The position numbers and the translations under genes were made by a program. A stretch of 64,000 nucleotides of DNA, from the NCBI GenBank assembly GCA_013152325.1, contig JAADGN010000045.1, forward strand, positions 18,310 to 82,309. Reading direction: 5' to 3'. This DNA is from Chloroflexota bacterium. Its GTDB lineage: Bacteria; Chloroflexota; Anaerolineae; Anaerolineales; Villigracilaceae. Position 1 is the stretch's first letter; the number at the start of each line of letters is the position of its first letter. The notes under the pieces are model-generated. The model was given only the letters and a program-made list of their open reading frames with translations. It was not told where the DNA came from and ran no database searches. This document shows positions 1-64,000 of the stretch, piece after piece.

Positions 1-427
1 CCTGCGCCAGGAAACCGGGCAGCACCGTCTCGTCCAAATCAGCCCAGAACGACACGTCGCCGCTGTAAGCCAGCAATTCGCCTTCGGGGGAGAAGTACGC
101 CAGCCCCAGTTCGAAATCGGGCAGCAAGAAATCGGATGAATGCAGAATGTCGTCCAGGGGGCGAGCGTCGGTCGCCCGCAAAGCCAACCCGCGAACGGCA
201 GCCAGGCGATGATTCAGTTGTTCGCTCAGGGCGCTGGCCGCGGTACGCGCCGCACGTTCATCCCTCTCCCCCACGAGCGTCCGCATGGCGCGTTGGTGCA
301 ATGACAGGCTGCCAAACGTGACCAGCAGCAGCAGCGCGACCAACGGCAGCACGATCCAGGCGAACAACTGCAAGGTCAGTCCCCGCCAATGGATGCCCGG
401 CAGGGGGATGCGGGCGCGCTTTCTCAA
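1..427 (-). CDS. probable sensor kinase partner of the response regulator, N-terminal part only (gene runs off the window start)
   Basis: Own minus-strand translation from TTG at 427-425: (M)RKRARIPLPGIHWRGLTLQLFAWIVLPLVALLLLVTFGSLSLHQRAMRTLVGERDERAARTAASALSEQLNH... It has one hydrophobic helix, then stays open to position 1. The TTG overlaps the regulator stop (TTGA). Kinase identity is inferred from position only; no catalytic motif lies inside the window. Confidence 0.4.
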   Translation of the reverse strand, partial: MRKRARIPLPGIHWRGLTLQLFAWIVLPLVALLLLVTFGSLSLHQRAMRTLVGERDERAARTAASALSEQLNHRLAAVRGLALRATDARPLDDILHSSDFLLPDFELGLAYFSPEGELLAYSGDVSFWADLDETVLPGFLAQ

Positions 428-1098
428 GCGTCGAATTCTCCCAGATCGGGCGGCAGCCACCCCAGGGAGACGGCGCGCATGACGGCCTCGGTGCGGCTGC
501 CCGCCTGCAGCTTGTTGAAGATGTGGGCCAGGTGTCCCTGCACGGTGCGGTCGCTGATGCCCAACTGTACGCCAATCGCCTTGTTGGTGTAACCCTTGCC
601 GACCAGGGTCAACACTTCCGTCTCGCGCCCGGTCAGCCGCTCGACCAGCGGCGCTTGTTTGGCCGTCGAGATCTGCGACATCATCTTTTGCAGGATGCTG
701 GCATCCAAGGCGGAGTTCCCGGCATGGACATCGCGCACGGCGCGGATGATCTCGCGCGGAGAGGCCGTCTTGAGCACATAGCCGTTGGCCCCGGCCTGGA
801 GCACGGCCATCACGTACGGGGTATCGTCGTAGGCGGTCAGGATGAGCACACCGACATCGCGATGGTGGGCGCGCACCCAGCGGGTGACGTCGATCCCGGT
901 GGCCTTGGGCATCTGGATATCCAGGACGGCCACGTCGGGCTGGTGCTGCTCGATGAGAGCCTGCGCCGCCACGCCGTCGTCGGCCTCGGCGACAACCTGG
1001 ATGTCGTCCGCCTGCTCCAGAAATTGGCGGATACCCGCCCGGACAACGGCGTGATCGTCGGCTAACAAAACGCGGATGGGGGAAGAGGAAGCGGTCAT
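424..1098 (-). CDS. response regulator, NarL/FixJ (LuxR-type HTH) family
   Basis: 224-aa ORF. Receiver motifs are RVLLADDH, VAVLDIQMP and GYVLK. The C-terminal LuxR/GerE HTH reads LTGRETEVLTLVGKGYTNKAIGVQLGISDRTVQGHLAHIFNKL. Confidence 0.95.
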   Translation of the reverse strand: MTASSSPIRVLLADDHAVVRAGIRQFLEQADDIQVVAEADDGVAAQALIEQHQPDVAVLDIQMPKATGIDVTRWVRAHHRDVGVLILTAYDDTPYVMAVLQAGANGYVLKTASPREIIRAVRDVHAGNSALDASILQKMMSQISTAKQAPLVERLTGRETEVLTLVGKGYTNKAIGVQLGISDRTVQGHLAHIFNKLQAGSRTEAVMRAVSLGWLPPDLGEFDA

Positions 1099-1135
1099 GG
1101 ATTGATTTTACTACAGGGCGGCGCAAAGCGGTGTG

Positions 1136-1173
1136 CAACAGAAAATACCCGACAGTTGAACTCCCGGGTATTT
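1136..1173 (-). terminator. rho-independent terminator closing the long minus-strand cop/ccdA/cytochrome c unit
   Basis: Minus-strand hairpin AAATACCCG (1173-1165) / CGGGTATTT (1151-1143) with a 13-nt loop, running into TTTTCTGTT. It lies about 130 nt after the cytochrome c stop. Confidence 0.6.
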
Positions 1174-1303
1174 CAGGTGTAGATTATTGGCCGCCCGACA
1201 TTCAGACCCTGTTGCAGACAGTTCCTGAGCGGAGCGACCAACGGGCGCGCAGTCGAAGGACGGATTGTGAAATCGCCGTTGCGCGAGGGAGACGGCCGAA
1301 AAC

Positions 1304-1798
1304 TCAAGGCTCAAAAAACGCGTTCTGGGTGGAGGTGATCCACCACTGGAACTCGCGCTCTTCCTGTCCCCAGGAGGTTTTTATAAACGCCAAAACGGCA
1401 TGCATCTCGTCCTCGCTGAGGGTTCCGCCAAAAGCGGGCATATTCCCATCTTCCGGCTTGCCCCCCTCGGCGATGATCTTGAGCAGCAGCGCGTCGGGGT
1501 GATGCCAGGTATGCCCGCGGCTGTCGTGCGGCGGCGGGAGCAGGGTGCCGTCGGGCTGGATCCGTTTCCAGTCCGGGACGCCCTCCAACTCCGCGCCGTG
1601 ACAGGACGCGCAAGATCGGGCGTAGACCGCCCTCCCCAGCGCGACCTCGTCCAAGTCCAGCGCGGGGACGGGCGGGGCGGTCACGCCGTTGATGGTCACC
1701 GATGCGTCCGCCGGGGCGGCCTGCCCCCGCCAAACCAGCGTCCCGGCGCTCCCGATGAGCAGCACGATGATCAGGGTCAACCCAAGCCATTTGTTCAT
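1304..1798 (-). CDS. membrane-anchored c-type cytochrome
   Basis: CASCHG heme-binding motif with distal MPAFGG. N-terminal anchor is MNKWLGLTLIIVLLIGSAG. The ATG at 1798 overlaps the upstream stop (ATGA), so the ORF-track start at 1888 is not used. Confidence 0.85.
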   Translation of the reverse strand: MNKWLGLTLIIVLLIGSAGTLVWRGQAAPADASVTINGVTAPPVPALDLDEVALGRAVYARSCASCHGAELEGVPDWKRIQPDGTLLPPPHDSRGHTWHHPDALLLKIIAEGGKPEDGNMPAFGGTLSEDEMHAVLAFIKTSWGQEEREFQWWITSTQNAFFEP

Positions 1799-2553
1799 GC
1801 ACTCTTGTCCCCAGCGCGCTGGAATTTGGCCTTCAGAGCGCGCACCGTATCCGCAGCGGCCTCTTCCAGGTAGGGGAAGCCAAACCAAACCACGCCCAGA
1901 CCGAAGAGGATCCCGCTGATCAAACGCATCCAGGAATTGAAGGAACCCAGCGTATCGCCCGCGTAGAACGTCGGCGCGAAGACGTTATTCGTCAGCGCGG
2001 CCAGCCATTCGTTGGTATAGCGAAAACCCTGCCCGATACCGGCAAAGTCGCTGATGAAGTGGGTCGTCCCGTCCACGGCCATCGGCAGCAAAAAGAGGAT
2101 GAATCCCCAGATCGGCAGCGGCTTAATTTTGCGCCGCAGCGGATACCACATCCAGGCGAAGAACAGGATGCTGGTATACATCGAGACCATGCGGTCAGAC
2201 CAGGCCACCTTCCAGCCCATTTCCGGCGTGCCGATGAAACGACGCAGGAGCAGCATGTCGAAATTGTGCGGCCAGACAGCCTGGATCTCGCTCAGCGAGT
2301 ACATCCCCTTCGAGCCAAACAGGAAGAGCGAACGCTGCGCCATCTGGTGGCAGAGAAACGAGTAGAACAGGTAGATCGGCCGCGCCGCGCCCTCCCAGCC
2401 GATCCGCATGAAAACGGGAGCCAGGAAGGGCAGCCCAACGTACAGGCCATAGACCAGGCTGAACACCAGCATCCAGTGACGGCTGAGGCGATAGATGACC
2501 CGGTCAGCGGCGGTGACTGTCGGGCGCGCGTGCAGGCTGGGTGTGGAAGTCAT
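1795..2553 (-). CDS. DUF2085-like polytopic membrane protein
   Basis: 252-aa ORF with several hydrophobic helices and an FLCHQMAQRSLF motif (CHQ..RS, as I recall for DUF2085). It sits 12 nt after the preceding small ORF. Confidence 0.75.
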   Translation of the reverse strand: MTSTPSLHARPTVTAADRVIYRLSRHWMLVFSLVYGLYVGLPFLAPVFMRIGWEGAARPIYLFYSFLCHQMAQRSLFLFGSKGMYSLSEIQAVWPHNFDMLLLRRFIGTPEMGWKVAWSDRMVSMYTSILFFAWMWYPLRRKIKPLPIWGFILFLLPMAVDGTTHFISDFAGIGQGFRYTNEWLAALTNNVFAPTFYAGDTLGSFNSWMRLISGILFGLGVVWFGFPYLEEAAADTVRALKAKFQRAGDKSA

Positions 2554-2565
2554 ACCATTCCCTCG

Positions 2566-2712
2566 TTACACATGGTGCGCAACCTGGAGATAGAGTATGT
2601 AAAGCACCAGCGCCAGCAGCAGGACAATGATCAGCGTCGTAAACACATCGGCCACAATGGTCATAACGGAGCGCCGTTTTTTCCCGGATCGCTTTGGTGA
2701 AGATTTGGACAT
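2566..2712 (-). CDS. small single-pass membrane protein (48 aa), below the ORF-track cutoff
   Basis: Own translation: MSKSSPKRSGKKRRSVMTIVADVFTTLIIVLLLALVLYILYLQVAHHV*. A GGAGG lies 7 nt upstream of the ATG (TAGGAGGCACAATCATG). The ORF fits exactly between two operon genes. Confidence 0.5.
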   Translation of the reverse strand: MSKSSPKRSGKKRRSVMTIVADVFTTLIIVLLLALVLYILYLQVAHHV

Positions 2713-2723
2713 GATTGTGCCTC

Positions 2724-3317
2724 CTATGGGGCGTTCGGCTCCGGCGCGCGGTTGCGGTTGGCGCTGACGAACTTGCGCGCCTGGCCCTCGTCAAAGACTT
2801 CGAAGCGCTGCATTCGTCCCCAGGAGGTCATCACCACAGGAACGTCCAGCAAGACGCGCGGGAAAGCGACCAACTTCACCCCCCTGAATTTATCCATCAC
2901 GTTCCGGATCTGGGCTTTCAACGTCTCACAACCTGCATCGTCCAGAGAGTCGCAGTTGTACCAGAAGATGACGTAGCCATGCTCCAGGTTGTGCCCCAGG
3001 TATCCTTCCGGGTACGCCACCTGCGCTTGAGGAGAGGTTTCATCGTAAAAGCCGGCCTCCAGCTCCTGACCGTAGTGACTCCCCGAGGTCGGCGGTTCGG
3101 AGTTGAACGGCCCCGGGTCGGTCCCCTCGGCAACATGCTTTCCGGCATTTGCCATAATGGGCACTTCCTCGCCCGCAGCCGGACGCGCCGCGCCCCAGAG
3201 CATAAATCCAATAATTGCCAGCACGCCAACGGCGACGCCGCCCCAGACCAGGTTATTGATCAATTTCTTCCGGCGCTGTTTTGCCCGTTGTGCCTCCCGG
3301 ATTGCACGTTTACCCAT
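2724..3317 (-). CDS. DUF3105-like membrane-anchored exported protein
   Basis: ATG at 3317 is preceded by GGAGGTAAAA; the track start at 3329 is a TTG inside that RBS. It has an N-terminal anchor, then GSHYGQ...LEHGYVIFWYNCD...DAGCETL, typical of DUF3105 as I recall. Confidence 0.75.
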   Translation of the reverse strand: MGKRAIREAQRAKQRRKKLINNLVWGGVAVGVLAIIGFMLWGAARPAAGEEVPIMANAGKHVAEGTDPGPFNSEPPTSGSHYGQELEAGFYDETSPQAQVAYPEGYLGHNLEHGYVIFWYNCDSLDDAGCETLKAQIRNVMDKFRGVKLVAFPRVLLDVPVVMTSWGRMQRFEVFDEGQARKFVSANRNRAPEPNAP

Positions 3318-3349
3318 TTTTACCTCCAAAAGTTACCAATATTTTTCGA

Positions 3350-4138
3350 TCACACAGTATCTTGTGTTGCTATTGCAGAACCGCTAAAGGCGTGTCCGCT
3401 GAGATAGCCAATGTAGGCCGGAACCAGCGGCAGGACGCACGGCGAAAGGAACGAGAGCAGCCCGGCCAGAATAGCGATGAGATAAGTCGGGGTGGCCGCC
3501 GCGCCCGGCGGCAGGTCGAGGAAGAAACCGTTGCGCTGCGCCCAGATCGCGATCAGGGTCAGTTGGTTGGTCAACAGCATGAAGCCGATGACCAGCAGCA
3601 AAATCCCGCTGCCGATCTGCACCTTGCGCAGGTGACGCCGGAAGCGATGGATGAAGCGGGTGGCGCGCTCCATCCCCGCGCCGATAAGCAGGAACGGAAT
3701 TCCCAGCCCCAAAGCATAACCGCTGGCGAGCACCATCGCTTGTCCGCTGGTCTGCTGGCTGAAGCCCAGGGTGAGGATCGCGCCCAGGGTAGTGCCGATG
3801 CAGGGCGTCCAGCCGGCGGCGAAGAAAACGCCCATCAGCGCGGAGGAGAACACGCCGCCTCTGTTCCCTTTCTTCCATTCCGGGCGCGTGTCATAGTTCA
3901 TCCAGGGGATATTCAACACACCAAGCGTGGACAGCCCAAAGGCAATCACCACGGCGCCGCCGATCTGCGCCAGGACGGTTTTGTACGCGCCGAAAGCGTT
4001 CCCCAACAGGGTGGCCGCGCCCCCCCAGCCAACGACAAAGACGACGGAAAAACCGAGCACGAACAAAGCCGCATGAGAGAGAACCAGCAGCTTCTTCTTC
4101 GATGGGGGCGCGTTGTTGTCTGTTGGTTGTTTCATCAT
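3350..4138 (-). CDS. ccdA: CcdA/DsbD-family thiol-disulfide electron transporter, apparently circularly permuted
   Basis: Both CcdA signatures are present but in reversed order. FVLGFSVVF and GWTPCIGTTLGAIL come first. LLSFLSPCVLPLVPAYIGYLSG, normally in TM1 at the N-terminus, lies within the last ~40 residues. The ATG at 4138 lies 1 nt after the upstream TAG (TAGGATGATG). Confidence 0.85.
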   Translation of the reverse strand: MMKQPTDNNAPPSKKKLLVLSHAALFVLGFSVVFVVGWGGAATLLGNAFGAYKTVLAQIGGAVVIAFGLSTLGVLNIPWMNYDTRPEWKKGNRGGVFSSALMGVFFAAGWTPCIGTTLGAILTLGFSQQTSGQAMVLASGYALGLGIPFLLIGAGMERATRFIHRFRRHLRKVQIGSGILLLVIGFMLLTNQLTLIAIWAQRNGFFLDLPPGAAATPTYLIAILAGLLSFLSPCVLPLVPAYIGYLSGHAFSGSAIATQDTV

Positions 4139-4139
4139 C

Positions 4140-5144
4140 CTAAACACCGCAACTGTTGCCGCCGCCAGGCGCTTGTTCCAACAAGCCGTTGTCTGCCAGC
4201 CACTGATGGACGTTTTGGAATCCGGATGCGGAGAAGGACTCCAACTGCACCGCCTGGCGAGAGTCGATCTCCGAGAAATCGAGTCCCTTGCTGGCCTTGA
4301 AGAAAATTGCCATTTCAAGCGTTTGCTGGGGGAACCAAAACGCATTCGCATATTTGGCTGCCGCGAACATCTCGTCCTCGCTCACGTCCTGTGAAGCGAG
4401 TTGGGTAAGCAACCCCAGCATGGCCATCCCATGGTTGCAGTCAGGGAAATACGTGGAGTTGTTGCAGCAGGGGCGATAGACAGCCTGCGCCACTTCTTCC
4501 AGCCGCGCCTGTTGGTCTTCAGTCAAGAGAAGGATCGGCACGCTGGCATAGAGCGCTGTCGAAGTTTTCTTGCCGATCGTCCAGCCGCCCGTCGACGCGA
4601 AACGCCCCACTTGTTCGGCACCGTATTGCATCATTGGCCCCTCGGTCAAAACCGGATTCTGGTTGACCAGACCCAGCGCCCAAAAATAGTTGAGCAAGAA
4701 ATAGGCGTTCTCGCGATCAATGACGATTTGCTCATCGCTTCCCTCGAGCAGGATTGTCCTTTGCGCCTCGGTGAGCGGCTGGTTTGCATTCTGATAGATG
4801 GCTTCAAATTTACCGAAGTCAATAGCGCCGCTGTCAATCAACTGCGGGCCAACATTCCCCCATTGGGTGGGGAAGACATACTTTTCCGGCAGATTGATCT
4901 CTCCGGCGAGAGCAGCAGTATTTTCACCACCCTGCTGCTCCGTTTTCGGCACAGTTGCCAAGGGGGATGGATTCCCCGTGCCGGGATCATTTCCCCAGAG
5001 CAAAAACCCTACGCCTGTGCCCAGGGCAAATATCACGCCAAGTACGGCAAGGTCACGGATAAACAGCTTGCGTTTCTTTTGGCGCGGGGAAAGCTTTTGT
5101 CGGGGATGAGGTAATTCGGGTGAAGTCTGTTGTTCATCAAGCAT
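4140..5144 (-). CDS. membrane-anchored exported Cys-rich protein of unknown function (RPCCNNSTYFPDCNHGMAMLG motif, C-terminal GGGNSCGV)
   Basis: 334-aa ORF with a basic N-terminus plus one TM (LAVLGVIFALGTGVGFLLWG). The Cys cluster is CC-x7-C-x-H, with a further Cys 3 residues from the end. I recognise no named family. Confidence 0.8.
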   Translation of the reverse strand: MLDEQQTSPELPHPRQKLSPRQKKRKLFIRDLAVLGVIFALGTGVGFLLWGNDPGTGNPSPLATVPKTEQQGGENTAALAGEINLPEKYVFPTQWGNVGPQLIDSGAIDFGKFEAIYQNANQPLTEAQRTILLEGSDEQIVIDRENAYFLLNYFWALGLVNQNPVLTEGPMMQYGAEQVGRFASTGGWTIGKKTSTALYASVPILLLTEDQQARLEEVAQAVYRPCCNNSTYFPDCNHGMAMLGLLTQLASQDVSEDEMFAAAKYANAFWFPQQTLEMAIFFKASKGLDFSEIDSRQAVQLESFSASGFQNVHQWLADNGLLEQAPGGGNSCGV

Positions 5145-5163
5145 GATAACGCCTCGCGGAATT

Positions 5164-5191
5164 GGCGAAGGCTCCGGTCGGAGCCTTCGCC
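5164..5191 (-). other. intercistronic GC-rich hairpin between the YHS gene and the Cys-rich protein gene
   Basis: Near-perfect palindrome GGCGAAGGCTCCG-GT-CGGAGCCTTCGCC. No U-tract follows on the minus strand (AATTCC), so this is more likely a processing or stability element than a terminator. Confidence 0.5.
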
Positions 5192-5204
5192 ATCTGGGGG
5201 GGAT

Positions 5205-5387
5205 TTAGTGATGCCCGTGACCGTGATGGTCGTGGCCTTCATGCTGACCCAGATATTGCTCCGGATCTTTGTCGAAGGATGCCTTGCAGTTCGGACAACA
5301 GAAGTAGTAGGTCTGCCCCTTGTATTCCGAGGTCGTGGTGACAGACTTCTCGTCAACCTCCATCTTGCATACAGGATCGATAGCCAT
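5205..5387 (-). CDS. YHS/TRASH-domain metal-binding protein with His-rich tail
   Basis: MAIDPVCKMEVDEKSVTTTSEYKGQTYYFCCPNCKASFDKDPEQYLGQHEGHDHHGHGHH. AAAGGAG lies 8 nt upstream of the ATG at 5387. Confidence 0.85.
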   Translation of the reverse strand: MAIDPVCKMEVDEKSVTTTSEYKGQTYYFCCPNCKASFDKDPEQYLGQHEGHDHHGHGHH

Positions 5388-5462
5388 AAGTCGTACTCCT
5401 TTCATGAGTGGAACTTGAATTTTATATACCTTGCGAAACGTGACGGCGCTTGCAAGGTATTC

Positions 5463-5669
5463 CTAGCCCGGCGCGAAGAGATAGATATAAGCGCCAAGCG
5501 CAATCAGAGCAATGAGGATGAGCGCCACCCATCCAATGGGGGTGCTCATCATTCCGGCCATCATCGCCATGCCCCCCATGGCCATGCCTCCGCCGAGCAG
5601 CGCCAACAAGGCGACCAGCAGGACGACGCCAACGATGATCAGCAATACGGTTCCCGCATCTGGTTTCAC
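5463..5669 (-). CDS. small two-helix membrane protein with Met/Gly-rich loop (GGGMAMGGMAMMAGMM)
   Basis: GTG at 5669 is preceded by AAAGGAGG (AAAGGAGGCTGCGTG). The product is 68 aa; the longer track ORF (to 5846) overlaps copA. Confidence 0.6.
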   Translation of the reverse strand: MKPDAGTVLLIIVGVVLLVALLALLGGGMAMGGMAMMAGMMSTPIGWVALILIALIALGAYIYLFAPG

Positions 5670-5790
5670 GCAGCCTCCTTTCTGTTTGGGATGAACGGAT
5701 GCCGGGTCTCCCTCGGGCGCTCCCGCGTCCCCGGCAGTTCTCTGAACCGCCAGGGACCGAGTTGAGTGGGAGGGATCCCCGGCTTTGGGC

Positions 5791-8262
<2,472 letters not shown>

Positions 8263-8309
8263 GGGAATATCCTTTCGGGGCTTCTGGAACAGAGCCCCTT
8301 GCTCGAAAA

Positions 8310-8621
8310 TCACCTGTGTTTCTGTTCCGAGTTCAGAGGGTAGGAAACCCGGGTAAGTATCTGGTACAACAAAATCAGGCGTTGCAGGGCCTGTCCACGC
8401 TCTTGAGAGCAATCGCTGTATTGGATGACCTTCCGGCTCTCTTGAAGCTGCTCGTCGATCATCAGCCGGGCGGCAGCGTGCAGCGCCGCCTGGACTGCGT
8501 TCAGTTGATGGAGCACTTTTCCACACGGTTCGCCAGCCTCCACCATCGCGACCACGGATTGCAGGTGGCCTTTGGCGGATTGCAGGCGGCGAACGACGGG
8601 GTTGCTGCGCTCAAGGGACAT
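8310..8621 (-). CDS. CsoR/RcnR-family (DUF156) transcriptional repressor with non-canonical ligand fingerprint
   Basis: [62 protein letters not shown]... The first Cys is conserved. The residues 25 and 29 positions after it are Q and S, not the H and C of Cu(I)-sensing CsoR. The start may be 8621 or 8633. Confidence 0.8.
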
Positions 8622-8979
8622 GGGTCCATTCATCCACAGACAGGGGCGACAGAGCCGACCGGATGGTCGCCTCCAGGTCGCGGCCGGGAGGGTGGCCGGG
8701 GGAATGCGCCAGGGCCGCCTCCGTTTGTCCGTTGTGCGAGTGAACGATAATGGAAGCCGGGGAGTCCTCGCCCTGATACGCCAGCAAGACGACCAGTTGA
8801 CAATCGCAGGGAACTGTGCCGTGGTGCGGGCAGGCGAGATCGGGGAACGAGGCGCAGGCAGACCGCAAATCAAAGGAACGCACCACGCGTATCCCTGAAC
8901 GCTCCAGGCGTTGGGTAATTTGCTGAATGGCGGTCTCGCAATCCGCTCTCAGAATTGACAAATGGTTGGTCTGGTTCAT
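8611..8979 (-). CDS. uncharacterised Cys/His-rich small protein, paralog A (VVRSFDL...C-x-CPHHG-x5-CDCQ...VLL.Y)
   Basis: 122 aa from the ATG at 8979. It is the first gene after the predicted minus-strand promoter at 9027-9055, and its end overlaps the csoR-like start. It is clearly alignable to the product of 14157-14501. Confidence 0.75.
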   Translation of the reverse strand: MNQTNHLSILRADCETAIQQITQRLERSGIRVVRSFDLRSACASFPDLACPHHGTVPCDCQLVVLLAYQGEDSPASIIVHSHNGQTEAALAHSPGHPPGRDLEATIRSALSPLSVDEWTHVP

Positions 8980-8991
8980 CGCGTTTCTCGT

Positions 8992-9017
8992 TTGTGGCAC
9001 TTTTTTGTGGCACTTTT
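8992..9017. repeat. perfect tandem direct repeat 2 x 13 bp (TTGTGGCACTTTT) in the 5' UTR of the cop unit
   Basis: Read directly: 8992-9004 and 9005-9017 are identical. Each unit contains the mini-palindrome GTGGCAC. The repeat lies between the predicted -10 (9027-9032) and the start codon (8979). Confidence 0.8.
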
Positions 9018-9026
9018 CGTAGCCCC

Positions 9027-9055
9027 AGTATATGCAGCGCACCCCTGAAACGCCA
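9027..9055 (-). promoter_or_regulatory. predicted promoter P1-minus (TGGCGT-17-TATACT) for the cop/ccdA unit
   Basis: On the minus strand: -35 TGGCGT (9055-9050), 17-nt spacer, -10 TATACT (9032-9027). It begins exactly 23 nt from the 7-2-7 repeat. Confidence 0.6.
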
Positions 9056-9078
9056 GCGCCATTTGCCGCATTGACAGG

Positions 9079-9094
9079 TAAGCAATTTTGCCTA
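9079..9094. promoter_or_regulatory. 7-2-7 inverted repeat, site 1 (TAAGCAA-TT-TTGCCTA), shared by divergent promoters
   Basis: It is part of a longer palindrome, CAGGTAAGCAATTTTGCCTACCTG (9075-9098). It lies 23 nt from a -35 hexamer on both strands. Confidence 0.7.
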
Positions 9095-9117
9095 CCTGGG
9101 AACGCGCTTAGTGGCCG

Positions 9118-9146
9118 ATGACATTCAGGATTCAGAAGAGTATGAT
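9118..9146 (+). promoter_or_regulatory. predicted promoter P1-plus (ATGACA-17-TATGAT)
   Basis: -35 ATGACA 9118-9123, 17-nt spacer, -10 TATGAT 9141-9146. This would leave a ~200-nt leader before the ATG at 9354. Confidence 0.55.
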
Positions 9147-9353
9147 GGTAAACAAGAGAAAGCAACACGGCGCAGCCCGGTCACTCCGCCAATGCGGCGA
9201 CCGGGCGTCGACGAAAAAGTCATTCCGTTCCGACCGTTCTGATTGTCCCCTCCGCCCCGCCGCCACAACTGATATCGATAAAGAAGGGGATCACCGACCC
9301 GGCTCTGCAGCGAAAGTCAGGCAGCTGAGCCATACCCGCGAAACGAGGTTTCC

Positions 9354-10754
9354 ATGCAACAGCACAACGAAGATGTACCCACGCTGGATTTTCTGGGCGC
9401 GACCGGAACCGTGACCGGCTCCCGCTTCCTGCTGCGGGTGAACGGCAAGCGGTACCTGGTGGATTGCGGTTTATTCCAGGGAGGCCGGAAAATCAAGGCC
9501 AAAAACTGGGAACCTTTTCCCGTCCCGCCGGAAGATATCGACGCCATCCTGCTCACCCATGCCCACATCGATCACACCGGCTATCTGCCGCGCCTGGTGC
9601 GCCAGGGCTATCGAGGGCCGGTGTACGCCACCGAGGCCACCTGCGCCCTGCTGGAGATCATGCTGCCCGATGCGGGATACCTGCAGGAACAGGACGCGGC
9701 CTACGCCAACAAGAAGGGCTACAGCCGCCACAAACCCGCGCTGCCGCTCTACACCGTGGCCGACGCGGAACAGGCGCTGGGCCTGCTGAACCCCCTGTCC
9801 TTCGGCCAGCCCCTGGCGCTGGACGACGTCACCGTCACCTGGCGTCCGGCGGGCCACATCCTCGGTTCGGCCATCCTGGAGGTCGAAGCGGGCGGTCAAA
9901 AGCTGGTCTTCTCCGGCGACCTGGGCCGCTACGACGGCGAGGTGATGCAGCCGCCGGCCCGCGTCGAGCAGGCCGATGTGCTGCTGGTCGAATCCACCTA
10001 CGGGAACCGGCTGCACGCCGACGAACCGATCCAGGACGTGCTGGCGGGGGTATTAAAGGAAGTCATCCGGCAGGGCGGCGTGTTGCTCGTCCCCGCTTTT
10101 ACGGTGGGGCGCACGCAGCAACTGCTGTACCACGTCCGCCAGTTGCAGGACCAGGGGCGCGTCCCGGCGGATCTGCCGGTCTTCATCGACAGCCCGATGG
10201 CCGTGGAGGCCAGTCACATCTACTGCCGCTTCGGGGACGACCACAACCTGGACATCAACCTGCTGATGGACGAGCAAACCTGTCCCCTGCGCTGCCGGGA
10301 GACGCATTTCGTGCGCGACGTGGCGGCATCCAAGGAGCTCAATGTCATGCCCGGCCCGGCCATGATCCTTTCCGCCAGCGGGATGTGCACCGGCGGACGC
10401 ATTCTGCACCACCTGAAATGGCGTCTGCCCGACCAACGCAACGTGGTGCTCTTCGTCGGCTACCAGGCGGAAGGGACGCGCGGCCGCCGGCTGTTGGAAG
10501 GCGCGGAACGGGTGCGCATCCACGGCGAGAGCGTCCCGGTACGCGCCCGCATCGTTCAGGCGCACGCGCTCTCCGGTCATGCCGACCGCGATGAGATCCT
10601 GCGCTGGCTCTCCGGCTTCAACCAGCCGCCGCGCCAGACTTTCATCGTGCACGGGGAGCCTTCATCCAGCGCTGCCCTGCAAGGACATATCCGCCGCAAA
10701 TTGGGCTGGGAGGCGGTCGTCCCGGAGCAGGGTGAACGCTTTCCTCTCGAATAA
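9354..10754 (+). CDS. MBL-fold beta-CASP family hydrolase (RNA-metabolising metallo-beta-lactamase)
   Basis: 466 aa with HAHIDHTGYLPRL (HxHxDH), a beta-CASP region, and the late motif ALSGHADRDEILRWL. Confidence 0.85.
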   Translation: MQQHNEDVPTLDFLGATGTVTGSRFLLRVNGKRYLVDCGLFQGGRKIKAKNWEPFPVPPEDIDAILLTHAHIDHTGYLPRLVRQGYRGPVYATEATCALLEIMLPDAGYLQEQDAAYANKKGYSRHKPALPLYTVADAEQALGLLNPLSFGQPLALDDVTVTWRPAGHILGSAILEVEAGGQKLVFSGDLGRYDGEVMQPPARVEQADVLLVESTYGNRLHADEPIQDVLAGVLKEVIRQGGVLLVPAFTVGRTQQLLYHVRQLQDQGRVPADLPVFIDSPMAVEASHIYCRFGDDHNLDINLLMDEQTCPLRCRETHFVRDVAASKELNVMPGPAMILSASGMCTGGRILHHLKWRLPDQRNVVLFVGYQAEGTRGRRLLEGAERVRIHGESVPVRARIVQAHALSGHADRDEILRWLSGFNQPPRQTFIVHGEPSSSAALQGHIRRKLGWEAVVPEQGERFPLE

Positions 10755-10821
10755 ACCCGGCGGCGTTGCCGGGCATCCCCCCACCGAAATTCCAACCACA
10801 TATCGCGAAAGGAGTTTTTCC

Positions 10822-11088
10822 ATGAACACGACCCTCAATTTCCGAGCCACAGTCTACACGCTTTTGATCGCCCTGATAAGCAGTTATGTGCTGTGCATCG
10901 CCGGCGACCTGCTCTTCGGCTGGACGATGTACCAGGCCTGGCTGCCATTGCTGCCGGGCTTCACCTGGCCGCTGACGACGGGCGGCTTCCTGGTCGGCCT
11001 GCTCTGGCTGGTCGGCTACAGCGTGTACGGCGCGGCCCTGCTGGTGCTGCCCTACAACTACTTCGTGCAGCGCCAGGCCGGGAAGTAG
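10822..11088 (+). CDS. small two/three-helix membrane protein, unknown function
   Basis: MNTTLNFRATVYTLLIALISSYVLCIAGDLLFGWTMYQAWLPLLPGFTWPL... AAAGGAG lies upstream of the ATG at 10822; the upstream part of the track ORF overlaps the previous gene. Confidence 0.6.
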   Translation: MNTTLNFRATVYTLLIALISSYVLCIAGDLLFGWTMYQAWLPLLPGFTWPLTTGGFLVGLLWLVGYSVYGAALLVLPYNYFVQRQAGK

Positions 11089-11173
11089 CTTTCTCCCCCT
11101 CCCATTCCCTTCCCGCCCATTTGCATCACGGGCGGGAAGGGAAACCCGCCAATTCGTTCGGCAAGGAGACGTT

Positions 11174-12502
11174 ATGTCCACCACCCCTGCTCACCCCATG
11201 TCAGATCGAGCCGCCACGTTGACGCGCGAGATACTGAGCCAACTCTTCGGACCTCCCGACCAGTGGAATTTCGCCGTGCGTTTCTGGAACGGCGCAACCC
11301 TGCCGGCAGGAAACGGTCCGGCGCCGTTCACCCTGGTGTTCCAGCACCCCGGCACGCTGCGGCGCATGTTCCGTCCGCCGCTCGAACTGGCGTTGGGCGA
11401 GGCCTTCATTTGCGGCGACTTCGACATCGAGGGAAGCGTCCACAGCGCGGTAACCCAGATGGACGCCCTCAGGCAGAACGCGTTTTCCGCCTCCGACCTG
11501 TTCGCGCTGGCGCGTCGCCTGATCGTGCTGCCGAAAGGCACAGGGCCGCGTTACCACGGCCGCGGGCCGGCGCGGCTGGCCGGGTCACGCCACTCCCGTC
11601 AGCGCGATCGCGCTGCCATCCACTACCATTACGACGTGGGCAACGATTTCTACGCCCTCTGGCTCGACCGCAACATGACCTACTCGTGCGCCTACTTCCC
11701 CACCGGTACGGAGAGCCTGGACAGCGCCCAGGAGCAGAAATACGAGCTGATCTGCAAAAAACTGCGCTTGCAGCCCGGCGAACGCCTGCTGGACATCGGC
11801 TGCGGCTGGGGCGGGCTGGTCATGTACGCGGCCCGGCATTACGGCGTGACCGCGCTGGGCGTGACGTTGAGCGAACAACAGGTCGCGTATGCCGCCGAAC
11901 GCATCGCCGCCTCCGGCCTGCAAGACCAGGCGCAAGTCGAACTGCGGGATTACCGCGACCTGCGCGACGCGTCTTTCGACAAAGTGGTCAGCGTGGGCAT
12001 GTTCGAGCACGTCGGAGAGAACCACCTGCCCGAATACTTCGGCCAGGTCTACCGCCTGCTCAAACCGGGCGGGCTGTTCCTCAATCACGGCATCTCGCGG
12101 CGGCCCCAAAAAGCGCCCCGGGGGTGGGCCGCCTTTGTCGAACGGTACATTCTGGGCGCGGGGACGTTCATCCAGCGCTACATTTTCCCGGATGGCGAAT
12201 TGGTGCCGGTCAGCGCGGTCAACCTGGCTGCGGAGTGGGCCGGTTTCGAAGTGCGGGACGTGGAAAACCTGCGCGAGCACTACGCGCTCACGCTGCGACA
12301 TTGGGTCGCTCGCCTGGAAGCCCATCACGACGAGGCGGTGCGCGTTGCCAGCGAAGCGACGTACCGCACCTGGCGGCTGTACATGGCGGCCTCGGCGCGC
12401 GGTTTCGACACGGGGCAGATCAACGTCAACCAGACCCTGCTGGCGAAACTGGCCGACGGACGAAGCGGCCTGCCCTGGTCAAGAGCTGATCTTCGCACGT
12501 AA
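11174..12502 (+). CDS. cfa: cyclopropane-fatty-acyl-phospholipid synthase family SAM methyltransferase
   Basis: HYDVGNDFYALWLDRNMTYSCAYF and LLDIGCGWGGL motifs, with the typical CFA-synthase C-terminus. AAGGAGA lies upstream. Confidence 0.85.
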   Translation: MSTTPAHPMSDRAATLTREILSQLFGPPDQWNFAVRFWNGATLPAGNGPAPFTLVFQHPGTLRRMFRPPLELALGEAFICGDFDIEGSVHSAVTQMDALRQNAFSASDLFALARRLIVLPKGTGPRYHGRGPARLAGSRHSRQRDRAAIHYHYDVGNDFYALWLDRNMTYSCAYFPTGTESLDSAQEQKYELICKKLRLQPGERLLDIGCGWGGLVMYAARHYGVTALGVTLSEQQVAYAAERIAASGLQDQAQVELRDYRDLRDASFDKVVSVGMFEHVGENHLPEYFGQVYRLLKPGGLFLNHGISRRPQKAPRGWAAFVERYILGAGTFIQRYIFPDGELVPVSAVNLAAEWAGFEVRDVENLREHYALTLRHWVARLEAHHDEAVRVASEATYRTWRLYMAASARGFDTGQINVNQTLLAKLADGRSGLPWSRADLRT

Positions 12503-12562
12503 ACACAACCCACTCGGCCCGCCGTCCGCCGCCGGGCCTCATCTCACTCCAGGAAAACTACG

Positions 12563-13633
12563 ATGTACGACGCGATCATTGTGGGCGCGAGTTTCGCCGG
12601 TCTGGCGATTGCCAATCAACTGCGCGGCCGCCGCGTCCTGCTGATCGACCGCAAGCCCATCGGCGCGGGCCAGACTTCGGCCTGCGGGACGATCTGGCAG
12701 GTACTGCGCTATTGGGACCTGGCCGAGGCCGTCCTGCAAGTCCACGACGGGCTGGTGCTGCACACCGCCCGGCGCGCCATCGAGTTCCCCTCGCCCTATC
12801 CCTGGTGCACTTTCGATTACCGCCGCCTGTGCGAAATCCTGTTCCAGCGCAGCGGGGCTGATTTCCTTCAGGCCGCGGTGCAAGGCGCGGACGGGAAGAC
12901 GGTGCACACCAATCGCGGGGATTTCAGCGCCCGCTGCCTGGTGGACGCTTCCGGCTGGCGGGCGGTATTGGCGACATCGCTCCTCCCCGATTTCGCGCCG
13001 GATGACATGAATTTTGGCATCGAGACCATCGTCTCCCCGCCGGAGGACGCGCCGGCCTCCACCATGCTGCATTTCTGGTACGCTCCAACACTCCTGCAGG
13101 ACGGCCTGGGATGGGTCTTCCCACGCGGCGAGACCGTCAGCATCGGCGTGGGGGCTTACGACGGCGCGACGCATTTGAGCGATACGCTGACGCGCTTTGC
13201 CGCGCGCCACGCGGTCTCGCCCGACGGTTTGCACGGCACCTATTTTCCGAAGGCGCTGCGTGCGCCAACCGCCGGGGACGTTTTCGTGGTCGGCGACGCG
13301 GCGGGAATGTGCCTCGCGTTGACCGGCGAGGGCATCCGCCCGGCGCTGTTCTTCGGCGAGGCCTGCGGCCGCATCGTCCGGCGGGTGCTGACCGGCGAGT
13401 TGACGCTGGACGCCGGGCTGAACGAGTACGAGGCGTTCGTCCGGGAGCGCCGCGTCCTCTTCCGTCTCTTCACCGCGCTCCAGTCCCTTCTGCCCCGCCT
13501 GCCCGTGTCCTGGATCAACGCGATAGCGCTCGTCGTGAGACACGACCGCCTGCGCCCGTGGGTGCTGGACAGGTACTGGGACCTGACCCGCACCTGGGAT
13601 GGAAAAACGATGGACCCTGACGGGAAAATGTGA
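12563..13633 (+). CDS. FAD-dependent oxidoreductase (geranylgeranyl-reductase-like)
   Basis: N-terminal dinucleotide fold MYDAIIVGASFAGLAIANQL and a later GDAAG motif (VVGDAAGMC). Confidence 0.75.
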   Translation: MYDAIIVGASFAGLAIANQLRGRRVLLIDRKPIGAGQTSACGTIWQVLRYWDLAEAVLQVHDGLVLHTARRAIEFPSPYPWCTFDYRRLCEILFQRSGADFLQAAVQGADGKTVHTNRGDFSARCLVDASGWRAVLATSLLPDFAPDDMNFGIETIVSPPEDAPASTMLHFWYAPTLLQDGLGWVFPRGETVSIGVGAYDGATHLSDTLTRFAARHAVSPDGLHGTYFPKALRAPTAGDVFVVGDAAGMCLALTGEGIRPALFFGEACGRIVRRVLTGELTLDAGLNEYEAFVRERRVLFRLFTALQSLLPRLPVSWINAIALVVRHDRLRPWVLDRYWDLTRTWDGKTMDPDGKM

Positions 13634-13665
13634 TCTGTGCTTCCCCCTCGACCAAGGCCTGGTGT

Positions 13666-14154
13666 TCAGGCCAACAAGCGCATGATGATGATGCCGTCTT
13701 CGACCTTGTACTCGTAACGATCCAGGGGACGCGGCGGAGGCCCCTTGGTGACGTTGCCCTCGATGTCATAGCGCCCGTCATGGCAGGGACAGATGTACTC
13801 CTGGGCGTCCGTGTGCCAAGCCACCCGGCAACTGAGATGCGTGCAGACATTGGAGAACACGACCAGGTCCGTCTCGGATTTGCGCCACACATAAACACCG
13901 TAGGAATTGGAGGTCTTCTCCCAACCGTTGACCCTCGCCCGCGTAAAGGTGAAGAGCGCGGGCGCGCCGACGGGATAGTCCGTCAACTTGCCCAACGGGA
14001 TCCAATCATCCAATTTCTGGGTTTTCACAGCAGGCCCAATCAGGTAGCCGATGATGGGCAGACCGACGACGGCCCCCATGATCGAACCCAGGAGCAGCGT
14101 GACGAATTTGACAAATTCCCTCCTGCTGAGACGTGAGCCGGATTTCGCCGTCAT
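13666..14154 (-). CDS. Rieske [2Fe-2S] protein with Tat-type signal anchor
   Basis: CTHLSCRV...CPCHDGRY Rieske boxes and N-terminal SRLSRREFVKFVTLLLG. The ATG at 14154 lies 2 nt after the upstream stop. Confidence 0.9.
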   Translation of the reverse strand: MTAKSGSRLSRREFVKFVTLLLGSIMGAVVGLPIIGYLIGPAVKTQKLDDWIPLGKLTDYPVGAPALFTFTRARVNGWEKTSNSYGVYVWRKSETDLVVFSNVCTHLSCRVAWHTDAQEYICPCHDGRYDIEGNVTKGPPPRPLDRYEYKVEDGIIIMRLLA

Positions 14155-14156
14155 TG

Positions 14157-14501
14157 CTAGCTCCTTAAAGTCGGAGAGAACGCGTCCTGGATGGTCTGCG
14201 TCAGCTCTTCGGCTTGTGGACATTCCTCTCCCCAACTCAAGTACGTGGCCCCGTCATGCCCATGCGCGACCAGCGAGACCGGCCGGTCGGCGGTGAGATA
14301 GATGAGCAGCACGATCATCTGGCAGTCGCATTCCGCCATCCCGTGATGGGGGCAGGTGCAGCCTGGGTGTACTGCCCGCGCACGTTGAAAGTCGAACGAG
14401 CGCACCACCTGGAAACCGGAGTCGGCCAAGTGCCGCGTCAAGCGCGCGATGACGGCTTCGCAGTCGTCGGAGACGTTGAACAGGGGAACGGATGGGGTCA
14501 T
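14157..14501 (-). CDS. uncharacterised Cys/His-rich small protein, paralog B (VVRSFDF...CTCPHHG-x5-CDCQMIVLLIY)
   Basis: 114 aa from the ATG at 14501. The predicted promoter at 14524-14552 excludes the longer track start at 14552. It aligns with 8611-8979. Confidence 0.75.
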   Translation of the reverse strand: MTPSVPLFNVSDDCEAVIARLTRHLADSGFQVVRSFDFQRARAVHPGCTCPHHGMAECDCQMIVLLIYLTADRPVSLVAHGHDGATYLSWGEECPQAEELTQTIQDAFSPTLRS

Positions 14502-14523
14502 GAAGGGTGTGCCTCTTGTCACG

Positions 14524-14552
14524 AGTATAAGGAGTCCGCCCGCAATCCCCAA
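14524..14552 (-). promoter_or_regulatory. predicted promoter P2-minus (TTGGGG-17-TATACT)
   Basis: On the minus strand: -35 at 14552-14547, 17-nt spacer, -10 at 14529-14524. It lies 23 nt from repeat site 2. Confidence 0.6.
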
Positions 14553-14575
14553 GCGCTATTTGACGCATCGCCGGG

Positions 14576-14591
14576 TAAGCCATTTTGCCTA
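14576..14591. promoter_or_regulatory. 7-2-7 inverted repeat, site 2 (TAAGCCA-TT-TTGCCTA)
   Basis: Read directly. The same half-sites and central TT occur at the other four sites. Confidence 0.7.
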
Positions 14592-14724
14592 TAACAGGGC
14601 AATGGCATAAGCAAAACCGCCTACAACAAAACAGGCCAAATAACCGGTGTCTCCTCCAGCAGATGCGGTTATCTTTTAAACAGCCCCTGACTGGAGGCCA
14701 AAACAATTAAGGAGAAAATATCTT

Positions 14725-15171
14725 ATGTCCAAAACCATTTCACCCAAATACCTGCTGATTGCAGCAGTCTTTGTCGTTTCCGCGTTGGCGCTGACCGCCT
14801 GTGGAAGCGCCGGCGCGAACACGCCTGATGTTGTGGAAGTCCAGGTCACGTTGACCGAATTCGCCTTCGAATCATCGATCACGACCTTCGAAGTGGGCGT
14901 ACCCTACCGTTTCGTGATCACCAACAAGGGCGCGATACCGCACGAGCTGATGATCATTCCAAAATTGGACAAGTCTGCCTCAGACGCTGACATGGAAGCG
15001 ATAGACGAACTGGCGCTGGCCGTTGTCGAAGAAGACGAGTTGCCTGCCGGAGCGACGGCTACGCTTGATTACACCTTCACCGAACCGGCCGATTCCGGCA
15101 AGTTGGAATTCGCCTGCTACCTGCCCGGGCACTATGAATCCGGCATGTACCTGCCGATCACGGTGCGCTAA
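14725..15171 (+). CDS. lipoprotein with type-1 (blue) copper cupredoxin domain
   Basis: Lipobox ALALTAC. Cupredoxin ligands are H (GAIPHEL) and C-x4-H-x4-M (FACYLPGHYESGM). AAGGAGAA lies upstream. Confidence 0.8.
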   Translation: MSKTISPKYLLIAAVFVVSALALTACGSAGANTPDVVEVQVTLTEFAFESSITTFEVGVPYRFVITNKGAIPHELMIIPKLDKSASDADMEAIDELALAVVEEDELPAGATATLDYTFTEPADSGKLEFACYLPGHYESGMYLPITVR

Positions 15172-15193
15172 CGCGTAAAAGTTGCTGCGCGCC

Positions 15194-15230
15194 AAACCGC
15201 CGGACGCCTGTGTTCAGTGTCCGGCGGTTT
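15194..15230 (+). terminator. rho-independent terminator after the cupredoxin lipoprotein gene
   Basis: AAACCGCCGGAC (15194-15205) / GTCCGGCGGTTT (15219-15230), followed by CATTATT. Confidence 0.65.
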
Positions 15231-15250
15231 CATTATTCGACGCCCCCCTG

Positions 15251-15266
15251 TAAGCCATTTTGCCTG
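15251..15266. promoter_or_regulatory. 7-2-7 inverted repeat, site 3 (TAAGCCA-TT-TTGCCTG)
   Basis: Read directly. It lies 23 nt upstream of ATGTCT. Confidence 0.7.
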
Positions 15267-15289
15267 CCCAAGGACGCGCAAAGTGAGGG

Positions 15290-15318
15290 ATGTCTTGCAG
15301 CCCAAAATTGTGTATGAT
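15290..15318 (+). promoter_or_regulatory. predicted promoter P3 (ATGTCT-17-TATGAT) for the ABC/FtsX operon
   Basis: -35 at 15290-15295, 17-nt spacer, -10 at 15313-15318. The ATG at 15342 follows AAAGGAG. Confidence 0.6.
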
Positions 15319-15341
15319 AGGAATGTGCAAAGGAGTATGCC

Positions 15342-16454
15342 ATGACCGTCCCTCTCGCCCGCCGCAACATCTTTCACGAAAAAGGCAAACTGGCCCTGAG
15401 CGTGGCCGGGGTGGCCGCCTCGCTGGCGCTCATCCTGCTCCTGATGGGCTTCAAGGAGGGCCTCTACGCCACCCTGACCGCCTACGTGGACAACATCGGC
15501 GCGGACCTGATCGTCGCCCAAAGCGGCGTGCAGGGCATGTTCTCCTCGAACTCGGCGCTGGCGCTGGACATCCACGACGCGGCCGCGGCGGCTGGCGGCG
15601 CGGAACAGGCCGGTCACATCATCATCTCGGACATCATCTTCACCCGCGGCGAGACCAAGACCCCCGTCCTGCTGGTCGGCTACGACCCGCAGACCACCTT
15701 CGGCAGCCCCTGGGAGATCGGCGCCGGTCGCGGCGTCGAGAGGGCGGGCGAAATCCTGCTCGATACCTACCTGGCCCAGCGCAGCGACATCGCCCTGGGC
15801 GACCGCGTCGACGTGCTGGGACGGGATTTCACCGTCGTCGGGCTGACGCGCGGCACCTCCTCCTGGATGAGCCCCTATATCTTCCTCTCGCTGGACGACG
15901 CCGAGGCCGCCCTGGGACTCTCCGGCATCGTCAGTTATCACCTGCTGCGCCTGCCGGAGGGCGTGGACCCGCAGGAGGCCGCCAAGGCGGTCGAAGCCGC
16001 CGTCCCCGGCGTGGACGCCATGACGCCGGACGAGATCGCCAGCGCCGACCGCCGCGTGCTCGCCAACATCATGGACACGCCCATCAACGTGATGCTCTTC
16101 ATCGGCGTGATCATCGGCATCGCAGTGATGAGCCTGACCGCCTACACCGCCGTGGCCGACCAGATGCGCGAGTACGGCGTGCTCAAGGCCATTGGCGCCA
16201 GCCGCGCCCGCCTGATGCGTCTGGTCGCAGCGGAGACGCTCATCCGCGCCGGGCTGGGGTACCTTCTGGGGACAGGCCTCTCGCTGCTGACGGCGGCGCT
16301 CATCATGGCCCGCTGGCCGCAGTTCAGCATCCTCATCCGCCCGGAGACCATCCTGCAAGCCGGCGGGCTGACCCTGCTGATGAGCCTGGTCGCCGCCCTG
16401 CTGCCCATCCGGCGGCTGGACCAGATCGACCCGCTGCTGGTGTTTAAAACGTAA
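15342..16454 (+). CDS. ABC transporter permease, FtsX/MacB-like
   Basis: 370 aa with an N-terminal TM, a large extracytoplasmic domain, and C-terminal FtsX-type helices (REYGVLKAIGASRARL). Confidence 0.85.
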   Translation: MTVPLARRNIFHEKGKLALSVAGVAASLALILLLMGFKEGLYATLTAYVDNIGADLIVAQSGVQGMFSSNSALALDIHDAAAAAGGAEQAGHIIISDIIFTRGETKTPVLLVGYDPQTTFGSPWEIGAGRGVERAGEILLDTYLAQRSDIALGDRVDVLGRDFTVVGLTRGTSSWMSPYIFLSLDDAEAALGLSGIVSYHLLRLPEGVDPQEAAKAVEAAVPGVDAMTPDEIASADRRVLANIMDTPINVMLFIGVIIGIAVMSLTAYTAVADQMREYGVLKAIGASRARLMRLVAAETLIRAGLGYLLGTGLSLLTAALIMARWPQFSILIRPETILQAGGLTLLMSLVAALLPIRRLDQIDPLLVFKT

Positions 16455-16460
16455 TTTAAT

Positions 16461-16499
16461 TTGAAGTGACCGGCACTTTGAAAGTGCCGGTCACTTCAA
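16461..16499 (+). other. perfect 39-nt palindrome / long hairpin between the two permease genes
   Basis: TTGAAGTGACCGGCACTTT-G-AAAGTGCCGGTCACTTCAA. No U-tract follows; the next RBS (GGAGAA) comes immediately after. Confidence 0.8.
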
Positions 16500-16511
16500 G
16501 CTGGAGAACTC

Positions 16512-17624
16512 ATGTTCAAACTCGCCTGGCACAATCTCACCCATGAGCGCACCCGCCTCGCCATCAGCGTGGGCGGCGTGGCGCTGGCCGTGCTGCTCAT
16601 CCTGATCATGGCGGGCGTGTTCGCCGGTTCGGAGGAGCACGCCGTCGCCTACATCAAGAACCAGCCCGCCCCGCTGTGGCTGATGCAGGAGGGCGTCGCC
16701 AACATGCACATGTCCTCCTCCATCCTGCCGCCGGATGCGGTCGTGCGGGCGCGCGCCGTCGAAGGCGTCCGGGAGGCCGTCGGGTTGCTGTACGCCAACG
16801 CCGGCGTGGACGTGGGCGGCAGCCTGATCTACAGCTACATCTTTGCGGTGGAGAACGGCGCCCCCTTCGGCGGTCCCTGGAAACTGGCCGAGGGCACCGC
16901 CAACCTGGAACCGGACGAGGCCATCATCGACAAGGAGCTGGCCGCCCGTTACGGCATCGGCCTGGGCGATACCGTCGAGATATTGGGGTATGACCTGACC
17001 CTGGCCGGGCTGAGCGAGGGGACGTTCGGCATCGCCACCAGCATCTCCTTCGTCAACAAGCAGGTGCTGGCCGCCCTGATGGGCGTCCCGCCGGAGGCCG
17101 CCAGTTACATCCTCGTCCAGCCCGAACCGGGCGTGGACCTGGGGGCCCTCGCCGACCGCCTGCGGGAGGCCGTCCCTGAAGCCAACCTGATGACCCAGGA
17201 AGCCTTCGCCGCCAGCGACCAGGAGATGATCCGTCAGATGGGGGCCGACATCCTGCAGGCCATGAATATCGTGGCCTACATCGTCGGGCTGCTGGTCATC
17301 GGGCTGACGATCTACACCGCCACCCTGGAGCGCGCCCGCGAGTACGGTGTGCTGAAAGCCATCGGCGCGAACACCTTCCACCTGATGCAGGTCGTCTTCG
17401 TACAGGCCTTCATCAGCACCGCGCTGGGCTTCGCGGCCGGCGTCGGGTTGTCCTACGCGGTCGCCGCGCTGGTGAGCCGCCTGTACCCCGAAATGCTGGT
17501 GCTGATCGAACCGGAGACCCTGCTGCAACAGATCCCCGTGCTGCTGGTCGTGACCGGCCTGGCCGCCCTGCTCCCGCTGGGACGCATCGCCCGCCTGGAT
17601 CCGGTCTCGGTTTTCAAGGCATGA
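16512..17624 (+). CDS. ABC transporter permease, FtsX/MacB-like (second copy)
   Basis: 370 aa with the same architecture as 15342-16454 (REYGVLKAIGANTFHL). Confidence 0.85.
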   Translation: MFKLAWHNLTHERTRLAISVGGVALAVLLILIMAGVFAGSEEHAVAYIKNQPAPLWLMQEGVANMHMSSSILPPDAVVRARAVEGVREAVGLLYANAGVDVGGSLIYSYIFAVENGAPFGGPWKLAEGTANLEPDEAIIDKELAARYGIGLGDTVEILGYDLTLAGLSEGTFGIATSISFVNKQVLAALMGVPPEAASYILVQPEPGVDLGALADRLREAVPEANLMTQEAFAASDQEMIRQMGADILQAMNIVAYIVGLLVIGLTIYTATLERAREYGVLKAIGANTFHLMQVVFVQAFISTALGFAAGVGLSYAVAALVSRLYPEMLVLIEPETLLQQIPVLLVVTGLAALLPLGRIARLDPVSVFKA

Positions 17625-18349
17625 AAATGGAGAATCCTATGGACAACGTCCTCGAATTGCAAAGCGTGACCAAAACTTACGGCAGCGGACACACCGCCGT
17701 CACCGCCGTACGCGGCGCGGACCTGCGGGTGCGCCCCGGCGAGATCGTGCTCATCATGGGGCCATCAGGCAGCGGCAAGACCACCCTGCTCAGCATGGCC
17801 GGACTGCTGCTGGGCCCCAGCGCGGGACACATCTCGGTCGTCGGGCGGGAGGTCAACGGCCTGAGCCAGCGTCAACTGGCCGCGCTGCGCCTGCGCAAAC
17901 TGGGATTCGTCTTCCAGGCCTACAACCTGCTGGGCGCGCTGACCGCCCGCGAGAACGTGGAACTGGTGATGAACCTGGCCGGGAAGCGCGGCGCTCCCGC
18001 CCGCCAGCGCGCCGGGGAACTGCTCGACATGCTGGGGCTGGGACACCGCCTGAACCACCGCCCCGCCGACCTCTCCGGCGGCGAGAAGCAGCGCGTCGCC
18101 ATCGCCCGCGCCCTCGCCAACGACCCGCCCCTCATCCTGGCCGACGAACCCACCGGCAACCTGGACAGCAAGACCGGGCGCGAGGTGATGGAGCTGCTCT
18201 GCTGCGGCCTGGGGCGCGATCAGGGGCGCGCCATCGTCATCGTCACCCACGACCACCGCCTGAAGGAGATCGCCGACCGCGTGCTGTGGCTGGAGGACGG
18301 ACGCCTGAGCCGCGTCCCTGACGGCGAGGCCGCCTATGCAGCAGCGTGA
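17621..18349 (+). CDS. ABC transporter ATP-binding protein (MacB/LolD-like)
   Basis: Walker [10 protein letters not shown], signature [15 protein letters not shown], Walker B LILADEPT. Its ATG overlaps the permease stop (ATGA). Confidence 0.9.
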
Positions 18350-18818
18350 CGAGCACGTCCGCACCTGGTACGGCCTGGAGGCCGAGATCACCGTCACCGA
18401 GGCCAACCTCCACCGCGTGGCGCTCCCCTCCCTGAGCCTGCCCCATCCGGGGGTGGTCAACTGGTTCGCCCGTCAGGGGCTGGACGTGGACACCCGCCTG
18501 GCGCTGACCGCCCGCCACGAGTTCGGCCATTTGCAGACCCTGCCGGTGCCGCTCCTGCACCTGCTGCTCCTGCTCTGGCCGCGTCGCGGCCGACCGCGCC
18601 TGACCGGCCGGCTCCGCTTCTGGCTGATCCTGCTCACGCACCAGACCCTGTGGGAGGCAGCCGCCGAAACTTACGTCGTCGCCACCGACCGCCGCGCCGT
18701 GACCGCGCCGCGCCCGCGCTGGGCGCGCGGACTCTATGCCCTTTTCTGGGGGTGCATGACGGCCTTTTCAATTTTGGGTACAATACGCCTGCTTCAACGC
18801 GACCAATCCGCCCGGTGA
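18336..18818 (+). CDS. membrane protein with HExxH motif (ARHEFGHLQT), unknown function
   Basis: 160 aa. It overlaps the ATPase gene by 14 nt and has hydrophobic C-terminal helices. No named family recognised. Confidence 0.55.
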   Translation: MQQRDEHVRTWYGLEAEITVTEANLHRVALPSLSLPHPGVVNWFARQGLDVDTRLALTARHEFGHLQTLPVPLLHLLLLLWPRRGRPRLTGRLRFWLILLTHQTLWEAAAETYVVATDRRAVTAPRPRWARGLYALFWGCMTAFSILGTIRLLQRDQSAR

Positions 18819-18864
18819 GCGAACGTTAATCTGCCCACAAATGGGCACTTTTCAGGAGAGTGTC

Positions 18865-20004
18865 ATGCAAATTGAAACCCAAGTCATTCACGCCGGACGA
18901 TCCGCCGACCCCGCGACCGGGGCCGTCATGCCCCCCATCTACCAGACCTCCACCTACAAGCAGGACCGCGTCGGACAGCATCGCGGCTACGAGTACTCGC
19001 GCACCGGCAACCCCACCCGCGCCGCGCTGGAAGCCTGTCTGGCGGCGCTGGAAGGCAGCGAACACGGACTGGCTTTCGCCTCCGGGATGGCCGCGATCGA
19101 CGTCGTCTTGCGCCTGCTGTCGCCGGGCGACCACGTGCTGGCGGGCAACGACGTTTATGGCGGCACATTCCGGCTGTTCGACAGCGAGTTCCGTCGCTAC
19201 GGGCTGGAGTTCACGTATGTGGACACCAGCGACCCGGCCCAGGTGGAATCCGGGCTGCGCCCCAACACGCGCATGGTCTGGCTGGAGACGCCCACCAACC
19301 CTCTGCTCAACGTCAGCGACATCAGCGCCGTAGCCAGGATCGTCCACGGACGCAGTTCGGATACGCTCCTGGTGGTGGATAACACCTTTGCCACGCCCTA
19401 CCTGCAGCGTCCGCTCGAACTGGGGGCGGACATTGTCGTCCACTCCACCACAAAATATCTGGGCGGCCATTCCGACGTGGTGGGGGGCGCGGTCATTTCC
19501 CGCGACGCCGACATCCACACCCGCCTGGCGTTCCTGCAAAACGCGGCCGGAGCCGTGCCGGGGCCGCTGGACTGCTTCCTGGTCCTGCGGGGCGTCCAGA
19601 CGCTGCCGGTGCGCATGGATCGTCATGCCGAGAACGCGGCCGCCATCGCGGACTTCCTGTCCCGTCATCCCAAAGTGGCAGTCACCCTGTACCCGTTCCA
19701 CCCCTCGCATCCCCAGGCAGCGACAGCGCGCCGGCAAATGCGCAACGGCGGCGGCATGGTCTCCTTCGTGCTCAAAAACGGCGCGGAGGCAGCCCGGCAC
19801 GTCGCCGAGAACACGTCACTTTTCACGCTTGCCGAATCGTTGGGCGGGGTCGAATCGTTGATCGAAGTACCCGCCGTCATGACCCATGCCTCCACCGCCG
19901 ATTCTCCCCTGGCCGTGGATCCGGGTCTGGTGCGGCTCTCCGTCGGCCTGGAACACGCAGATGACCTGCTCTCGGATTTGGAGCACGCGTTATCCGGCGT
20001 GTAG
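18865..20004 (+). CDS. cystathionine gamma-lyase/gamma-synthase family PLP enzyme
   Basis: MQIETQVIHAG... with the PLP-lysine region STTKYLGGHSD. GGAGAG lies upstream of the ATG at 18865. Confidence 0.85.
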   Translation: MQIETQVIHAGRSADPATGAVMPPIYQTSTYKQDRVGQHRGYEYSRTGNPTRAALEACLAALEGSEHGLAFASGMAAIDVVLRLLSPGDHVLAGNDVYGGTFRLFDSEFRRYGLEFTYVDTSDPAQVESGLRPNTRMVWLETPTNPLLNVSDISAVARIVHGRSSDTLLVVDNTFATPYLQRPLELGADIVVHSTTKYLGGHSDVVGGAVISRDADIHTRLAFLQNAAGAVPGPLDCFLVLRGVQTLPVRMDRHAENAAAIADFLSRHPKVAVTLYPFHPSHPQAATARRQMRNGGGMVSFVLKNGAEAARHVAENTSLFTLAESLGGVESLIEVPAVMTHASTADSPLAVDPGLVRLSVGLEHADDLLSDLEHALSGV

Positions 20005-20039
20005 GCGGGCGCTCATCACGTCTGCGCTCCGCGCACAGG

Positions 20040-21458
20040 TTAAATTTCCCGGGCAATAAAATCGAGCACGTCTATCTTGGTCAAAATACCGATGGGGCGC
20101 TCTCCTTCGGTCACCAAAGCCACCGGCTCCTCGACGAAGGTCGGCAGCACGTCTTCCAGGGGCGTATAGACCGGAAAGGTGGGCGGAGCGGGTTGGACGA
20201 TGGACGCGACGGTCTCGTCGGACGAATGGGTATGCCCGGCTTCGACGATGTGCTTGAGCAGGTCCACCTCCGTGACCAGCCCGGCCAGCGCGCCATCGGC
20301 GCGCAACACAGGAACCTGGGAGATATCGTGTTCCTTCAGCAGGGCGATCACGTCCGTCATGCAATCGTCCAGGGCGACCGAGATCAATCCCTGGAAGGAT
20401 TTCTCCGCCAGCACGTCGCCGAGGCTGACTTCACCCCACGCAGCTTCCAGGTATCCGTTTTCACGCATCCATTTGTCGTCGAAGATCTTGGAGAGGTAGC
20501 GGGAACCCGAATCGGGCAGGATGACGACGACCAGCCGGTCGGACGGCAGGTTTTGAGCGTAGCGCACGGCGGCAGCTACGGCCGAGCCCGAAGAGCCGCC
20601 GCAAAAAACGGATTCTTCCCTGACCAGCCGCCGAGTCCACAAAAAGGACTCCTTGTCGGTGACTCGAATGACCTCGTCGATCACCGACAGATCCAGCGTC
20701 GAAGGCAAAAAGTCTTCGCCGATGCCTTCCACCTTGTACGAGGTGGCTTCCACGTCATCCGGGACGCCGCCGTGCTGCCAGGTTTCCAGCAGGATGGATC
20801 CGGTTGAATCCACGCCCACGATGCGCACATCCGGGTTCTGCTCCTTGAGATAGCGCCCCACGCCGGTGATGGTCCCGCCAGTGCCCATGCCCACTACCAG
20901 GTCGGTGACTTTGCCCTGGGTCTGCTCCCAGATTTCGGGGCCGGTGGTCGCATAATGGCTGCGGGGGTTCTCAGGGTTGTGATACTGGTTGGCCAGGATG
21001 GCGTTTGGCGTTTCGGCCACGATGCGGTTTGCCACGCTGTAGTAGGAGCGGGGGTCTTCAGGGGCGACAGCCGTCGGCGTGATGACCACCCTTGCGCCAT
21101 AGGCCCGCAGGAGCTGGATTTTTTCCTGGCTCATCTTGTCTGGCATCACGAATACGGATTTGTACCCTTTTATGGCGCAGACAATGGCCAATCCGACGCC
21201 GGTGTTGCCGGACGTGGACTCCACCACGGTGCCGCCGGGTTTAAGCCGTCCGCTCTTCTCGGCTTCGGCGATCATGGTCAACGCGATGCGGTCTTTCACC
21301 GACCCTCCCGGATTGAAGAACTCCACCTTGGCATATAAGGGGCAGGGCAAACCGCGTCCGACGCGATTCAGGCGTACCAACGGCGTTTTGCCGATCGTTT
21401 GCAGGATATTGTCATAAACGTGCAGGGAAGCGGATACTGGAAGTGAGTTTGAAGTCAT
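20040..21458 (-). CDS. cystathionine beta-synthase (PALP domain plus C-terminal CBS pair)
   Basis: GGSVKDRIAL and SGNTG motifs in the N-terminal domain. Two CBS-type repeats occupy the last ~130 aa. Confidence 0.85.
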   Translation of the reverse strand: MTSNSLPVSASLHVYDNILQTIGKTPLVRLNRVGRGLPCPLYAKVEFFNPGGSVKDRIALTMIAEAEKSGRLKPGGTVVESTSGNTGVGLAIVCAIKGYKSVFVMPDKMSQEKIQLLRAYGARVVITPTAVAPEDPRSYYSVANRIVAETPNAILANQYHNPENPRSHYATTGPEIWEQTQGKVTDLVVGMGTGGTITGVGRYLKEQNPDVRIVGVDSTGSILLETWQHGGVPDDVEATSYKVEGIGEDFLPSTLDLSVIDEVIRVTDKESFLWTRRLVREESVFCGGSSGSAVAAAVRYAQNLPSDRLVVVILPDSGSRYLSKIFDDKWMRENGYLEAAWGEVSLGDVLAEKSFQGLISVALDDCMTDVIALLKEHDISQVPVLRADGALAGLVTEVDLLKHIVEAGHTHSSDETVASIVQPAPPTFPVYTPLEDVLPTFVEEPVALVTEGERPIGILTKIDVLDFIAREI

Positions 21459-21515
21459 TGTACGATACTCCTCTATGATTGTTTTGGTTTGGTTTGAGAT
21501 GACTGAATTTCGGTT

Positions 21516-21549
21516 AAACGAAACCGTCCACCGGGATCCCGGTGGACGG
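21516..21549 (-). terminator. terminator-like hairpin inside the 5' leader of the cystathionine beta-synthase gene (possible attenuator/riboswitch expression platform)
   Basis: On the minus strand, CCGTCCACCGGGATCCCGGTGGACGG is followed by TTTCGTTT. It lies about 58 nt upstream of the ATG at 21458, with no upstream same-strand gene to terminate. Confidence 0.5.
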
Positions 21550-21780
21550 AAGAAGGGCAGAAGTCAGAAAGACTAACAACGTTTGCCTGTAAACACCCTG
21601 GCACATTTTCCCAAACCGGAATCACAAACTCCACGCAGGGGGAGCTGCGCACAGGTACAGAAACAGGGCTGGGAAATAGTAATCATTGCAAACAATACTA
21701 CCACCAATTGCCACATCTGGGAATAAGTATTTTTACCTATGGGGGAGGAATTATGGACAAATGTCATGTGACGAACAACA

Positions 21781-21796
21781 TAGGCAATTTGGCCTG
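21781..21796. promoter_or_regulatory. 7-2-7 inverted repeat, site 4 (TAGGCAA-TT-TGGCCTG)
   Basis: Read directly. It lies 23 nt upstream of ATGACA. Confidence 0.7.
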
Positions 21797-21819
21797 TTCG
21801 ACACCCCGCGAGATGGCGC

Positions 21820-21848
21820 ATGACAAGCCCAGGCCTTTCGGCTATGCT
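21820..21848 (+). promoter_or_regulatory. predicted promoter P4 (ATGACA-17-TATGCT) for the PCYCGC/CuA/Fe-S operon
   Basis: -35 at 21820-21825, -10 at 21843-21848. About 45 nt here are nearly identical to promoter P5 (CCCCGCGAGATGGCGCATGACA...TTTCGGCTATGCT). Confidence 0.65.
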
Positions 21849-21882
21849 TTGTTCAGAATTGAACAATCGGAGACTTGGCACC

Positions 21883-22314
21883 ATGCAAAAACCCCTGACT
21901 TTTCCCCTGTTCCTGCTCGCCGTTCTGTTGTCCGGCGTCTTGTTGGCCGGATGCAGCGGCACGCAAGCCTACGCGCTGGCTCCCCTGGACGGGATGCCTT
22001 TGGATGTACAGAACGCCCCCGCGCCAGTTCGGGAGGCTTACCAATTCGCGGTCGCCAACCCGGAAGTGTTGAAAGACATCCCCTGCTACTGCGGCTGCGG
22101 CGGGATGGGCCACACCTCCAACTACTCATGCTACGTGGCCGATGAGAACGCTGACGGCAGCCTGGTCTTCGAGGGGCACGCGCTGGGATGCTCCATCTGC
22201 GTGGACATCACCCAGGACGCCATGCGCATGATCGACCAAGGCAAGACCGTTCCCGAAATCCGCGCCTACGTGGACCAGACCTACAGCCGCTTCGGGCCGT
22301 CGAATATGCCGTGA
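21883..22314 (+). CDS. PCYCGC-motif lipoprotein
   Basis: MQKPLTFPLFLLAVLLSGVLLAGCSG lipobox. DIPCYCGCGGMGHTSNYSCY and HALGCSICVDI motifs. The start is set by the promoter position; the track start 21820 lies inside the -35. Confidence 0.8.
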   Translation: MQKPLTFPLFLLAVLLSGVLLAGCSGTQAYALAPLDGMPLDVQNAPAPVREAYQFAVANPEVLKDIPCYCGCGGMGHTSNYSCYVADENADGSLVFEGHALGCSICVDITQDAMRMIDQGKTVPEIRAYVDQTYSRFGPSNMP

Positions 22315-22320
22315 TCGGGC

Positions 22321-22785
22321 ATGATGAAAAGCTCTCCCGCCCTTCTTCGCAATGCCGTTTTCCTGGCGGCCGCACTGTTGGTCGCTTTCGCTCCGCTGCC
22401 CCTGCCCCAAACACCCCCGGCAGAGCGCACTTTTCGAATAGATGCCACCCAGTTCGCCTTCGCACCCGCCGTGCTGACAGTCAATCCCGGCGACCGCGTG
22501 ACGATTGAATTGACCTCGCTGGATGTCGTCCACGGCCTGTACCTGGACGGCTACGACCTGCAAATCAGCGCCGACCCCGGACAGACTGCCACAATGACCT
22601 TTGTGGCCGACCGCGCCGGAAGTTTCCGCTTTCGCTGCGCGGCGACCTGCGGCGACCTGCATCCCTTCATGATCGGCAAACTGCACGTCGGGCCGAACAC
22701 CCTGTTGTGGCGCAGCATCGGGCTGGCCCTCCTGGCAATGTTCGCCGCGGTCATGCTTGGGATGCCTCGACTGCGCAAGGCATAA
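22321..22785 (+). CDS. cupredoxin-domain protein with complete CuA-type ligand set and C-terminal TM helix
   Basis: VVHG-x34-CAATCGDLHPFM, i.e. H...C-x3-C-x3-H-x2-M as in COX subunit II / NosZ CuA. It has an N-terminal signal and a C-terminal helix WRSIGLALLAMFAAVMLG. Confidence 0.8.
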   Translation: MMKSSPALLRNAVFLAAALLVAFAPLPLPQTPPAERTFRIDATQFAFAPAVLTVNPGDRVTIELTSLDVVHGLYLDGYDLQISADPGQTATMTFVADRAGSFRFRCAATCGDLHPFMIGKLHVGPNTLLWRSIGLALLAMFAAVMLGMPRLRKA

Positions 22786-22794
22786 AACGCCATC

Positions 22795-24156
22795 ATGCCA
22801 AAATACGACCTGCTCCGCATCCCTCTGCTTCGCAAAACGCTTGAAAGCCGCTGGCCGCAACTGATCCTGCGGGCGGCGGCTTTGGGCGGATTCGCGATTG
22901 CCATCCTGGCCGGGCTGCTGGGGACGCGGGTGGGCAACCACAATTTTGCCATTGTGGTCGTCTGGATCGCCTGGTGGGCCGCGCTGATGCTGTTGGCGGT
23001 CCCCCTCCTGGGACGCGGCTGGTGCGCGATCTGCCCCATCCCGATGCCCGGCGAATGGCTGCAAAACGGGGCCGCACTCGGCCCCGTCCAGGACGGGAGC
23101 AGGCACGGACGGAGTCTGAAGCGTTTCCCAAAATCCTTCCGCAATATCTGGATGCAGAACGTCGCCTTCACCCTGCTGGCGCTGTTCAGCGCGGTCATCC
23201 TGACCCGCCCCAGCGTCACCGGCTGGATACTGTTGGGAATGCTGCTGGTCGCCGTCGGCGCCAGTCTGGTTTATGAGCGCCGGACGTTCTGCCGTTACAT
23301 CTGCCCGGTGGGCGGATTTATCGGTCTGTATTCGCAGTTGGCCCCGCTCGAACTGCGCGTGGTGGACACAAAGATCTGCGCCGCGCACAAGGAGAAATCC
23401 TGCTACCGCGGTAATGCGGAAGGCTACGGCTGCCCATGGGACGTTTTCCCCGGCGGGCTGGCGGTGAACACAAACTGCGGCCTGTGCATGGAATGCCTGC
23501 GCACCTGCGAGTACGACAACATCGCCCTCAACCTGCGCGCCCCCGGCGCCGACCTGGATCCGCCGCACGGCCTGAAACTGGACGAAGCCTACAAGGCCTT
23601 TATCATGCTGGGCAGCGCGCTGGTGTACTCGGCAGTCATGCTGGGCCCGTGGGGCGCGCTGAAGACCGCGGCCTACTCGATAGGGTCGCCAGCCTGGTGG
23701 GGCTACGCGCTGGGCTTGCTGGTCCTCATCTGGGGGTTGCTGCCCGGCCTGTTCTACCTGACCACGCGCGCCGCACAGGCGCTCGCTCCCGTCCGCCTGC
23801 CGCCGCGCAAGCTGTTCGCGCGCTACGCCGCGGCGCTGATACCGCTTGGGCTGACCGCCTGGATCGCCTTCAGCATCTCGTTCGTCTTCGCCAACATTTC
23901 GTATCTCTGGCCGGTGCTCTCCGACCCGTTTGGATGGGGCTGGGATCTCTTCGGCACGGCCGGGGCGGGTTGGACGCCTTATCTCTCCCTGGCCGTCCCC
24001 ATGCTGCAAGTCGTTGTGCTGCTGGGCGGGCTGTTTTGGTCGGGGCGCACGGCGGCGAAAATCGCAGCGGAACAAGGCGCTCGCCGCCATGTCTGGCCGG
24101 TGACAGGCTTCAACACTCTCGTGACGATAGGTTTGCTATGGCTACTGGTCGGATGA
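22795..24156 (+). CDS. polytopic 4Fe-4S-binding membrane protein (NapH/NosH/CcoG-like)
   Basis: GWCAICPIP, FCRYICPVGGF and NCGLCMECLRTCEYDNI Cys clusters are interspersed with about 8 hydrophobic helices. Confidence 0.8.
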   Translation: MPKYDLLRIPLLRKTLESRWPQLILRAAALGGFAIAILAGLLGTRVGNHNFAIVVVWIAWWAALMLLAVPLLGRGWCAICPIPMPGEWLQNGAALGPVQDGSRHGRSLKRFPKSFRNIWMQNVAFTLLALFSAVILTRPSVTGWILLGMLLVAVGASLVYERRTFCRYICPVGGFIGLYSQLAPLELRVVDTKICAAHKEKSCYRGNAEGYGCPWDVFPGGLAVNTNCGLCMECLRTCEYDNIALNLRAPGADLDPPHGLKLDEAYKAFIMLGSALVYSAVMLGPWGALKTAAYSIGSPAWWGYALGLLVLIWGLLPGLFYLTTRAAQALAPVRLPPRKLFARYAAALIPLGLTAWIAFSISFVFANISYLWPVLSDPFGWGWDLFGTAGAGWTPYLSLAVPMLQVVVLLGGLFWSGRTAAKIAAEQGARRHVWPVTGFNTLVTIGLLWLLVG

Positions 24157-25175
24157 AAAAGGAATGGCTGGCACGTCTGCTGGTGCTGGCCCTGGTCGTC
24201 GGTTTTTCCGCCGCAGCGCTGTACGCGCGCTGGGCCGACCGAACGCTCGAAGTCCACGCCGCCATGCCCGAAAAAGGCGGCTGGCTGCCCAACACGCTCA
24301 CGGCCCGGGCGGACGAACCGCTGACGCTGCGGCTGATCTCCGACGACGTGGTGCACGGCTTCGCCATCGGGCAAAGCGACCAGCAGCCGTCGGTGGATAT
24401 CCTGCCGGGCAAACCCGTCGAAATCACGCTGCTCTTTGACAAGCCGGGCACCTACACGTACTACTGCACGCGCTGGTGCGGACCCAACCACTGGCGGATG
24501 CGCGGCACGATCGAAGTGGAGGGAGACGATTCCTCGCTGGCGAACGACCCTAGCGGCCCCGTCGCGCCGCCCCTGTACCTGATGCTGGGCATCGACCTGG
24601 ACGCCCCGCACGATGTCCAGGTTGACGTGACCCGACAGCCCTCCGCCCGGCGCGGCGCGGCCCTGGACACAAACCTGCCCGCCGAGATGCTCTCCCGCGA
24701 GTACGTCCGCGCCCACAGTCCCTACGAGGTCTGGCAAACCCTGCGGGAAACGCCCGCCGCCAGCCCATTGAGCGATGCGGATCTCTGGGATCTGGTCGCC
24801 CGGCTCTGGGAACGCAGCACCACGCCGGATGCGCTGCAAACCGGCGCGCAGCTCTACGCCCAGAACTGCGCGACCTGCCACGGCACGACGGGCGCCGGGG
24901 ACGGCGTCTTCGCGGCCGCGCTGGCAGGCGAGACGTCTGCAACGCCAATTTCGCCCGGCCTCGGCCACGAGACTGTCGCGCCGACCGATTTCAGCGACCC
25001 GGCCCACATGCTGGGCGCCAGTCCCGCCCTGCTGCACGGCAAGATCATCCGCGGCGGCATGGGGACGGGCATGCCCTCCTGGGGCCTGATCTTCACCGAC
25101 GAACAAACCTGGGCGCTCACCGATTATCTATGGACTTTCACTTTTCAATTTCAATTCAAGGAGACAACACCATGA
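24153..25175 (+). CDS. membrane-anchored CuA-type cupredoxin fused to a c-type cytochrome domain (COX subunit II-like, orphan)
   Basis: MKKEWLARLLVLALVVGFSAAALY anchor. VVHG-x36-CTRWCGPNHWRM matches the CuA pattern. The C-terminal domain has CATCHG plus MPSWG. The ATG at 24153 overlaps the upstream TGA (ATGA). Confidence 0.8.
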   Translation: MKKEWLARLLVLALVVGFSAAALYARWADRTLEVHAAMPEKGGWLPNTLTARADEPLTLRLISDDVVHGFAIGQSDQQPSVDILPGKPVEITLLFDKPGTYTYYCTRWCGPNHWRMRGTIEVEGDDSSLANDPSGPVAPPLYLMLGIDLDAPHDVQVDVTRQPSARRGAALDTNLPAEMLSREYVRAHSPYEVWQTLRETPAASPLSDADLWDLVARLWERSTTPDALQTGAQLYAQNCATCHGTTGAGDGVFAAALAGETSATPISPGLGHETVAPTDFSDPAHMLGASPALLHGKIIRGGMGTGMPSWGLIFTDEQTWALTDYLWTFTFQFQFKETTP

Positions 25176-25687
25176 GTAAAAGAAAGAGCAAACGCAGACC
25201 AAGCCGGCGCAGGAAAAAGAAAACATTGCCCATGCCACTGATCCTGCTGCTTGGCGGGGTGCTGTTGGCAGCCGCGGGCTTTGCCCTGGCCGCCCAGAAT
25301 TCCAACAGCGGCGTCACCGCCGCCGACCCGTCATTGGTCACCGTTCAGGGCCAGCCCAGCCTGAAAGTGGATCAGGAGTTGATCGACTACGGCGACGTCA
25401 AGCTGAACACCAACCTGACTTTCACCCTGACCCTGACCAACGTCGGCGACAAAACGCTGCGCTTCAGCGAGACGCCCTACATCGAAGTTCGGGAGGGCTG
25501 CTGACCGCCTGCCCTGACCATCGGTTCGATGGTCCTCAAGCCAGGCCAAAGCACCACCCTTGAATCCAGCGTGTTCATGATGCACGAGGGCATGGAGGGG
25601 CCGCACGATTTTCGCGTCCACATCCCCAGCAACGACCCGGATGCGGCGGACAAAACCGTCACAGTGCTCTCCAACTGGGTACGCTGA
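25172..25687 (+). CDS. DUF1573-like exported protein with in-frame TGA at 25502-25504 (candidate selenocysteine; otherwise truncated at 25504)
   Basis: The ATG overlaps the upstream TGA (ATGA). The product reads ...LIDYGDVKLNTNLTFTLTLTNVGDKTLRFSETPYIEVREGC-TGA-PPALTIGSMVLKPGQSTTLESSVFMMHEGMEGPHDFRVHIPSNDPDAADKTVTVLSNWVR-TGATAA. The frame stays open for 61 more codons, and the domain only looks complete with readthrough. Confidence 0.55.
25516..25534 (+). promoter_or_regulatory. SECIS-like hairpin 11 nt downstream of the in-frame TGA
   Basis: GACCATCG-GTT-CGATGGTC is a perfect 8-bp stem. The apical loop contains GU and starts 20 nt after the TGA. Confidence 0.45.
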
Positions 25688-25704
25688 TAACACGCAAACG
25701 GGCA

Positions 25705-25720
25705 TAGGCGGTTTGGCCTA
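25705..25720. promoter_or_regulatory. 7-2-7 inverted repeat, site 5 (TAGGCGG-TT-TGGCCTA)
   Basis: Read directly. It is embedded in GCATAGGC-GGTTTG-GCCTATGC. Confidence 0.7.
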
Positions 25721-25743
25721 TGCCCGTCCCCGCGAGATAGCGC

Positions 25744-25772
25744 ATGACACGCGCCGGTTTTTCGGCTATGCT
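25744..25772 (+). promoter_or_regulatory. predicted promoter P5 (ATGACA-17-TATGCT)
   Basis: -35 at 25744-25749, -10 at 25767-25772, 23 nt from site 5. The ATG at 25796 follows AGGAGA. Confidence 0.65.
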
Positions 25773-25795
25773 CTCCTATCAGGAGACAAAGCCTC

Positions 25796-26892
25796 ATGCA
25801 CCCAAAGGACAATCCTTCCCTTAATCGTCGAGACTTTCTCAAGCTGGGCGCGCTCGGTTTCGGCGCGCTGGCTATGCGCCCCTGGGAGCGTTCACTCCCC
25901 TCGCAAGATTTCCCCCAATCCGAACGCCTGGGACGCGTCGTGGTCGGCAAGCTGGACGTCAAATCCCGCCCCGACGCGGCCAGCCAGACAGTCGGCACCC
26001 TCTACGAGGACGCCGTCGTCGCCTGGCTGCGCGAGACGACCGGCCCCATGCCGTATCGTCCGAACCAGCGCTGGGTCGAAACGCCCGACGGGTTCGTCTG
26101 GTCGCCGTACCTGCAGCCGGTGCGCAACGAGAAAAACGTCCCGTTGAACGCGCTCCCCGAAACGAGCCTCGGCCCGGGCATGTGGGCGGAGGTCACCACC
26201 CCCTACGTCAACCTGACGCTCGCCAATCCGCCCGCCCGCGCGCCCTGGCTGGTCAACCGCCTCCAAAGCACGCTGCCGCCGCGCTTCTTCTACAGTCAGA
26301 TCGCCTGGATCAATCAAGTCCGGGCGGACGATGCGGGGCAAATCTGGTACCAGATCCAGGAACGCTACAGCTACGGCGACGCCTTCTGGGTCCCGGCGGA
26401 AACGATGCGCCCCCTGACCGCCGAAGACGTCAGCCCCATCAGCCCCGAGGTGGAAGACAAGCGCATCCTGGTGGACATCACCTATCAAACCCTGTCCTGC
26501 TACGAGGGCAACACCGAGGTCTACTTCTGCCGCATTTCCAGCGGCGCGCTGTTCGACTACCAGGGCAACCGCGTGGACGCCTGGAGCACGCCGCCCGGCC
26601 GGCACCGCATCTGGCGCAAGGCTGTCTCGCTGCCCCTGAGCGGCGGCTCGGCTGCCGTCGGCTGGGACCTGCCCGCAGTCGGCTGGACGACCCTCTTGGC
26701 GTCGCCATCCACTCGACCTATTGGCACAACAACTACGGCGTGCCGACCTCGCGCGGCTGCGTCAACGCCCGCCCGGATGACGCCAAATGGATCTTCCGCT
26801 GGACCCAGCCAGTCGTCCCCTATGACCCCGGCGACGTCACCGTCTCGATGCCCGGCGGCACACTGATCGAAGTTACGGAGAAACAATTATGA
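25796..26892 (+). pseudogene. Tat-exported L,D-transpeptidase (YkuD domain) interrupted by a -1 nt frameshift near 26697
   Basis: Frame A gives MHPKDNPSLNRRDFLKLGALGFGALAM...VGWDLPAVGWTTL. Frame B continues GVAIHSTYWHNNYGVPTSRGCVNARPDDAKWIFRW (catalytic H...GC motif). One missing base in CTCTT|GGC joins them. This could be a sequencing indel rather than true decay. Confidence 0.7.
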
Positions 26893-27524
26893 CCCGACCT
26901 GACCCGCGCGCCACGGCGCGCACCCGCGCTCGCTACCAACGTATTTCGGGTCTCTACGACCTGATGGAAATCCTGCCGGAAAAACGCTACACGTCCTGGC
27001 GGGAACAACTCTGGGCACAGGTGCACGGCCCCAACGTCCTGGAAATCGGGGTCGGCACCGGCAAAAATATGCCTTTTTACCCCCCGGGACTGCACATCAC
27101 CGCCATTGACCTGACCCCCGGCATGTTGGCCCGCGCCCGCAAGCGCGCCGCCGAACTCACCCTGGACGTGGACTTGCGGCTGGGCGACGCGCAGGCGCTC
27201 GACTTTCCGGACGACTCCTTCGACAGCGTGGTTGCCACCTTCGTGTTCTGCTCCATCCCGGACCCGATCCTGGGCCTGCGCGAAATCCGCCGCGTCCTGA
27301 AACCGGGCGGATGCCTGTACTTGCTGGAACACATGCGCTCCCCCAACCCATCCATCGGCCGCGTGATGGACACCCTCAACCCGCTGGTCGTGCGCATGAT
27401 GGGCGCCAATATCAACCGCCGCACGGTGGAGAACGTCCGCTCGGCTGGTTTCGAGGTGGCCGAAGCGGCAAATTTGGCGGCTGGCGGCATTTTCAAGCGT
27501 GTCGTCGCCTGCAAACAACAATAA
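26889..27524 (+). CDS. class I SAM-dependent methyltransferase
   Basis: VLEIGVGTGKN motif I and LKPGGCLYLLEH. The ATG overlaps the upstream TGA. Confidence 0.8.
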   Translation: MTRPDPRATARTRARYQRISGLYDLMEILPEKRYTSWREQLWAQVHGPNVLEIGVGTGKNMPFYPPGLHITAIDLTPGMLARARKRAAELTLDVDLRLGDAQALDFPDDSFDSVVATFVFCSIPDPILGLREIRRVLKPGGCLYLLEHMRSPNPSIGRVMDTLNPLVVRMMGANINRRTVENVRSAGFEVAEAANLAAGGIFKRVVACKQQ

Positions 27525-27607
27525 GTCTTTATCCTACCTTTAAACTCTCTTTACACAAGCCTGCTATCCTAATCGAAAAGCAATTCATTCAAATTCGGAG
27601 GAATCTA

Positions 27608-27961
27608 ATGAAACGAAATACCATTTGGATCATCATCATTGTACTGGTCGCCATAGTGCTGTTCCTGCTGCCCAGCCTGTTCATGTACGGCCGCAGCGGC
27701 TGGACTGACGGCTACGGTATGATGGGCGGCAGTGGCATGATGGGCGGCTACGGCATGATGGGCGGCTGGATGTTCCTGGGCTGGTTGATCCCGGTCGGAA
27801 TTCTCATCCTGGTCATCGCCGGCGGCGTTTGGCTGGGGAACACCCTCAGCAACCGCGGCAGCGCGCCCCCCGCCGCTCCGGCGCGGACCTGCTCGAACTG
27901 CAGCAAGCCCGTCGCCGCCGACTGGAAGACCTGCCCGTACTGCGGCACCCCGCTGGAATAA
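27608..27961 (+). CDS. membrane protein with (G)YGMMGG repeats and C-terminal zinc ribbon
   Basis: MKRNTIWIIIIVLVAIVLFLL...GYGMMGGSGMMGGYGMMGGWMFLGWLIPVGILILVIAGG...CSNCSKPVAADWKTCPYCGTPLE. GGAGGA lies upstream of the ATG at 27608. Confidence 0.7.
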   Translation: MKRNTIWIIIIVLVAIVLFLLPSLFMYGRSGWTDGYGMMGGSGMMGGYGMMGGWMFLGWLIPVGILILVIAGGVWLGNTLSNRGSAPPAAPARTCSNCSKPVAADWKTCPYCGTPLE

Positions 27962-27971
27962 GGAGCCTATC

Positions 27972-28256
27972 ATGTGCGGCGGCGGCCCTATTCGACAACT
28001 CTTAAATGCTGCGCAGCAGGTCTCCTCCTCGCCGGAGGAGACAATGCCGCGCCCACCCCGAACGGCGGAAATGACCTGCCCAACCTGTCACACGCCGGTA
28101 CAGGCCAGTTTCACCTGGTGTCCAACCTGCGGAGCGGCGCTCAAGCCGCAGCCCTGCGTCTATTGCGGCCAGATTCTCGCCCCGGAAGATAAAAACTGTT
28201 CCGCGTGCGGCGCGCCGCGAGCGCGTTCCCGGGCCGGGTCAGCGAATTCGGTTTGA
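27972..28256 (+). CDS. double zinc-ribbon protein
   Basis: CPTCHTPVQASFTWCPTCGAAL and CVYCGQILAPEDKNCSACGAP. The start is uncertain (27972 or the internal ATG at 28044). Confidence 0.55.
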   Translation: MCGGGPIRQLLNAAQQVSSSPEETMPRPPRTAEMTCPTCHTPVQASFTWCPTCGAALKPQPCVYCGQILAPEDKNCSACGAPRARSRAGSANSV

Positions 28257-28274
28257 TCCCGCAGGAGTGAAAAA

Positions 28275-28802
28275 GTGAAAAGAACATCTCAAGTCATCCT
28301 GATCTTTTTGGTCGGGAACCTGTTACTGGCTGCCTGCATCCCCCTCTGGCGGGGCGCGCCCAACAGCCCCATGAATCCCGGCCGCGGCTGGTGGGGCAGC
28401 GGGAACTTCGCTTCGAACGGCGAGCAGATCTATTTCACGGCCACCAACCAAAACGGTGAGCGGATCGCCTATTCCGGCGGGGCGGGCTACGGCGGCATGA
28501 TGATGAGCAGCGCATCGCTCACCTGCGCTTCCTGCCACGGCGTGGACGGGCGCGGCGGGGAACACGTCATGCACATGGACGTCATGGACGCCCCCGATAT
28601 CCGCTACACGGCTCTCAACAGCGAAGAAGAACACGAGGAAGAGGGCGGCCACGACGGCGAATATGATCTGGAAACCTTCCGCCAGGCCGTAGTCAATGGG
28701 CAGCATCCCGACGGCGCTCTCCTCGACCGCGATATGCCCCGCTGGCAGATGAGCGACCAAGACCTGGCCGACCTGCTTGAATACCTGAAGACGTTACCGT
28801 AG
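28275..28802 (+). CDS. exported c-type cytochrome with acidic/His-rich insert
   Basis: GTG start after AGGAGTGAAAAA. It has a signal anchor, CASCHG, and a Met-rich stretch GGMMMSS. Confidence 0.75.
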   Translation: MKRTSQVILIFLVGNLLLAACIPLWRGAPNSPMNPGRGWWGSGNFASNGEQIYFTATNQNGERIAYSGGAGYGGMMMSSASLTCASCHGVDGRGGEHVMHMDVMDAPDIRYTALNSEEEHEEEGGHDGEYDLETFRQAVVNGQHPDGALLDRDMPRWQMSDQDLADLLEYLKTLP

Positions 28803-28859
28803 CCCGGATCGCGGTCACATCGTGTCGGGCGATATTTGCCCGATGCGCCACACGGAATC

Positions 28860-28898
28860 AAACATGGCCTATCCTGAACAAAAGGATAGGCCATGTTT
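28860..28898. terminator. strong hairpin terminating the 27.6-28.8 kb unit
   Basis: AAACATGGCCTATCCT (28860-28875) / AGGATAGGCCATGTTT (28883-28898) with a 7-nt loop. Confidence 0.65.
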
Positions 28899-28943
28899 CC
28901 TTAACGGCCGCCAAAACTGAACCCGTCCAAAAAACCACACACG

Positions 28944-28973
28944 TTGACAAAGCATATGAAAGACACGTATAAT
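28944..28973 (+). promoter_or_regulatory. near-consensus sigma-70-type promoter for the peptide ABC operon
   Basis: TTGACA (28944-28949), 18-nt spacer, TATAAT (28968-28973). Confidence 0.6.
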
Positions 28974-29150
28974 TCGCCCTACGGATTATTCGACAGTTTA
29001 TGTTCGAAAGGAGGAGTCGCAGAAACAAGTGTCTAACACAACTTACCACAAGTATCCACAAAAGTTGATGCCAACGATATGCACAACAAACTTGCTTGGC
29101 GTCACGCGTACTTCCAACAAGATTCTCCAACTGAGGAGGAGAAGAAGATA

Positions 29151-30788
29151 ATGAAAAACAAAACTCTGTATATTCTGCTCGCGGCGTTCGTCCTTGCCAG
29201 CATGGTATTGACCGCTTGTGGGCCATCCACTACGCCAGAACCGGCCCCGGCCCCTGCCGAGACGGAGGCCCCCGCCCCCGCTCCCGCTGAAACAGAGGCT
29301 CCCGCCCCTGAAGCCGCCGCCCCCCTGGTCATCGGCACGACCGATAGCTGGTCGAGCTTCGAGGTCGCCTGGGTTTACAGTTTCCACGACTGGGAACTTT
29401 TCCACCAGTGCGCCGACGGCCTGCTCAATAACGTCCCCGGCACCGCCGGCGAGGTAACTCCCGCGCTGGCCGAAAGCTATGACGTTAGCGAAGATGGCAA
29501 GACCTATACCTTCCACCTGCGCGAGGGCGTGGTCTTCCCCAATGGTGACCCGCTCAACGCCGACGTGGTTGTCTGGTCGCTGCAGCGCGTTTACACCATC
29601 CAGGATATCGAAGGCGACAACGCCAACTTCCTGGTGACCGCCTACGTGGAAAGCAAGGACGCCATCAAGAAGGTCGACGACATGACCGTCGAAGTAACCT
29701 TCGCGGAGCCGTTCGCTTTCGCGCCGCAACTGATCGCCACCAACCCCTGGAAGATCGTCAACCCCAACCAGTGGACGGACACCGAAGCCAACACCACCAA
29801 TACCGCCTGCGGCATCGGCCCCTACACGATCACCAACTTCACCGAAGGCGAAGAGGCCATCTTCGAGGCCAACCCCACCTACTACGGTGATGCCCCGAAA
29901 ACCGAAAAAGTGATCGTCCGCTACTTCGCTGACTCCCCAACCATGGCCCTGGCCCTGAAGAACGGCGAAATTGACGTCGCCTGGAAGCAATTGGCCCCCG
30001 CCGACATGGACGCGCTGCAGGACGAGGCAGGCATTACGGTTGAAAAATCCGGCGGCACAGAGATCCGCTACATCGTGTGGAACAGCACGACCCCGCCATA
30101 TGACAACCCCAAAGTCCGCCTGGGACTCTCCATGCTGCTCAATCGTGAAGAGTTAGCCGACCTTGGTTGGCAGGGCATCAAAGTGCCGCTCTACTCGATG
30201 GTTCCCCCCGGATTCCTCGGCCACAAACCGACCTTTGAGGGCACCGAGGACGTTGAAGGCGGCAAGGCGCTGCTCGCCGAAGCCGGTTTCGACGAGAACA
30301 ACCCGCTGGTCCTGGATCTGTGGTACAGCCCAACTCACTACGGCGACACCGAAGCCGACGTTGCTGCGGTCATCAAGCAGCAGTGGGAAGCCAGCGGCGT
30401 CGTTCAGGTCAATCTCCAGTTCCTGGAGTGGGCCGCCTACCGTGACGCAGGCCGCGCCGGCGAAATGCCGGTTTCGCTGCTTGGTTGGTATCCTGACTAC
30501 CTCGACCCGGACAACTACACCAACGTCTTCGCTCACTCACCAGCTGCCTGGTCTGGTTCTTTCTACAACAACCCAGACATGGACGCCCTTCTGGACGCCC
30601 AGGCCGCGGAGCGTGACGAAGCCACCCGTATCGCCCTGCTCGAGCAAGTTCAGGATCTGTGGGCGACCGATGTGCCCTTCACACCCCTGGTTCAAGGCGG
30701 ACTGTACGTTGCCTATCGCGATGGCATCTCCAACGTCGTCCTTGATCCGCTCGGGTTGTTCCACTACTTCCTGATCGAGAAGAAGTAG
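29151..30788 (+). CDS. ABC transporter substrate-binding lipoprotein, family 5 (peptide/nickel, DppA/OppA-like)
   Basis: MKNKTLYILLAAFVLASMVLTACG lipobox and a Pro/Ala/Glu-rich repeated linker, followed by an SBP_bac_5-like body. GAGGAGGAG lies upstream of the ATG at 29151. Confidence 0.85.
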   Translation: MKNKTLYILLAAFVLASMVLTACGPSTTPEPAPAPAETEAPAPAPAETEAPAPEAAAPLVIGTTDSWSSFEVAWVYSFHDWELFHQCADGLLNNVPGTAGEVTPALAESYDVSEDGKTYTFHLREGVVFPNGDPLNADVVVWSLQRVYTIQDIEGDNANFLVTAYVESKDAIKKVDDMTVEVTFAEPFAFAPQLIATNPWKIVNPNQWTDTEANTTNTACGIGPYTITNFTEGEEAIFEANPTYYGDAPKTEKVIVRYFADSPTMALALKNGEIDVAWKQLAPADMDALQDEAGITVEKSGGTEIRYIVWNSTTPPYDNPKVRLGLSMLLNREELADLGWQGIKVPLYSMVPPGFLGHKPTFEGTEDVEGGKALLAEAGFDENNPLVLDLWYSPTHYGDTEADVAAVIKQQWEASGVVQVNLQFLEWAAYRDAGRAGEMPVSLLGWYPDYLDPDNYTNVFAHSPAAWSGSFYNNPDMDALLDAQAAERDEATRIALLEQVQDLWATDVPFTPLVQGGLYVAYRDGISNVVLDPLGLFHYFLIEKK

Positions 30789-30945
30789 TTGACACTCTCT
30801 AGAACGTTGGGCTAAGACCCAACAAGGGGCTTGGGCGCTCCAACTTGCGTTCAAGCCCCTTTTCCCGTCTGTAACAATTGCCTCGGCGGCGGAACTTCCA
30901 GTTTCCAATCCTCGTTCTACTGCTGCCCATTTACAAGAGGTATTC

Positions 30946-31962
30946 ATGTCTTCAGCCTTGCGACGCTATATTGTCGTCCGAATATTGCTCACGATCCCCA
31001 TGTTGCTGATCCTCGTCTCGTTGGTATTTGTCGTCTTGCGCGTTCTGCCAGGCGACCCCGCGCTGGCCATTTTGCGAGAAGGCGCGTCCGACGAACAACT
31101 TGCCAGTTTTCGCGCCGCGTTAGGGCTGGATCAGCCGCTGCACATCCAGTATCTAAATTTCATCTCCGGCGTAGTGCGCTTCGACTTCGGGGAATCAATG
31201 ACCCGCTCTATTCCCGTGATAGATGAAATCAAAACCTTTTTCCCCGCCACGATGGAACTTGCAATAGCTGGCATGTTCATAACAACGGTTGTCGGTATTT
31301 TTTCCGGTGCGTTTGCCGCCCAACATCGAAAGAAGGCATCGGACTATATTATTCGGATACTCAGCATTATCTTGTATTCCCTTCCTATTTTCTGGTTGGG
31401 CCTGATGTTACAAATGTCCTTTGGCGCAGGGCTCGGTTGGCTGCCTGTCTCAGGCCGTCTTTCGCCGGGCATGACGCCAGAGCAAACCATTACGGGCATG
31501 TACACGATCGATGCGATCCTGACAGGCAATTGGCCTCTGTTCAAAGACGCCATCACACATCTCATCATGCCCGCCATAACATTGGGATTGGTGTTGGCCG
31601 GTATCTTCACCCGCCTGACGCGAGCCAACATGCTCGACGTTCTCGAACAGGATTTCATCACGGCAGGACGAGCACGAGGATTAAAGGAACGCGTGCTCGT
31701 CTACAAACACGGCTTGCGCAACGCCTTCATCCCCATCGTCACCCTGCTGGGATTGCAGTTCGCGTTGCTCCTGGCGGGCGCCATCCTGACCGAAACAACC
31801 TTCTCGTGGCCGGGCATGGGCCGCCTGGTCATTGACCGCATCTACGACCGCGACTTCACCACCGTCCAGGGCGCAATACTGTTCTTTGCCCTGATGGTGG
31901 CTGGAGCCAGCCTGATCGTAGACATCCTGTACGGTTTCCTTGATCCCCGCATCCGGTACTAG
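30946..31962 (+). CDS. ABC transporter permease (DppB/OppB-like)
   Basis: 338 aa, starting MSSALRRYIVVRILLTIPMLL with a BPD_transp_1-type core. Confidence 0.85.
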   Translation: MSSALRRYIVVRILLTIPMLLILVSLVFVVLRVLPGDPALAILREGASDEQLASFRAALGLDQPLHIQYLNFISGVVRFDFGESMTRSIPVIDEIKTFFPATMELAIAGMFITTVVGIFSGAFAAQHRKKASDYIIRILSIILYSLPIFWLGLMLQMSFGAGLGWLPVSGRLSPGMTPEQTITGMYTIDAILTGNWPLFKDAITHLIMPAITLGLVLAGIFTRLTRANMLDVLEQDFITAGRARGLKERVLVYKHGLRNAFIPIVTLLGLQFALLLAGAILTETTFSWPGMGRLVIDRIYDRDFTTVQGAILFFALMVAGASLIVDILYGFLDPRIRY

Positions 31963-31964
31963 AC

Positions 31965-33146
31965 ATGACAGACACAACCCAAAATCCTATTCAAGCACTA
32001 CCCGCTGACCTGGAAAACATCGGCATCCTGCAGCGATTGTGGCGCGGGCGCATCTGGTACGGTACCGAATGGTATATCACCGTATTCGGCGGGCTAATCC
32101 TGGCAGTCATGATCACCATGACCATCTTTGCTCCGCTGATCGCCCCTTATGACCCCAACGATTTTGTGGGCGCACCGTTTACAGCGCCGGGAAAAGGCCA
32201 ACAGGCTTTGCTGGCGCGCGCAGGTCAAAGCCCCATTACCGATACCGCGGATCTAACTGACGTGGTCATCGGCGTGCAGCGCAACCGAAACGGCGGCAAC
32301 CTGGCGAAAGAACTCGGCGCAAAGGGCAAACGCTATCAGACCGAAGATGAACTGCTGGCCGGGCTGACCAGCGGAGAAGTCGACCTGATCTTCGTCAATC
32401 AAGACCTGGTGCCAGAACTGCTGGCAGCCCACCCCGATTTCGAGATTGTCGCCGAGAAAATGGGCCACCGGTTCGCGCTCGGCACCGACAACCTGGGACG
32501 CGACATCGTCAGCCGCCTGATCTGGGGCGCACGCACCGTCCTCCAGGTGGCATTGTCTTCGGCGCTGTTCTCGTCCGTGATCGGGATCGCGCTCGGCCTG
32601 ATCTCCGGCTTTGTCAGCGGAGCGCTGGACCGCGTTGTCTCGCTGATCATGGACAGCATCTATTCCTTCCCCGGCCTGCTGCTGGCCATCGCCATGGTGA
32701 CCATGCTGGGCCCGGGGTTGTTCAACGTGGCGATTGCCGTCTCGGTGATCTATGTGCCCACCTTCTTCCGCGTGGTGCGTGGACAGGTACTGTCCATCAA
32801 GGAAGAGCTGTACGTCGAGGCCGCGCGGAGTCTGGGTGCCAAGCCCATCACCATCCTGAGCAAGTACATCTTTCCCAACGTAATTCCCTCGGTGGTGGTG
32901 GTCTTTTCGCTCAACGTGGCAGACGCCATTTTAACGGAGGCCGGCTTGAGCTTCGTCGGACTCGGGCTTCCGCCCGACATCCCCGACTGGGGCTACGACC
33001 TGAGCAAGGGACATTCCTTCCTGGTGGCCGGTCACTGGTGGATGATCACTTTCCCCGGCATTATGATCACGCTGGTCGCGGTCGGGTTTAGTTTGTTAGG
33101 CGAAGGCTTGAGCGAAATACTCAACCCGCGCCTGGTAAAGAATTAG
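31965..33146 (+). CDS. ABC transporter permease (DppC/OppC-like) with ~100-aa extra periplasmic insert
   Basis: Conserved APYDPN ... FALGTDNLGRDIVSRLIWGA flank an insert (VVIGVQRNRNGGNLAKELGAKGKRYQTEDELLAGLTSGEVDLIFVNQDL...) that resembles one lobe of a solute-binding protein. Confidence 0.8.
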   Translation: MTDTTQNPIQALPADLENIGILQRLWRGRIWYGTEWYITVFGGLILAVMITMTIFAPLIAPYDPNDFVGAPFTAPGKGQQALLARAGQSPITDTADLTDVVIGVQRNRNGGNLAKELGAKGKRYQTEDELLAGLTSGEVDLIFVNQDLVPELLAAHPDFEIVAEKMGHRFALGTDNLGRDIVSRLIWGARTVLQVALSSALFSSVIGIALGLISGFVSGALDRVVSLIMDSIYSFPGLLLAIAMVTMLGPGLFNVAIAVSVIYVPTFFRVVRGQVLSIKEELYVEAARSLGAKPITILSKYIFPNVIPSVVVVFSLNVADAILTEAGLSFVGLGLPPDIPDWGYDLSKGHSFLVAGHWWMITFPGIMITLVAVGFSLLGEGLSEILNPRLVKN

Positions 33147-33154
33147 GATACGCC

Positions 33155-34153
33155 ATGACGACGAACGATATTCTCTACAGTGTCCGCGAGTTGGTCGTAG
33201 AGTATCACACCCGCGTGGGAGACCTGAACGCAGTTGACCACGTTTCACTGGACATCAAACGGGGCGAGGTGCTCGGACTGGTAGGTGAATCCGGATGCGG
33301 CAAATCCACGCTGGGCAAGGCGCTCATGCGCATGATCCAGGACCCGGGCAGGATCGTCTCCGGAGAGCTGTGGTTCAACGATGTCGAATTGCTTTCCCTG
33401 TCCAACGAAAAGATGCGCCAACTGCGCGGCAGCCGCATCAGCATGATCTTCCAAGACCCAATGACCTCGCTCAATCCGGTGCAGCGGGTCGTCGATCACA
33501 TCACCGAGACCATCCAGGTACACGAGCCAAAAACCAGCGACAAGGCCGCCCGCGCTCGCGCCGCCGAACTGGTGGACAGGCTGGGCATCAACCGTAATCG
33601 ACTGGACGACTATCCGCATCAACTCTCAGGCGGCATGCGCCAACGCGTGATGATCAGCCTGGCACTGGCCCTGCGGGCCGACCTGGTGATCGCCGACGAG
33701 GCCACCACCTCGCTGGACGTGATCGTGGAGGCGCAGTTCCTCGACCTGCTCAAGGAACTGCGTGAGGAATTCGACCTGACCATCCTGCTCATCACGCACA
33801 ACATCGGCCTGGTGGCCGAGTTGGCAGACCGGGTCGCCGTGATGTACGCCGGACGCATGGCCGAAGTGGCGGAAATCAGGCAGCTTTTCAGCGACGCCAA
33901 ACACCCATACGCACAAGGGCTGCTAAAAGCCGTCCCCAACATCCGCCTGGACGATGATGAGTTGTATAAGATGCCCGGCTCGCCGCCCAATCTGATCACA
34001 GCGCCGACGGGTTGCCGCTTCCATCCGCGTTGTCCGCAAGTGATGGAGATCTGCGCCCAACAGGCGCCAAAATTCCAAGAAGTCTCTCCCGGGCAGCTAG
34101 CCAGTTGCTGGCTCTACCAGGAACACCCGGAAAAAGCAGGACAGGCCGCATGA
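33155..34153 (+). CDS. ABC transporter ATP-binding protein (DppD/OppD-like)
   Basis: GESGCGKST, LSGGMRQRV, VIADEATTSLD and a C-terminal oligopeptide-type extension (CRFHPRCP). Confidence 0.9.
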   Translation: MTTNDILYSVRELVVEYHTRVGDLNAVDHVSLDIKRGEVLGLVGESGCGKSTLGKALMRMIQDPGRIVSGELWFNDVELLSLSNEKMRQLRGSRISMIFQDPMTSLNPVQRVVDHITETIQVHEPKTSDKAARARAAELVDRLGINRNRLDDYPHQLSGGMRQRVMISLALALRADLVIADEATTSLDVIVEAQFLDLLKELREEFDLTILLITHNIGLVAELADRVAVMYAGRMAEVAEIRQLFSDAKHPYAQGLLKAVPNIRLDDDELYKMPGSPPNLITAPTGCRFHPRCPQVMEICAQQAPKFQEVSPGQLASCWLYQEHPEKAGQAA

Positions 34154-35178
34154 TGACCAAAAACACCTTCCCACCCACCGACAAAAAGGACGACGCCCTG
34201 CTGCGGATAACAGACCTGAAAAAATGGTTCCCGGTACAACAAGGATTCCTGGACCAGGTCCTGTCGAGAAGCAAAGACTATGTGCGTGCTGTGGATGGCG
34301 TTTCGTTCAACTTGCAGCGCGGCGAAGTGCTTGGCCTGGCAGGAGAAAGCGGCAGCGGAAAAACCACGACCGGACGGTTGGCGCTGCGCCTGCTCGAACC
34401 CACGGACGGGCAGATTCTCTTTGACGGGATAGACATCACCCACATAAAAGGCGAACCGCTGCGCAAACTGCGACGGCGGATGCAGGTCGTCTTCCAAGAC
34501 CCCTTCGCCTCGCTCAACCCGCGCATGAGCGTGGGCGACCAGATTGCCCATCCCCACCAACTTCACATCCCGGCCACGCCCGCAGACCGGCGCACCGCCG
34601 TAGAAGGCATGATGGAGCACGTCGGCCTGACGCCCGCCGGACAAATTTACAACAAGTACCCCCACCAACTCTCCGGCGGGCAACGGCAGCGCGCCGTTTT
34701 GGCGCGTGCGCTGATCACCCACCCCGAGCTGATCATCGCTGACGAACCCATCGCCATGGCCGATGTCTCTGTACGCGCCGTGCTGCTGGAACTGATGAAA
34801 GACTTGCAAAGCGAATTTGGCCTGACCTATCTTTTCATCACGCACGACCTGGCGACGGCCAAATACATCTGCGACCGGATCGCCATCATGTATCTGGGAC
34901 AGATCGTGGAAATCGGCGACCTGAAAAAAGTCTACCGCAACCCAACACATCCCTACACCGAAGCCTTGTTGGCCGCCGTCCCCGTCCCAGACCCGAACGC
35001 GCGTCGCCAATATGCCATGCCGCGCGGTGAGATCCCAAACCCCATCAACCCGCCATCAGGCTGCCGCTTCCATCCACGCTGCCCGATCGCAAAGGAAATC
35101 TGCTCGCAAGAAATGCCTGTGCTGAAACCACTGGCCAGCGATCCGGAACATCAAGTGGCCTGCCACTTGCGCGCCTGA
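34150..35178 (+). CDS. ABC transporter ATP-binding protein (DppF/OppF-like)
   Basis: The ATG at 34150 overlaps the upstream TGA. Motifs: [31 protein letters not shown]. Confidence 0.9.
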   Translation: MMTKNTFPPTDKKDDALLRITDLKKWFPVQQGFLDQVLSRSKDYVRAVDGVSFNLQRGEVLGLAGESGSGKTTTGRLALRLLEPTDGQILFDGIDITHIKGEPLRKLRRRMQVVFQDPFASLNPRMSVGDQIAHPHQLHIPATPADRRTAVEGMMEHVGLTPAGQIYNKYPHQLSGGQRQRAVLARALITHPELIIADEPIAMADVSVRAVLLELMKDLQSEFGLTYLFITHDLATAKYICDRIAIMYLGQIVEIGDLKKVYRNPTHPYTEALLAAVPVPDPNARRQYAMPRGEIPNPINPPSGCRFHPRCPIAKEICSQEMPVLKPLASDPEHQVACHLRA

Positions 35179-35186
35179 CAAACCAC

Positions 35187-35217
35187 AAACTCCCTGCTTG
35201 CAAACAGCAGGGAGTTT
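35187..35217 (+). terminator. rho-independent terminator of the peptide ABC operon
   Basis: AAACTCCCTGCT / AGCAGGGAGTTT stem with a 7-nt loop, starting 9 nt after the stop. Confidence 0.65.
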
Positions 35218-35436
35218 CGCATGTGGCATCTTGTAAAAGCGGCTTTCGCAGACCGGCAAGCAGCTGACAACTGGCGTTGCCGGACTCCGGGAAACAGGTC
35301 ACGCTGTTTGCAGCCCCGGCCGACAACCCTTTTGACTCCATCTTCCTTTTCCTGTAAACTTGAAACATCCATCGACGGAAAGCGTACAAAAACCAAAAAA
35401 TATCTCGCCTCATAAACCCGCAAAAAGGAGAATCCC

Positions 35437-36069
35437 ATGCCCGAATCTACCCGACAGATCCTGGACATCCTGCGCGATGGCAGCCACTTCCAGTGGTACG
35501 TCATTCCATTGTTGTCCTTCATCTTCTATGTTTACACGGTTGAAATCGAAAAACGCAACTGGAATCTGGTGTTGGCCGGGCTGGCCTTCTGGGGCATGGA
35601 CTGGTTCAACGAAATCTGGAACGGCCTCGTTCTGCACTTTACCGGCTACGCGCCCGTCTGGGGCACGCCGGGCAGCAGCGCCTTCGTGATCCTGGCCGGC
35701 CTGAATATCGAGATCATGTTCATGTTCGCCGTGGCGGGCATCATCTGGACGAAGATGCTGCTGCCTGACAAAAAAGCCAAGATACTCGGCATCCCCAACC
35801 GCTGGTTCGTCGCCATCGCCGGCTCCGCCTTCAGCGTCTTCGTCGAATACTTTCTCAACGCGGCCAACGCCCTCACCTGGGAATATCCCTGGTGGAATCG
35901 CGGCGCACCCTGGCTGATCTTCCTGTTCGGCTACCTGACCTTCTTCATCGTTGCCTTCTGGGTCTACGACATGGAGGATTTCAAAAAGAAATTGTGGACG
36001 GTGGGCGCGTTGTGGGGCTTCGACATCCTGTGCCTGGTCCTCTTCGTCGGCATTTTGAAATGGATTTAG
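35437..36069 (+). CDS. polytopic membrane protein, unknown function
   Basis: 210 aa with about 6 hydrophobic helices. AAAGGAGAA lies upstream. Confidence 0.7.
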   Translation: MPESTRQILDILRDGSHFQWYVIPLLSFIFYVYTVEIEKRNWNLVLAGLAFWGMDWFNEIWNGLVLHFTGYAPVWGTPGSSAFVILAGLNIEIMFMFAVAGIIWTKMLLPDKKAKILGIPNRWFVAIAGSAFSVFVEYFLNAANALTWEYPWWNRGAPWLIFLFGYLTFFIVAFWVYDMEDFKKKLWTVGALWGFDILCLVLFVGILKWI

Positions 36070-36082
36070 GACGCGTCGCGCG

Positions 36083-36850
36083 ATGATCGAACAGTTTCTC
36101 GCCAAGAATTACAGCGGTGCGCCCTTCCAAATCTTCGGCGGCACACACCTGGCTGCCTTGGTTGTAGTCGTGCTGCTGAATCTGTACCTGTTGGGATACC
36201 GCAAAAAAGGCGAGCCCGCCCGACGCCGCATCCGCCTCGTCATGGCGGCCATTCTCGTCCTGAATGAAATCGGCTGGCACATCTGGAACTACACCACCGG
36301 CCAGTGGAATATCCAGACCATGCTGCCCCTGCACCTGTGCAGCGCCCTTGTCTGGCTGGGCGCGCTGATGCTGGTCACCAAGAGCCAATTCATCTACGAC
36401 TTCGCCTACCTACTGGGCATCGCCGGCGCGCTGCAAGCGCTGTTGACGCCCGATCTGGGCATCTACGGATATCCCCACTATCGTTTCTTCCAAACCTTCA
36501 TCTCGCACGGGCTGATCGTCACATCAGCGATCTACATGACGGTTGTCGAAGAGTTTCGCCCCACGTGGAGGTCGCTTTTGCGCGTGCTGGTTTGGGGCAA
36601 CATTTACATGGCCGCCGTTTTCGGGATCAACCAACTCATCGGCAGCAACTATCTCTACATCGCCCACAAACCGGAGACAGCCAGCCTGCTCGACGTGCTC
36701 CCGCCCTGGCCCTGGTACATCCTGTGGATCGAGGCGATTGGCATCGTCAGCACGTTGCTGCTCTACTCCCCCTTCGCCATCAAAGACTGGCGCGATAAGC
36801 GCAGAATGAAACGGGCGGGTGCGTCACGTCTTGACGAAATTCTTTCTTAA
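36083..36850 (+). CDS. YwaF/TIGR02206-like membrane protein
   Basis: 255 aa. The LPLHLCSALVWL motif and overall pattern are as I recall for the YwaF family. Confidence 0.65.
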   Translation: MIEQFLAKNYSGAPFQIFGGTHLAALVVVVLLNLYLLGYRKKGEPARRRIRLVMAAILVLNEIGWHIWNYTTGQWNIQTMLPLHLCSALVWLGALMLVTKSQFIYDFAYLLGIAGALQALLTPDLGIYGYPHYRFFQTFISHGLIVTSAIYMTVVEEFRPTWRSLLRVLVWGNIYMAAVFGINQLIGSNYLYIAHKPETASLLDVLPPWPWYILWIEAIGIVSTLLLYSPFAIKDWRDKRRMKRAGASRLDEILS

Positions 36851-36858
36851 GGTAGAAT
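36831..36858 (+). promoter_or_regulatory. promoter of the intron-containing tRNA-Leu gene
   Basis: TTGACG-16-TAGAAT, ending 16 nt before tRNA position 1. It has the same GGTAGAATTAC context as the promoter at 40129. Confidence 0.6.
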
Positions 36859-36909
36859 TACCTCCGCATCGCATGGGGCGATGGCGGAATTGGCAGACGC
36901 AGCGGACTT

Positions 36910-37612
36910 TAACAATTTGAGCGCCAGGACAGGAAACTTCCTGCGTGGATTCAGTCAAATTCGGGGAACCCTCAGCGCGTAATGGCGGTGGCAATCCCGA
37001 GCCAAGTTTTTTGCTGTTGACTTTTTGTCGCGTTCTACGGAATTTGTAAATGCCAAGAAAAAGAAAGTATTCCGACGAACAACTCATCAACGCGGTACAG
37101 AATAGTCAATCAATACGCTCTGTGTTGCAAAAGATTGGGTTAACTCCGGCTGGAGGAAATTACGAATCGATCAAAAAACGCATCCACGAATTAGGGATCG
37201 ATACGTCTCATTTTCTCGGTCAGGCTATTCTAAAAGGCAAAACTCACACATACGGCACTCGCCCGCTAGAAGACATCTTGGTCCACAAGAAACTAGAAAA
37301 TACGTGGAGATTGAAAAAGAGACTTCTTGTAGAACACATCAAAGAGCACCGTTGTGAGAAATGCCGAGGAACAGAATGGCAAGGAGAACCAATCCCCCTC
37401 GAACTCCATCACAAAGACGGAGATCGAACCAACAACACACTGCAAAATATTGAACTCTTGTGTCCTAATTGTCACGCACTCACAGACAATTATAGAGGCG
37501 GCAAAAAAAAGGTGTAGAGACTTGACGGCTGAGACCTAAGGCAGACACCTATGGTCAAGAGAAAGTCCAGACTACAAACTTCTCATAAGGTAGCGAAAGC
37601 TATAGTGGTAAG
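36910..37612 (+). mobile_element. group I intron (cyanobacterial/plastid tRNA-Leu intron type) carrying a homing-endonuclease ORF
   Basis: The 5' exon ends in U and the intron ends in G. Core blocks match the Anabaena tRNA-Leu intron as I remember it: TTGAGC...GTGGAT...GGGGAACC...GGCAATCCCGAGCCAAG, then after the ORF AGAGACTTGACGG...GTAGCGAAAGCT. Confidence 0.75.
37050..37517 (+). CDS. HNH homing endonuclease encoded inside the group I intron
   Basis: 155 aa. HNH core is CEKCRGTEW...ELHHKDGDRTNNTLQNIELLCPNCH. AT-richer codon usage than flanking genes. The stop overlaps the intron 3' core. Confidence 0.8.
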   Translation: MPRKRKYSDEQLINAVQNSQSIRSVLQKIGLTPAGGNYESIKKRIHELGIDTSHFLGQAILKGKTHTYGTRPLEDILVHKKLENTWRLKKRLLVEHIKEHRCEKCRGTEWQGEPIPLELHHKDGDRTNNTLQNIELLCPNCHALTDNYRGGKKKV

Positions 37613-37665
37613 AAAATCCGCCGGTGGCAACACCTTGTGGGTTCGATCCCCACTCGCCCTACCAA

Positions 37666-37700
37666 AAACCCCGCTCCAAATGGAGCGGGGTTTCATTTTT
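37666..37700 (+). terminator. rho-independent terminator after tRNA-Leu
   Basis: AAACCCCGCTCC / GGAGCGGGGTTT stem, AAAT loop, then CATTTTTG. Confidence 0.8.
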
Positions 37701-37706
37701 GCACCG

Positions 37707-38465
37707 CTAATGTACTTCGCCGACCACTTCCCCTTCGCGTCTGTCCTCCCAAGGGTAGGCTTCGAACTCCTTCGCCGCCGCGCGGATGGCGGGGTCGTCA
37801 GAGTACACGCCACGCTTCTCCTGCGGCAGCAGCTCTGCAACCCGGCGCATGATCTCGTGGCCGATCTCATCCAACTGACGGCGGCGCTCACGTCCGCGCC
37901 CGGTCACGCTGAAGGGACCGAACGGTTTCCCAATCCGAAAAGCGATCTTCGCCCGCTTGCCAAGGCGCAGCGGGAAGATATCGTTCAAGCCAACCAGGCC
38001 GACGGGCAGCAAGCGCGCGCCCGTCCGTGCAGCCAGATAGGCCGTGCCAGGGCGCGCCGGACGCAACACCTCGGCCCAACTGCCCCCCTCGGGGAAGATT
38101 CCCAACTTCCCTCCGCGTACGAGCACCTTTTCCGCCGCCTTCAACGCGCCACGCGAGCCTGTCCCGCGATAGAGCGGATAATAGCCCCACAGGGCAGGGA
38201 TGAACTTGACAGCGCCCGGCGCATGGGGCATGTCCGCCCCGCCGACAAACTCCAGCGGCCAGGAAAAAAGCCGCACGAAAGCCACCGGGTCGGCAAAGCT
38301 GAAGTGGTTGCCCACGACCAGGAGCGGCTCCGCTTTCGGGATATTCCCCTGCCCGACGATCTCCAAATCCGCCAGCAAGCCAAAAGCCGCAATGGAAAGT
38401 TTATGCAAAATGGAGCGCAGCACGCGCCGACGGGGGTATTTGAAATCCACGCTGTGAGCAGACAT
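37707..38465 (-). CDS. lysophospholipid (1-acyl-glycerol-3-phosphate) acyltransferase family protein
   Basis: The ATG at 38465 gives MSAHSV... NHFSFAD (HX4D) and FPEGG motifs are present. Confidence 0.8.
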   Translation of the reverse strand: MSAHSVDFKYPRRRVLRSILHKLSIAAFGLLADLEIVGQGNIPKAEPLLVVGNHFSFADPVAFVRLFSWPLEFVGGADMPHAPGAVKFIPALWGYYPLYRGTGSRGALKAAEKVLVRGGKLGIFPEGGSWAEVLRPARPGTAYLAARTGARLLPVGLVGLNDIFPLRLGKRAKIAFRIGKPFGPFSVTGRGRERRRQLDEIGHEIMRRVAELLPQEKRGVYSDDPAIRAAAKEFEAYPWEDRREGEVVGEVH

Positions 38466-38472
38466 GGTTGGT

Positions 38473-39807
38473 TTACGCCCGACTTGCACCAAGTTCCGCG
38501 GCGTACTCTTGTGCGGTCCGCTTTGCGCGCTGTTCGTCAACGGACAGCAGAAGCCCCAGCCCCACAAACAGGAACACCAGGATGGACGCAATGGCTATGC
38601 GCTGCCCCGTCTGTTCAGCCAGCAAAGTCGTCATGCCCCGCCGTTCGAACCAGAAAGCCGCCGAGGCCGCCAGCAGGCCATAGATGGTGGGGCCAATGAA
38701 CGAAGATGTACGCCCGGCCACGGAAAAGAAACCAAAAAATTCGGCGCTTTGCCCGGCAGGGGCAAACATGCCGACCATCGTCCGGCTGACAGACTGGACG
38801 CCGGTCAGCGCAAATCCGGCCAGCGCTCCAATCAGGAAAAAGCCATTCAGGGTTTGGTTAAAGAGCATCCACGTTACCGCACCGGCCATCAACAAGATGG
38901 CCGACACCAACGACCGCTTGTAGCCAATCCGGTCGCCGAGCACGGCAAAGGCGTAGGCTCCCGCCACACTGGTCACCTGAACGATGATCATGAAGATGAT
39001 CAACTGCGTCTGATCCATGCCATACAACACCGCGCCGATAATGGCAGCAAAATCAAGGGCCATGAGAATGCCGTCGTTATAAATCAGGAACGCGACGATA
39101 AACTTGATGAACTCCCGAAAGCGGCGAACCGCCTTGAGGGTCCGGGCGAGACGCTTGAAGCCGATGGTCAGATAATTTTCACCGACAGGGAGTTCCTGAG
39201 AGCGGGCGCGTTCCTTGATCCAGAAAAAGGTCGGAATGGCCGCCGCAGCGAAGAACAGGGCCGTGAACGGCAGGGAAAGCCGTACGGGGAGCGTCGTTCC
39301 CTTGATAAGCACGATGGGCGGCAGGATGATGAGCAGGGCCAGGATCCCGCCCAACGATCCGATCGCCCATCCTTTCCCGGAGACACGCCCCATCTCTTCG
39401 GGAGAAGCGATCTCCGGAAGCAGCGAGTTATAGAAAACCTGCCCGGCGCGATAGCCAATTTCTGCCAAAATGAAGAACAGCATCCCGATGAAAATATCCC
39501 CTTTCCGGACGAAGAAAAGCAGCGCCGTGAACACCCACGTAACAGATGAGAACAGGAAAAGGAATTTCTTTTTCGAGGCCGAGAAATCGGCAATTGACCC
39601 AAGGATGGGAGAGATGACCGCCACGACCAACATGGCGATGCCGACGGAGATGCCCCACAGCCGGGAGCCCTCTGCGCCGCCAACGACCTCGCCTTTAAAA
39701 TAAGCCGAGTAGATGGCGAGCAACACGACCGCCGCGTAAGCCGAGTTCCCAAAATCGTACAGATACCAGGCGCGGTGTTCGCGGTTAGCTGGTTTTTTCT
39801 TTGCCAT
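38473..39807 (-). CDS. MFS transporter (UMF1/Atg22-like)
   Basis: 444 aa with about 12 helices. The N-terminal WYLYDFGNSAY motif is typical of the UMF1 family. Confidence 0.8.
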   Translation of the reverse strand: MAKKKPANREHRAWYLYDFGNSAYAAVVLLAIYSAYFKGEVVGGAEGSRLWGISVGIAMLVVAVISPILGSIADFSASKKKFLFLFSSVTWVFTALLFFVRKGDIFIGMLFFILAEIGYRAGQVFYNSLLPEIASPEEMGRVSGKGWAIGSLGGILALLIILPPIVLIKGTTLPVRLSLPFTALFFAAAAIPTFFWIKERARSQELPVGENYLTIGFKRLARTLKAVRRFREFIKFIVAFLIYNDGILMALDFAAIIGAVLYGMDQTQLIIFMIIVQVTSVAGAYAFAVLGDRIGYKRSLVSAILLMAGAVTWMLFNQTLNGFFLIGALAGFALTGVQSVSRTMVGMFAPAGQSAEFFGFFSVAGRTSSFIGPTIYGLLAASAAFWFERRGMTTLLAEQTGQRIAIASILVFLFVGLGLLLSVDEQRAKRTAQEYAAELGASRA

Positions 39808-40128
39808 AAGTCCGTCCTTTCAGATGGGAGATGTCATATTTTACCAAGATTCCTTCGTTCCTGACTTGCGAAGCAATTGCGGACTTCCACTTCTTTTACA
39901 CCGTGATTAACCCCAATCCCCTGGCAGCAGTTTCGTAGAAACCCGCATTGACAAGGAAGCATCAGGGCTCTCAAAAAAGGCCGACCAAGCGCCTGTTTTT
40001 TTGCCACGGATTTCACGGATTGGACAGATGCTTCTGTTTCTCCCCGGAAGGATTCTCCGTCGTTGCCACCTCCCAAACGTTGATGAGCTGCCACTTTTGG
40101 AAAGCACCGGAGGAAGCGTCTCCCCGCC

Positions 40129-40156
40129 TTGACGGAATCGGTGCTTAGGGTAGAAT
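40129..40156 (+). promoter_or_regulatory. promoter upstream of dgt-greA
   Basis: TTGACG-16-TAGAAT, about 85 nt upstream of the ATG at 40241. Confidence 0.55.
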
Positions 40157-40240
40157 TACGTTCACTCACGTCCATGGCGGGGGCCTCGCGCCCCCGTCCA
40201 ATGTTTGCACCATGCTGCAAAACAGTGAAAGAGAAACAAG

Positions 40241-41392
40241 ATGTACTTCGACCGACAAAAATTGGAAGAAATAGAAGACCGAAGCCTGGCCCCCTACGGG
40301 ATGCGCAGCAAAAACTCGAAAGGCCGCGCCTACCTGGGAAGCGAGCCGGCCTACCGCACCGCCTTTCAACGTGACCGCGACCGCATCCTGCACACCACCG
40401 CCTTCCGCCGCCTGGAATACAAAACCCAGGTTTTCATCAATTACGAAGGCGACTACTTCCGCACCCGCCTGACCCACACCCTCGAAGTCGCCCAAATCGG
40501 ACGCACTATCGCCCGCTCTCTGGGCGGCAACGAAGACCTGATCGAGGCCATCTGCCTGGCGCACGACCTGGGTCATCCCGCCTTTGGGCACTCCGGGGAA
40601 GTGGCGCTCAGCCGCCTGATGAAAGACCACAACGGCTTCGACCACAACAAGCAATCGCTGCGCATCGTCACAAAACTGGAACAACGTTATCCCGAATTTC
40701 CCGGCCTGAACCTGACCTGGGAAGTGCGCGAGGGCATCGTCAAACACGAATCGGAATATGACGTCTCAGACGCGTCGGACTATGACCCCGACCTGCGCGG
40801 CAACCTGGAAACCCAGATCGCCAACGTCGCCGACGAACTGGCCTACACCGCTCACGACCTGGACGACGGCCTGCGTTCCGGCATGATCATCCCTTCGCAG
40901 CTGGAAGGCATCGCACTATGGGAGATCCTGGCCGAGACCTTCAACTGGCGCGGCCCTGTCCTGGACGAAATGGCGCGCCACCGCATGATCCGGCACCTGA
41001 TCGGAACGGAAGTAAGCGACCTGGTAAAAGCCACCGACGCGCGCATCAAGGAAAGCGGCGCCCGCTCACCGGAAGACATCCAGCGTCTGCCGCACAACGT
41101 GATCGGACACAGTGAAGACATGCACCGCCGAAACCGCGAACTAAAGGACTTCCTATACGACAAACTGTATCGCCACCCACGCGTCGTACGCATGGCTGTC
41201 AAGGCGGAACGCATCATCAGCGACCTGTTCCACGCCTACCTGGACGAACCAGCCATTCTACCCAAACACGTTCAAGGCTTCATTGAGCAGCGTGGACTTG
41301 AGCGTACCGTCTGCGATTACATCGCCGGAATGACCGACCGTTACGCCGTAGATGAACACCGCAAACTCTTTGACCCAAGCCGAAAACCGTAA
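40241..41392 (+). CDS. dgt: dGTP triphosphohydrolase-like HD-domain protein
   Basis: FQRDRDRILHTTAFRRLEYKTQVF and HDLGHPAFGH motifs. Confidence 0.9.
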   Translation: MYFDRQKLEEIEDRSLAPYGMRSKNSKGRAYLGSEPAYRTAFQRDRDRILHTTAFRRLEYKTQVFINYEGDYFRTRLTHTLEVAQIGRTIARSLGGNEDLIEAICLAHDLGHPAFGHSGEVALSRLMKDHNGFDHNKQSLRIVTKLEQRYPEFPGLNLTWEVREGIVKHESEYDVSDASDYDPDLRGNLETQIANVADELAYTAHDLDDGLRSGMIIPSQLEGIALWEILAETFNWRGPVLDEMARHRMIRHLIGTEVSDLVKATDARIKESGARSPEDIQRLPHNVIGHSEDMHRRNRELKDFLYDKLYRHPRVVRMAVKAERIISDLFHAYLDEPAILPKHVQGFIEQRGLERTVCDYIAGMTDRYAVDEHRKLFDPSRKP

Positions 41393-41411
41393 CCGCAGAG
41401 GTAACCTTGCT

Positions 41412-41882
41412 ATGCCCGATACTCCTCATTATTTAACGCCCGAAGGTGCAGCCCGCCTGAAAGCCGAACTCGAAGATCTGAAAGGTCCACAGCGTGAAGC
41501 GCTGGCCAAGCGCCTGCGTTCCGCCATTCAAATGGGCGATCTCTCAGAAAACGCCGATTACCACAAAGCCAAGGAAGACCAGGGCTTTCTCGAAGGACGC
41601 ATCCAGGAGCTGCAATACATTCTGGGCAACGCGATCATCATCGAAGACGACGGCAAGCCGCGCGATGTGGTAACCGTCGGCGCGCGCGTGACCATCCAGG
41701 AAGGCGATTACCCTCCCGAGACCTACCACCTGGTCGGCGTGAAGGAGGCCGATCCGCCCAACGGAAAGATTTCCCATGCATCCCCCATCGGGCGCGCGCT
41801 GCTCGATCACCGCGTCGGGGACGAGGTCGAAGCCGACGCTCCCGGCGGGAAGATCAAATTCAAGATACTCAAGATCGAATAA
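41412..41882 (+). CDS. greA: transcription elongation factor GreA
   Basis: MPDTPHYLTPEGAARLKAELEDLKG...GDLSENADYHKAKEDQ...ISHASPIGRALL. Confidence 0.9.
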   Translation: MPDTPHYLTPEGAARLKAELEDLKGPQREALAKRLRSAIQMGDLSENADYHKAKEDQGFLEGRIQELQYILGNAIIIEDDGKPRDVVTVGARVTIQEGDYPPETYHLVGVKEADPPNGKISHASPIGRALLDHRVGDEVEADAPGGKIKFKILKIE

Positions 41883-41920
41883 ACTTGAAACTGTGATCCA
41901 CTGAAATTCAAAACAAAAAA

Positions 41921-41951
41921 GAACCGCTGCCTTGTCCACCAGCAGCGGTTC
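41921..41951. terminator. bidirectional terminator between greA and the convergent membrane-protein gene
   Basis: GAACCGCTGC / GCAGCGGTTC stem flanked by an A-run (41914-41920) and a T-run (41952-41956). Confidence 0.7.
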
Positions 41952-41975
41952 TTTTTCTTTTCTCGTTTTCCCTTT

Positions 41976-42986
41976 TTATCCCTCTTTCGGCCAAACCGCC
42001 AATTCAAGCGTGAGCCTTTCAAGATAACTGCTCGGCGGCAAGGGGCCTGTGCCGTATTCCATATCCGCGATGGTTGCCAATAATTGCAACGTATCCGTTT
42101 CCAAAACAATCTGCTTCTGCGGCTCGACCAGCACCAGTTCCCCTTTGGCTTCCAGTCGCTGCCGGATGGCCGGGTCGTTATAAGCATGTTCCGTCATCAG
42201 CACCTTGGTGGCCGTCTTGATGTCATTCTTGTCAAACAGCCATACTTCAATGGCAGTGACCTTTTTGGGGTCGCCGACGCCAATCGTCTCCGAGATGCCA
42301 ACGCCGTACTCGCCCATAAATTCGCCGGCCTGCGAGTCGATGCTGAACGACTCGTCATACAGGTCGTCTCCCAGAACATAGGTCGTCATTGACTGTGTTA
42401 CGGGCGTGGCAAGGCCCAATGTCTCGAAATTGGTATGCTCGGCCTGCTGGCTGAGTTTTTGCGCCTGCATGGCAGGGGTGGAAGAACCGCCAGGTTTGGA
42501 CAGCGGACGCAACAAACGAAAAGCGAAGAATACAACCGCCAGCACTGCCAACACGCCCACGACGATGATCCCATATTTGAGATACGGAGACCTTGACGCC
42601 GGCGCGTTGTCCGTCGCTCCGGGCGTTGCCGATGGAATCGGCACCGATCCCCCAACCGCATCCATCAGCAGGCTGAACGTATTGATCGCAGCCTGATCCT
42701 GTCCGTTTGGAGATGCTTTGATCTCGTCAAGGCGCAACTGCGCGTTCTCCCCCAGCAACTGCCAGCGCTGAAAGGCCAAGTCGGGGTCGCCATTGACCGA
42801 GAAAGAATCGATCGCCATGCGCAGGTAGTCCTCCTGATAGTCGGAGCGCAAGATATCCGGCGCGGCGTCAACCCATTCAACCGGCTGGATCACCCAGCCC
42901 CACAGCAAACCCAGCGCCAGTCCGGCAATACCGCCTGCCAGCGCGGCGACGATCGGCTTCCTTAACTGCTCAAGAATTGGATTCAT
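41976..42986 (-). CDS. membrane-anchored protein, unknown function
   Basis: MNPILEQLRKPIVAALAGGIAGLALGLLWGW anchor, a second helix mid-protein, and no recognised motif. Confidence 0.6.
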   Translation of the reverse strand: MNPILEQLRKPIVAALAGGIAGLALGLLWGWVIQPVEWVDAAPDILRSDYQEDYLRMAIDSFSVNGDPDLAFQRWQLLGENAQLRLDEIKASPNGQDQAAINTFSLLMDAVGGSVPIPSATPGATDNAPASRSPYLKYGIIVVGVLAVLAVVFFAFRLLRPLSKPGGSSTPAMQAQKLSQQAEHTNFETLGLATPVTQSMTTYVLGDDLYDESFSIDSQAGEFMGEYGVGISETIGVGDPKKVTAIEVWLFDKNDIKTATKVLMTEHAYNDPAIRQRLEAKGELVLVEPQKQIVLETDTLQLLATIADMEYGTGPLPPSSYLERLTLELAVWPKEG

Positions 42987-43069
42987 ACGTTGTCCTTTCA
43001 AAGAACAAATGAGCGGCGATGCTCCCATTATACAAGAATCTTAGCAGATAAGCCAACTTTTTATTGACT

Positions 43070-45385
43070 TTAAGATGTCCCTTCGGCCGCAACTTCATCC
43101 AGCAAAAACGTCTCCTCGCAAGCGATGCACTGTGCCTCACGCTTGTTGGTCACCACCAGCAGCCCGCCGCACTTCGGACAAGGCCGCGGCAGGGGACGTT
43201 TCCACGAGGTAAAATCGCACTCCGGATAGTTGGCGCAGCCGTAGAAAGTGCGCCCTTTGCGCGTCTTGCGCATGACAATGTCGCCGTCATCCTTCGGACA
43301 AGTCACGCCGATCTTCTCCAGCCAGGGCTCCGTATAGCGGCATTCCGGAAAGTTGCTGCAAGAAATGAACTTCCCGTAACGCCCATAGCGGATGACCAAC
43401 TCGTGACCGCATTTCGGGCAGGCACGTCCAATCGGCTCCGGGCCGCGCTTGGTCTGCGGCATCTCGCGCCGGGCGCGCTCAAGTTCTTCGGCAAACGGCC
43501 CGTAAAATTTGCGGATCACTTCCACCCATTCGCCATGACCGGAAGCGATCTGGTCCAGATCAGCCTCCATGCGCGCTGTAAAGCCGACGTCCACGACGTC
43601 GGGAAAATATTTGACCAGCAAATTGTTGACCAGGATGCCCGTCTCGGTCGGAACCAAGCGCTTCTCGACGCGTTCGACATAGCCGCGCGCCTGGATCGTG
43701 GACAACGTCGGCGCATACGTGGACGGACGCCCGATCCCGTTTTCCTCCAGCGCCTGCACCAGGGAGGCCTCGGTGAAGCGCGGCGGCGGCTGGGTAAAAT
43801 GCTGTTCCGGGATCAGGCGTACCAACGCTTGCGCCTGTCCCTCGACCACGCCAGCCGGAATGCGGACATTTTCGTCGCCATTTTTCTTGTTGCCATTGCC
43901 GTTGCCGTTACGCATGTCCCCGTAAACAGCCAGAAAACCGGCAAATTTGACCAGCGAGCCGGAAGCGCGCAGCAGGTATTGATGCGCGTCGCTCCTGCCA
44001 GTCACCTCGACCTGCAGCGTATCGTAGACCGCCGCCGCCATCTGCGAAGCGACAAAACGACGCCAGATCAGGCGATAGAGTTTGAATTGCGATGAATTCA
44101 GGTACGACTTGACCTGTTCCGGCTCGCGCGACACCGAAGTCGGGCGAATGGCTTCGTGCGCCTCCTGTGCGCCGACGGCGCGCGTCTTGTGTTTGGGCGG
44201 CTCGGCAGGCAAATACTCGTCGCCGTAACGCCCGGCAATGTACTGACGGGCTTCCGTTACAGCGGCTTCAGCGACGTGGATCGAGTCAGTACGCATGTAC
44301 GTGATCAAACCAGTGTTGCCGCCATTGCCCACATCTATGCCCTCGTAGAGCGACTGCGCCACAGCCATCGTTCGTTTGGCCGTGAAGCCCAGGCGACGCG
44401 AGGCGTCCTGTTGCAGCGTGGAGGTGATGAACGGCGCAGCCGGTTTGCGGCGGCGCTGTCCACGCTTGACCTTGCTGACCGCGTAGGCCGCGCGCTCCAT
44501 GTCGACCAGGATCGGTTTGACCGTCTCCTCGTCCGGGAGCTGCGGCTCGACGCCGTCGACGCGCGCCAGTTTCACCATAAACGTGGACTTGAGCCCGTCC
44601 GGTTTCAGTTCTGCCGCAATCGTCCAGTACTCGACCGGGGTAAAGTCGTCAATCTCCTGCTCGCGCTCGACGATCAGGCGCAGCGCCACCGACTGGACGC
44701 GTCCAGCCGAAAGGCGTCCGCGCACCTTCTCCCACAAGATCGGGCTGATACCGTAGCCCACCAAGCGGTCGAGAATCCGGCGCGCTTGTTGGGCGTCCAC
44801 CAAATCCATGTTGAGCTGGCGCGGGTGCGCAAAGGCCTCGTCAATGGCCGATTTCGTGATCTCGTGAAAGACCACCCGCCGGGCGATCTCGGGGTCAATT
44901 TCAGCCGATTCCAGCAAGTGCCAGGCTATCGCTTCGCCCTCGCGGTCGAGGTCGGTCGCCAGGTAAACTTCCTCGGCAGTTTTCGCCAATTTCTTCAATT
45001 CCTTGACTATCGGGCGCTTTTCGTTCGGGACACGGTACTTCGGCTTGAAGTCGTTCTCCACGTCCACCGAAAGCTGCGAGCGCAGCAGGTCGCGCACGTG
45101 CCCGACCGAAGCCTTGACGGTATACCCGCGCCCCAAAAAACGGCTCACCGTGCGGGCTTTGGCCGGCGATTCGACGATGACCAGCTTGCCCTTGCGTTTA
45201 CGTTTGCGCTTTACTTTTTCAGGCGGGGTCAGGCCCTCGTGCGCAGGCGTGCGCCCGGTGCGATACATCCTCGTCCCGCAGACCGGGCAAACGCCGCGCG
45301 TCACCGGAGCGGCGACTTTGTTAAAAGTCGCCTCCGGCTCGGCCATCTCTCGCTTGGTTTTGCATTTCATGCAGTAGGCTTCCAA
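43070..45385 (-). CDS. topA: DNA topoisomerase I with extra N-terminal zinc ribbon and C-terminal Zn-finger repeats
   Basis: TOPRIM starts at KLVIVESPAKARTV. The upstream CMKC...CPVCG ribbon forces use of the TTG at 45385 (GGAGGAACTT-TTG). C-terminal C4 repeats are present. Confidence 0.9.
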   Translation of the reverse strand: MEAYCMKCKTKREMAEPEATFNKVAAPVTRGVCPVCGTRMYRTGRTPAHEGLTPPEKVKRKRKRKGKLVIVESPAKARTVSRFLGRGYTVKASVGHVRDLLRSQLSVDVENDFKPKYRVPNEKRPIVKELKKLAKTAEEVYLATDLDREGEAIAWHLLESAEIDPEIARRVVFHEITKSAIDEAFAHPRQLNMDLVDAQQARRILDRLVGYGISPILWEKVRGRLSAGRVQSVALRLIVEREQEIDDFTPVEYWTIAAELKPDGLKSTFMVKLARVDGVEPQLPDEETVKPILVDMERAAYAVSKVKRGQRRRKPAAPFITSTLQQDASRRLGFTAKRTMAVAQSLYEGIDVGNGGNTGLITYMRTDSIHVAEAAVTEARQYIAGRYGDEYLPAEPPKHKTRAVGAQEAHEAIRPTSVSREPEQVKSYLNSSQFKLYRLIWRRFVASQMAAAVYDTLQVEVTGRSDAHQYLLRASGSLVKFAGFLAVYGDMRNGNGNGNKKNGDENVRIPAGVVEGQAQALVRLIPEQHFTQPPPRFTEASLVQALEENGIGRPSTYAPTLSTIQARGYVERVEKRLVPTETGILVNNLLVKYFPDVVDVGFTARMEADLDQIASGHGEWVEVIRKFYGPFAEELERARREMPQTKRGPEPIGRACPKCGHELVIRYGRYGKFISCSNFPECRYTEPWLEKIGVTCPKDDGDIVMRKTRKGRTFYGCANYPECDFTSWKRPLPRPCPKCGGLLVVTNKREAQCIACEETFLLDEVAAEGTS

Positions 45386-45394
45386 AAGTTCCTC

Positions 45395-46486
45395 CTACGT
45401 ATATTTTTCGCGTTCAGAATTCTTCAGACTGTCGACGATCCGGCGCACATGCTGCGCCTGGTCACGCCGACATACCAGTAAGACATCGCCGCTATCCACA
45501 ATGACAAGATCGTCCACGCCAATCGTCACCACCAAACGCTCATCGCGATTGCCGTAGACCAGCGAGTTGTGTGTATCCAGCGAAATGTGATGTCCGCCAA
45601 AAACGATATTGCCGTCCTCGTCGGGCAGCAGCACGTCAAAGAGCGAATCCCACGAGCCGACGTCACTCCAGTTCAGGCCGCCCGCGGGCAGGACAGCCAC
45701 CTTTTCGGCATCTTCCATGATGCCGTAATCAACCGTCTCGTTCTTCAACCCGGGCCACAGACGCTGAATAACGGGATCCTGTTCCGGCGTCCCGAACGAC
45801 GCGCTGATCTCATCGAGGGCGGATTTCAAGTCGGGCATCTGCCGCTCGATCTCAGACAGGATGGCCTGCGTCCGCCAAATGAACATTCCCGAGTTCCAGG
45901 AGTGATCGCCCGCCTGAACCATCGCATGCGCCTGCTCCTTGGTCGGCTTTTCCTTGAAACGGCGCACGCGATACACGGGATAGGCAAAATCTTCGGGCAG
46001 CGCTTCGCCGCGCTGGATGTAGCCGTAGCCGGTGGCCGGATAGGTTGGCGTGATGCCCAGCGTGACAAGGTAGTCGTTTTGGGCGACGTCCACCGCCAGC
46101 CGCAGCAGAAGGTGGAACAAATCGCGGTTGCGGATGAAATGATCCGAGGGCAAGACGGCCATCACGGCCTGCGGATCGCGTTTTTGCAAAACAGAAGCCG
46201 CCAAGCCTACAACCGAAGCCGTGCCGCGCGGAGCCGGCTCGAGCAGGAAATTTTCCGCGAGCAAATCAGGGGCCTGCGCCCGCAGGGTCTCCGCCTGCTC
46301 GGCGACAGTCACCACCAGGATGCGCTCCGGCGGGAACAGCCCGGCCAGCCGTTCGACGGTGGCCTGGAAGAGCGTCCGCGCCTCGATCAGCGGGAGCGTC
46401 TGTTTCGGGTGGCTGCGCCGCGAGACAGGCCACAAGCGGGTCCCGCCGCCGCCAGCCATGATCACTGCATATGTGTGCTCTAACAT
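45395..46486 (-). CDS. mannose-1-phosphate guanylyltransferase family nucleotidyltransferase
   Basis: MLEHTYAVIMAGGGGTRLWPVSR; no PMI/cupin C-terminal domain is evident. The start may be 46486 (ATG) or 46501 (TTG). Confidence 0.8.
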   Translation of the reverse strand: MLEHTYAVIMAGGGGTRLWPVSRRSHPKQTLPLIEARTLFQATVERLAGLFPPERILVVTVAEQAETLRAQAPDLLAENFLLEPAPRGTASVVGLAASVLQKRDPQAVMAVLPSDHFIRNRDLFHLLLRLAVDVAQNDYLVTLGITPTYPATGYGYIQRGEALPEDFAYPVYRVRRFKEKPTKEQAHAMVQAGDHSWNSGMFIWRTQAILSEIERQMPDLKSALDEISASFGTPEQDPVIQRLWPGLKNETVDYGIMEDAEKVAVLPAGGLNWSDVGSWDSLFDVLLPDEDGNIVFGGHHISLDTHNSLVYGNRDERLVVTIGVDDLVIVDSGDVLLVCRRDQAQHVRRIVDSLKNSEREKYT

Positions 46487-46531
46487 AGAAGTTCCTGACA
46501 AGTTCGTTCCTTACGTTTGTATGTTGCGCAA

Positions 46532-47638
46532 TTACGCATCGTACTCCGCCTGCGCCTCGTGCACAGCGACGTAGTTCATGCCGCCAACGTGACGCACCAT
46601 GCCTTTCAGCTCCATCATCGTCAGCGCAGCGGAGACTTTTTCAACAGGCAGGCCGGTTTGGTTGCGAATTTCATCCACGTGCAGCGGCTCGTGACCAAGC
46701 GCGTCCAACACCTGCGCTTCGGTCGCATCAGCAGGCAGCACGGTGCGAGCTGCACGATGCTCGGTCACGCGGGTCAGGTCGAGCACGTCCAGCACGTCAC
46801 GCACCTTCAAAAGCGGATGTGCGCCTTGCTGGATCAGGCGGTTGGCGCCCTTGCTCTGCGGCGCAAAAATATTGCCGGGCACAGCGAAGACTTCCCGTCC
46901 CTGCTCGACGGCAAACTCAGCCGTGATGAGCGCGCCGCTGGTCTCGCCCGCCTCGACCACAATCGTAGCCATCGAGAGGCCGGAGATAATGCGGTTGCGC
47001 GGCGGGAAGTTGGAACTCTCCGGCGGTGTGCCAGGCGGATAGTCGCTGATCAGCGCGCCATTGGCGATAATCTTCCCGGCCAGCGTGCGGTGCTCGGGCG
47101 GATAGACCCGGTCTACGCCAGAGCCGAGAACGGCCAACGTGCGTCCGCCAGCCTTGAGCGCGGCCTGATGTGCGATCGCGTCCACGCCGCGCGCCAGCCC
47201 GCTGACCACGGTCACACCGTTTTGCGCCAAAAAGGTCGCCAACTCCTCGGCAACCTGCCGTCCGTAAGACGTCGCCCGCCGTGTGCCGACAATGGCAACT
47301 GCCCACATGTCGTCCGCAGTGACTTCGCCGCGCAGATACAACACGGGCGGCGACTGGGCGATCTCCCTCAGGCGTTCCGGGTAGGCTTCGTCGGTTCTGG
47401 TCAGCACCCGGATGCCCTGCGCCGAGAACTGTTCCCACAGGCGGTCCAGGTCTATATCCTCGCGCACCTGCAGGAAACGTTCGACCAGTTTTTGGCTGAG
47501 ACCCGCCGCGCGCAGTTCGTCGGGCGTCCCTTGCCAGGCAGAGGCCGCGTCGCCGAAGTGGTCAAGCAGCGCCTTCAAACGGACAGCGCCGATGCCCTTG
47601 ACGAGATTGAAGCCAACCCAGTACCGTTTGTCATCCAT
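46532..47638 (-). CDS. dprA: DNA-processing protein DprA
   Basis: GIGAVRLKALLDHFG (SAM-like N-domain), a Rossmann core (VSGLARGVDAIAHQAAL), and a C-terminal winged helix. Confidence 0.9.
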   Translation of the reverse strand: MDDKRYWVGFNLVKGIGAVRLKALLDHFGDAASAWQGTPDELRAAGLSQKLVERFLQVREDIDLDRLWEQFSAQGIRVLTRTDEAYPERLREIAQSPPVLYLRGEVTADDMWAVAIVGTRRATSYGRQVAEELATFLAQNGVTVVSGLARGVDAIAHQAALKAGGRTLAVLGSGVDRVYPPEHRTLAGKIIANGALISDYPPGTPPESSNFPPRNRIISGLSMATIVVEAGETSGALITAEFAVEQGREVFAVPGNIFAPQSKGANRLIQQGAHPLLKVRDVLDVLDLTRVTEHRAARTVLPADATEAQVLDALGHEPLHVDEIRNQTGLPVEKVSAALTMMELKGMVRHVGGMNYVAVHEAQAEYDA

Positions 47639-47672
47639 TGACCCACCCAAAGCCTGAAAATCTTGGAAGCCT

Positions 47673-48245
47673 TCAGCCCTCTGCGCCCTCATCAAGCAGG
47701 CCGGGGAGCAGGTGAACGCGCATTTGACCGCGCCCCAGATCGACGTCCAGAACGACCGCGGGAATGGCTGGGAGCAGGATTTCGCGGCCGGATTCGGATT
47801 TCACCACGTAAACGTCATTGGCGCCCGTCTCCAGGATCGTCGTCAGCTCTCCCAGCAGACGGTCGTCCTCGCTCACAACTTGCAGCCCGATCAACTGATG
47901 GTGATAGTACTCACCCTCCGGCAGGGGCGGACGGTCAGCGGTCAGGACGTACACGTATTGGTTGCGAAAATTCCCCACCGCCTCGCGGCTTTCAATGCCC
48001 TCGAAGGTGATCAGCAGCCCTTTCGCATGGCCGCGACGAGCAACGAGAGTCATCGGCGCGTGCTCTTCCCCCACATAAACCTGCATGCCGGGCTGCAACC
48101 GCTCAGGGAAATCGGTGAGCACGTCCATCAAAATTTCGCCGCGCACGCCATGCGGACGGCGCAAAAATCCAACCGCCAAATGCACAGGCTCGCCGCGTGA
48201 AGGCGAGCCTGGTCCAGCCGCGGCTGGGCTTTTGGATACAGTCAT
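47673..48245 (-). CDS. rimM: 16S rRNA processing protein RimM
   Basis: VGFLRRPHGVRGEI and PRC-barrel C-terminus. The ATG shares one base with the upstream TGA. Confidence 0.85.
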   Translation of the reverse strand: MTVSKSPAAAGPGSPSRGEPVHLAVGFLRRPHGVRGEILMDVLTDFPERLQPGMQVYVGEEHAPMTLVARRGHAKGLLITFEGIESREAVGNFRNQYVYVLTADRPPLPEGEYYHHQLIGLQVVSEDDRLLGELTTILETGANDVYVVKSESGREILLPAIPAVVLDVDLGRGQMRVHLLPGLLDEGAEG

Positions 48246-48478
48246 CAGGGTTCGATCACATCCAGCGTGACCTGCTGACCTTCGCGCTCGGCAGCCACCC
48301 GCAGCAACGCGCGAATGGAATTCGCCACTCGTCCGCGCTTGCCGATGACGCGCCCCATGTCATCCTTGTCCACGCTCAGTTCCAATTTGACGTGTCGGCC
48401 CGACCGAAATTCACGGACGACAACCTCTTCCGGGTGATCGACCAACGAGCGAGCAATATACTCGGCCAATTCTTTCAT
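48245..48478 (-). CDS. KH-domain RNA-binding protein (UPF0109/YlqC-like)
   Basis: 77 aa with GRVIGKRGRVANSIRALL. Confidence 0.85.
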   Translation of the reverse strand: MKELAEYIARSLVDHPEEVVVREFRSGRHVKLELSVDKDDMGRVIGKRGRVANSIRALLRVAAEREGQQVTLDVIEP

Positions 48479-48510
48479 CAGGCACCCCTTTCTGTGTTCC
48501 GCAACAGCGA

Positions 48511-48855
48511 TCAGTCGCGGCGGGTCTTGGGATTAATGTTGCGCTCGGCCATCATCTTTTCAGATTCGGCCAACAGGGTTTCCAGCGCTTCGCCAGCCTT
48601 GAAGCGGGCGTAGCGATCCAGTACACCGGCGGTCGTGAAAATCTGCTTCACAGAATCGCTCGGCTGTGCGCCGTTGCTCATCCAGTGGTAAATGCGGTCT
48701 TCCTTGACCTGGATAGTGGCCGGCTCTGTGCGCGGGTTGTAGAATCCCAAAATTTCGAGAAAACGACCATCACGCGGGCTTTCCTTGTCGGCAGCCACAA
48801 TACGGTAGGAGGGCTGTCCTTTCATGCCAACGCGGCGTAAACGAATACGAACCAT
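48511..48855 (-). CDS. rpsP: 30S ribosomal protein S16
   Basis: MVRIRLRRVGMKGQPSYRIVAADKESPRDGRFLEILGFYNP. Confidence 0.95.
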   Translation of the reverse strand: MVRIRLRRVGMKGQPSYRIVAADKESPRDGRFLEILGFYNPRTEPATIQVKEDRIYHWMSNGAQPSDSVKQIFTTAGVLDRYARFKAGEALETLLAESEKMMAERNINPKTRRD

Positions 48856-48984
48856 CGAATCGATCTCCTTGTTATTAGTTGGTCAGTCTGTTAATTAGTT
48901 TATCGGTAAACTGGCAATTGGGCGACGCTCAGATTTGCGAGGGAGGGGGCACGAAAGGATGTGCGCCTTGCATCTCATCTGCGC

Positions 48985-50307
48985 CTAACCAAACAGACGC
49001 GGCAGACCGCGTCCGCCAGTTTTTTGCAATTGTTTGAACAGGCGCCGGGTCTCGCGGAATTGCTTGACCAGACGATTGACGTCCTGCACCTGTGTGCCAG
49101 AGCCGCGGGCGATACGCCGACGACGACTGGCATTTAGTATATCCGGATTCCGCCGTTCTTGCACGGTCATCGAACTGATAATGGCTTCGGTCCGCTTTAG
49201 CTGCCGCTCCATGTCCTGGGGCGGGACGTTGCGAGCCGCCTGCCCAAGTTGACCGGGCAGCATGTCCATGATCTGCCCCAGCGGGCCCATCTGGCGCACC
49301 TGACGCATCTGCTCCATCCAGTCTTCGAGCGTGAACTGGCCCTTGAGCATGCGTTCGGCCTGTTTCCCTGCCGATTTTGCGTCAAAGGCGGCTTCGGCTT
49401 TTTCGATCAGGCCGATCACGTCGCCCATGCCCAGGATGCGGGACGCCAGACGCCCCGGGTCATACGTCTCCAGCGCGTCCAGTTTCTCGCCCGTGCCCAG
49501 GAATTTGACCGGCACGCCGGTTACCGAGCGGATCGAGATGGCCGCGCCGCCACGCGCATCGCCGTCCATCTTGGAAAGGATCAGGCCGCTCAACGAGACG
49601 GCATCCCGGAAACCCTCGGCGATGGGCAGCGCCTCCTGGCCAATCATGGCGTCCACGACCAGCAACGTCTCCACCGGTGAGATTTTCGCCGTGATCGCGC
49701 GCAGTTCGTCCATCAACGCGTCGTCCAGTTGCGAACGACCGGCAGTATCCACGATCATGACCGAGTAGCCGCCCTTTTGGGCCTTGCTTAAGGCTTTGGC
49801 CGCCAGCTTCGGCGGCGGGACACCCTCTTGGGCGAACACCGGCACGTCGAGCCGCTCACCCAGCGATTGCAACTGCTGGACGGCGGCCGGGCGGTACGGG
49901 TCTCCGGCGACCAGCATCACGCGTTCGCCGCGCGAGCGCAGCAAACGGGCCAACTTGCCAGCCGCGGTGGTCTTGCCAGAGCCTTGCAGGCCAACCAGCA
50001 GGATAACGCGCGGCTTCGGGCCGCTCAACTGGAGCGGAGCGGGGTCGCCCAGCGTAGCGATCAGCTCTTCGTGGACAATTTTAACGACCTGCTGGCCAGG
50101 GTTGAGCGCCTTGTTGACCTCCGCGCCAACGGCGCGCTCGCGCAGGCGGGCGACGAAATCCTTGACCACGCTGTAATGAACGTCGGCCTCCAGCAGCGCC
50201 AGTCGAACCTCGCGTACGGCCGCATCAACGTCAGCGGCGGAGAGTTTTCCTCGCCGCCGCAACTGGTCAAAGACCTGATTTAATCGTCCGGTTAGTGTTT
50301 CGAACAA
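48985..50307 (-). CDS. ffh: signal recognition particle protein Ffh
   Basis: (TTG)MFETLTGRLNQVF, GLQGSGKTT, DTAGR, and a Met-rich M-domain. Confidence 0.95.
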   Translation of the reverse strand: MFETLTGRLNQVFDQLRRRGKLSAADVDAAVREVRLALLEADVHYSVVKDFVARLRERAVGAEVNKALNPGQQVVKIVHEELIATLGDPAPLQLSGPKPRVILLVGLQGSGKTTAAGKLARLLRSRGERVMLVAGDPYRPAAVQQLQSLGERLDVPVFAQEGVPPPKLAAKALSKAQKGGYSVMIVDTAGRSQLDDALMDELRAITAKISPVETLLVVDAMIGQEALPIAEGFRDAVSLSGLILSKMDGDARGGAAISIRSVTGVPVKFLGTGEKLDALETYDPGRLASRILGMGDVIGLIEKAEAAFDAKSAGKQAERMLKGQFTLEDWMEQMRQVRQMGPLGQIMDMLPGQLGQAARNVPPQDMERQLKRTEAIISSMTVQERRNPDILNASRRRRIARGSGTQVQDVNRLVKQFRETRRLFKQLQKTGGRGLPRLFG

Positions 50308-50510
50308 GGCGACCCCTGTCAGTTATCAGCAATAAAAGCCGACAGATTTTAGCGTGGAAACGGCGGATGGTCAAGGGAAAAATGAGTTCCTTCATTAACA
50401 GCGTAAAATCAGGAACGCGGCGCACGGGGCAATAAAGGCCTCCCGCCAGCACATCAGCCGAAAATCCGCCCTGCCAGAATCACCCTTTCGCTGAATTCAC
50501 AGGAGGCTGC

Positions 50511-50539
50511 TTGACAATCTCCCCAACAACGGGTAAAAT
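50511..50539 (+). promoter_or_regulatory. consensus-like promoter of the tRNA-Phe/Gly/Cys cluster
   Basis: TTGACA-17-TAAAAT, ending 28 nt before tRNA-Phe. Confidence 0.65.
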
Positions 50540-50567
50540 CCCACTCGCTTAACAATCGAATATGCAG

Positions 50568-50640
50568 GCCGAGATAGCTCAGTTGGTAGAGCACGCGACT
50601 GAAAATCGCGGTGTCGTCAGTTCGATTCTGACTCTCGGCA
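50568..50640 (+). tRNA. tRNA-Phe(GAA)
   Basis: Hand-folded cloverleaf: GCCGAGA/TCTCGGC acceptor, anticodon loop CTGAAAA, T-loop TTCGATT. No encoded CCA. Confidence 0.9.
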
Positions 50641-50670
50641 CTCCCGGCCGCAACATACAAGGTCGACATC

Positions 50671-50742
<72 letters not shown>

Positions 50743-50754
50743 CTTTTTATTCCC

Positions 50755-50826
50755 GGCGACGTGGCCAAGTTGGTAAGGCAAGGGTCTGCAAAACCCTGAT
50801 CACGGGTTCGAGTCCCGTCGTCGCCT
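50755..50826 (+). tRNA. tRNA-Cys(GCA)
   Basis: GGCGACG/CGTCGCC acceptor, anticodon loop CTGCAAA, T-loop TTCGAGT. Confidence 0.9.
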
Positions 50827-50832
50827 CTAGAT

Positions 50833-50855
50833 GAGCCCAATTGGGCTCTTTTTTT
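50833..50855 (+). terminator. rho-independent terminator of the tRNA cluster
   Basis: GAGCCCAATTGGGCTC followed by TTTTTTT. Confidence 0.85.
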
Positions 50856-50989
50856 GTTCATCCCGCAATCCCCCCATCCTTTTCGGGAAAACTGACAAAG
50901 CGGTTGTCTTTTTTAAGGATACAACGGCCAAATTCCTCTATAATAATAGTGCTTGGCATCACGATGGTGCCAGGACCGGAGGAACAGCC

Positions 50990-53989
50990 GTGCGGTCCGC
51001 TCGTCACTTGATACGCTTTGCTATCCTGGCACTATTTCTGCTGGCAGGAGGTCAAACACCGCCACCTTTGCAGGTAGTGCGCGTGGGCATCTACCAGAAC
51101 CCGCCGCTCGAATACATTGACGATGCAGGCAACGCCCAAGGCTTCGTGGTGGACTTGTTGCAAGCCATTGCGCAGGAGGAAGGCTGGCAACTGGAATACG
51201 TACCCTGCAAATGGGCTGATTGTCTGCAGCAACTGGAAGAGGGCCAAATTGACCTGATGGGGGCCATCGCCTACTCGGACGAACGCGCCCAGCGCTTTGA
51301 CTTCAACGCCGAAACTTACTTCGTGAACTGGGGCGCCATCTATGCCCGGCCCGGCCACCCCATCCAATCCCTGCTCGATCTGGACGGGACAACCCTGGTC
51401 GTCTTGCAAAAAGACATTTACGTCAACGCCATCAGAGATTTGCTAAGCCAGTTCGACATCCACCCCACTTACATTGAAGTTCGAGACTATCATGCCGTCT
51501 TCGAGGCAGTGGAGAGCGGCGAAGCGGACGCGGGCGTGGTCAACCATCTGTTCGGAGACCTGCACGCTTACGAGTATCAGGTCGAGCAGACGCCGATTGT
51601 CTTCCACCCCATCGAAGTCCGCTTTGCCGCCCCAAAAGGGACGCACCAGGATTTGCTGACCGCGCTAGATATTCATTTGGCAAGCTGGAAACATACGCCC
51701 GACTCGCCCTATTATCAGTTCCTCGACCACTGGTTCAGTGGTTCGCAACCTTCTCCTGCGCTCCCTGCCTGGGCGCTGTGGGTCTTGGGCATTCTCGCGT
51801 TCGCCGCCATCCTTTTCATTGGCGTGAGCAGCCTGCTGCGCGCACAGGTTCGGGTTCGCACCGCCGAGTTGCAGGAAAGCAAAAACCGCTACCACAGTCT
51901 GTTCGAGAACTCCCCCATTTCCCTGTGGGAGGAGGATCTTTCCGAAGTCAAAAAATACATCGATGCGCTCCGCGCACAGGGCACAAGCGACTTTCGGGCT
52001 TATTTCAAAAGCCACCCCGAATCTGTAAAACACTGCGCCAGTCTGGTCAAGATCCTTGACGTCAACCAAGCCACGCTGGATATGTACCACGCCAGCGACA
52101 AAACGGAACTGTTGGCGGGGCTGCCGAAGATATTCACCCCACAATCTTTCCAAGTTTTCCGGGAAGGACTGGTTGCGCTTACGGAAGGCAAACTCAACCA
52201 AACGCACGAAGCCACAACAAAAACGCTGACGGGTAAAGAAATCTTTCACAGCATACACTGGAGCGTCCCGGCAGGCTACGAAGAGACCTGGGAACGCGTT
52301 GCCGTTTCACTGGTCGACTTGAGCAAACGGAAACAAGCTGAAGAACGCGTTCGCAATATTGTTGAGAATGCGGTCGAAGGCATCTTCCAGTCTACGCTGC
52401 AAGGGCAATTCATCAGTATCAACCCAACCATGGCGCGCATTTATGGGTATGAATCGCCGGAAGAAATGATCGCCGCCGTCACAAATATCCGGGACCAGCT
52501 ATATGTCAACCCCCAGGATCGCGACCGTTTCATACGCCAACTCCAGAAACACGACATCGTCAAGGGGTTCGAGGAGAAAAATTACCGCAAAGACGGCAGC
52601 ATCATCTGGACAACCACAAACGCACGTCTCGTCCGCGATGCTGATGGCAACGTGCTCTACATCGAAGGCTTTGTCGAAGATATCACCACCCGCAAGCAAA
52701 CCGAAATCGAGATCCATGCCCGCACCGAAGAACTGACAGCCCTTAATACGCTGAGCAGGAATGTCAACCGCTCACTCTCCCTGGACGAGGTCGTATCATC
52801 CGCTGTGGACGGGATGCTGGATGCCGCCCACCCCGACCTGGCTTTTTTCTTCCTGCGCGACGGCGACAGGTTACTCTTGAAGGGCATTGCCCCACAACAT
52901 GCTGAGCAGCGCTTTGGAGAAGTCCCGGAACATCGCGTGGGCGAATGCATGTGCGGACTGGCCGTCAGCACGAAAAAGAAACTCTATTCACTCGACATCT
53001 TCACCGATACACGCTGCTCGTGGGAAGAATGCAAGCGGGCCGGCCTGCGGTCTTTCGCGGCCCTGCCTTTGGTCAGCGGCGAGGAAGTCATCGGCGTGAT
53101 TGGTCTGGCGTCCGAAACAGAACGCGACTTCAGACAGCAATCCGAATTCCTGGAGACGCTTACCAGTCAAGTCGCCATCAGCCTGCAAAATGCGCTTTTG
53201 CATGATCGAATCCAGAATTACGCCGCCGAACTCGAAAAGCGCGTCGCCGAACGGACGGCGGAACTCGTCACGAAAAACAGCGAACTGGAGACCTTCGCCT
53301 ACACGGTCTCACATGACCTGAAAGCGCCCCTGCGCAGCATTGACGGTTACAGCCACTTACTGCTTGAAGACCATAGCGACAAACTGGACGGTGAAGGACG
53401 CCTATTCCTGTACAATGTGCGCAACGCTGCCAACCATATGGCGCAGTTGATCGACGACTTGCTGGCCTATTCCCGCTTTGAGCGCCGTACGCTGACGCCG
53501 GAAAACGTGGATATTCGCACCATCATCGAGACCCTGCTGTTCGAGCACGCCAGCGAGATAAAACAGCGCGGCATCAAACTGACCCTTGACGTACCACCAA
53601 TCACGCTCACGGCCGATCCAGACAGCTTGTCACAAGCCTTGCGCAATCTGATCGACAATGCCATCAAATTCACCGCCAACACCTCTCACCCTGCAATCCA
53701 CATTGGGGGGCGCAAAACAAAAAAAGCGTGTGTCATCGAAGTGCGCGATAACGGAATCGGCTTCGACATGAAGGACCATGCTCGCATCTTCAAAATATTC
53801 CAGCGCCTGCAAAACGCCAAAGAATACCCGGGCACCGGCATCGGATTGGCCCTCGTCCACAAAGCCATGCAGCGGATCGACGGGCGCGTCTGGGCTGAGA
53901 GCAAACCAGGAGAAGGCGCGGCGTTTTATCTGGAAATACCGGCAAGGAAAACGGGCAAAGAAAGGACAAGCACCACAAAGTCCGCATAA
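50990..53989 (+). CDS. multidomain sensor histidine kinase (periplasmic SBP-like domain, TM, PAS x2, GAF, HisKA, HATPase)
   Basis: GTG at 50990 follows GGAGGAA. H-box is FAYTVSHDLKAPLRSI; G-boxes are DNGIGF and GTGIGLALV. The N-terminal domain resembles family-3 solute-binding proteins. Confidence 0.85.
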   Translation: MRSARHLIRFAILALFLLAGGQTPPPLQVVRVGIYQNPPLEYIDDAGNAQGFVVDLLQAIAQEEGWQLEYVPCKWADCLQQLEEGQIDLMGAIAYSDERAQRFDFNAETYFVNWGAIYARPGHPIQSLLDLDGTTLVVLQKDIYVNAIRDLLSQFDIHPTYIEVRDYHAVFEAVESGEADAGVVNHLFGDLHAYEYQVEQTPIVFHPIEVRFAAPKGTHQDLLTALDIHLASWKHTPDSPYYQFLDHWFSGSQPSPALPAWALWVLGILAFAAILFIGVSSLLRAQVRVRTAELQESKNRYHSLFENSPISLWEEDLSEVKKYIDALRAQGTSDFRAYFKSHPESVKHCASLVKILDVNQATLDMYHASDKTELLAGLPKIFTPQSFQVFREGLVALTEGKLNQTHEATTKTLTGKEIFHSIHWSVPAGYEETWERVAVSLVDLSKRKQAEERVRNIVENAVEGIFQSTLQGQFISINPTMARIYGYESPEEMIAAVTNIRDQLYVNPQDRDRFIRQLQKHDIVKGFEEKNYRKDGSIIWTTTNARLVRDADGNVLYIEGFVEDITTRKQTEIEIHARTEELTALNTLSRNVNRSLSLDEVVSSAVDGMLDAAHPDLAFFFLRDGDRLLLKGIAPQHAEQRFGEVPEHRVGECMCGLAVSTKKKLYSLDIFTDTRCSWEECKRAGLRSFAALPLVSGEEVIGVIGLASETERDFRQQSEFLETLTSQVAISLQNALLHDRIQNYAAELEKRVAERTAELVTKNSELETFAYTVSHDLKAPLRSIDGYSHLLLEDHSDKLDGEGRLFLYNVRNAANHMAQLIDDLLAYSRFERRTLTPENVDIRTIIETLLFEHASEIKQRGIKLTLDVPPITLTADPDSLSQALRNLIDNAIKFTANTSHPAIHIGGRKTKKACVIEVRDNGIGFDMKDHARIFKIFQRLQNAKEYPGTGIGLALVHKAMQRIDGRVWAESKPGEGAAFYLEIPARKTGKERTSTTKSA

Positions 53990-54243
53990 AAGCTCGACAA
54001 CCTTTATAATTACGTCCCGGGGCGACTTCGCTCCGTTCAGATATAAATATCAAGCAGCAAGAACAGCACCCCTGCTTCGAACGGTATTGTTTCGGGTAGC
54101 GTCTAAATGGCAAGTGACAATCTGTCATTGTGAGCGAAGCGATTTTCACGCCAGAGAGGAAGGCTGCCGCGTCAGGCTGCCGCCCTCTTCGCAGTGGTAT
54201 AAAGTTACAGCCGGTCACTGCCATTTTTTAGGAAATTTGCAAA

Positions 54244-57200
54244 ATGAAGATACTTTATGTGGAAGACAGTATCACCGATGCCGACCTGACATGCCGCGCA
54301 CTGGCCAAGACCGCGCCCAACCTGAACGTTGAAGTCGTCGACACCTATCAAGCCGCAGTTTCGCGTCTGGAACAAGTAACGGACTACGATCTGGTACTAA
54401 CGGACCTCAACCTGCCGGACGGGGACGGGTTATCTTTGCTGGCTCACATCCGCAAACATTACCCCGCGCTGGCCATTATCCTGATCACCGGCGGCGGCGA
54501 CGAAGAGACCGCTGTCGCCGCCTTGCGCGCCGGGGCGGACGACTACATCATCAAAGGCGAAGACTACCTTGCCAACCTGCCGATCCTGCTGGAGGACACA
54601 CTTGACCGGCACCGCGCCGAGAAAGCCAGGCATGCTCGTCCGCTGCACATCCTATATGCCGAGCACACCCCGGAAGACGTCGACCTGACGCGCCGACATC
54701 TGGCGAAACATGCCCCACACATCACACTCGAAGCCGTTCCAACTGCCCAAGAACTCCACCGCCGCATCTCGGCGAAAGAACAATCGCGGCCAGATGCCCT
54801 TCTGCTTGATTATTATTTGCCAGACCGGAACGCCCTGGAATTACTGAAGGAACTGCGGCATACGCCGTGGGCGAATATCCCCGTGGTGATCGTCACCGGT
54901 CATGGCAACGAAGAAATTGCCACCCAGACAATCAAGCTTGGCGCCGCCAACTACTTGGTCAAAACCAATGGTTACCTTTATAGACTGCCAATCGTCCTGG
55001 AAAACGCCATACACCAAACCCAACTGGCTCACGAACAATCTGCCCTGCGCGAGAGCGAGGAACGCTTCTCAAAAGCCTTTCATGCCAGTCCAATTCCCGT
55101 TTGCATCACCACACTAGCCGAAGGCCGTTTTATCGATGCGAACGAAAGCTACTTGCACATATCTGAATTTCGGCGTGAAGACATCATCGGCCACACGGCC
55201 GAAGAACTTAATCTGTGGATAACACCAGATAAACGCCGTGAGCTGGTCCAACAACTCCAGGCGAAGAAATCGTTGCACGGGATCGAACACAAATTCCTGA
55301 CATCAACGGGGAAAACGCGCGACACCCTCGCGGCATACGAGTTGATCAACCTGGGCGGCGAAGCTTGCATTCTATCGATCTTCTATGACATCACCGAACG
55401 CAAACGGATAGAAGCCGCCCTGCGCGAGAGCGAAGAACGTTATCGGTCGCTGGTCGAACTTTCACCCTATGCCATCATCACACACAGCGAAGGAAAAATC
55501 ACCTTTGCCAATGCCGCCGCGGCAAAACTGTTGAAGGCGGCTGCACCCGAGGAACTGATCGGGATGCCAATACTTGACTTTGTCCATCCCGATTATCGTG
55601 ACCTGGTCGCAGAGCGCGTCGCACAAGCAAAGCAGGGCAAGACCGCCCCCAAAGTCGAAGAAAAATTCGTCCGACTCGATGGCACAACCATTGATGTAGA
55701 GGTCGTAGCAATGCCCTTTTCCCATCAGGGCAAATCGGGCTCACTGGTTATCGCCCGCAACATCACCGAGCGCAAACAGGCGGAAGAAGCCATACGCGCG
55801 AGTGAAACCAGTTATCGTGGTCTGTTCAACAGTGTTCTGGAAGCCATCTACATCCAGGATCACCAGGGACGCTTTCTGGACGTAAACGAAGGCGCAGTCA
55901 AGATGTATGGCTACCCACACAAATTTTTCATCGGCAAAACTCCGGCCGATCTCAGCGCGCCTGGGCTGAACGACATGCAGAAAATCCAGAGGGCATTTGA
56001 AAGAGCCTTCAACGGGGAACCGCAGCAATTTGAATTTTGGGGCTTGCGCAAAAACGGCGAAATCTTTCCCAAAGACGTACGCATCTACAAAGGAACGTAC
56101 TTCGGCGAAGAGGTTGTAATCGCCCTGGCGCAGGACATCACCGAACGCAAAAAGAACGAAGATGCTTTGCAGCGACAACTAAAAGAGTTGAGCATTCTGC
56201 ACGCCGTTGCCGTCGCAGGAACGCAGGCCGCCAACGAAGACGAACTGATCACATACATCACCCAAATCATCGGCGATACGCTCTACCCGGATCATTTCGG
56301 CGTCTTATTGCTCGACGAGGCGCGGGAAATTCTTTCCCCGCACGCATCCTACCACGGCATTAACGTCGAAGAAGCGCCCTCCATTTCCCTGCAAACAGGC
56401 ATCAGCGGAAAAGTCGTCCGCGACAAACGCCCTATCCGCATTGGCGATACCCGCAAAGAAAAGAACTATCTTGAGGTGACGCCTGAAACCCGCTCTGAGC
56501 TATGCGTCCCGCTAAAAGTGGGCAAAAAAATCATTGGCGTCATCAACACCGAGAGCAAGCAGGTGGATTTCTTTACAGAAGCCGATGAGCGCTTGTTGAA
56601 CACCATCGCCGGACAAGTAGCCACCGCCATCGAGCAGTTGCGCCTGTTCGAAGCAGAGAAACAGCGCCGCCTGGTGGCCGAGACCCTGCGCGAAACCGCC
56701 CTGGCAGTTACGTCATCACTAAACCTGGAACAGGCCATCCAGCAAATTTTGGAACAATTGTCCCTTGTCCTGCCTTACGACAGCGCTTGTGTTCAGATTC
56801 TGGGCGATGGCTATCTCGAGAACATTGGCGGGCGCGGTTGGCCGCATCCTGAACAGGCGCTGGGCGTGCGTTATCCAATCCCGGGAGACAATCCCAACAC
56901 GACCGTCATTCAAGAGCGCCGGGAAGTCATTTTGGACCACGCACCCGACCAACACGCACCCTTCCGTTCACCGCCAAACGATTACATTCAATCGTGGCTT
57001 GGGGTTCCGCTAATCATCCACGACAAGGTCATCGGCATGCTGGCCGTAGACAGCATGCAGCCAAAATATTTTACGGAAGAGAGCGCCAAACTGGCCAACG
57101 CTTTTGCCACCCAGGCCGCCATTGCCATCGAAAACGCCCAGTTATTCGATGCCGAGCAGCGCCGCCGTCGAGAAGCCGAAACGCTGAGACAGGTCGCACG

Positions 57201-60200
57201 GGCCGTTTCATCGTCCCTCGAACTCGACCAGGTGCTGGATGCCATCCTGACGTCGCTCAAACAAGTCGTACCTTACGACAGTTCCAGCATCTTCCTGCTG
57301 GAAGGAGACCAGTTACGCCTGACGACGCTGCGGGGCTTTGCACACCCGGAGAAATATCTGGATGCCACATTCTCCGCCGACGACACATTATTCAAAGCGG
57401 TTCGTGAAAGCAAGACGCCTTTAATTCTGCCTGACGCGCAAATGGACGCCCGCTTCAAAAAATGGGGGGACGTAAATAATGCGCGCGGCTGGATGGGCAT
57501 CCCCTTGATCGCGCGCGGCACCGTCATCGGCTGCATCACACTGGACAGCCTGCAAGAGAACGCTTATGACGAACACGATGCCGCCTTGGCGCAGGCATTT
57601 GTCCACCAAGCGGCTGCGGCCATCGAGAATGCACACCTCTACCAGGATGCTCTGCGCGCCGCCGAACGCCGGGCCATACTCCACCGTGTCAGCCAAGACA
57701 TCGTACGCGCCAGCCAAGACCCCGAACAAACCTATACAGCCATCCACGAGGCTGCCAGCCAGTTGATGCCCTGTAACGCCTTTGTCATCTCTTTGCGGGA
57801 CGAGACACGCGGCGACGATGAAGCTGTTTACCTGGTCGAGGACGGGAAGCGTTTCCCTGCCCAGCGCATCCCCAGAGAACACAGCTTGGCCAGTCCGGTT
57901 ATACGCAGCAAGAAAACACTGATAATTGATGATGTAGAAACTGTGGATCAGTCCAAGTTCACACAATTTGGCGAACAACACAAGGTGCGCGCATTGCTCG
58001 CTGCGCCAATGCGCATTGGCGATAAAATTACCGGTATCATCTCTACGCAATGTTACCAACCGCACGTTTACGGAGACGAAGAGCGCATCCTGCTGGAAAT
58101 GCTGGCGTCTCATGCTGCCGTCGCCATCGAGAACGCCCGACTGTTCGCGGAAACCCAGCGTCGCGCCAGGGAATTCACCGAACTATACGAAGTTACCCAA
58201 GACCTGAGCGGCCCCCAAGACTTGGGCGCACTCCTGGAGACCATTGTCCAGCGTGCTGTCGCCCTGCTCGGTACAGCATTTGGCAGCATCTATCTCTACG
58301 ATGAAACGGTTGACGAACTGGAACTGGTCGTCTCCTATGGGTTCCCGTCGGAGTATACACATCCGCTGGGAATACGCCTGAAAAGAGGCGAAGGCATGGC
58401 CGGGCGCGTAGCGGAGACCCGACAACCATTAAGCGTGGAAGACTATCAAGAATGGGAGGGGCGTTCACCACAATACGACAAGGTCCCGTTTTCCTCCGTT
58501 TTGGAAGTGCCCATGCTTTATGCGGGCAAATTGGTCGGTGTTCTGACAGTCAACGAACATATCCCCAAAATTCGTCAGTTCACGGACGCCGACATACACC
58601 TCCTGACACTCTTTGCGACGCAAGCCGCGGGCGCCGTCCATAGCGCCAGGTTGCACAAACAAACCCGTCGCCGCCTGTCAGACCTGGAAGCCATCAACAG
58701 AGTTTCGACCGCCCTGCGAACAGCCCAGACGCCGGAAGAAATGTTCACCATCCTGTTGGACGAAACCCTCAACGTACTGGGGACAGATGTCGGCGGCATC
58801 TGGCTTTACGACCCGGCAAGCAACGAAGTGGTTCGCACCATCGCGCGCGGCTGGGTCACCGAGTTCCCAGAAAAACGTCACAAACCCGGGGAAGGACTTT
58901 CCGGTTATGTATTTGAAACCGACGAGATCTACATTACCCCAGATTACACATTGGAAGAGCACATCTCAAGCAACCGCGAACTGATTCCCCCCGGATGGGG
59001 CGGGGTCGGTATTCCCATCCGCACCACACACACAACCATCGGCGTATTCATAATTTCCATACCGCACCCTCGTCAATTCACAAACGAAGAGATCGACCTG
59101 CTGGTCACGCTGGCCGAAATGGCCGGCAATGCCATCCAGCGCGCCACCCTGCACGAGCGCACTGAACTACAAGTAAAACGGCTGATCGCCTTACGCAACA
59201 TAGATATCGCCATCAGTTCCAGTTTCGACTTACGCGTGACACTTAACCTGCTGGTGGACCATACCATCACCCAGCTAGGTGCCGATGCCGCAGACGTACT
59301 GCTCTTCTCTCCCCCCACACAAACATTGACCTACGCGGCCGGATACGGCTTTCGGACAACATCCTTCTCCCAAACACGGCTGCGCGCCGGGGAAGGGCTG
59401 GCCGGCAAAGCCATTCTGGAGCGAAAGTTGGTTCACGTTGCAAACATGAGCGAAGATCCACAGTGCGTACGGAAACACTGGTTCATCGATGAGGGCTTTG
59501 TCTCTTATTTCTGCGTGCCGCTAAGCGCCAAAGGTCAGATCGTGGGCGCGCTGGAAGTCTATAACCGCTCCCCACTGGCCCCATCATCGCAATGGCTGGA
59601 TTTTCTGCAAACGCTGGGGGGACAGGCCGCCATCGCGATCAACAACGACCAGCTCTTCGAAGATTTGCAGCGTTCCCACCAGGACTTGGCGCTCGCCTAC
59701 GACACAACGCTGGAAGGCTGGGCCAAAGCATTGGAGTTGCGCGACAAAGAAATAAAAGGTCACGCACAACGCGTCGCAAAGAAGACCATCCGGTTGGCGC
59801 ATGAAATGGAAATAGAGGGCGAGGCGCTCACCCACATCCGCCGCGGCACATTGTTGCACGATATTGGCAAAATGGGCATACCCGACAATATCCTGCACAA
59901 ACCCGGCCCGCTCACCGATGAAGAAAAGGAGATCATGCACCAGCACCCCCAATACGCGTACGATCTTCTCTATCCCATCCCCTATCTACGCCCCGCACTG
60001 GATATCCCGTATTGCCATCACGAAAAGTGGGATGGCAGCGGCTACCCGCGTGGATTAAAGGGGGAGGAAATCCCCCTGGCAGCCCGCATCTTTGCCATCA
60101 TAGACGTGTGGGACGCTCTGCTCTCAAACCGCTCCTACCGAAAAGCGTGGTCACGGAAGAAAACCCTGGACTACATCAAGAAGGAAAGCGGCAGGCGCTT

Positions 60201-60249
60201 TGACCCGAAAGTTGTCGAGGCCTTCTTGAGAATAATCAAGGAGATGTAA
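54244..60249 (+). CDS. 2001-aa signalling protein: two receiver domains, PAS repeats, a long array of GAF-like domains, C-terminal HD-GYP phosphodiesterase domain
   Basis: REC1 is KILYVEDS...VLTDLNLPDGDG and REC2 is ILYAEHT...LLLDYYLPD. Repeated ...ESEERF/YRSL PAS starts and repeated ...AIENA(R/H/Q)L(F/Y) GAF ends are visible. The C-terminus has HDIGKMGIP ... HHEKWDGSGYPRGL. Confidence 0.85.
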   Translation: MKILYVEDSITDADLTCRALAKTAPNLNVEVVDTYQAAVSRLEQVTDYDLVLTDLNLPDGDGLSLLAHIRKHYPALAIILITGGGDEETAVAALRAGADDYIIKGEDYLANLPILLEDTLDRHRAEKARHARPLHILYAEHTPEDVDLTRRHLAKHAPHITLEAVPTAQELHRRISAKEQSRPDALLLDYYLPDRNALELLKELRHTPWANIPVVIVTGHGNEEIATQTIKLGAANYLVKTNGYLYRLPIVLENAIHQTQLAHEQSALRESEERFSKAFHASPIPVCITTLAEGRFIDANESYLHISEFRREDIIGHTAEELNLWITPDKRRELVQQLQAKKSLHGIEHKFLTSTGKTRDTLAAYELINLGGEACILSIFYDITERKRIEAALRESEERYRSLVELSPYAIITHSEGKITFANAAAAKLLKAAAPEELIGMPILDFVHPDYRDLVAERVAQAKQGKTAPKVEEKFVRLDGTTIDVEVVAMPFSHQGKSGSLVIARNITERKQAEEAIRASETSYRGLFNSVLEAIYIQDHQGRFLDVNEGAVKMYGYPHKFFIGKTPADLSAPGLNDMQKIQRAFERAFNGEPQQFEFWGLRKNGEIFPKDVRIYKGTYFGEEVVIALAQDITERKKNEDALQRQLKELSILHAVAVAGTQAANEDELITYITQIIGDTLYPDHFGVLLLDEAREILSPHASYHGINVEEAPSISLQTGISGKVVRDKRPIRIGDTRKEKNYLEVTPETRSELCVPLKVGKKIIGVINTESKQVDFFTEADERLLNTIAGQVATAIEQLRLFEAEKQRRLVAETLRETALAVTSSLNLEQAIQQILEQLSLVLPYDSACVQILGDGYLENIGGRGWPHPEQALGVRYPIPGDNPNTTVIQERREVILDHAPDQHAPFRSPPNDYIQSWLGVPLIIHDKVIGMLAVDSMQPKYFTEESAKLANAFATQAAIAIENAQLFDAEQRRRREAETLRQVARAVSSSLELDQVLDAILTSLKQVVPYDSSSIFLLEGDQLRLTTLRGFAHPEKYLDATFSADDTLFKAVRESKTPLILPDAQMDARFKKWGDVNNARGWMGIPLIARGTVIGCITLDSLQENAYDEHDAALAQAFVHQAAAAIENAHLYQDALRAAERRAILHRVSQDIVRASQDPEQTYTAIHEAASQLMPCNAFVISLRDETRGDDEAVYLVEDGKRFPAQRIPREHSLASPVIRSKKTLIIDDVETVDQSKFTQFGEQHKVRALLAAPMRIGDKITGIISTQCYQPHVYGDEERILLEMLASHAAVAIENARLFAETQRRAREFTELYEVTQDLSGPQDLGALLETIVQRAVALLGTAFGSIYLYDETVDELELVVSYGFPSEYTHPLGIRLKRGEGMAGRVAETRQPLSVEDYQEWEGRSPQYDKVPFSSVLEVPMLYAGKLVGVLTVNEHIPKIRQFTDADIHLLTLFATQAAGAVHSARLHKQTRRRLSDLEAINRVSTALRTAQTPEEMFTILLDETLNVLGTDVGGIWLYDPASNEVVRTIARGWVTEFPEKRHKPGEGLSGYVFETDEIYITPDYTLEEHISSNRELIPPGWGGVGIPIRTTHTTIGVFIISIPHPRQFTNEEIDLLVTLAEMAGNAIQRATLHERTELQVKRLIALRNIDIAISSSFDLRVTLNLLVDHTITQLGADAADVLLFSPPTQTLTYAAGYGFRTTSFSQTRLRAGEGLAGKAILERKLVHVANMSEDPQCVRKHWFIDEGFVSYFCVPLSAKGQIVGALEVYNRSPLAPSSQWLDFLQTLGGQAAIAINNDQLFEDLQRSHQDLALAYDTTLEGWAKALELRDKEIKGHAQRVAKKTIRLAHEMEIEGEALTHIRRGTLLHDIGKMGIPDNILHKPGPLTDEEKEIMHQHPQYAYDLLYPIPYLRPALDIPYCHHEKWDGSGYPRGLKGEEIPLAARIFAIIDVWDALLSNRSYRKAWSRKKTLDYIKKESGRRFDPKVVEAFLRIIKEM

Positions 60250-60281
60250 GGCCTGCAATATTCCCCCACCCATACAGCAGA

Positions 60282-60310
60282 GGAGCCAGGTTTTTCAGAA
60301 ACCTGGCTCC
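60282..60310. terminator. terminator between the 2001-aa gene and convergent tyrS
   Basis: GGAGCCAGGTTT / AAACCTGGCTCC stem. CGTTTTTA follows on the plus strand. Confidence 0.7.
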
Positions 60311-60315
60311 CGTTT

Positions 60316-61527
60316 TTATTTCACGCGCACAAAACGCCGCTTGCCAACCCGCAGCACGCCGGGGTGCGGAAAGGTATCCCGGCCATCCTCCAGCGTCTCC
60401 CCATCCAGACGAACGGCCTTCTGGTCAAGCATACGTCGCCCTTCGGACTTGCTCGGAACCAGGCCCGCCGCGATGAGCACATCCAACACAGTTTGTCCCT
60501 CCTCCAGCGCGTATTCCGGCATGTCGTCTGGTATATCCTTCTTCTGGAAAAGACTCACGAACGCCTGCTCAGCAGACCGGGCAGCCTCGTCGTCATAAAA
60601 AATGCTGACAATCTCTCGCGCCAGTTTCATCTTGGCGTCACGCGGATGCAGCTTCCCGGAGGCGATATCGGCTTCAATCGTCTCAATCTCTTTCGGAGCC
60701 CAACGCGTCACCAGCCGGAAATATTTGCCCATGGCGAAGTCCGGCAAGCTCATCACTTTGCCATACATGTCTTCGGCGTCCGTGTTGATCGGGATAACAT
60801 TCCCTGTGGATTTGGACATACGCTGCACGCCGTCCGTGCCAGGCAAGATGCCGCAGATGACGCCCACCAGCGGCTTCTGACCCAGCGCTTCCTGTAGTTT
60901 GCGTCCGGCCACAATGATGTTGAACAACTGGTCTGTGCCGCCAATTTGCACATCGGTTTCCTGCGCGACCGCGTCGTAACCCTGCATCAACGCGTAGAAC
61001 GTCTCGTGCAGGTAAATCGGCTCGCCGGATTTCATCCGCTTGGCAAAATTATCACGCGCCAAAAACTGCTGTACGGTGAAATTCTGCCCCAGCCGGATCA
61101 AATCCACCAGCGTCAGCTTGGAAAGCCACTCGCCGTTGTAACGGATCTTGGTCTTCTCGCGGTCGAGCACGCGGAAAGCCTGTTCGGCGTAGGTCTTCGC
61201 GTTTTCAGCAACCTGCTCCTGGGTCAGGACCGGACGCGCCTTGTTCTTGTCGGAGGGATCGCCCACCAGCGCGGTGTAACTTCCGATCAGAAAGGTGACT
61301 TCATGCCCCAATTCCTGGAACTGACGCAGTTTGCGCATCGTGATGGTATGTCCCAAATGCAGGTCGGTGGAGGTTGGGTCGTAACCGCAATAAACGCGCA
61401 GCGGGCGTCCTTCCTTCTCGGCCTCGATCAGCCGCTGGCGCAGTTCGTCCGCCATTGCCTTTTTCAGGTCTTCGTCGCCATACTCCGTGCCCTGCATAAG
61501 CAAAGCAACTTGTTCATCAATCTTCAT
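60316..61527 (-). CDS. tyrS: tyrosine--tRNA ligase (with C-terminal S4-like domain)
   Basis: HLGH (DLHLGHTI) and KMSKS (RMSKSTGN) class I motifs with a TyrRS-type N-terminus. ATG at 61527. Confidence 0.9.
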   Translation of the reverse strand: MKIDEQVALLMQGTEYGDEDLKKAMADELRQRLIEAEKEGRPLRVYCGYDPTSTDLHLGHTITMRKLRQFQELGHEVTFLIGSYTALVGDPSDKNKARPVLTQEQVAENAKTYAEQAFRVLDREKTKIRYNGEWLSKLTLVDLIRLGQNFTVQQFLARDNFAKRMKSGEPIYLHETFYALMQGYDAVAQETDVQIGGTDQLFNIIVAGRKLQEALGQKPLVGVICGILPGTDGVQRMSKSTGNVIPINTDAEDMYGKVMSLPDFAMGKYFRLVTRWAPKEIETIEADIASGKLHPRDAKMKLAREIVSIFYDDEAARSAEQAFVSLFQKKDIPDDMPEYALEEGQTVLDVLIAAGLVPSKSEGRRMLDQKAVRLDGETLEDGRDTFPHPGVLRVGKRRFVRVK

Positions 61528-61543
61528 CGCACACCTTCCCGAC

Positions 61544-61579
61544 AAAAAAATTCGCACCACGCTTTACGGGCGTGATGCG
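61544..61579 (-). terminator. rho-independent terminator directly upstream of the tyrS RBS
   Basis: On the minus strand, CGCATCACG / CGTGGTGCG (one G-U pair), 9-nt loop, then AATTTTTTT. A second overlapping hairpin (CGCTTTACG 61592-61584 / CGTAAAGCG 61568-61560) competes with it. Confidence 0.55.
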
Positions 61580-61599
61580 TGAGCGTAAAGCGGAAGCAA

Positions 61600-62112
61600 T
61601 TAACTCCGCGCATAATAGCGAGCCTGCTCCGCTTTTTTTACCAATTCCAAACCACTGGTTTTCAGGATATGCTCCAGCATCTCTTGCCCTGCGGCAAATC
61701 CCACACGCCCGCGCACTTCACCCTGAAATTCGACTTTGCCCAGCGTACGGAACTCAAAGTGGGACGCGTCACCGATCACCTGAACAGACTGTCCCCAACG
61801 GGCAGGCAGGACGTTCACTTTCCGGATTTCAGGCCAGCCCAGCCGCACACGGCGCAGTCCATTCTCGAAGGCGATCCCGTCCGGATCGATTCGGATGACA
61901 GTCCGTCGATCCATCCAGTTGCCCAGCGAGATGCTCAACGCAGCGAAGAGCAGGAAGCCCCAGAAAACCCAAGCCACCGCCGGGATCGTGCCCAACACCC
62001 AATGCAAGGCAAACAAACTCAGGCTGACAACCAGCGCCAAGGCCCAGGCAGTCGTCTCACCGCGGCGGGAAATTAATTCAGGGCGAAATTCGCGAGTCTC
62101 GTTCTCAAACAT
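61600..62112 (-). CDS. two-TM membrane protein with cytoplasmic PH-like domain, unknown function
   Basis: MFENETREF... The ATG at 62112 lies 8 nt after an extended -10 (TGTATAAT, 62128-62121), which suggests a leaderless or very short-leader mRNA. Confidence 0.6.
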   Translation of the reverse strand: MFENETREFRPELISRRGETTAWALALVVSLSLFALHWVLGTIPAVAWVFWGFLLFAALSISLGNWMDRRTVIRIDPDGIAFENGLRRVRLGWPEIRKVNVLPARWGQSVQVIGDASHFEFRTLGKVEFQGEVRGRVGFAAGQEMLEHILKTSGLELVKKAEQARYYARS

Positions 62113-62231
62113 GCGCCTATTATACAGCAAAAGTGGGGGCCCTCTGGCGAGTTATCCCGCGAATTGGTCGTGATTGGCCCGATTTCCATAAAAGGCTATT
62201 GTGCTATAATTTACCCCATTGTGGAGGCTCC

Positions 62232-62735
62232 ATGAATGCGCCAGTGCTTGTTCTGAACGCCAATTTCGAGCCAATCAACGTATGCAATACCCGGCGAGCC
62301 ATTGGGTTAATCCTTACCGGAAAAGCCGCCATGGTGATGAACGGACGCGGCTGGATTCACACCGTTTCACAAGAATTTCCCCGCCCGTCCATCATCCGTT
62401 TGGAGTACATGATCCGCCGCCCGCGTCCGCAGGTCAGGTTGACGCGCCGCGAAGTCTTCCGGCGAGACCAATACACCTGTCAGTATTGTGGACGCCGCGT
62501 CCCCAACCTGACTGTTGACCACGTCATCCCCAAACGATTGGGCGGCCAGCACACCTGGACCAACGTCGTCGCGGCCTGTTCGACCTGTAATCACCGCAAG
62601 GGCGGACGCCGTCTGAGCGAAGTACACATGAAATTGCTCCGCCAGCCAAAAGAGCCGCCGGCCAGCGCTGCCTACATTTTTGGAAGGCACCTGAATGAAA
62701 ACGACGAGTGGGAACCTTATATCAACGGCTGGTAA
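62232..62735 (+). CDS. HNH endonuclease family protein
   Basis: GGAGG lies upstream of the ATG at 62232. Motif: CQYCGRRVPNLTVDHVIPKRLGGQHTWTNVVAACSTCNHRKG. Confidence 0.8.
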   Translation: MNAPVLVLNANFEPINVCNTRRAIGLILTGKAAMVMNGRGWIHTVSQEFPRPSIIRLEYMIRRPRPQVRLTRREVFRRDQYTCQYCGRRVPNLTVDHVIPKRLGGQHTWTNVVAACSTCNHRKGGRRLSEVHMKLLRQPKEPPASAAYIFGRHLNENDEWEPYINGW

Positions 62736-62743
62736 GCGAATCA

Positions 62744-62779
62744 AAAGCCTGGTTTCATGATGAAACCAGGCTTTTTTTA
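62744..62779. terminator. bidirectional terminator between convergent genes
   Basis: AAAGCCTGGTTTCAT-G-ATGAAACCAGGCTTT palindrome followed by TTTT. Confidence 0.75.
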
Positions 62780-62794
62780 CAGAGATCCGGAAGC

Positions 62795-63550
62795 CTAGAA
62801 TTCTAACGTCATAAAGTCCTCGGCCAGCGCGACATCTCCCCCATAACTCTGACGAGCCTCGGCAATCAGATCGCCACGCTGATACTGCCCGGTCGGGTAA
62901 TGGATCAGGTACAGCGCGCCGACTTCGGCCTGCCGAGCGATATCGGCAGCCTGGGCAGCGGATGAATGTCCCTGGAACGCGCCGGAGGCCTCATGGATCA
63001 ACACGTCCGCCCCATCAGCCAAACGCACGACCTGCTCGCAAGGCGCGGTATCGCATGAATAAGCCATCACCTTCTGCGTGGCATTGAATTCAACCCGCAG
63101 ACCAATCGTGGGGATCAAGTGACAGACCGGCGAGGCATAAAAATGGAAATCCGGGCAATCGAGCACAGTGGTCATTTCGTTGGCGGGCAAACGGTAAAAA
63201 GCCACGGGAAAGAAATTCGGCCAATCTGACCAGGAATAGAATTCCATCAAATCTTCAACACGATCCAGCGTGTAATGCAGTCCGTACACGTTGAGCGGAC
63301 GACGTCGCCCCATCAGCCACATGTTCATCAACAGGAGCGGCACACCGGAAACGTGATCGGGGTGAAAATGGGTCAGGATCAAATCAGTCAGGCTGTTGAA
63401 ATCCACTCCCGCCCGCTGCAAGCGCAGGATTGGATTGCTGACACAATCGATCAACACCGTGCGCTCCTGCCCCACAACGATCATGTGCGTATTCTCGTGG
63501 TCTTTGTCAGGAATAGCGTTTGACGATCCCAAAATAATGACTTTAGCCAT
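62795..63550 (-). CDS. MBL-fold metallo-hydrolase (RNase Z/ElaC-like small form)
   Basis: ILTHFHPDHVSG (HxHxDH) and a later HEASG motif. Confidence 0.8.
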   Translation of the reverse strand: MAKVIILGSSNAIPDKDHENTHMIVVGQERTVLIDCVSNPILRLQRAGVDFNSLTDLILTHFHPDHVSGVPLLLMNMWLMGRRRPLNVYGLHYTLDRVEDLMEFYSWSDWPNFFPVAFYRLPANEMTTVLDCPDFHFYASPVCHLIPTIGLRVEFNATQKVMAYSCDTAPCEQVVRLADGADVLIHEASGAFQGHSSAAQAADIARQAEVGALYLIHYPTGQYQRGDLIAEARQSYGGDVALAEDFMTLEF

Positions 63551-63578
63551 ATTTCTCCATTGACAAAATTTTGTGCGT

Positions 63579-64000
63579 TTACCCCATCACCTTCAAGAGC
63601 AAATTAGGGGTAATATACGTTTCAATGGCAGCGGCGATTGCCAACATTGGCAGCACCAGTCCCACGCAAATCTTGAACCAGTTGGCTAACGCCTGGATGA
63701 ACACCTCCCCCATCGTCCTGGTCGGATCCGGCGTGACCAGCATTGCGCCAAGATACAAAACGGCCGCACTGGCAAACATCACCGCCGGGAACTCAAAGAT
63801 GCCATGCGGAAGCAGGCCAGCCCAAAAGATCGTCCACGGGGAAAAACCAAACAGTTGGAAGAATGCCAGCGCCGCGCCGACAACGCTCATATTCGCCACG
63901 AACACCAATGCGCCCAGCACCCCAAAAGAGAACATCCCCAAGAACAGCATGATCATAACCGCTTGCATGTTATGCCCGAAAATCGTCAGGAAGGAAAACT
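63579..64000 (-). CDS. SpoIIM/DUF95-like membrane protein, C-terminal part (gene continues past the window end)
   Basis: The frame stays open upstream of the listed Met (my translation of 64000-63969 gives ...FSFLTIFGHN before MQAVMIM). GLLPHGIFEFPA motif is present. Confidence 0.65.
   Translation of the reverse strand, partial: FSFLTIFGHNMQAVMIMLFLGMFSFGVLGALVFVANMSVVGAALAFFQLFGFSPWTIFWAGLLPHGIFEFPAVMFASAAVLYLGAMLVTPDPTRTMGEVFIQALANWFKICVGLVLPMLAIAAAIETYITPNLLLKVMG

Follow-up and report, generated by a model that had tools for sequence, protein, structure and literature searches.

In the 2026 catalogue of 119 selenoprotein families the only DUF1573 entry is a form with the motif U-G-C (PMC13188914 Table 1, ref. 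60; see also PMC9312934). The bacterial SECIS (bSECIS) hairpins were delimited in that catalogue as well: the apical loop comprises 3-9 nt with a G within its first two positions and the stem 4-16 bp, at a spacing of 16-37 nt and with a minimum free energy (MFE) at or below -7.5 kcal/mol (PMC13188914). Moreover, the use of selenocysteine (Sec) has been documented for Chloroflexota (PMC13326102, PMC13582414).

Within the window, i.e. the whole 64-kb stretch of DNA that was analyzed, positions 25172-25687 of the forward strand very probably constitute a single gene in a copper-related cluster, which is predicted from its sequence to encode a selenoprotein of 171 residues (Table 1). The reading frame runs to ...YIEVREGC, meets the in-frame TGA and continues to a TGA-TAA double stop, as the earlier note had described; the continuation that was counted there as 61 codons, however, comprises 60 sense codons and reaches 61 when the stop is included. 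The N-terminal part opens with a basic stretch and a hydrophobic signal-anchor helix (approximately residues 21-41), from which a linker leads to the first half of an Ig-like domain, and the C-terminal part carries an invariant M-H-x-G-M-x-G-x-H...H cluster. The proposed signal anchor and the coupling to the CuA-cupredoxin/cytochrome c gene are thus both borne out, the latter by the tetranucleotide ATGA (25172-25175) that the start codon shares with the TGA stop of the preceding gene. A 70-nt repeat has one copy downstream of the gene, namely the segment that holds the promoter-like element, and the other (21779-21848) ahead of the module.

Table 1. Features of the predicted selenoprotein gene and of the module that precedes it (window coordinates).
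Feature	Position	Strand	Remarks
Module gene 1, PCYCGC/CYCXC-family protein, Cys form	21820..22314	+	PF13798 E 3e-28
Module gene 2, CuA-type cupredoxin, C-x3-C-x3-H-x2-M	22321..22785	+	Cupredoxin_1, COX2; NosZ/CoxB C-terminal matches; conserved neighbour
Module gene 3, polytopic membrane protein with 4Fe-4S motifs, NapH/MauN/NosR-like	22795..24156	+	Fer4_5
Module gene 4, CuA-type cupredoxin fused to class I cytochrome c	24153..25175	+	COX2, Cytochrom_C, Cytochrome_CBB3
Ribosome-binding site AAGGAG	25158..25163	+	8 nt upstream of ATG; read off the sequence
N-terminal coding part, 110 codons	25172..25501	+	From ATG (25172-25174) to E-G-C
In-frame TGA, residue 111, predicted to be read as selenocysteine	25502..25504	+	Second Cys of the Cys-Cys pair of homologues
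C-terminal coding part, 60 codons	25505..25684	+	P-P, remainder of Ig-like domain, Met/His cluster
bSECIS-type hairpin GACCATCG-GTT-CGATGGTC	25516..25534	+	Sequence, folding, conservation
True terminator, TGA then TAA	25685..25690	+	Read off the sequence
Promoter-like element ATGACA-17 nt-TATGCT (25744-25772)	25703..25772	+	3' of the selenoprotein gene

A comparison with homologues places the TGA precisely. Full-length homologues have the motif E-G-C-C-P-P, and the TGA of the window falls exactly on the second Cys. The expectation that it would occupy a Cys position was accurate in this respect, whereas the C-G-C motif named for this site was not: the direct homologues have Cys-Cys (GCCPP). 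Approximately 80 database homologues end right at E-G-C. In fact, the databases hold the family as fragments of about 106 residues (some of them named "FtsQ" or "hypothetical"), as a separate ORF of 52 residues, or with Trp at the site; for the 110-residue product of the window no exact-sequence database record was found, and NCBIfam has no model for the family. A profile made from the N-terminal part only returned 523 metagenome relatives. In the best 80 of these 523 the second-Cys codon is TGA without exception (80/80), and it is followed by 58-60 conserved in-frame codons that end in VLSNW.. and then by a true stop. Among these 80 the orthologues do not end at the site, and the coding sequence remains conserved over the 183 nt downstream.

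Over the family as a whole the codon is TGA in 83 members and TGC or TGT in 35 distinct full-length relatives. The relatives without TGA always have Cys at this site and never Trp or Arg, and the two database entries with Trp have TGA at the DNA level. At least 8 switches between Sec and Cys were counted on the family tree, and tandem Sec and Cys paralogues are found at loci L009, L090, L100 and L036. The scan of genome contigs could return Cys forms only, because its pattern contained GCCP; the occurrence of TGA forms in named reference genomes (L009, L036) came to light incidentally. Metagenome-assembled genomes with a TGA form include GCA_024275875.1, GCA_964448865.1, JAMDDR01 and JBBQGT01. 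A search of the representative library with the family profile was dominated by giant Ig-repeat proteins.

The sequence directly downstream of the TGA provides a second line of evidence. The earlier note had pointed to a perfect 8-bp hairpin that begins 11 nt past the TGA. That hairpin is present; its conserved stem consists of 7 bp (25517-25523 with 25527-25533), the eighth pair (25516 with 25534) being optional, and the apical loop GUU (25524-25526) is separated from the TGA by 19 nt. Its proposed place in the range of bacterial SECIS elements agrees with all of the published limits given above, considering the GUU loop, the stem of 7-8 bp, the spacing of 19 nt and the stability of -10.5 kcal/mol for the hairpin alone. 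A segment of 48 nt has a folding energy of -18.6 kcal/mol (z = -3.3), and none of 200 shuffled sequences was as stable.

The conservation of the hairpin is that of an RNA element. Codons +5 to +8 show no nucleotide variation among the TGA forms (ACC 60/60, ATC 72/72, GGT 74/74 and TCG 71/71), whereas the same codons in the Cys forms show a synonymous entropy of 0.76-1.82 bits. The dS value is 0.25 for the hairpin codons versus 1.6-1.7 elsewhere, and 92.9% of the stem cells are paired in the TGA forms versus 58.3% in the Cys forms. Covariation, which had been named as a check, was found in the TGA forms, the stems of which show compensatory AU-to-GC and CG-to-UA changes. A distant TGA form from the Tepidiformales (L036) has the hairpin GUCGUGG-GUG-CCACGAC in identical columns with another stem sequence, and its Cys paralogue has no hairpin. 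A generic scan of both strands of approximately 1 Mb for an in-frame TGA with open frames on either side, accompanied by a hairpin of 7 bp and a loop of the type G[G/U], gave 108 matches at family sites and 6 elsewhere, all of the latter in implausible frames. Rfam, searched at the gathering threshold and at permissive E-values, returned tRNAs and chance matches only and no SECIS family. If the canonical bacterial mechanism applies, the ribosome would read the UGA at 25502 as selenocysteine. With this codon in the A site, the hairpin, whose G-U loop tops a stem of 7-8 bp, would attract SelB-GTP-Sec-tRNA(Sec).

The genes for such a machinery were sought in the available sequence. ARAGORN found no tRNA-Sec in the 64-kb window and the related loci, and tblastn with the E. 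coli proteins as queries gave no match to SelA, SelB or SelD in the window and 117 loci (approximately 1 Mb in total). Neither was a second selenoprotein gene found on the examined contigs: the PCYCGC motifs are Cys forms in 42 of 42 cases, the YHS genes of locus L121 end in TAG and the YHS neighbours are all Cys forms.

The absence of the Sec machinery from the examined loci is one of three observations that would suit a suppression of the UGA independent of any SECIS, in which a near-cognate tRNA would insert Trp, Cys or Arg and the only effect of the hairpin would be to slow the ribosome. The others are the presence of a hairpin downstream of the UGA and the nucleotides that follow the codon, which are always CC; a UGA followed by C is a leaky stop context. 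Nevertheless, we consider suppression very improbable. It does not fit with the exclusive occurrence of Cys in the relatives without TGA, nor with a hairpin whose position, G-U loop and size agree with the bSECIS model and whose geometry returns in a distant lineage on a stem of another sequence. Moreover, repeated switching between Sec and Cys is the usual pattern for selenoproteins.

The domain structure is equally relevant to the choice between one protein and two. PF22544 (HYDIN/VesB/CFA65-like Ig) covers residues 62-155 with 32.3 bits and passes its cutoff of 25.5, and DUF1573 (PF07610) covers residues 64-155 with 19.0 bits, which is below its cutoff of 26.1 for the window protein; several Cys-form homologues do have precomputed PF07610 matches. 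Hence, of the suggestion that both halves together make one DUF1573 domain, the single Ig-like domain stands and the assignment to DUF1573 falls short of the Pfam cutoff. The N-terminal half alone aligns only with profile positions 1-39, so that the domain extends across the TGA instead of being finished ahead of it. The AlphaFold model that was inspected is that of a natural Cys homologue (P0002), and it has a helix at 16-32 followed by one continuous beta-sandwich with pLDDT >90. Searches of solved structures by sequence and by fold yielded generic PapD/ASH domains only and no analogue of a metal site. The whole protein would pair an N-terminal signal anchor with one extracytoplasmic Ig-like domain (PapD/ASH-type, related to DUF1573), a loop of which would bear Gly-Cys-Sec-Pro-Pro.

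Alternatively, translation might stop at the UGA and restart at the AUG nine codons on (25529), to give chains of 110 and 52 residues that form one domain together. Gene callers indeed predict the 52-residue ORF from this ATG, and the ATG is invariant among the TGA forms. However, it lies within the 3' arm of the hairpin without a preceding Shine-Dalgarno sequence, and at the same position Met is found in only 62% of the Cys forms, which are single chains. The eight codons between TGA and ATG (P-P-x-L-T-I-G-S) are maintained as protein, with P-P invariant, and judging from the model a break at this point would cut the continuous beta-sandwich. We therefore hold two polypeptides to be extremely improbable.

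The continuous reading through the TGA is also reflected in the selection on the coding sequence. The dN/dS ratio amounts to 0.117 for the codons ahead of the TGA and to 0.094 for those behind it, and the entropy at third codon positions is 1.32 versus 0.34-0.46 at positions 1 and 2. The GC content per codon position downstream of the TGA (0.60/0.45/0.80) equals that of the neighbouring genes, and the TGA at 25502 is the sole one in the window with gene-like codon-position GC on either side; no other gene split by a TGA was found there. The probability of a pseudogene, of an assembly or sequencing error or of a UGA reassigned to an ordinary amino acid in the lineage is next to nil: an in-frame stop in a lone sequence could be an error and some pipelines translate the codon as Trp, but 83 independent TGA forms from many samples and assemblers are under strong purifying selection on both sides of the codon, and TGA terminates 16 of the 80 family genes (TAA 44, TAG 20) as well as the upstream gene, therefore the code is standard.

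The genomic context of the predicted selenoprotein suggests a relation to copper. The module of PCYCGC protein, CuA cupredoxin, NapH-like protein and CuA-cytochrome c fusion accompanies both the Sec and the Cys forms. Its first gene, which sits near the family gene in many loci, also matches NF041379 ('CYCXC family (seleno)protein', E 6e-22) under the cutoff of that model, and its true start is likely the Met at 21883, ahead of a lipoprotein-like signal. The third gene, with a weak NapH/MauN match, is a conserved neighbour, and the fourth, which is translationally coupled to the selenoprotein gene, is a neighbour in most loci. One lone TGA form adjoins CopA-type ATPase, CsoR and YHS genes. A canonical DUF1573 paralogue has neither the Met/His loop nor the Cys-Cys/Sec-Pro-Pro loop.

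Binding of Cu(I) by Cys-Sec and Met/His ligands is suggested because of the conserved module and the copper-homeostasis neighbours. Considering the chemistry of the motif, the topology of the loops and the gene neighbourhood, the protein may bind a soft metal, most likely Cu(I), a proposal that we make with some reserve. The ligands would be the Cys-Sec pair together with M137, H138, M141, H145 and H150, where the Met/His cluster would form the loop that follows, at the end of the sandwich that also carries the Cys-Sec pair. In that case the protein would serve the co-encoded CuA cupredoxins, in their metallation or in the handling of copper. The main functional alternative is a redox-active role through a selenenylsulfide. 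More tentatively, the Cys-Sec pair and the Met/His loop could represent a natural selenolate-ligated Cu(I) site, in a metallochaperone or redox partner of the CuA/cytochrome c/NapH-like module in Anaerolineae. Such a site, if real, would point to a selenium-dependent assembly of copper centres or detoxification of copper, with a parallel Cys version in related species.

The family is widespread but misannotated. It would enlarge the known bacterial selenoproteome by a group with adjacent Cys and Sec and would extend the use of Sec to the abundant Anaerolineae of sediment, soil and wastewater. Gene callers break it systematically, and a family model would correct hundreds of entries from Anaerolineae and other Chloroflexota in genomes and metagenomes. 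It would place Sec outside the membrane, in the company of two CuA proteins and a CYCXC-family protein, with CopA/CsoR/YHS genes also nearby in some genomes. The family thus offers a testable handle on selenium-copper chemistry and on why the Sec and the Cys version replace each other or occur together as tandem paralogues. The short and near-invariant hairpin makes a handy minimal element for studies of recognition by SelB in Chloroflexota.

The individual elements of the locus can be compared with systems that are known. The stem of the window hairpin begins 11 nt past the UGA, a distance that it shares with the minimal fdhF element. The hairpin further resembles the canonical bSECIS (E. coli fdhF type, model of PMC13188914) in that it lies directly 3' of the UGA within the coding sequence, has a small apical loop opened by G-U and a spacing between UGA and loop of 19 nt, inside 16-37 nt. 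It differs in being very short and simple (7-bp stem, 3-nt loop, no bulged U) and in a sequence that is unusually invariant within the family; no Rfam model detects it.

The Gly that precedes adjacent Cys and Sec recalls the C-terminal Gly-Cys-Sec-Gly of thioredoxin reductase, a pyridine-nucleotide disulfide oxidoreductase, and here too a selenenylsulfide could form. The parallel with GCUG that was drawn earlier is a chemical analogy only: the pair is internal (109-112 of 171) and followed by Pro-Pro. A centre of the thioredoxin reductase type was rejected for an exported Ig-like domain in a module without a flavoprotein. PCuAC and Sco are small, extracytoplasmic, membrane-tethered beta-sandwich factors for CuA assembly that deliver Cu(I), PCuAC with Met/His ligands and Sco with paired Cys and His. 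By analogy, the window domain would unite a Cys-Sec pair with a Met/His cluster next to two CuA genes, but there is no sequence or family relationship and the motifs differ. A chaperone of either type was rejected, with no Pfam or NCBIfam match (H(M)X10MX21HXM for the one, CxxxC plus His in a thioredoxin fold for the other) and a fold that is PapD/ASH-like.

The vicinal Cys-Sec pair is shared with the 'CU'-motif selenoproteins HgcA, SaoL, SaoC, MbdU and CopZ-family form 2 (PMC13188914 Table 1), as is a chemistry of soft metals (Hg, Cu, organometallics), whether predicted or established. Their folds and gene contexts are, however, unrelated, and none of them is an exported Ig-like protein. The DUF1573 U-G-C selenoprotein, represented in the catalogue by MDJ0815992.1, shares with the window family an Ig-like, DUF1573-type fold with Sec in the same Cys-bearing loop, and the two are alike computational predictions. 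Nevertheless, in the U-G-C form Sec replaces the first Cys of C-G-C, whereas the window family has E-G-C-U-P-P. The canonical C-G-C of PF07610 is missing in the family, which has Glu or Val at the position of the first Cys, and hhalign sets [E/V]-G-C-[C/U] against C-G-C-T, so that U corresponds to the residue after C-G-C, three positions later. Moreover, the score of the window protein falls short of the DUF1573 cutoff, and the family has in addition the Met/His loop, the signal anchor and the CuA/NapH-like/CYCXC module in Anaerolineae. By the rule of the catalogue, which separates forms with a different Sec position or motif (PMC13188914), the family would be a distinct subfamily.

The gene at 25172-25687 very probably encodes a selenoprotein, in which the in-frame TGA is read as selenocysteine (Sec). 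Direct reading of the DNA bore out what the earlier note had described, i.e. an open frame that is interrupted by a TGA, continues beyond it and carries a hairpin shortly downstream. The local fold around the hairpin has a z of -3.3, this TGA is the only one within the 64-kb window with gene-like codon-position GC on both flanks, and when about 1 Mb was scanned generically for in-frame TGAs that have open frames and a G[G/U]-loop hairpin, 108 matches fell at family sites and 6 elsewhere, all 6 in implausible frames. The arrangement of TGA and hairpin is beyond chance.

Features of the Ig-like gene and of the five-gene module that it closes
Feature	Position	Strand	Remarks
Module gene 1: PCYCGC/CYCXC-family protein	21820-22314		PF13798; NF041379 'CYCXC family (seleno)protein'; Cys form
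Module gene 2: CuA-type cupredoxin	22321-22785		C-x3-C-x3-H-x2-M
Module gene 3: NapH/MauN-like 4Fe-4S membrane protein			between both cupredoxins
Module gene 4: CuA-type cupredoxin fused to cytochrome c	24153-25175		C-x3-C-x3-H-x2-M
Module gene 5 (last): Ig-like protein	25172-25687	+	with in-frame TGA
Start ATG	25172	+	preceded by AAGGAG; overlaps stop of upstream gene as ATGA
In-frame TGA	25502-25504	+	directly after ...YIEVREGC
Hairpin GACCATCG-GTT-CGATGGTC	25516-25534	+	begins 11 nt 3' of the TGA
Terminator TGA-TAA	25685-25690	+	reached after 60 further sense codons in frame

A protein search yielded about 20 full-length homologues (152-173 aa) with E-G-C-C-P-P at the site and about 80 shorter ones (roughly 106 aa), every one of which stops at E-G-C. 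A first DNA scan gave 36 loci in MAGs of Anaerolineales, Aggregatilineales, Caldilineaceae and Tepidiformales, all of them Cys forms (TGC or TGT at the site) since the pattern contained GCCP. For that reason a second profile was built from N-terminal halves only and used on metagenome contigs, where 523 relatives were confirmed. In all of the best 80 of these 523, TGA lies immediately 3' of E-G-C and is followed by 58-60 conserved codons (consensus PP.LTIGSMVLKPGES...FMMHEGMDGPH.F.VH..TNDP...VLSNW.P) and then a genuine stop. Thus the TGA does occupy a position that is Cys in homologues, as had been supposed, and the orthologues do not end there. Many of the shortened products (JGI entries) carry the name 'cell division septal protein FtsQ'. 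Trp stands at the site in two database entries (EGCWPP; public gene calls P0015, L122 433-921, and P0018, L123 353-844, on short contigs); their underlying DNA has TGA, and they evidently result from translation under an alternative genetic code.

In a set of 63 distinct TGA forms, the 45 codons that precede the TGA have a dN/dS of 0.117, and codons +12 to +60 downstream of it one of 0.094. The genuine terminators of TGA-form genes are TAA (44), TAG (20) and TGA (16); because TGA truly terminates 16 genes, it is an ordinary stop and the code is standard in these organisms.

The earlier note had seen one DUF1573-like domain across the TGA. In a Pfam search with the window protein, the stop being replaced by Cys, a single Ig-like domain indeed spans the site (PF22544, residues 62-155, score above cutoff), but the DUF1573 match (residues 64-155) scores below cutoff. 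The segment upstream of the TGA covers no more than positions 1-39 of the profile, and the domain is therefore not complete at that point. The AlphaFold model of P0002, the closest natural Cys homologue and modelled in place of the Sec protein, comprises a signal-anchor helix, a linker and one unbroken beta-sandwich with pLDDT above 90; a fold search with it matched PapD/ASH-type Ig domains.

The hairpin had been likened to a SECIS element, and it agrees with the bacterial SECIS model of PMC13188914 on all four criteria (loop GUU, stem of 7-8 bp, 19 nt from the UGA, -10.5 kcal/mol). An Rfam search returned no model matching it. Codons of the hairpin core are without nucleotide variation in the TGA forms (ACC 60/60, ATC 72/72, GGT 74/74, TCG 71/71); synonymous entropy is 1.3-2.1 bits in the flanking four-fold codons of these forms and 0.76-1.82 bits in the hairpin-core codons of Cys forms, and dS is 0.25 within the hairpin versus 1.6-1.7 elsewhere. 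Moreover, the hairpin covaries: among 72 distinct TGA-form sequences compensatory changes occurred from A-U to G-C seven times and from C-G to U-A once, and 92.9% of stem cells are paired, versus only 58% in 21 Cys forms. About half of the sequences lack the eighth, outermost pair. In L036, a distant Tepidiformales locus, the TGA copy forms a stem of 7 bp in identical columns but with an unrelated sequence (GUCGUGG-GUG-CCACGAC), and the Cys copy in tandem with it lacks the hairpin.

Parsimony on a neighbour-joining tree of 75 Sec (i.e. TGA) and 35 Cys forms requires at least 8 state changes between the two. Cys (TGC/TGT) and TGA paralogues lie side by side in the fetched loci L009 (6420/7016), L090 (750/1234), L100 (3632/4109) and L036 (2475/3067). 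In two Cys (TGT) forms the perfect hairpin has been kept (L001 10154-10201, L003 10289-10336); since their nearest relatives are TGA forms, they seem to have switched from Sec to Cys recently and to carry a fossil SECIS.

Neither tRNA-Sec nor SelA, SelB or SelD was found in the 64-kb window or the fetched loci. The only tRNAs in the window form a cluster at 50568-50827 (Phe(GAA), Gly(GCC), Cys(GCA)). Sec use in Chloroflexota is documented by the selenoprotein-rich Dehalococcoidia (BSepDB) and a group 4b [NiFeSe] hydrogenase (PMC13326102, PMC13582414); we found no published evidence specific to Anaerolineales.

The module occurs with Sec and with Cys forms in dozens of loci, its gene order partly permuted. 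The PCYCGC/CYCXC family, too, is listed among selenoprotein families, and its copies in related loci have Cys in 42/42. Near the module's two cupredoxins there is neither an oxidase subunit I nor a NosZ catalytic domain. In L121 (2777-6298, 11684-11881) a lone TGA form has as neighbours genes for a CopA-type P1B ATPase and a CsoR-type repressor as well as two small YHS-domain genes, the latter Cys forms ending in TAG, with DsbD and Redoxin genes further along, and in Aggregatilinea lenta a DUF305 gene adjoins the module. The invariant residues of the Ig-like family are G-C-[C/U]-P and M-H-x-G-M-x-G-x-H...H; as two strands separate their loops in the P0002 model, both loops are expected at one end of the sandwich. 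A canonical DUF1573 paralogue from the same kind of locus lacks both loops. Considering these two loops together with the module and the copper genes in L121, we tentatively favour a protein that would bind Cu(I) in the service of the CuA proteins or of copper handling; the alternative would be a redox-active selenenylsulfide.

Within a direct repeat of 70 nt (80% identical; 21779-21848 and 25703-25772) lie two hexamers that resemble a promoter (ATGACA and TATGCT, 17 nt apart) as well as CATAGGC-N6-GCCTATG, a partial palindrome. Its two copies stand upstream of the module and of the YkuD-domain gene that follows it, respectively, and this hints at shared regulation of the two. Two genes downstream of the module, a small membrane protein (27605-27961) has a C-terminal zinc-ribbon and a tandem Gly/Met-rich repeat, GYGMMGG, that stems from a 36-nt repeat (27689-27760).

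NCBIfam release 20 holds no model for this Cys-Sec family, which is present in NCBI records as shortened 106-aa products. The family apparently has neither such a model nor an entry in the 2026 catalogue of 119 prokaryotic selenoprotein families (PMC13188914), and it might have been mentioned earlier in other papers. It is relevant to selenoprotein and copper biology and of practical use for annotation. Canonical DUF1573 genes (T-C-G-C-T) follow the module in some loci (L038 10868-11470, also the P0060 contig), and therefore both families coexist in one locus. Since the mechanism of Sec insertion is, we infer, canonical, the family is not a new kind of system. The catalogue does list a DUF1573 selenoprotein with a U-G-C motif, and by its rule different Sec positions define distinct subfamilies (PMC13188914). 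In the profile alignment [E/V]-G-C-[C/U] is set against the canonical DUF1573 T-C-G-C-T, with Sec on the residue after C-G-C, whereas in the catalogued U-G-C form, compared by its motif description, Sec lies three positions away.

Follow-up and report, generated by a model that had tools for sequence, protein, structure and literature searches.

The tRNA-Leu(UAA) gene in the analysed stretch of 64,000 nucleotides (hereafter the window) is split by a 703-nt group I intron that carries a 155-aa HNH-type open reading frame (ORF) in the loop of its P6 helix. An earlier sequence-only reading of the window had proposed this arrangement and had noted that the surroundings did not look cyanobacterial; the host does belong to the Anaerolineales (Chloroflexota), the split gene was confirmed as an observation and the interpretation given to it was supported. 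Based on the sequence comparisons described here, it is probable that the element is a functional mobile intron of the Leu.3Ug type in a resident, single-copy tRNA-Leu(UAA) gene. The arrangement is no rarity, and ORF-bearing tRNA-Leu(UAA) introns occur frequently both in Chloroflexota metagenomes and on phage contigs. The locus consists of the following parts (positions in the window, all on the plus strand).

36831-36858, plus strand: putative sigma-70-like promoter TTGACG-16-TAGAAT, a candidate from a consensus scan (10 of 12 consensus matches)
36875-36909, plus strand: tRNA-Leu(UAA) exon 1, with the acceptor 5' strand, D arm, anticodon-stem 5' strand and C32 U33 U34 (ARAGORN, spliced and native)
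36910-37612, plus strand: group I intron, type Leu.3Ug, 703 nt, with U-1 at 36909 and omega-G at 37612
36907-36921, plus strand: P1, exon C32-U33-U34 (36907-36909) with the guide GAG (36919-36921), U.G wobble at the splice site
36911-36912 with 36916-36917, plus strand: short extension of P1
36925-36943, plus strand: P2 hairpin with GAAA loop; compensatory changes in 6 of 7 pairs, recovered in the MFE fold
36950-36956, plus strand: P3 5' strand, pairing with 37527-37533; 5 of 6 pairs covary, 97.6% of cells paired
36961-36966 with 36995-37000, plus strand: P4, enclosing P5; 97.6% paired
36970-36991, plus strand: P5; 88.8% paired, 4 of 5 pairs covary
37001-37016, plus strand: P6 5' strand, GC at 37001-37002 and TTTTTTGCTG at 37007-37016; distal P6 pairs covary (10 of 10)
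37050-37517, plus strand: putative HNH homing-endonuclease ORF, 155 aa, in the P6 loop, with an in-frame TAA directly before the ATG
37499-37513, plus strand: P6 3' strand; the same bases serve as the final sense codons in the ORF (…GKKKV)
37517-37522, plus strand: P7 5' strand, G-A-GACU with bulged A, pairing with 37564-37568; the final base of the TAG stop serves as its first G
37527-37533, plus strand: P3 3' strand (covariation alignment)
37534-37555, plus strand: P8 hairpin; proximal 3 pairs 100% paired, recovered in the MFE fold of the window
37564-37568, plus strand: P7 3' strand AGUCC; 5 of 5 P7 pairs invariant in 42/42 sequences
37571-37612, plus strand: P9 domain, with P9.0 (37571-37575 with 37605-37609), P9a (37579-37589), P9b GAAA hairpin (37591-37602) and omega-G (37612)
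37613-37664, plus strand: tRNA-Leu(UAA) exon 2, with A35 A36, anticodon-stem 3' strand, long variable arm, T arm, acceptor 3' strand and encoded CCA (ARAGORN)
37666-37693, plus strand: intrinsic terminator, a 12-bp stem (8 GC pairs) with a T run behind it

The joined exons were folded by ARAGORN into an 87-nt class II tRNA-Leu(UAA) with encoded CCA, at exactly the exon coordinates that had been proposed from the letters. With the intron search on, the native locus was called as a tRNA-Leu(taa) in which position 35 is followed by an intron of 703 nt, i(36,703), which agrees with the insertion at U34/A35 (bases 36910-37612) as read from the sequence; without the intron search ARAGORN called no tRNA at 36875-37664. 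The insertion lies between anticodon-loop positions 34 and 35 (…GGACUU|UAAC…GGUAAG|AAAAUCC), and the U34 before the 5' splice site and the G that ends the intron, both pointed out by the sequence-only reading, could be read directly. In the whole genome the intron search gave 17 'intron' calls including this locus; the others duplicated normal tRNAs or had no group I signal and were therefore treated as false positives.

The intron was compared with 42 distinct homologues, in which the conserved core is present as P3-P4-P5-P6 and a P7-P3'-P8 pseudoknot, with the bulged A in P7. The exon pairs of P1 (C32-G, U33-A and U34.G) were invariant in 42/42 homologues and Rfam aligned P1 at the same place. 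Over all proposed pairs 92.2% of the cells were paired, compared with 30-48% when the partners were slid, compensatory changes were found in 40 of 64 pairs, and none of 500 shuffles reached the observed values. The P9 domain helices (11-13) were 91-100% paired with covariation in 3/5, 3/3 and 3/4 pairs, and the P6 strands read TTTTTTGC/GCAAAAAA in the window, CTTCTTGC/GCAAGAAG in most copies and CTTCTTCC/GGAAGAAG in one further copy (L093). Of the three blocks that the sequence-only reading had likened to the Anabaena intron, GGCAATCCCGAGCCAAG (J5/4-P4'-P6) and AGAGACTTGACGG (P7 and the start of P3') were nearly invariant in the 42 homologues and agreed with the Rfam consensus, and GTAGCGAAAGCT corresponds to the P9b GAAA hairpin, the stem of which covaries. 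Distal P8, which was 46% paired, is poorly aligned among the homologues, and this value was taken for an alignment problem and not used as evidence. The ORF-trimmed intron folded with z = -2.9.

The Rfam search gave a divided result for the group I assignment. The 5' half alone matched RF00028 (Intron_gpI) with 32.5 bits (E 3.1e-7, model positions 1-108), and ORF-less homologues in tRNA-Leu(UAA), which align base for base, reached 50.3-62.1 bits where the gathering score is 50. At gathering scores no intron was reported in the window, and when the whole locus was searched in E-value mode the native intron remained below the threshold of 50 bits with a mis-registered match of 16.7 bits, because the 504-nt insert in L6 splits the model. 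The 3' half alone, which is dominated by the P7/P3 pseudoknot that the model does not encode, gave no Rfam match. We read the sub-threshold score as a limitation of the tool and not as failed membership. Given the partial Rfam match, the Rfam-positive ORF-less homologues and the strong covariation, the group I core claimed by the sequence-only reading stood: the core folds, and the comparative evidence identifies the intron as a genuine group I ribozyme. By the literature its subgroup is IC3, the Leu.3Ug type being marked IC3 by the intron database (Williams 2020, bioRxiv 10.1101/2020.01.27.920355).

The ORF lies in the peripheral loop L6 and its TAG stop (37515-37517) runs into P7, as the sequence-only reading had described. 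An adaptation of this stop to the ORF was considered and rejected: the same U is found in ORF-less mini-introns and in introns with an antisense ORF, and the sense ORF therefore runs into a triplet that the ribozyme already had. The HNH motif (C102xxC105, H120-H121, N133 and CPNCH at 138-142) was invariant or nearly so in 30 homologues. The protein matched phrog_10822 'HNH endonuclease' (PHROGs) over its full length (E 1.6e-48) and seven more HNH phrogs, and the Pfam models HNH_3 (21.6/24.8), HNH (16.5/21.4) and HNH_2 (15.5/21) all stayed below their cut-offs. A weak NCBIfam match to a ZorE HNH domain was judged meaningless. An AlphaFold2 model (pLDDT 80.8, pTM 0.50) contained two strands (118-121 and 134-137), with a helix at 139-143 after them. 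Foldseek with this model gave no significant match in the PDB (best E 0.08), the top entries being the HNH enzymes EcoKMcrA, ScoMcrA, Cap5, Gme HNH, Hpy99I and PacI, and a PDB sequence search with the HNH profile gave chance-level matches only and no relative with a solved structure. Among 3769 homologues the best-matching ones were named Anaerolineaceae or Chloroflexi, and dN/dS values of 0.06-0.09 against relatives indicate that the ORF is under strong purifying selection.

Intron-less alleles in relatives, which the sequence-only reading had suggested looking for, were found in 12 genomes of the same genus, all with a complete uninterrupted tRNA-Leu(UAA) gene at the syntenic site. Two further copies in the genus end at a contig edge, and the one of these that is readable across the splice site is uninterrupted. 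Where flanks were present, their genes agreed with those in the window, with an acyltransferase gene at 9 loci and TMEM164 at 3. The HNH ORF was present in 2 of 121 family genomes, with one copy in the window's own genome. The case for co-conversion of flanking sequence is a single base pair, G27-C43, which was common to the intron-bearing alleles and occurred in none of the 12 same-genus alleles. When genome contigs were scanned with the single HNH protein two loci were obtained, a low number caused by the use of exact peptide patterns. The element is patchily distributed and apparently recently gained, and the GC content of its intron (44.7%) is lower than that of the genome (59.3%).

These data also bear on the alternative that the ribozyme splices and the tRNA is functional while the HNH protein no longer homes, and is instead a fixed passenger that awaits decay or has taken on another role, such as a maturase-like folding aid. 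Decay of the ORF is real in the family, in which ORF-less introns retain in-frame HNH remnants of different lengths; moreover, the window ORF is preceded by no clear ribosome-binding (Shine-Dalgarno) sequence, and its genome contains no intron-less target. Against this, the ORF is undisrupted and retains every motif residue, its dN/dS values are low, and an occurrence in so few family genomes fits a recent arrival better than a long residence. To our knowledge, no maturase-type HNH protein has been described. We consider this alternative, in both its versions, unlikely.

The promoter-like sequence ends about 16 nt upstream of the tRNA 5' end, and the terminator follows exon 2. A total of 44 tRNAs were found in the genome, including tRNA-Leu with anticodons CAG, CAA, GAG and UAG, and a second intact tRNA-Leu(UAA), which the sequence-only reading had named as evidence against its claim, was not among them in this 92%-complete assembly. 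The UUA codon was counted 978 times in 977 long ORFs. If the insert remained unspliced, the tRNA gene would be dead and UUA would be read otherwise or by a second gene missing from the assembly; the incomplete assembly and the rarity of UUA (1.7% of Leu codons) leave some room for this. This explanation is nevertheless very improbable: the exons give a perfect tRNA, the window retains every pair of the catalytic core and these pairs are conserved with covariation, the putative promoter and the terminator are intact, the same architecture is kept in more than 35 independent loci, and tRNA-Leu(CAA) cannot decode UUA under the established wobble rules. Standard tRNA and intron finders miss the locus, and the genome therefore seems to be without tRNA-Leu(UAA); the HNH gene is annotated as a stray hypothetical gene, at times with a false N-terminal extension read from the ribozyme core.

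That phage intron reads were misjoined into a chromosomal tRNA gene during assembly is scarcely credible: the host genome is a metagenome-assembled genome (MAG) in 154 contigs, the GC content of the intron (44.7%) departs from that of the genome (59.3%) and related elements do occur on phage contigs, but the two exons are joined without a break to syntenic chromosomal flanks within a contig of 95 kb, the same arrangement was found in many independent assemblies (including the genome G022 and a 1.96-Mb Anaerolineales contig), and the closest HNH relatives are intronic copies from Chloroflexota and not from phages.

For a functional mobile intron, we propose the following course of events. The tRNA gene would be transcribed as a unit that starts at its own promoter and stops at its own terminator, and the ribozyme would fold around the large P6 loop that contains the ORF. 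A guanosine would attack after U34, held in the U.G wobble of P1, and omega-G would then take the same site, so that the exons could be ligated to a tRNA for UUA codons. The HNH protein, made from the precursor or from the intron after its excision, would cut intron-less tRNA-Leu(UAA) genes near the anticodon, and repair from an intron-bearing copy would insert the intron (homing). Its arrival in the host species would have been horizontal and recent. The tRNA, the architecture of the ribozyme, the ORF with its position, conservation and selection, the patchy distribution and the series of related arrangements were observed here; splicing, the specificity of cleavage, and the direction and vector of transfer are inferred.

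The series of related arrangements is informative about the history of the endonuclease. Among 116 HNH relatives, 49 were located inside a split tRNA gene, nearly always tRNA-Leu(UAA), and 59 directly adjoined tRNA-Leu(UAA); among the best 80 relatives on phage contigs, 63 were within 1.5 kb of tRNA-Leu(UAA). The gene was seen within introns in sense and in antisense orientation, adjacent to the tRNA gene, and adjacent to a mini-intron. In the HNH tree the all-intronic clade of the window is nested among free-standing phage copies, and phage-borne introns were 75-79% identical to the 3' core of the window. The HNH lineage is probably specialised on tRNA-Leu(UAA); it also occurs free-standing next to this gene in phage tRNA arrays, and from these it probably moved into the P6 loop. 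We tentatively suggest, as an idea that could well prove wrong, that it is a dedicated endonuclease of the tRNA-Leu(UAA) anticodon region that shuttles between phage tRNA arrays and bacterial chromosomes, with at least two independent entries, one sense and one antisense, into this loop in the Leu.3Ug ribozyme.

In textbooks, the tRNA-Leu(UAA) intron stands for the bacterial intron that is old, lacks an ORF and is for the most part inherited vertically. The endonuclease-bearing, patchily distributed version in Chloroflexota and its phage relatives present the same ribozyme as a probably active mobile element, and the family offers a natural series for the birth and decay of introns: free-standing, beside a mini-intron, intronic in sense, intronic in antisense, and remnants. 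If the HNH lineage does shuttle in this way, public data would cover each stage through which a composite mobile intron is proposed to arise and die out, from a gene beside an intron-less target, through a gene beside an ORF-less mini-intron ('collaborative homing') and an intronic gene, to deletion remnants, and the 'ancient, immobile' tRNA-Leu intron would be currently mobile with phages as vector. The element also provides a compact putative endonuclease of 155 aa with a defined and highly conserved target.

The cyanobacterial tRNA-Leu(UAA) intron is about 250 nt long and ORF-less. By its description (Kuhsel et al. 1990, as cited in PMC3984707), this classical intron shares with the present one the host gene and insertion point (CUU/…g/AAAA), the U-1 in a U.G wobble, the terminal omega-G, the three-base exon part of P1, the helix order P1-P9, and the J5/4-P4' and P7 blocks, whereas the intron in the window is 703 nt long with a 155-aa HNH gene in L6, resides in a non-photosynthetic Anaerolineales host, has a patchy distribution and seems to be a recent gain. 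The Leu.3Ug type was already known outside cyanobacteria. Group I introns have been described in the same gene in the non-cyanobacterial Beggiatoa/Thiomargarita (PMC4853749) and, as type Leu.3Cg, in proteobacteria (Williams 2020, bioRxiv 10.1101/2020.01.27.920355), but those are about 350 nt long with no endonuclease described. We found no description in the literature of an HNH cargo in a Leu.3Ug tRNA-Leu(UAA) intron.

The tRNA-fMet group I intron of Synechocystis PCC 6803, which encodes I-Ssp6803I (Bonocora and Shub 2001, as cited in PMC3984707), is likewise a bacterial anticodon-loop intron with its own homing endonuclease (putative in our case) aimed at the intron-less anticodon region; it differs in the tRNA, the insertion position and the fold of the enzyme, which is PD-(D/E)XK there and HNH here. 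In related Chloroflexota, PDDEXK_5 (Pfam) homologues of the I-Ssp6803I family were observed in introns that interrupt tRNA-Met and tRNA-Tyr, and none was found at the present locus. Phages, too, have group I introns with an HNH endonuclease in a peripheral loop (I-HmuI, I-TevIII and I-PfoP3I; PMC3428280). Those introns are in phage protein-coding genes, as were all phage introns known in 2014 (2014 review, PMC3984707), whereas the present one is in a tRNA gene on a bacterial chromosome. The arrangements described here also resemble 'collaborative homing', or invasion by an endonuclease gene (Zeng/Bonocora/Shub, reviewed in PMC3984707), in that free-standing relatives adjoin the target gene and some of them stand beside an ORF-less intron, which is the proposed precursor arrangement.

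Joining positions 36875-36909 and 37613-37664 gave an 87-nt RNA in which ARAGORN recognized a class II tRNA-Leu; its anticodon is UAA, its variable arm is long and CCA is encoded. On the native locus, ARAGORN with the intron search switched on placed a 703-nt intron after position 35 of a tRNA-Leu(taa); default ARAGORN missed the split locus and Rfam at gathering scores missed the intron. The junctions read GCAGCGGACUU / UAACAAUUUGAGC between exon 1 and intron and AUAGUGGUAAG / AAAAUCCGCC between intron and exon 2. The sequence-only reading had described a tRNA-Leu(UAA) interrupted by a group I intron with an HNH endonuclease ORF, and its coordinates and description were exact as judged from the sequence, ARAGORN and the ORF call.

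Features of the split tRNA-Leu(UAA) locus (window positions)
36831-36858: sigma-70-like promoter, TTGACG-16-TAGAAT, upstream of the tRNA gene
36875-36909: exon 1
36910-37612: group I intron
37050-37517: HNH ORF, 155 aa, with an in-frame TAA directly 5' of the ATG
37613-37664: exon 2
37666-37693: 12-bp intrinsic terminator, downstream of the tRNA gene

The window contig is 95 kb long and belongs to a 2.95-Mb assembly of 154 contigs that is 92% complete. Its 44 tRNA genes include those for the Leu isoacceptors CAG, CAA, GAG and UAG, and no second tRNA-Leu(UAA) was found. The codon UUA, which can be read by a UAA anticodon only, occurs 978 times in 977 long ORFs of this genome. Given that UUA is in use and that no other UAA tRNA was found, the split gene should need splicing, unless the unassembled 8% contains a second copy. 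ARAGORN also found no tRNA-Tyr(GTA), tRNA-Thr(GGT), tRNA-Thr(TGT) or tRNA-Gly(CCC) in the genome; the Thr-Tyr-Thr tRNAs form one cluster in relatives, where the Tyr gene is often intron-split, and this cluster may be unassembled or missed here.

The whole insert scored only 16.7 bits against RF00028, the Rfam group I intron model, because a 504-nt stretch parts the two halves of the core. Searched alone with Infernal, the 5' half (36895-37012) scored 32.5 bits (E = 3.1e-7) in a 3'-truncated match to model positions 1-108, that is from P1 to the 5' strand of P6, and the 3' half gave no match to this model. ORF-less homologues, which came from a metagenome scan with the HNH alignment, comprise introns of 266-375 nt and mini-introns of ~197 nt, all at the same site in tRNA-Leu(UAA); they align with the window core base for base and scored 62.1, 59.3, 58.6, 57.6, 50.7 and 50.3 bits (gathering score 50). 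A P1-P9 structure with canonical pairs throughout was drawn on the window sequence and then counted on an alignment of 42 distinct pre-tRNAs with the P6 loop trimmed. Paired cells amounted to 92.2% versus 30-48% when partners were slid by 1-3 columns, the covariation score was 0.292 versus 0.04-0.09 for the slid versions, both sides had changed at 40/64 pairs, and none of these observed values was reached in any of 500 shuffles. Covarying pairs were found in P3 (5/6), distal P6 (10/10) and P2 (6/7), and the exon part of P1 including its U.G pair and P7 with its bulged A were invariant. This pattern, derived from sequence comparison, is as expected of a catalytic core. The ORF-trimmed intron also folded better than 200/200 shuffles (z = -2.9), with P2, P4, P5, P6, P8 and P9b recovered in the fold.

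The HNH ORF was placed in the P6 loop and overlaps the ribozyme at its 3' end. The 5' strand of P6 at 37007-37016 (UUUUUUGCUG) pairs with 37499-37508 (CGGCAAAAAA), which falls inside the final codons GGC AAA AAA AAG GTG (G-K-K-K-V). The strands are CUUCUUGC/GCAAGAAG in most relatives, coding S-K-K-K-V, and CUUCUUCC/GGAAGAAG at locus L093, so that a codon change here, synonymous or conservative, goes with a compensating change in the partner strand 500 nt upstream. P7 begins with the last base of the TAG stop (37515-37517). The same UAG triplet also occurs in the mini-introns and in introns whose ORF is antisense, indicating that the ribozyme had this triplet already and that the ORF reads into it. 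The C-terminus NYRGSKKKV is near-invariant in an alignment of 30 HNH homologues; given the overlap with P6 and P7, this conservation reflects constraint on both RNA and protein. An N-terminal extension of ~35 residues in the public gene calls of three homologues, P0002, P0006 and P0070 (MNSVKFGEPSA…GGNPEPSF…), was rejected as an annotation artefact since it arises from in-frame reading of the P3-P5 ribozyme core.

Matches of the protein to Pfam HNH_3, HNH and HNH_2 were all below cut-off, and a PDB sequence search gave no match. In PHROGs, phrog_10822 'HNH endonuclease' matched over the full length (E = 1.6e-48), and seven other HNH phrogs were matched as well. C102xxC105, H120-H121, N133 and C138-P-N-C141-H142 are invariant or nearly so in the 30 homologues. 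In the AlphaFold2 model (pLDDT 80.8) an N-terminal region of three helices is followed by a disordered linker at 58-69 and, in the C-terminal part, by a strand-strand-helix unit at 118-143. The best Foldseek matches of the model, none of them significant, were HNH nucleases (McrA, Cap5, Gme HNH, Hpy99I, PacI) and small helix-turn-helix DNA-binding domains. The dN/dS values against the two relatives with unsaturated dS were 0.06 and 0.09, indicating strong purifying selection. We accept the protein as an HNH nuclease and infer its role as a homing enzyme from context.

The nearest named relatives of the flanking acyltransferase are from 'Anaerolineales/Anaerolineae bacterium' MAGs, and the closest named hosts of the HNH protein are Anaerolineaceae, Chloroflexi and Anaerolineales MAGs. 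The acyltransferase lies downstream (37707-38591, minus strand); its longest ORF (294 aa, TTG start) exceeds both the 250-252-aa homologues and the recorded gene product by ~42 residues, and the real start is therefore probably further downstream. Intron-less alleles were surveyed in 15 genomes of the same genus. The tRNA-Leu(UAA) was complete and uninterrupted in 12, and a further copy cut by a contig end (L007) reads straight through the splice site; one copy cut inside exon 2 was left unscored. One genome had a match to exon 1 only and two had no match, all three being 82-86% complete. Where flanks were present they contained the acyltransferase in 9 loci (70-79% amino-acid identity) and TMEM164 in 3. 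These shared flanking genes mark the window's tRNA gene as the resident one, into which the intron was inserted, and not as an imported gene.

One genome of another genus (G022) has the complete intron, ORF included, at 72% identity, and a genome of the same order (G027) has an intron with an antisense ORF. The HNH gene was found in 2/121 family genomes, with a single copy in the window's own genome, and the P7 motif in 11/401 genomes sampled across the phylum. The GC content of the intron is 44.7% versus 59.3% for the genome. The first anticodon-stem pair is G-C in the window, as in many intron-bearing alleles, and A-U in 12/12 intron-less alleles of the genus, which is compatible with co-conversion during homing, although just a single pair is concerned. 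Intron-less kin, patchy HNH distribution, low GC and the G-C pair together point to a recent horizontal gain of the intron.

We extracted 116 full-length HNH relatives and classified them by context, with ARAGORN parses such as 'Tyr(ata)' and 'Phe(aaa)' taken as mis-registered tRNA-Leu(UAA).

Context of HNH relatives (n = 116)
Sense, in a split tRNA gene (tRNA-Leu(UAA) or ARAGORN mis-parse): 40
Antisense, in such an intron: 9
Free-standing, <=200 nt from an uninterrupted tRNA-Leu(UAA), often in tRNA arrays: 45
Free-standing, adjoining a tRNA-Leu(UAA) with a ~197-nt ORF-less intron: 14
Context cut off: 8

A tRNA-Leu(UAA) was present within 1.5 kb in 63 of the 80 best phage-contig loci, and phage-borne introns are 75-79% identical to the window 3' core. 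A free-standing HNH gene beside a mini-intron, as at L114, L121, L122 and the viral loci L160, L169, L199, L201, L204, L215 and others, is a 'collaborative homing' arrangement; these mini-introns have a minimal P6 hairpin and score 57.6-62.1 bits against RF00028. In-frame HNH remnants of differing lengths were found in ORF-less introns: …LLCPNCHSLTDNYRGSKKK in L136 and L139, one beginning DGDRTNN in L133, and one in L135 with both the start MRRRRYTNQQLEEAVKTSH and the C-terminus kept. The deletions are internal and arose independently.

In a quick maximum-likelihood HNH tree the window falls in a 31-sequence clade (SH-aLRT 89), whose members with resolved context are all sense-intronic and whose named members are Chloroflexota, nested among free-standing and intronic phage copies. 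The antisense intronic copies L006, L112 and L113 group with copies adjoining mini-introns. At least 33 context-label changes are needed on this tree and, since its root is arbitrary, it shows no direction of change. The antisense-ORF introns L110-L113 and L006 (G027) have a reverse-strand Shine-Dalgarno and start codon within the P6 3' strand or immediately next to it (…CATAAATCCTCCTAA…). The pre-tRNA cannot serve for expression of such an ORF, which must have an antisense promoter of its own. In the window a promoter-like site (37489-37518, minus strand; TCTACA-18-TATAAT, 10/12 matches) overlaps P7 and the last part of the HNH ORF and may be due to chance.

RF00028 matches were obtained in 28/151 class genomes, and many other tRNA genes are interrupted in the same class and phylum.

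Other tRNA genes split by a group I intron (loci)
tRNA-Asn: L029, L030, L033, L034
tRNA-Tyr: L039, L044, L045, L063
tRNA-Thr: L035, L043
tRNA-Met: L042, L046, L071
tRNA-Leu-CAA: L048, L070

Several of these introns bear other endonuclease genes. In tRNA-Met and tRNA-Tyr introns the ORFs gave matches to Pfam PDDEXK_5 (E = 2e-51 and 6e-25), which we take to be the I-Ssp6803I family. Those in tRNA-Asn and tRNA-Leu(CAA) introns encode small CxxC…HH…CQNCH proteins for which Pfam made no call. In one Chloroflexota genome (G203) the Tyr (L063), Leu-CAA (L070) and Met (L071) genes are split by introns of 605-657 nt that all share the window P7 motif GGTGTAGAGACT, with a different endonuclease gene in each.

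Introns at this site of tRNA-Leu(UAA) are classical in cyanobacteria and plastids. The type was named Leu.3Ug (IC3) by Williams 2020 (bioRxiv 10.1101/2020.01.27.920355), in whose text the terms endonuclease, homing and Chloroflexi are absent, and tRNA-Leu-TAA introns also occur in Beggiatoa and Thiomargarita (PMC4853749). According to a passage in the 2014 review by Hausner et al., a tRNA-fMet intron carries the endonuclease I-Ssp6803I (cited in PMC3984707), and phage introns then known were all in protein genes (PMC3984707). Full-text searches of the literature turned up no account of an HNH gene within a tRNA-Leu intron. Judged from its sequence, the window element is real and almost certainly functional, and would represent a chromosomal Anaerolineales mobile group I intron with an HNH homing endonuclease, a new case in the known Leu.3Ug setting. 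The locus alone is ordinary to a specialist, and the family-wide series of arrangements is of greater interest. Homing elements reportedly pass through a cycle of gain, decay and loss (Goddard and Burt in 1999). In the pathway reviewed by Hausner et al. an ORF-less intron and a free-standing endonuclease come to share one site, after which the endonuclease gene enters the intron (PMC3984707). The arrangements in this family match both this convergence-then-entry pathway and the gain-decay-loss cycle.
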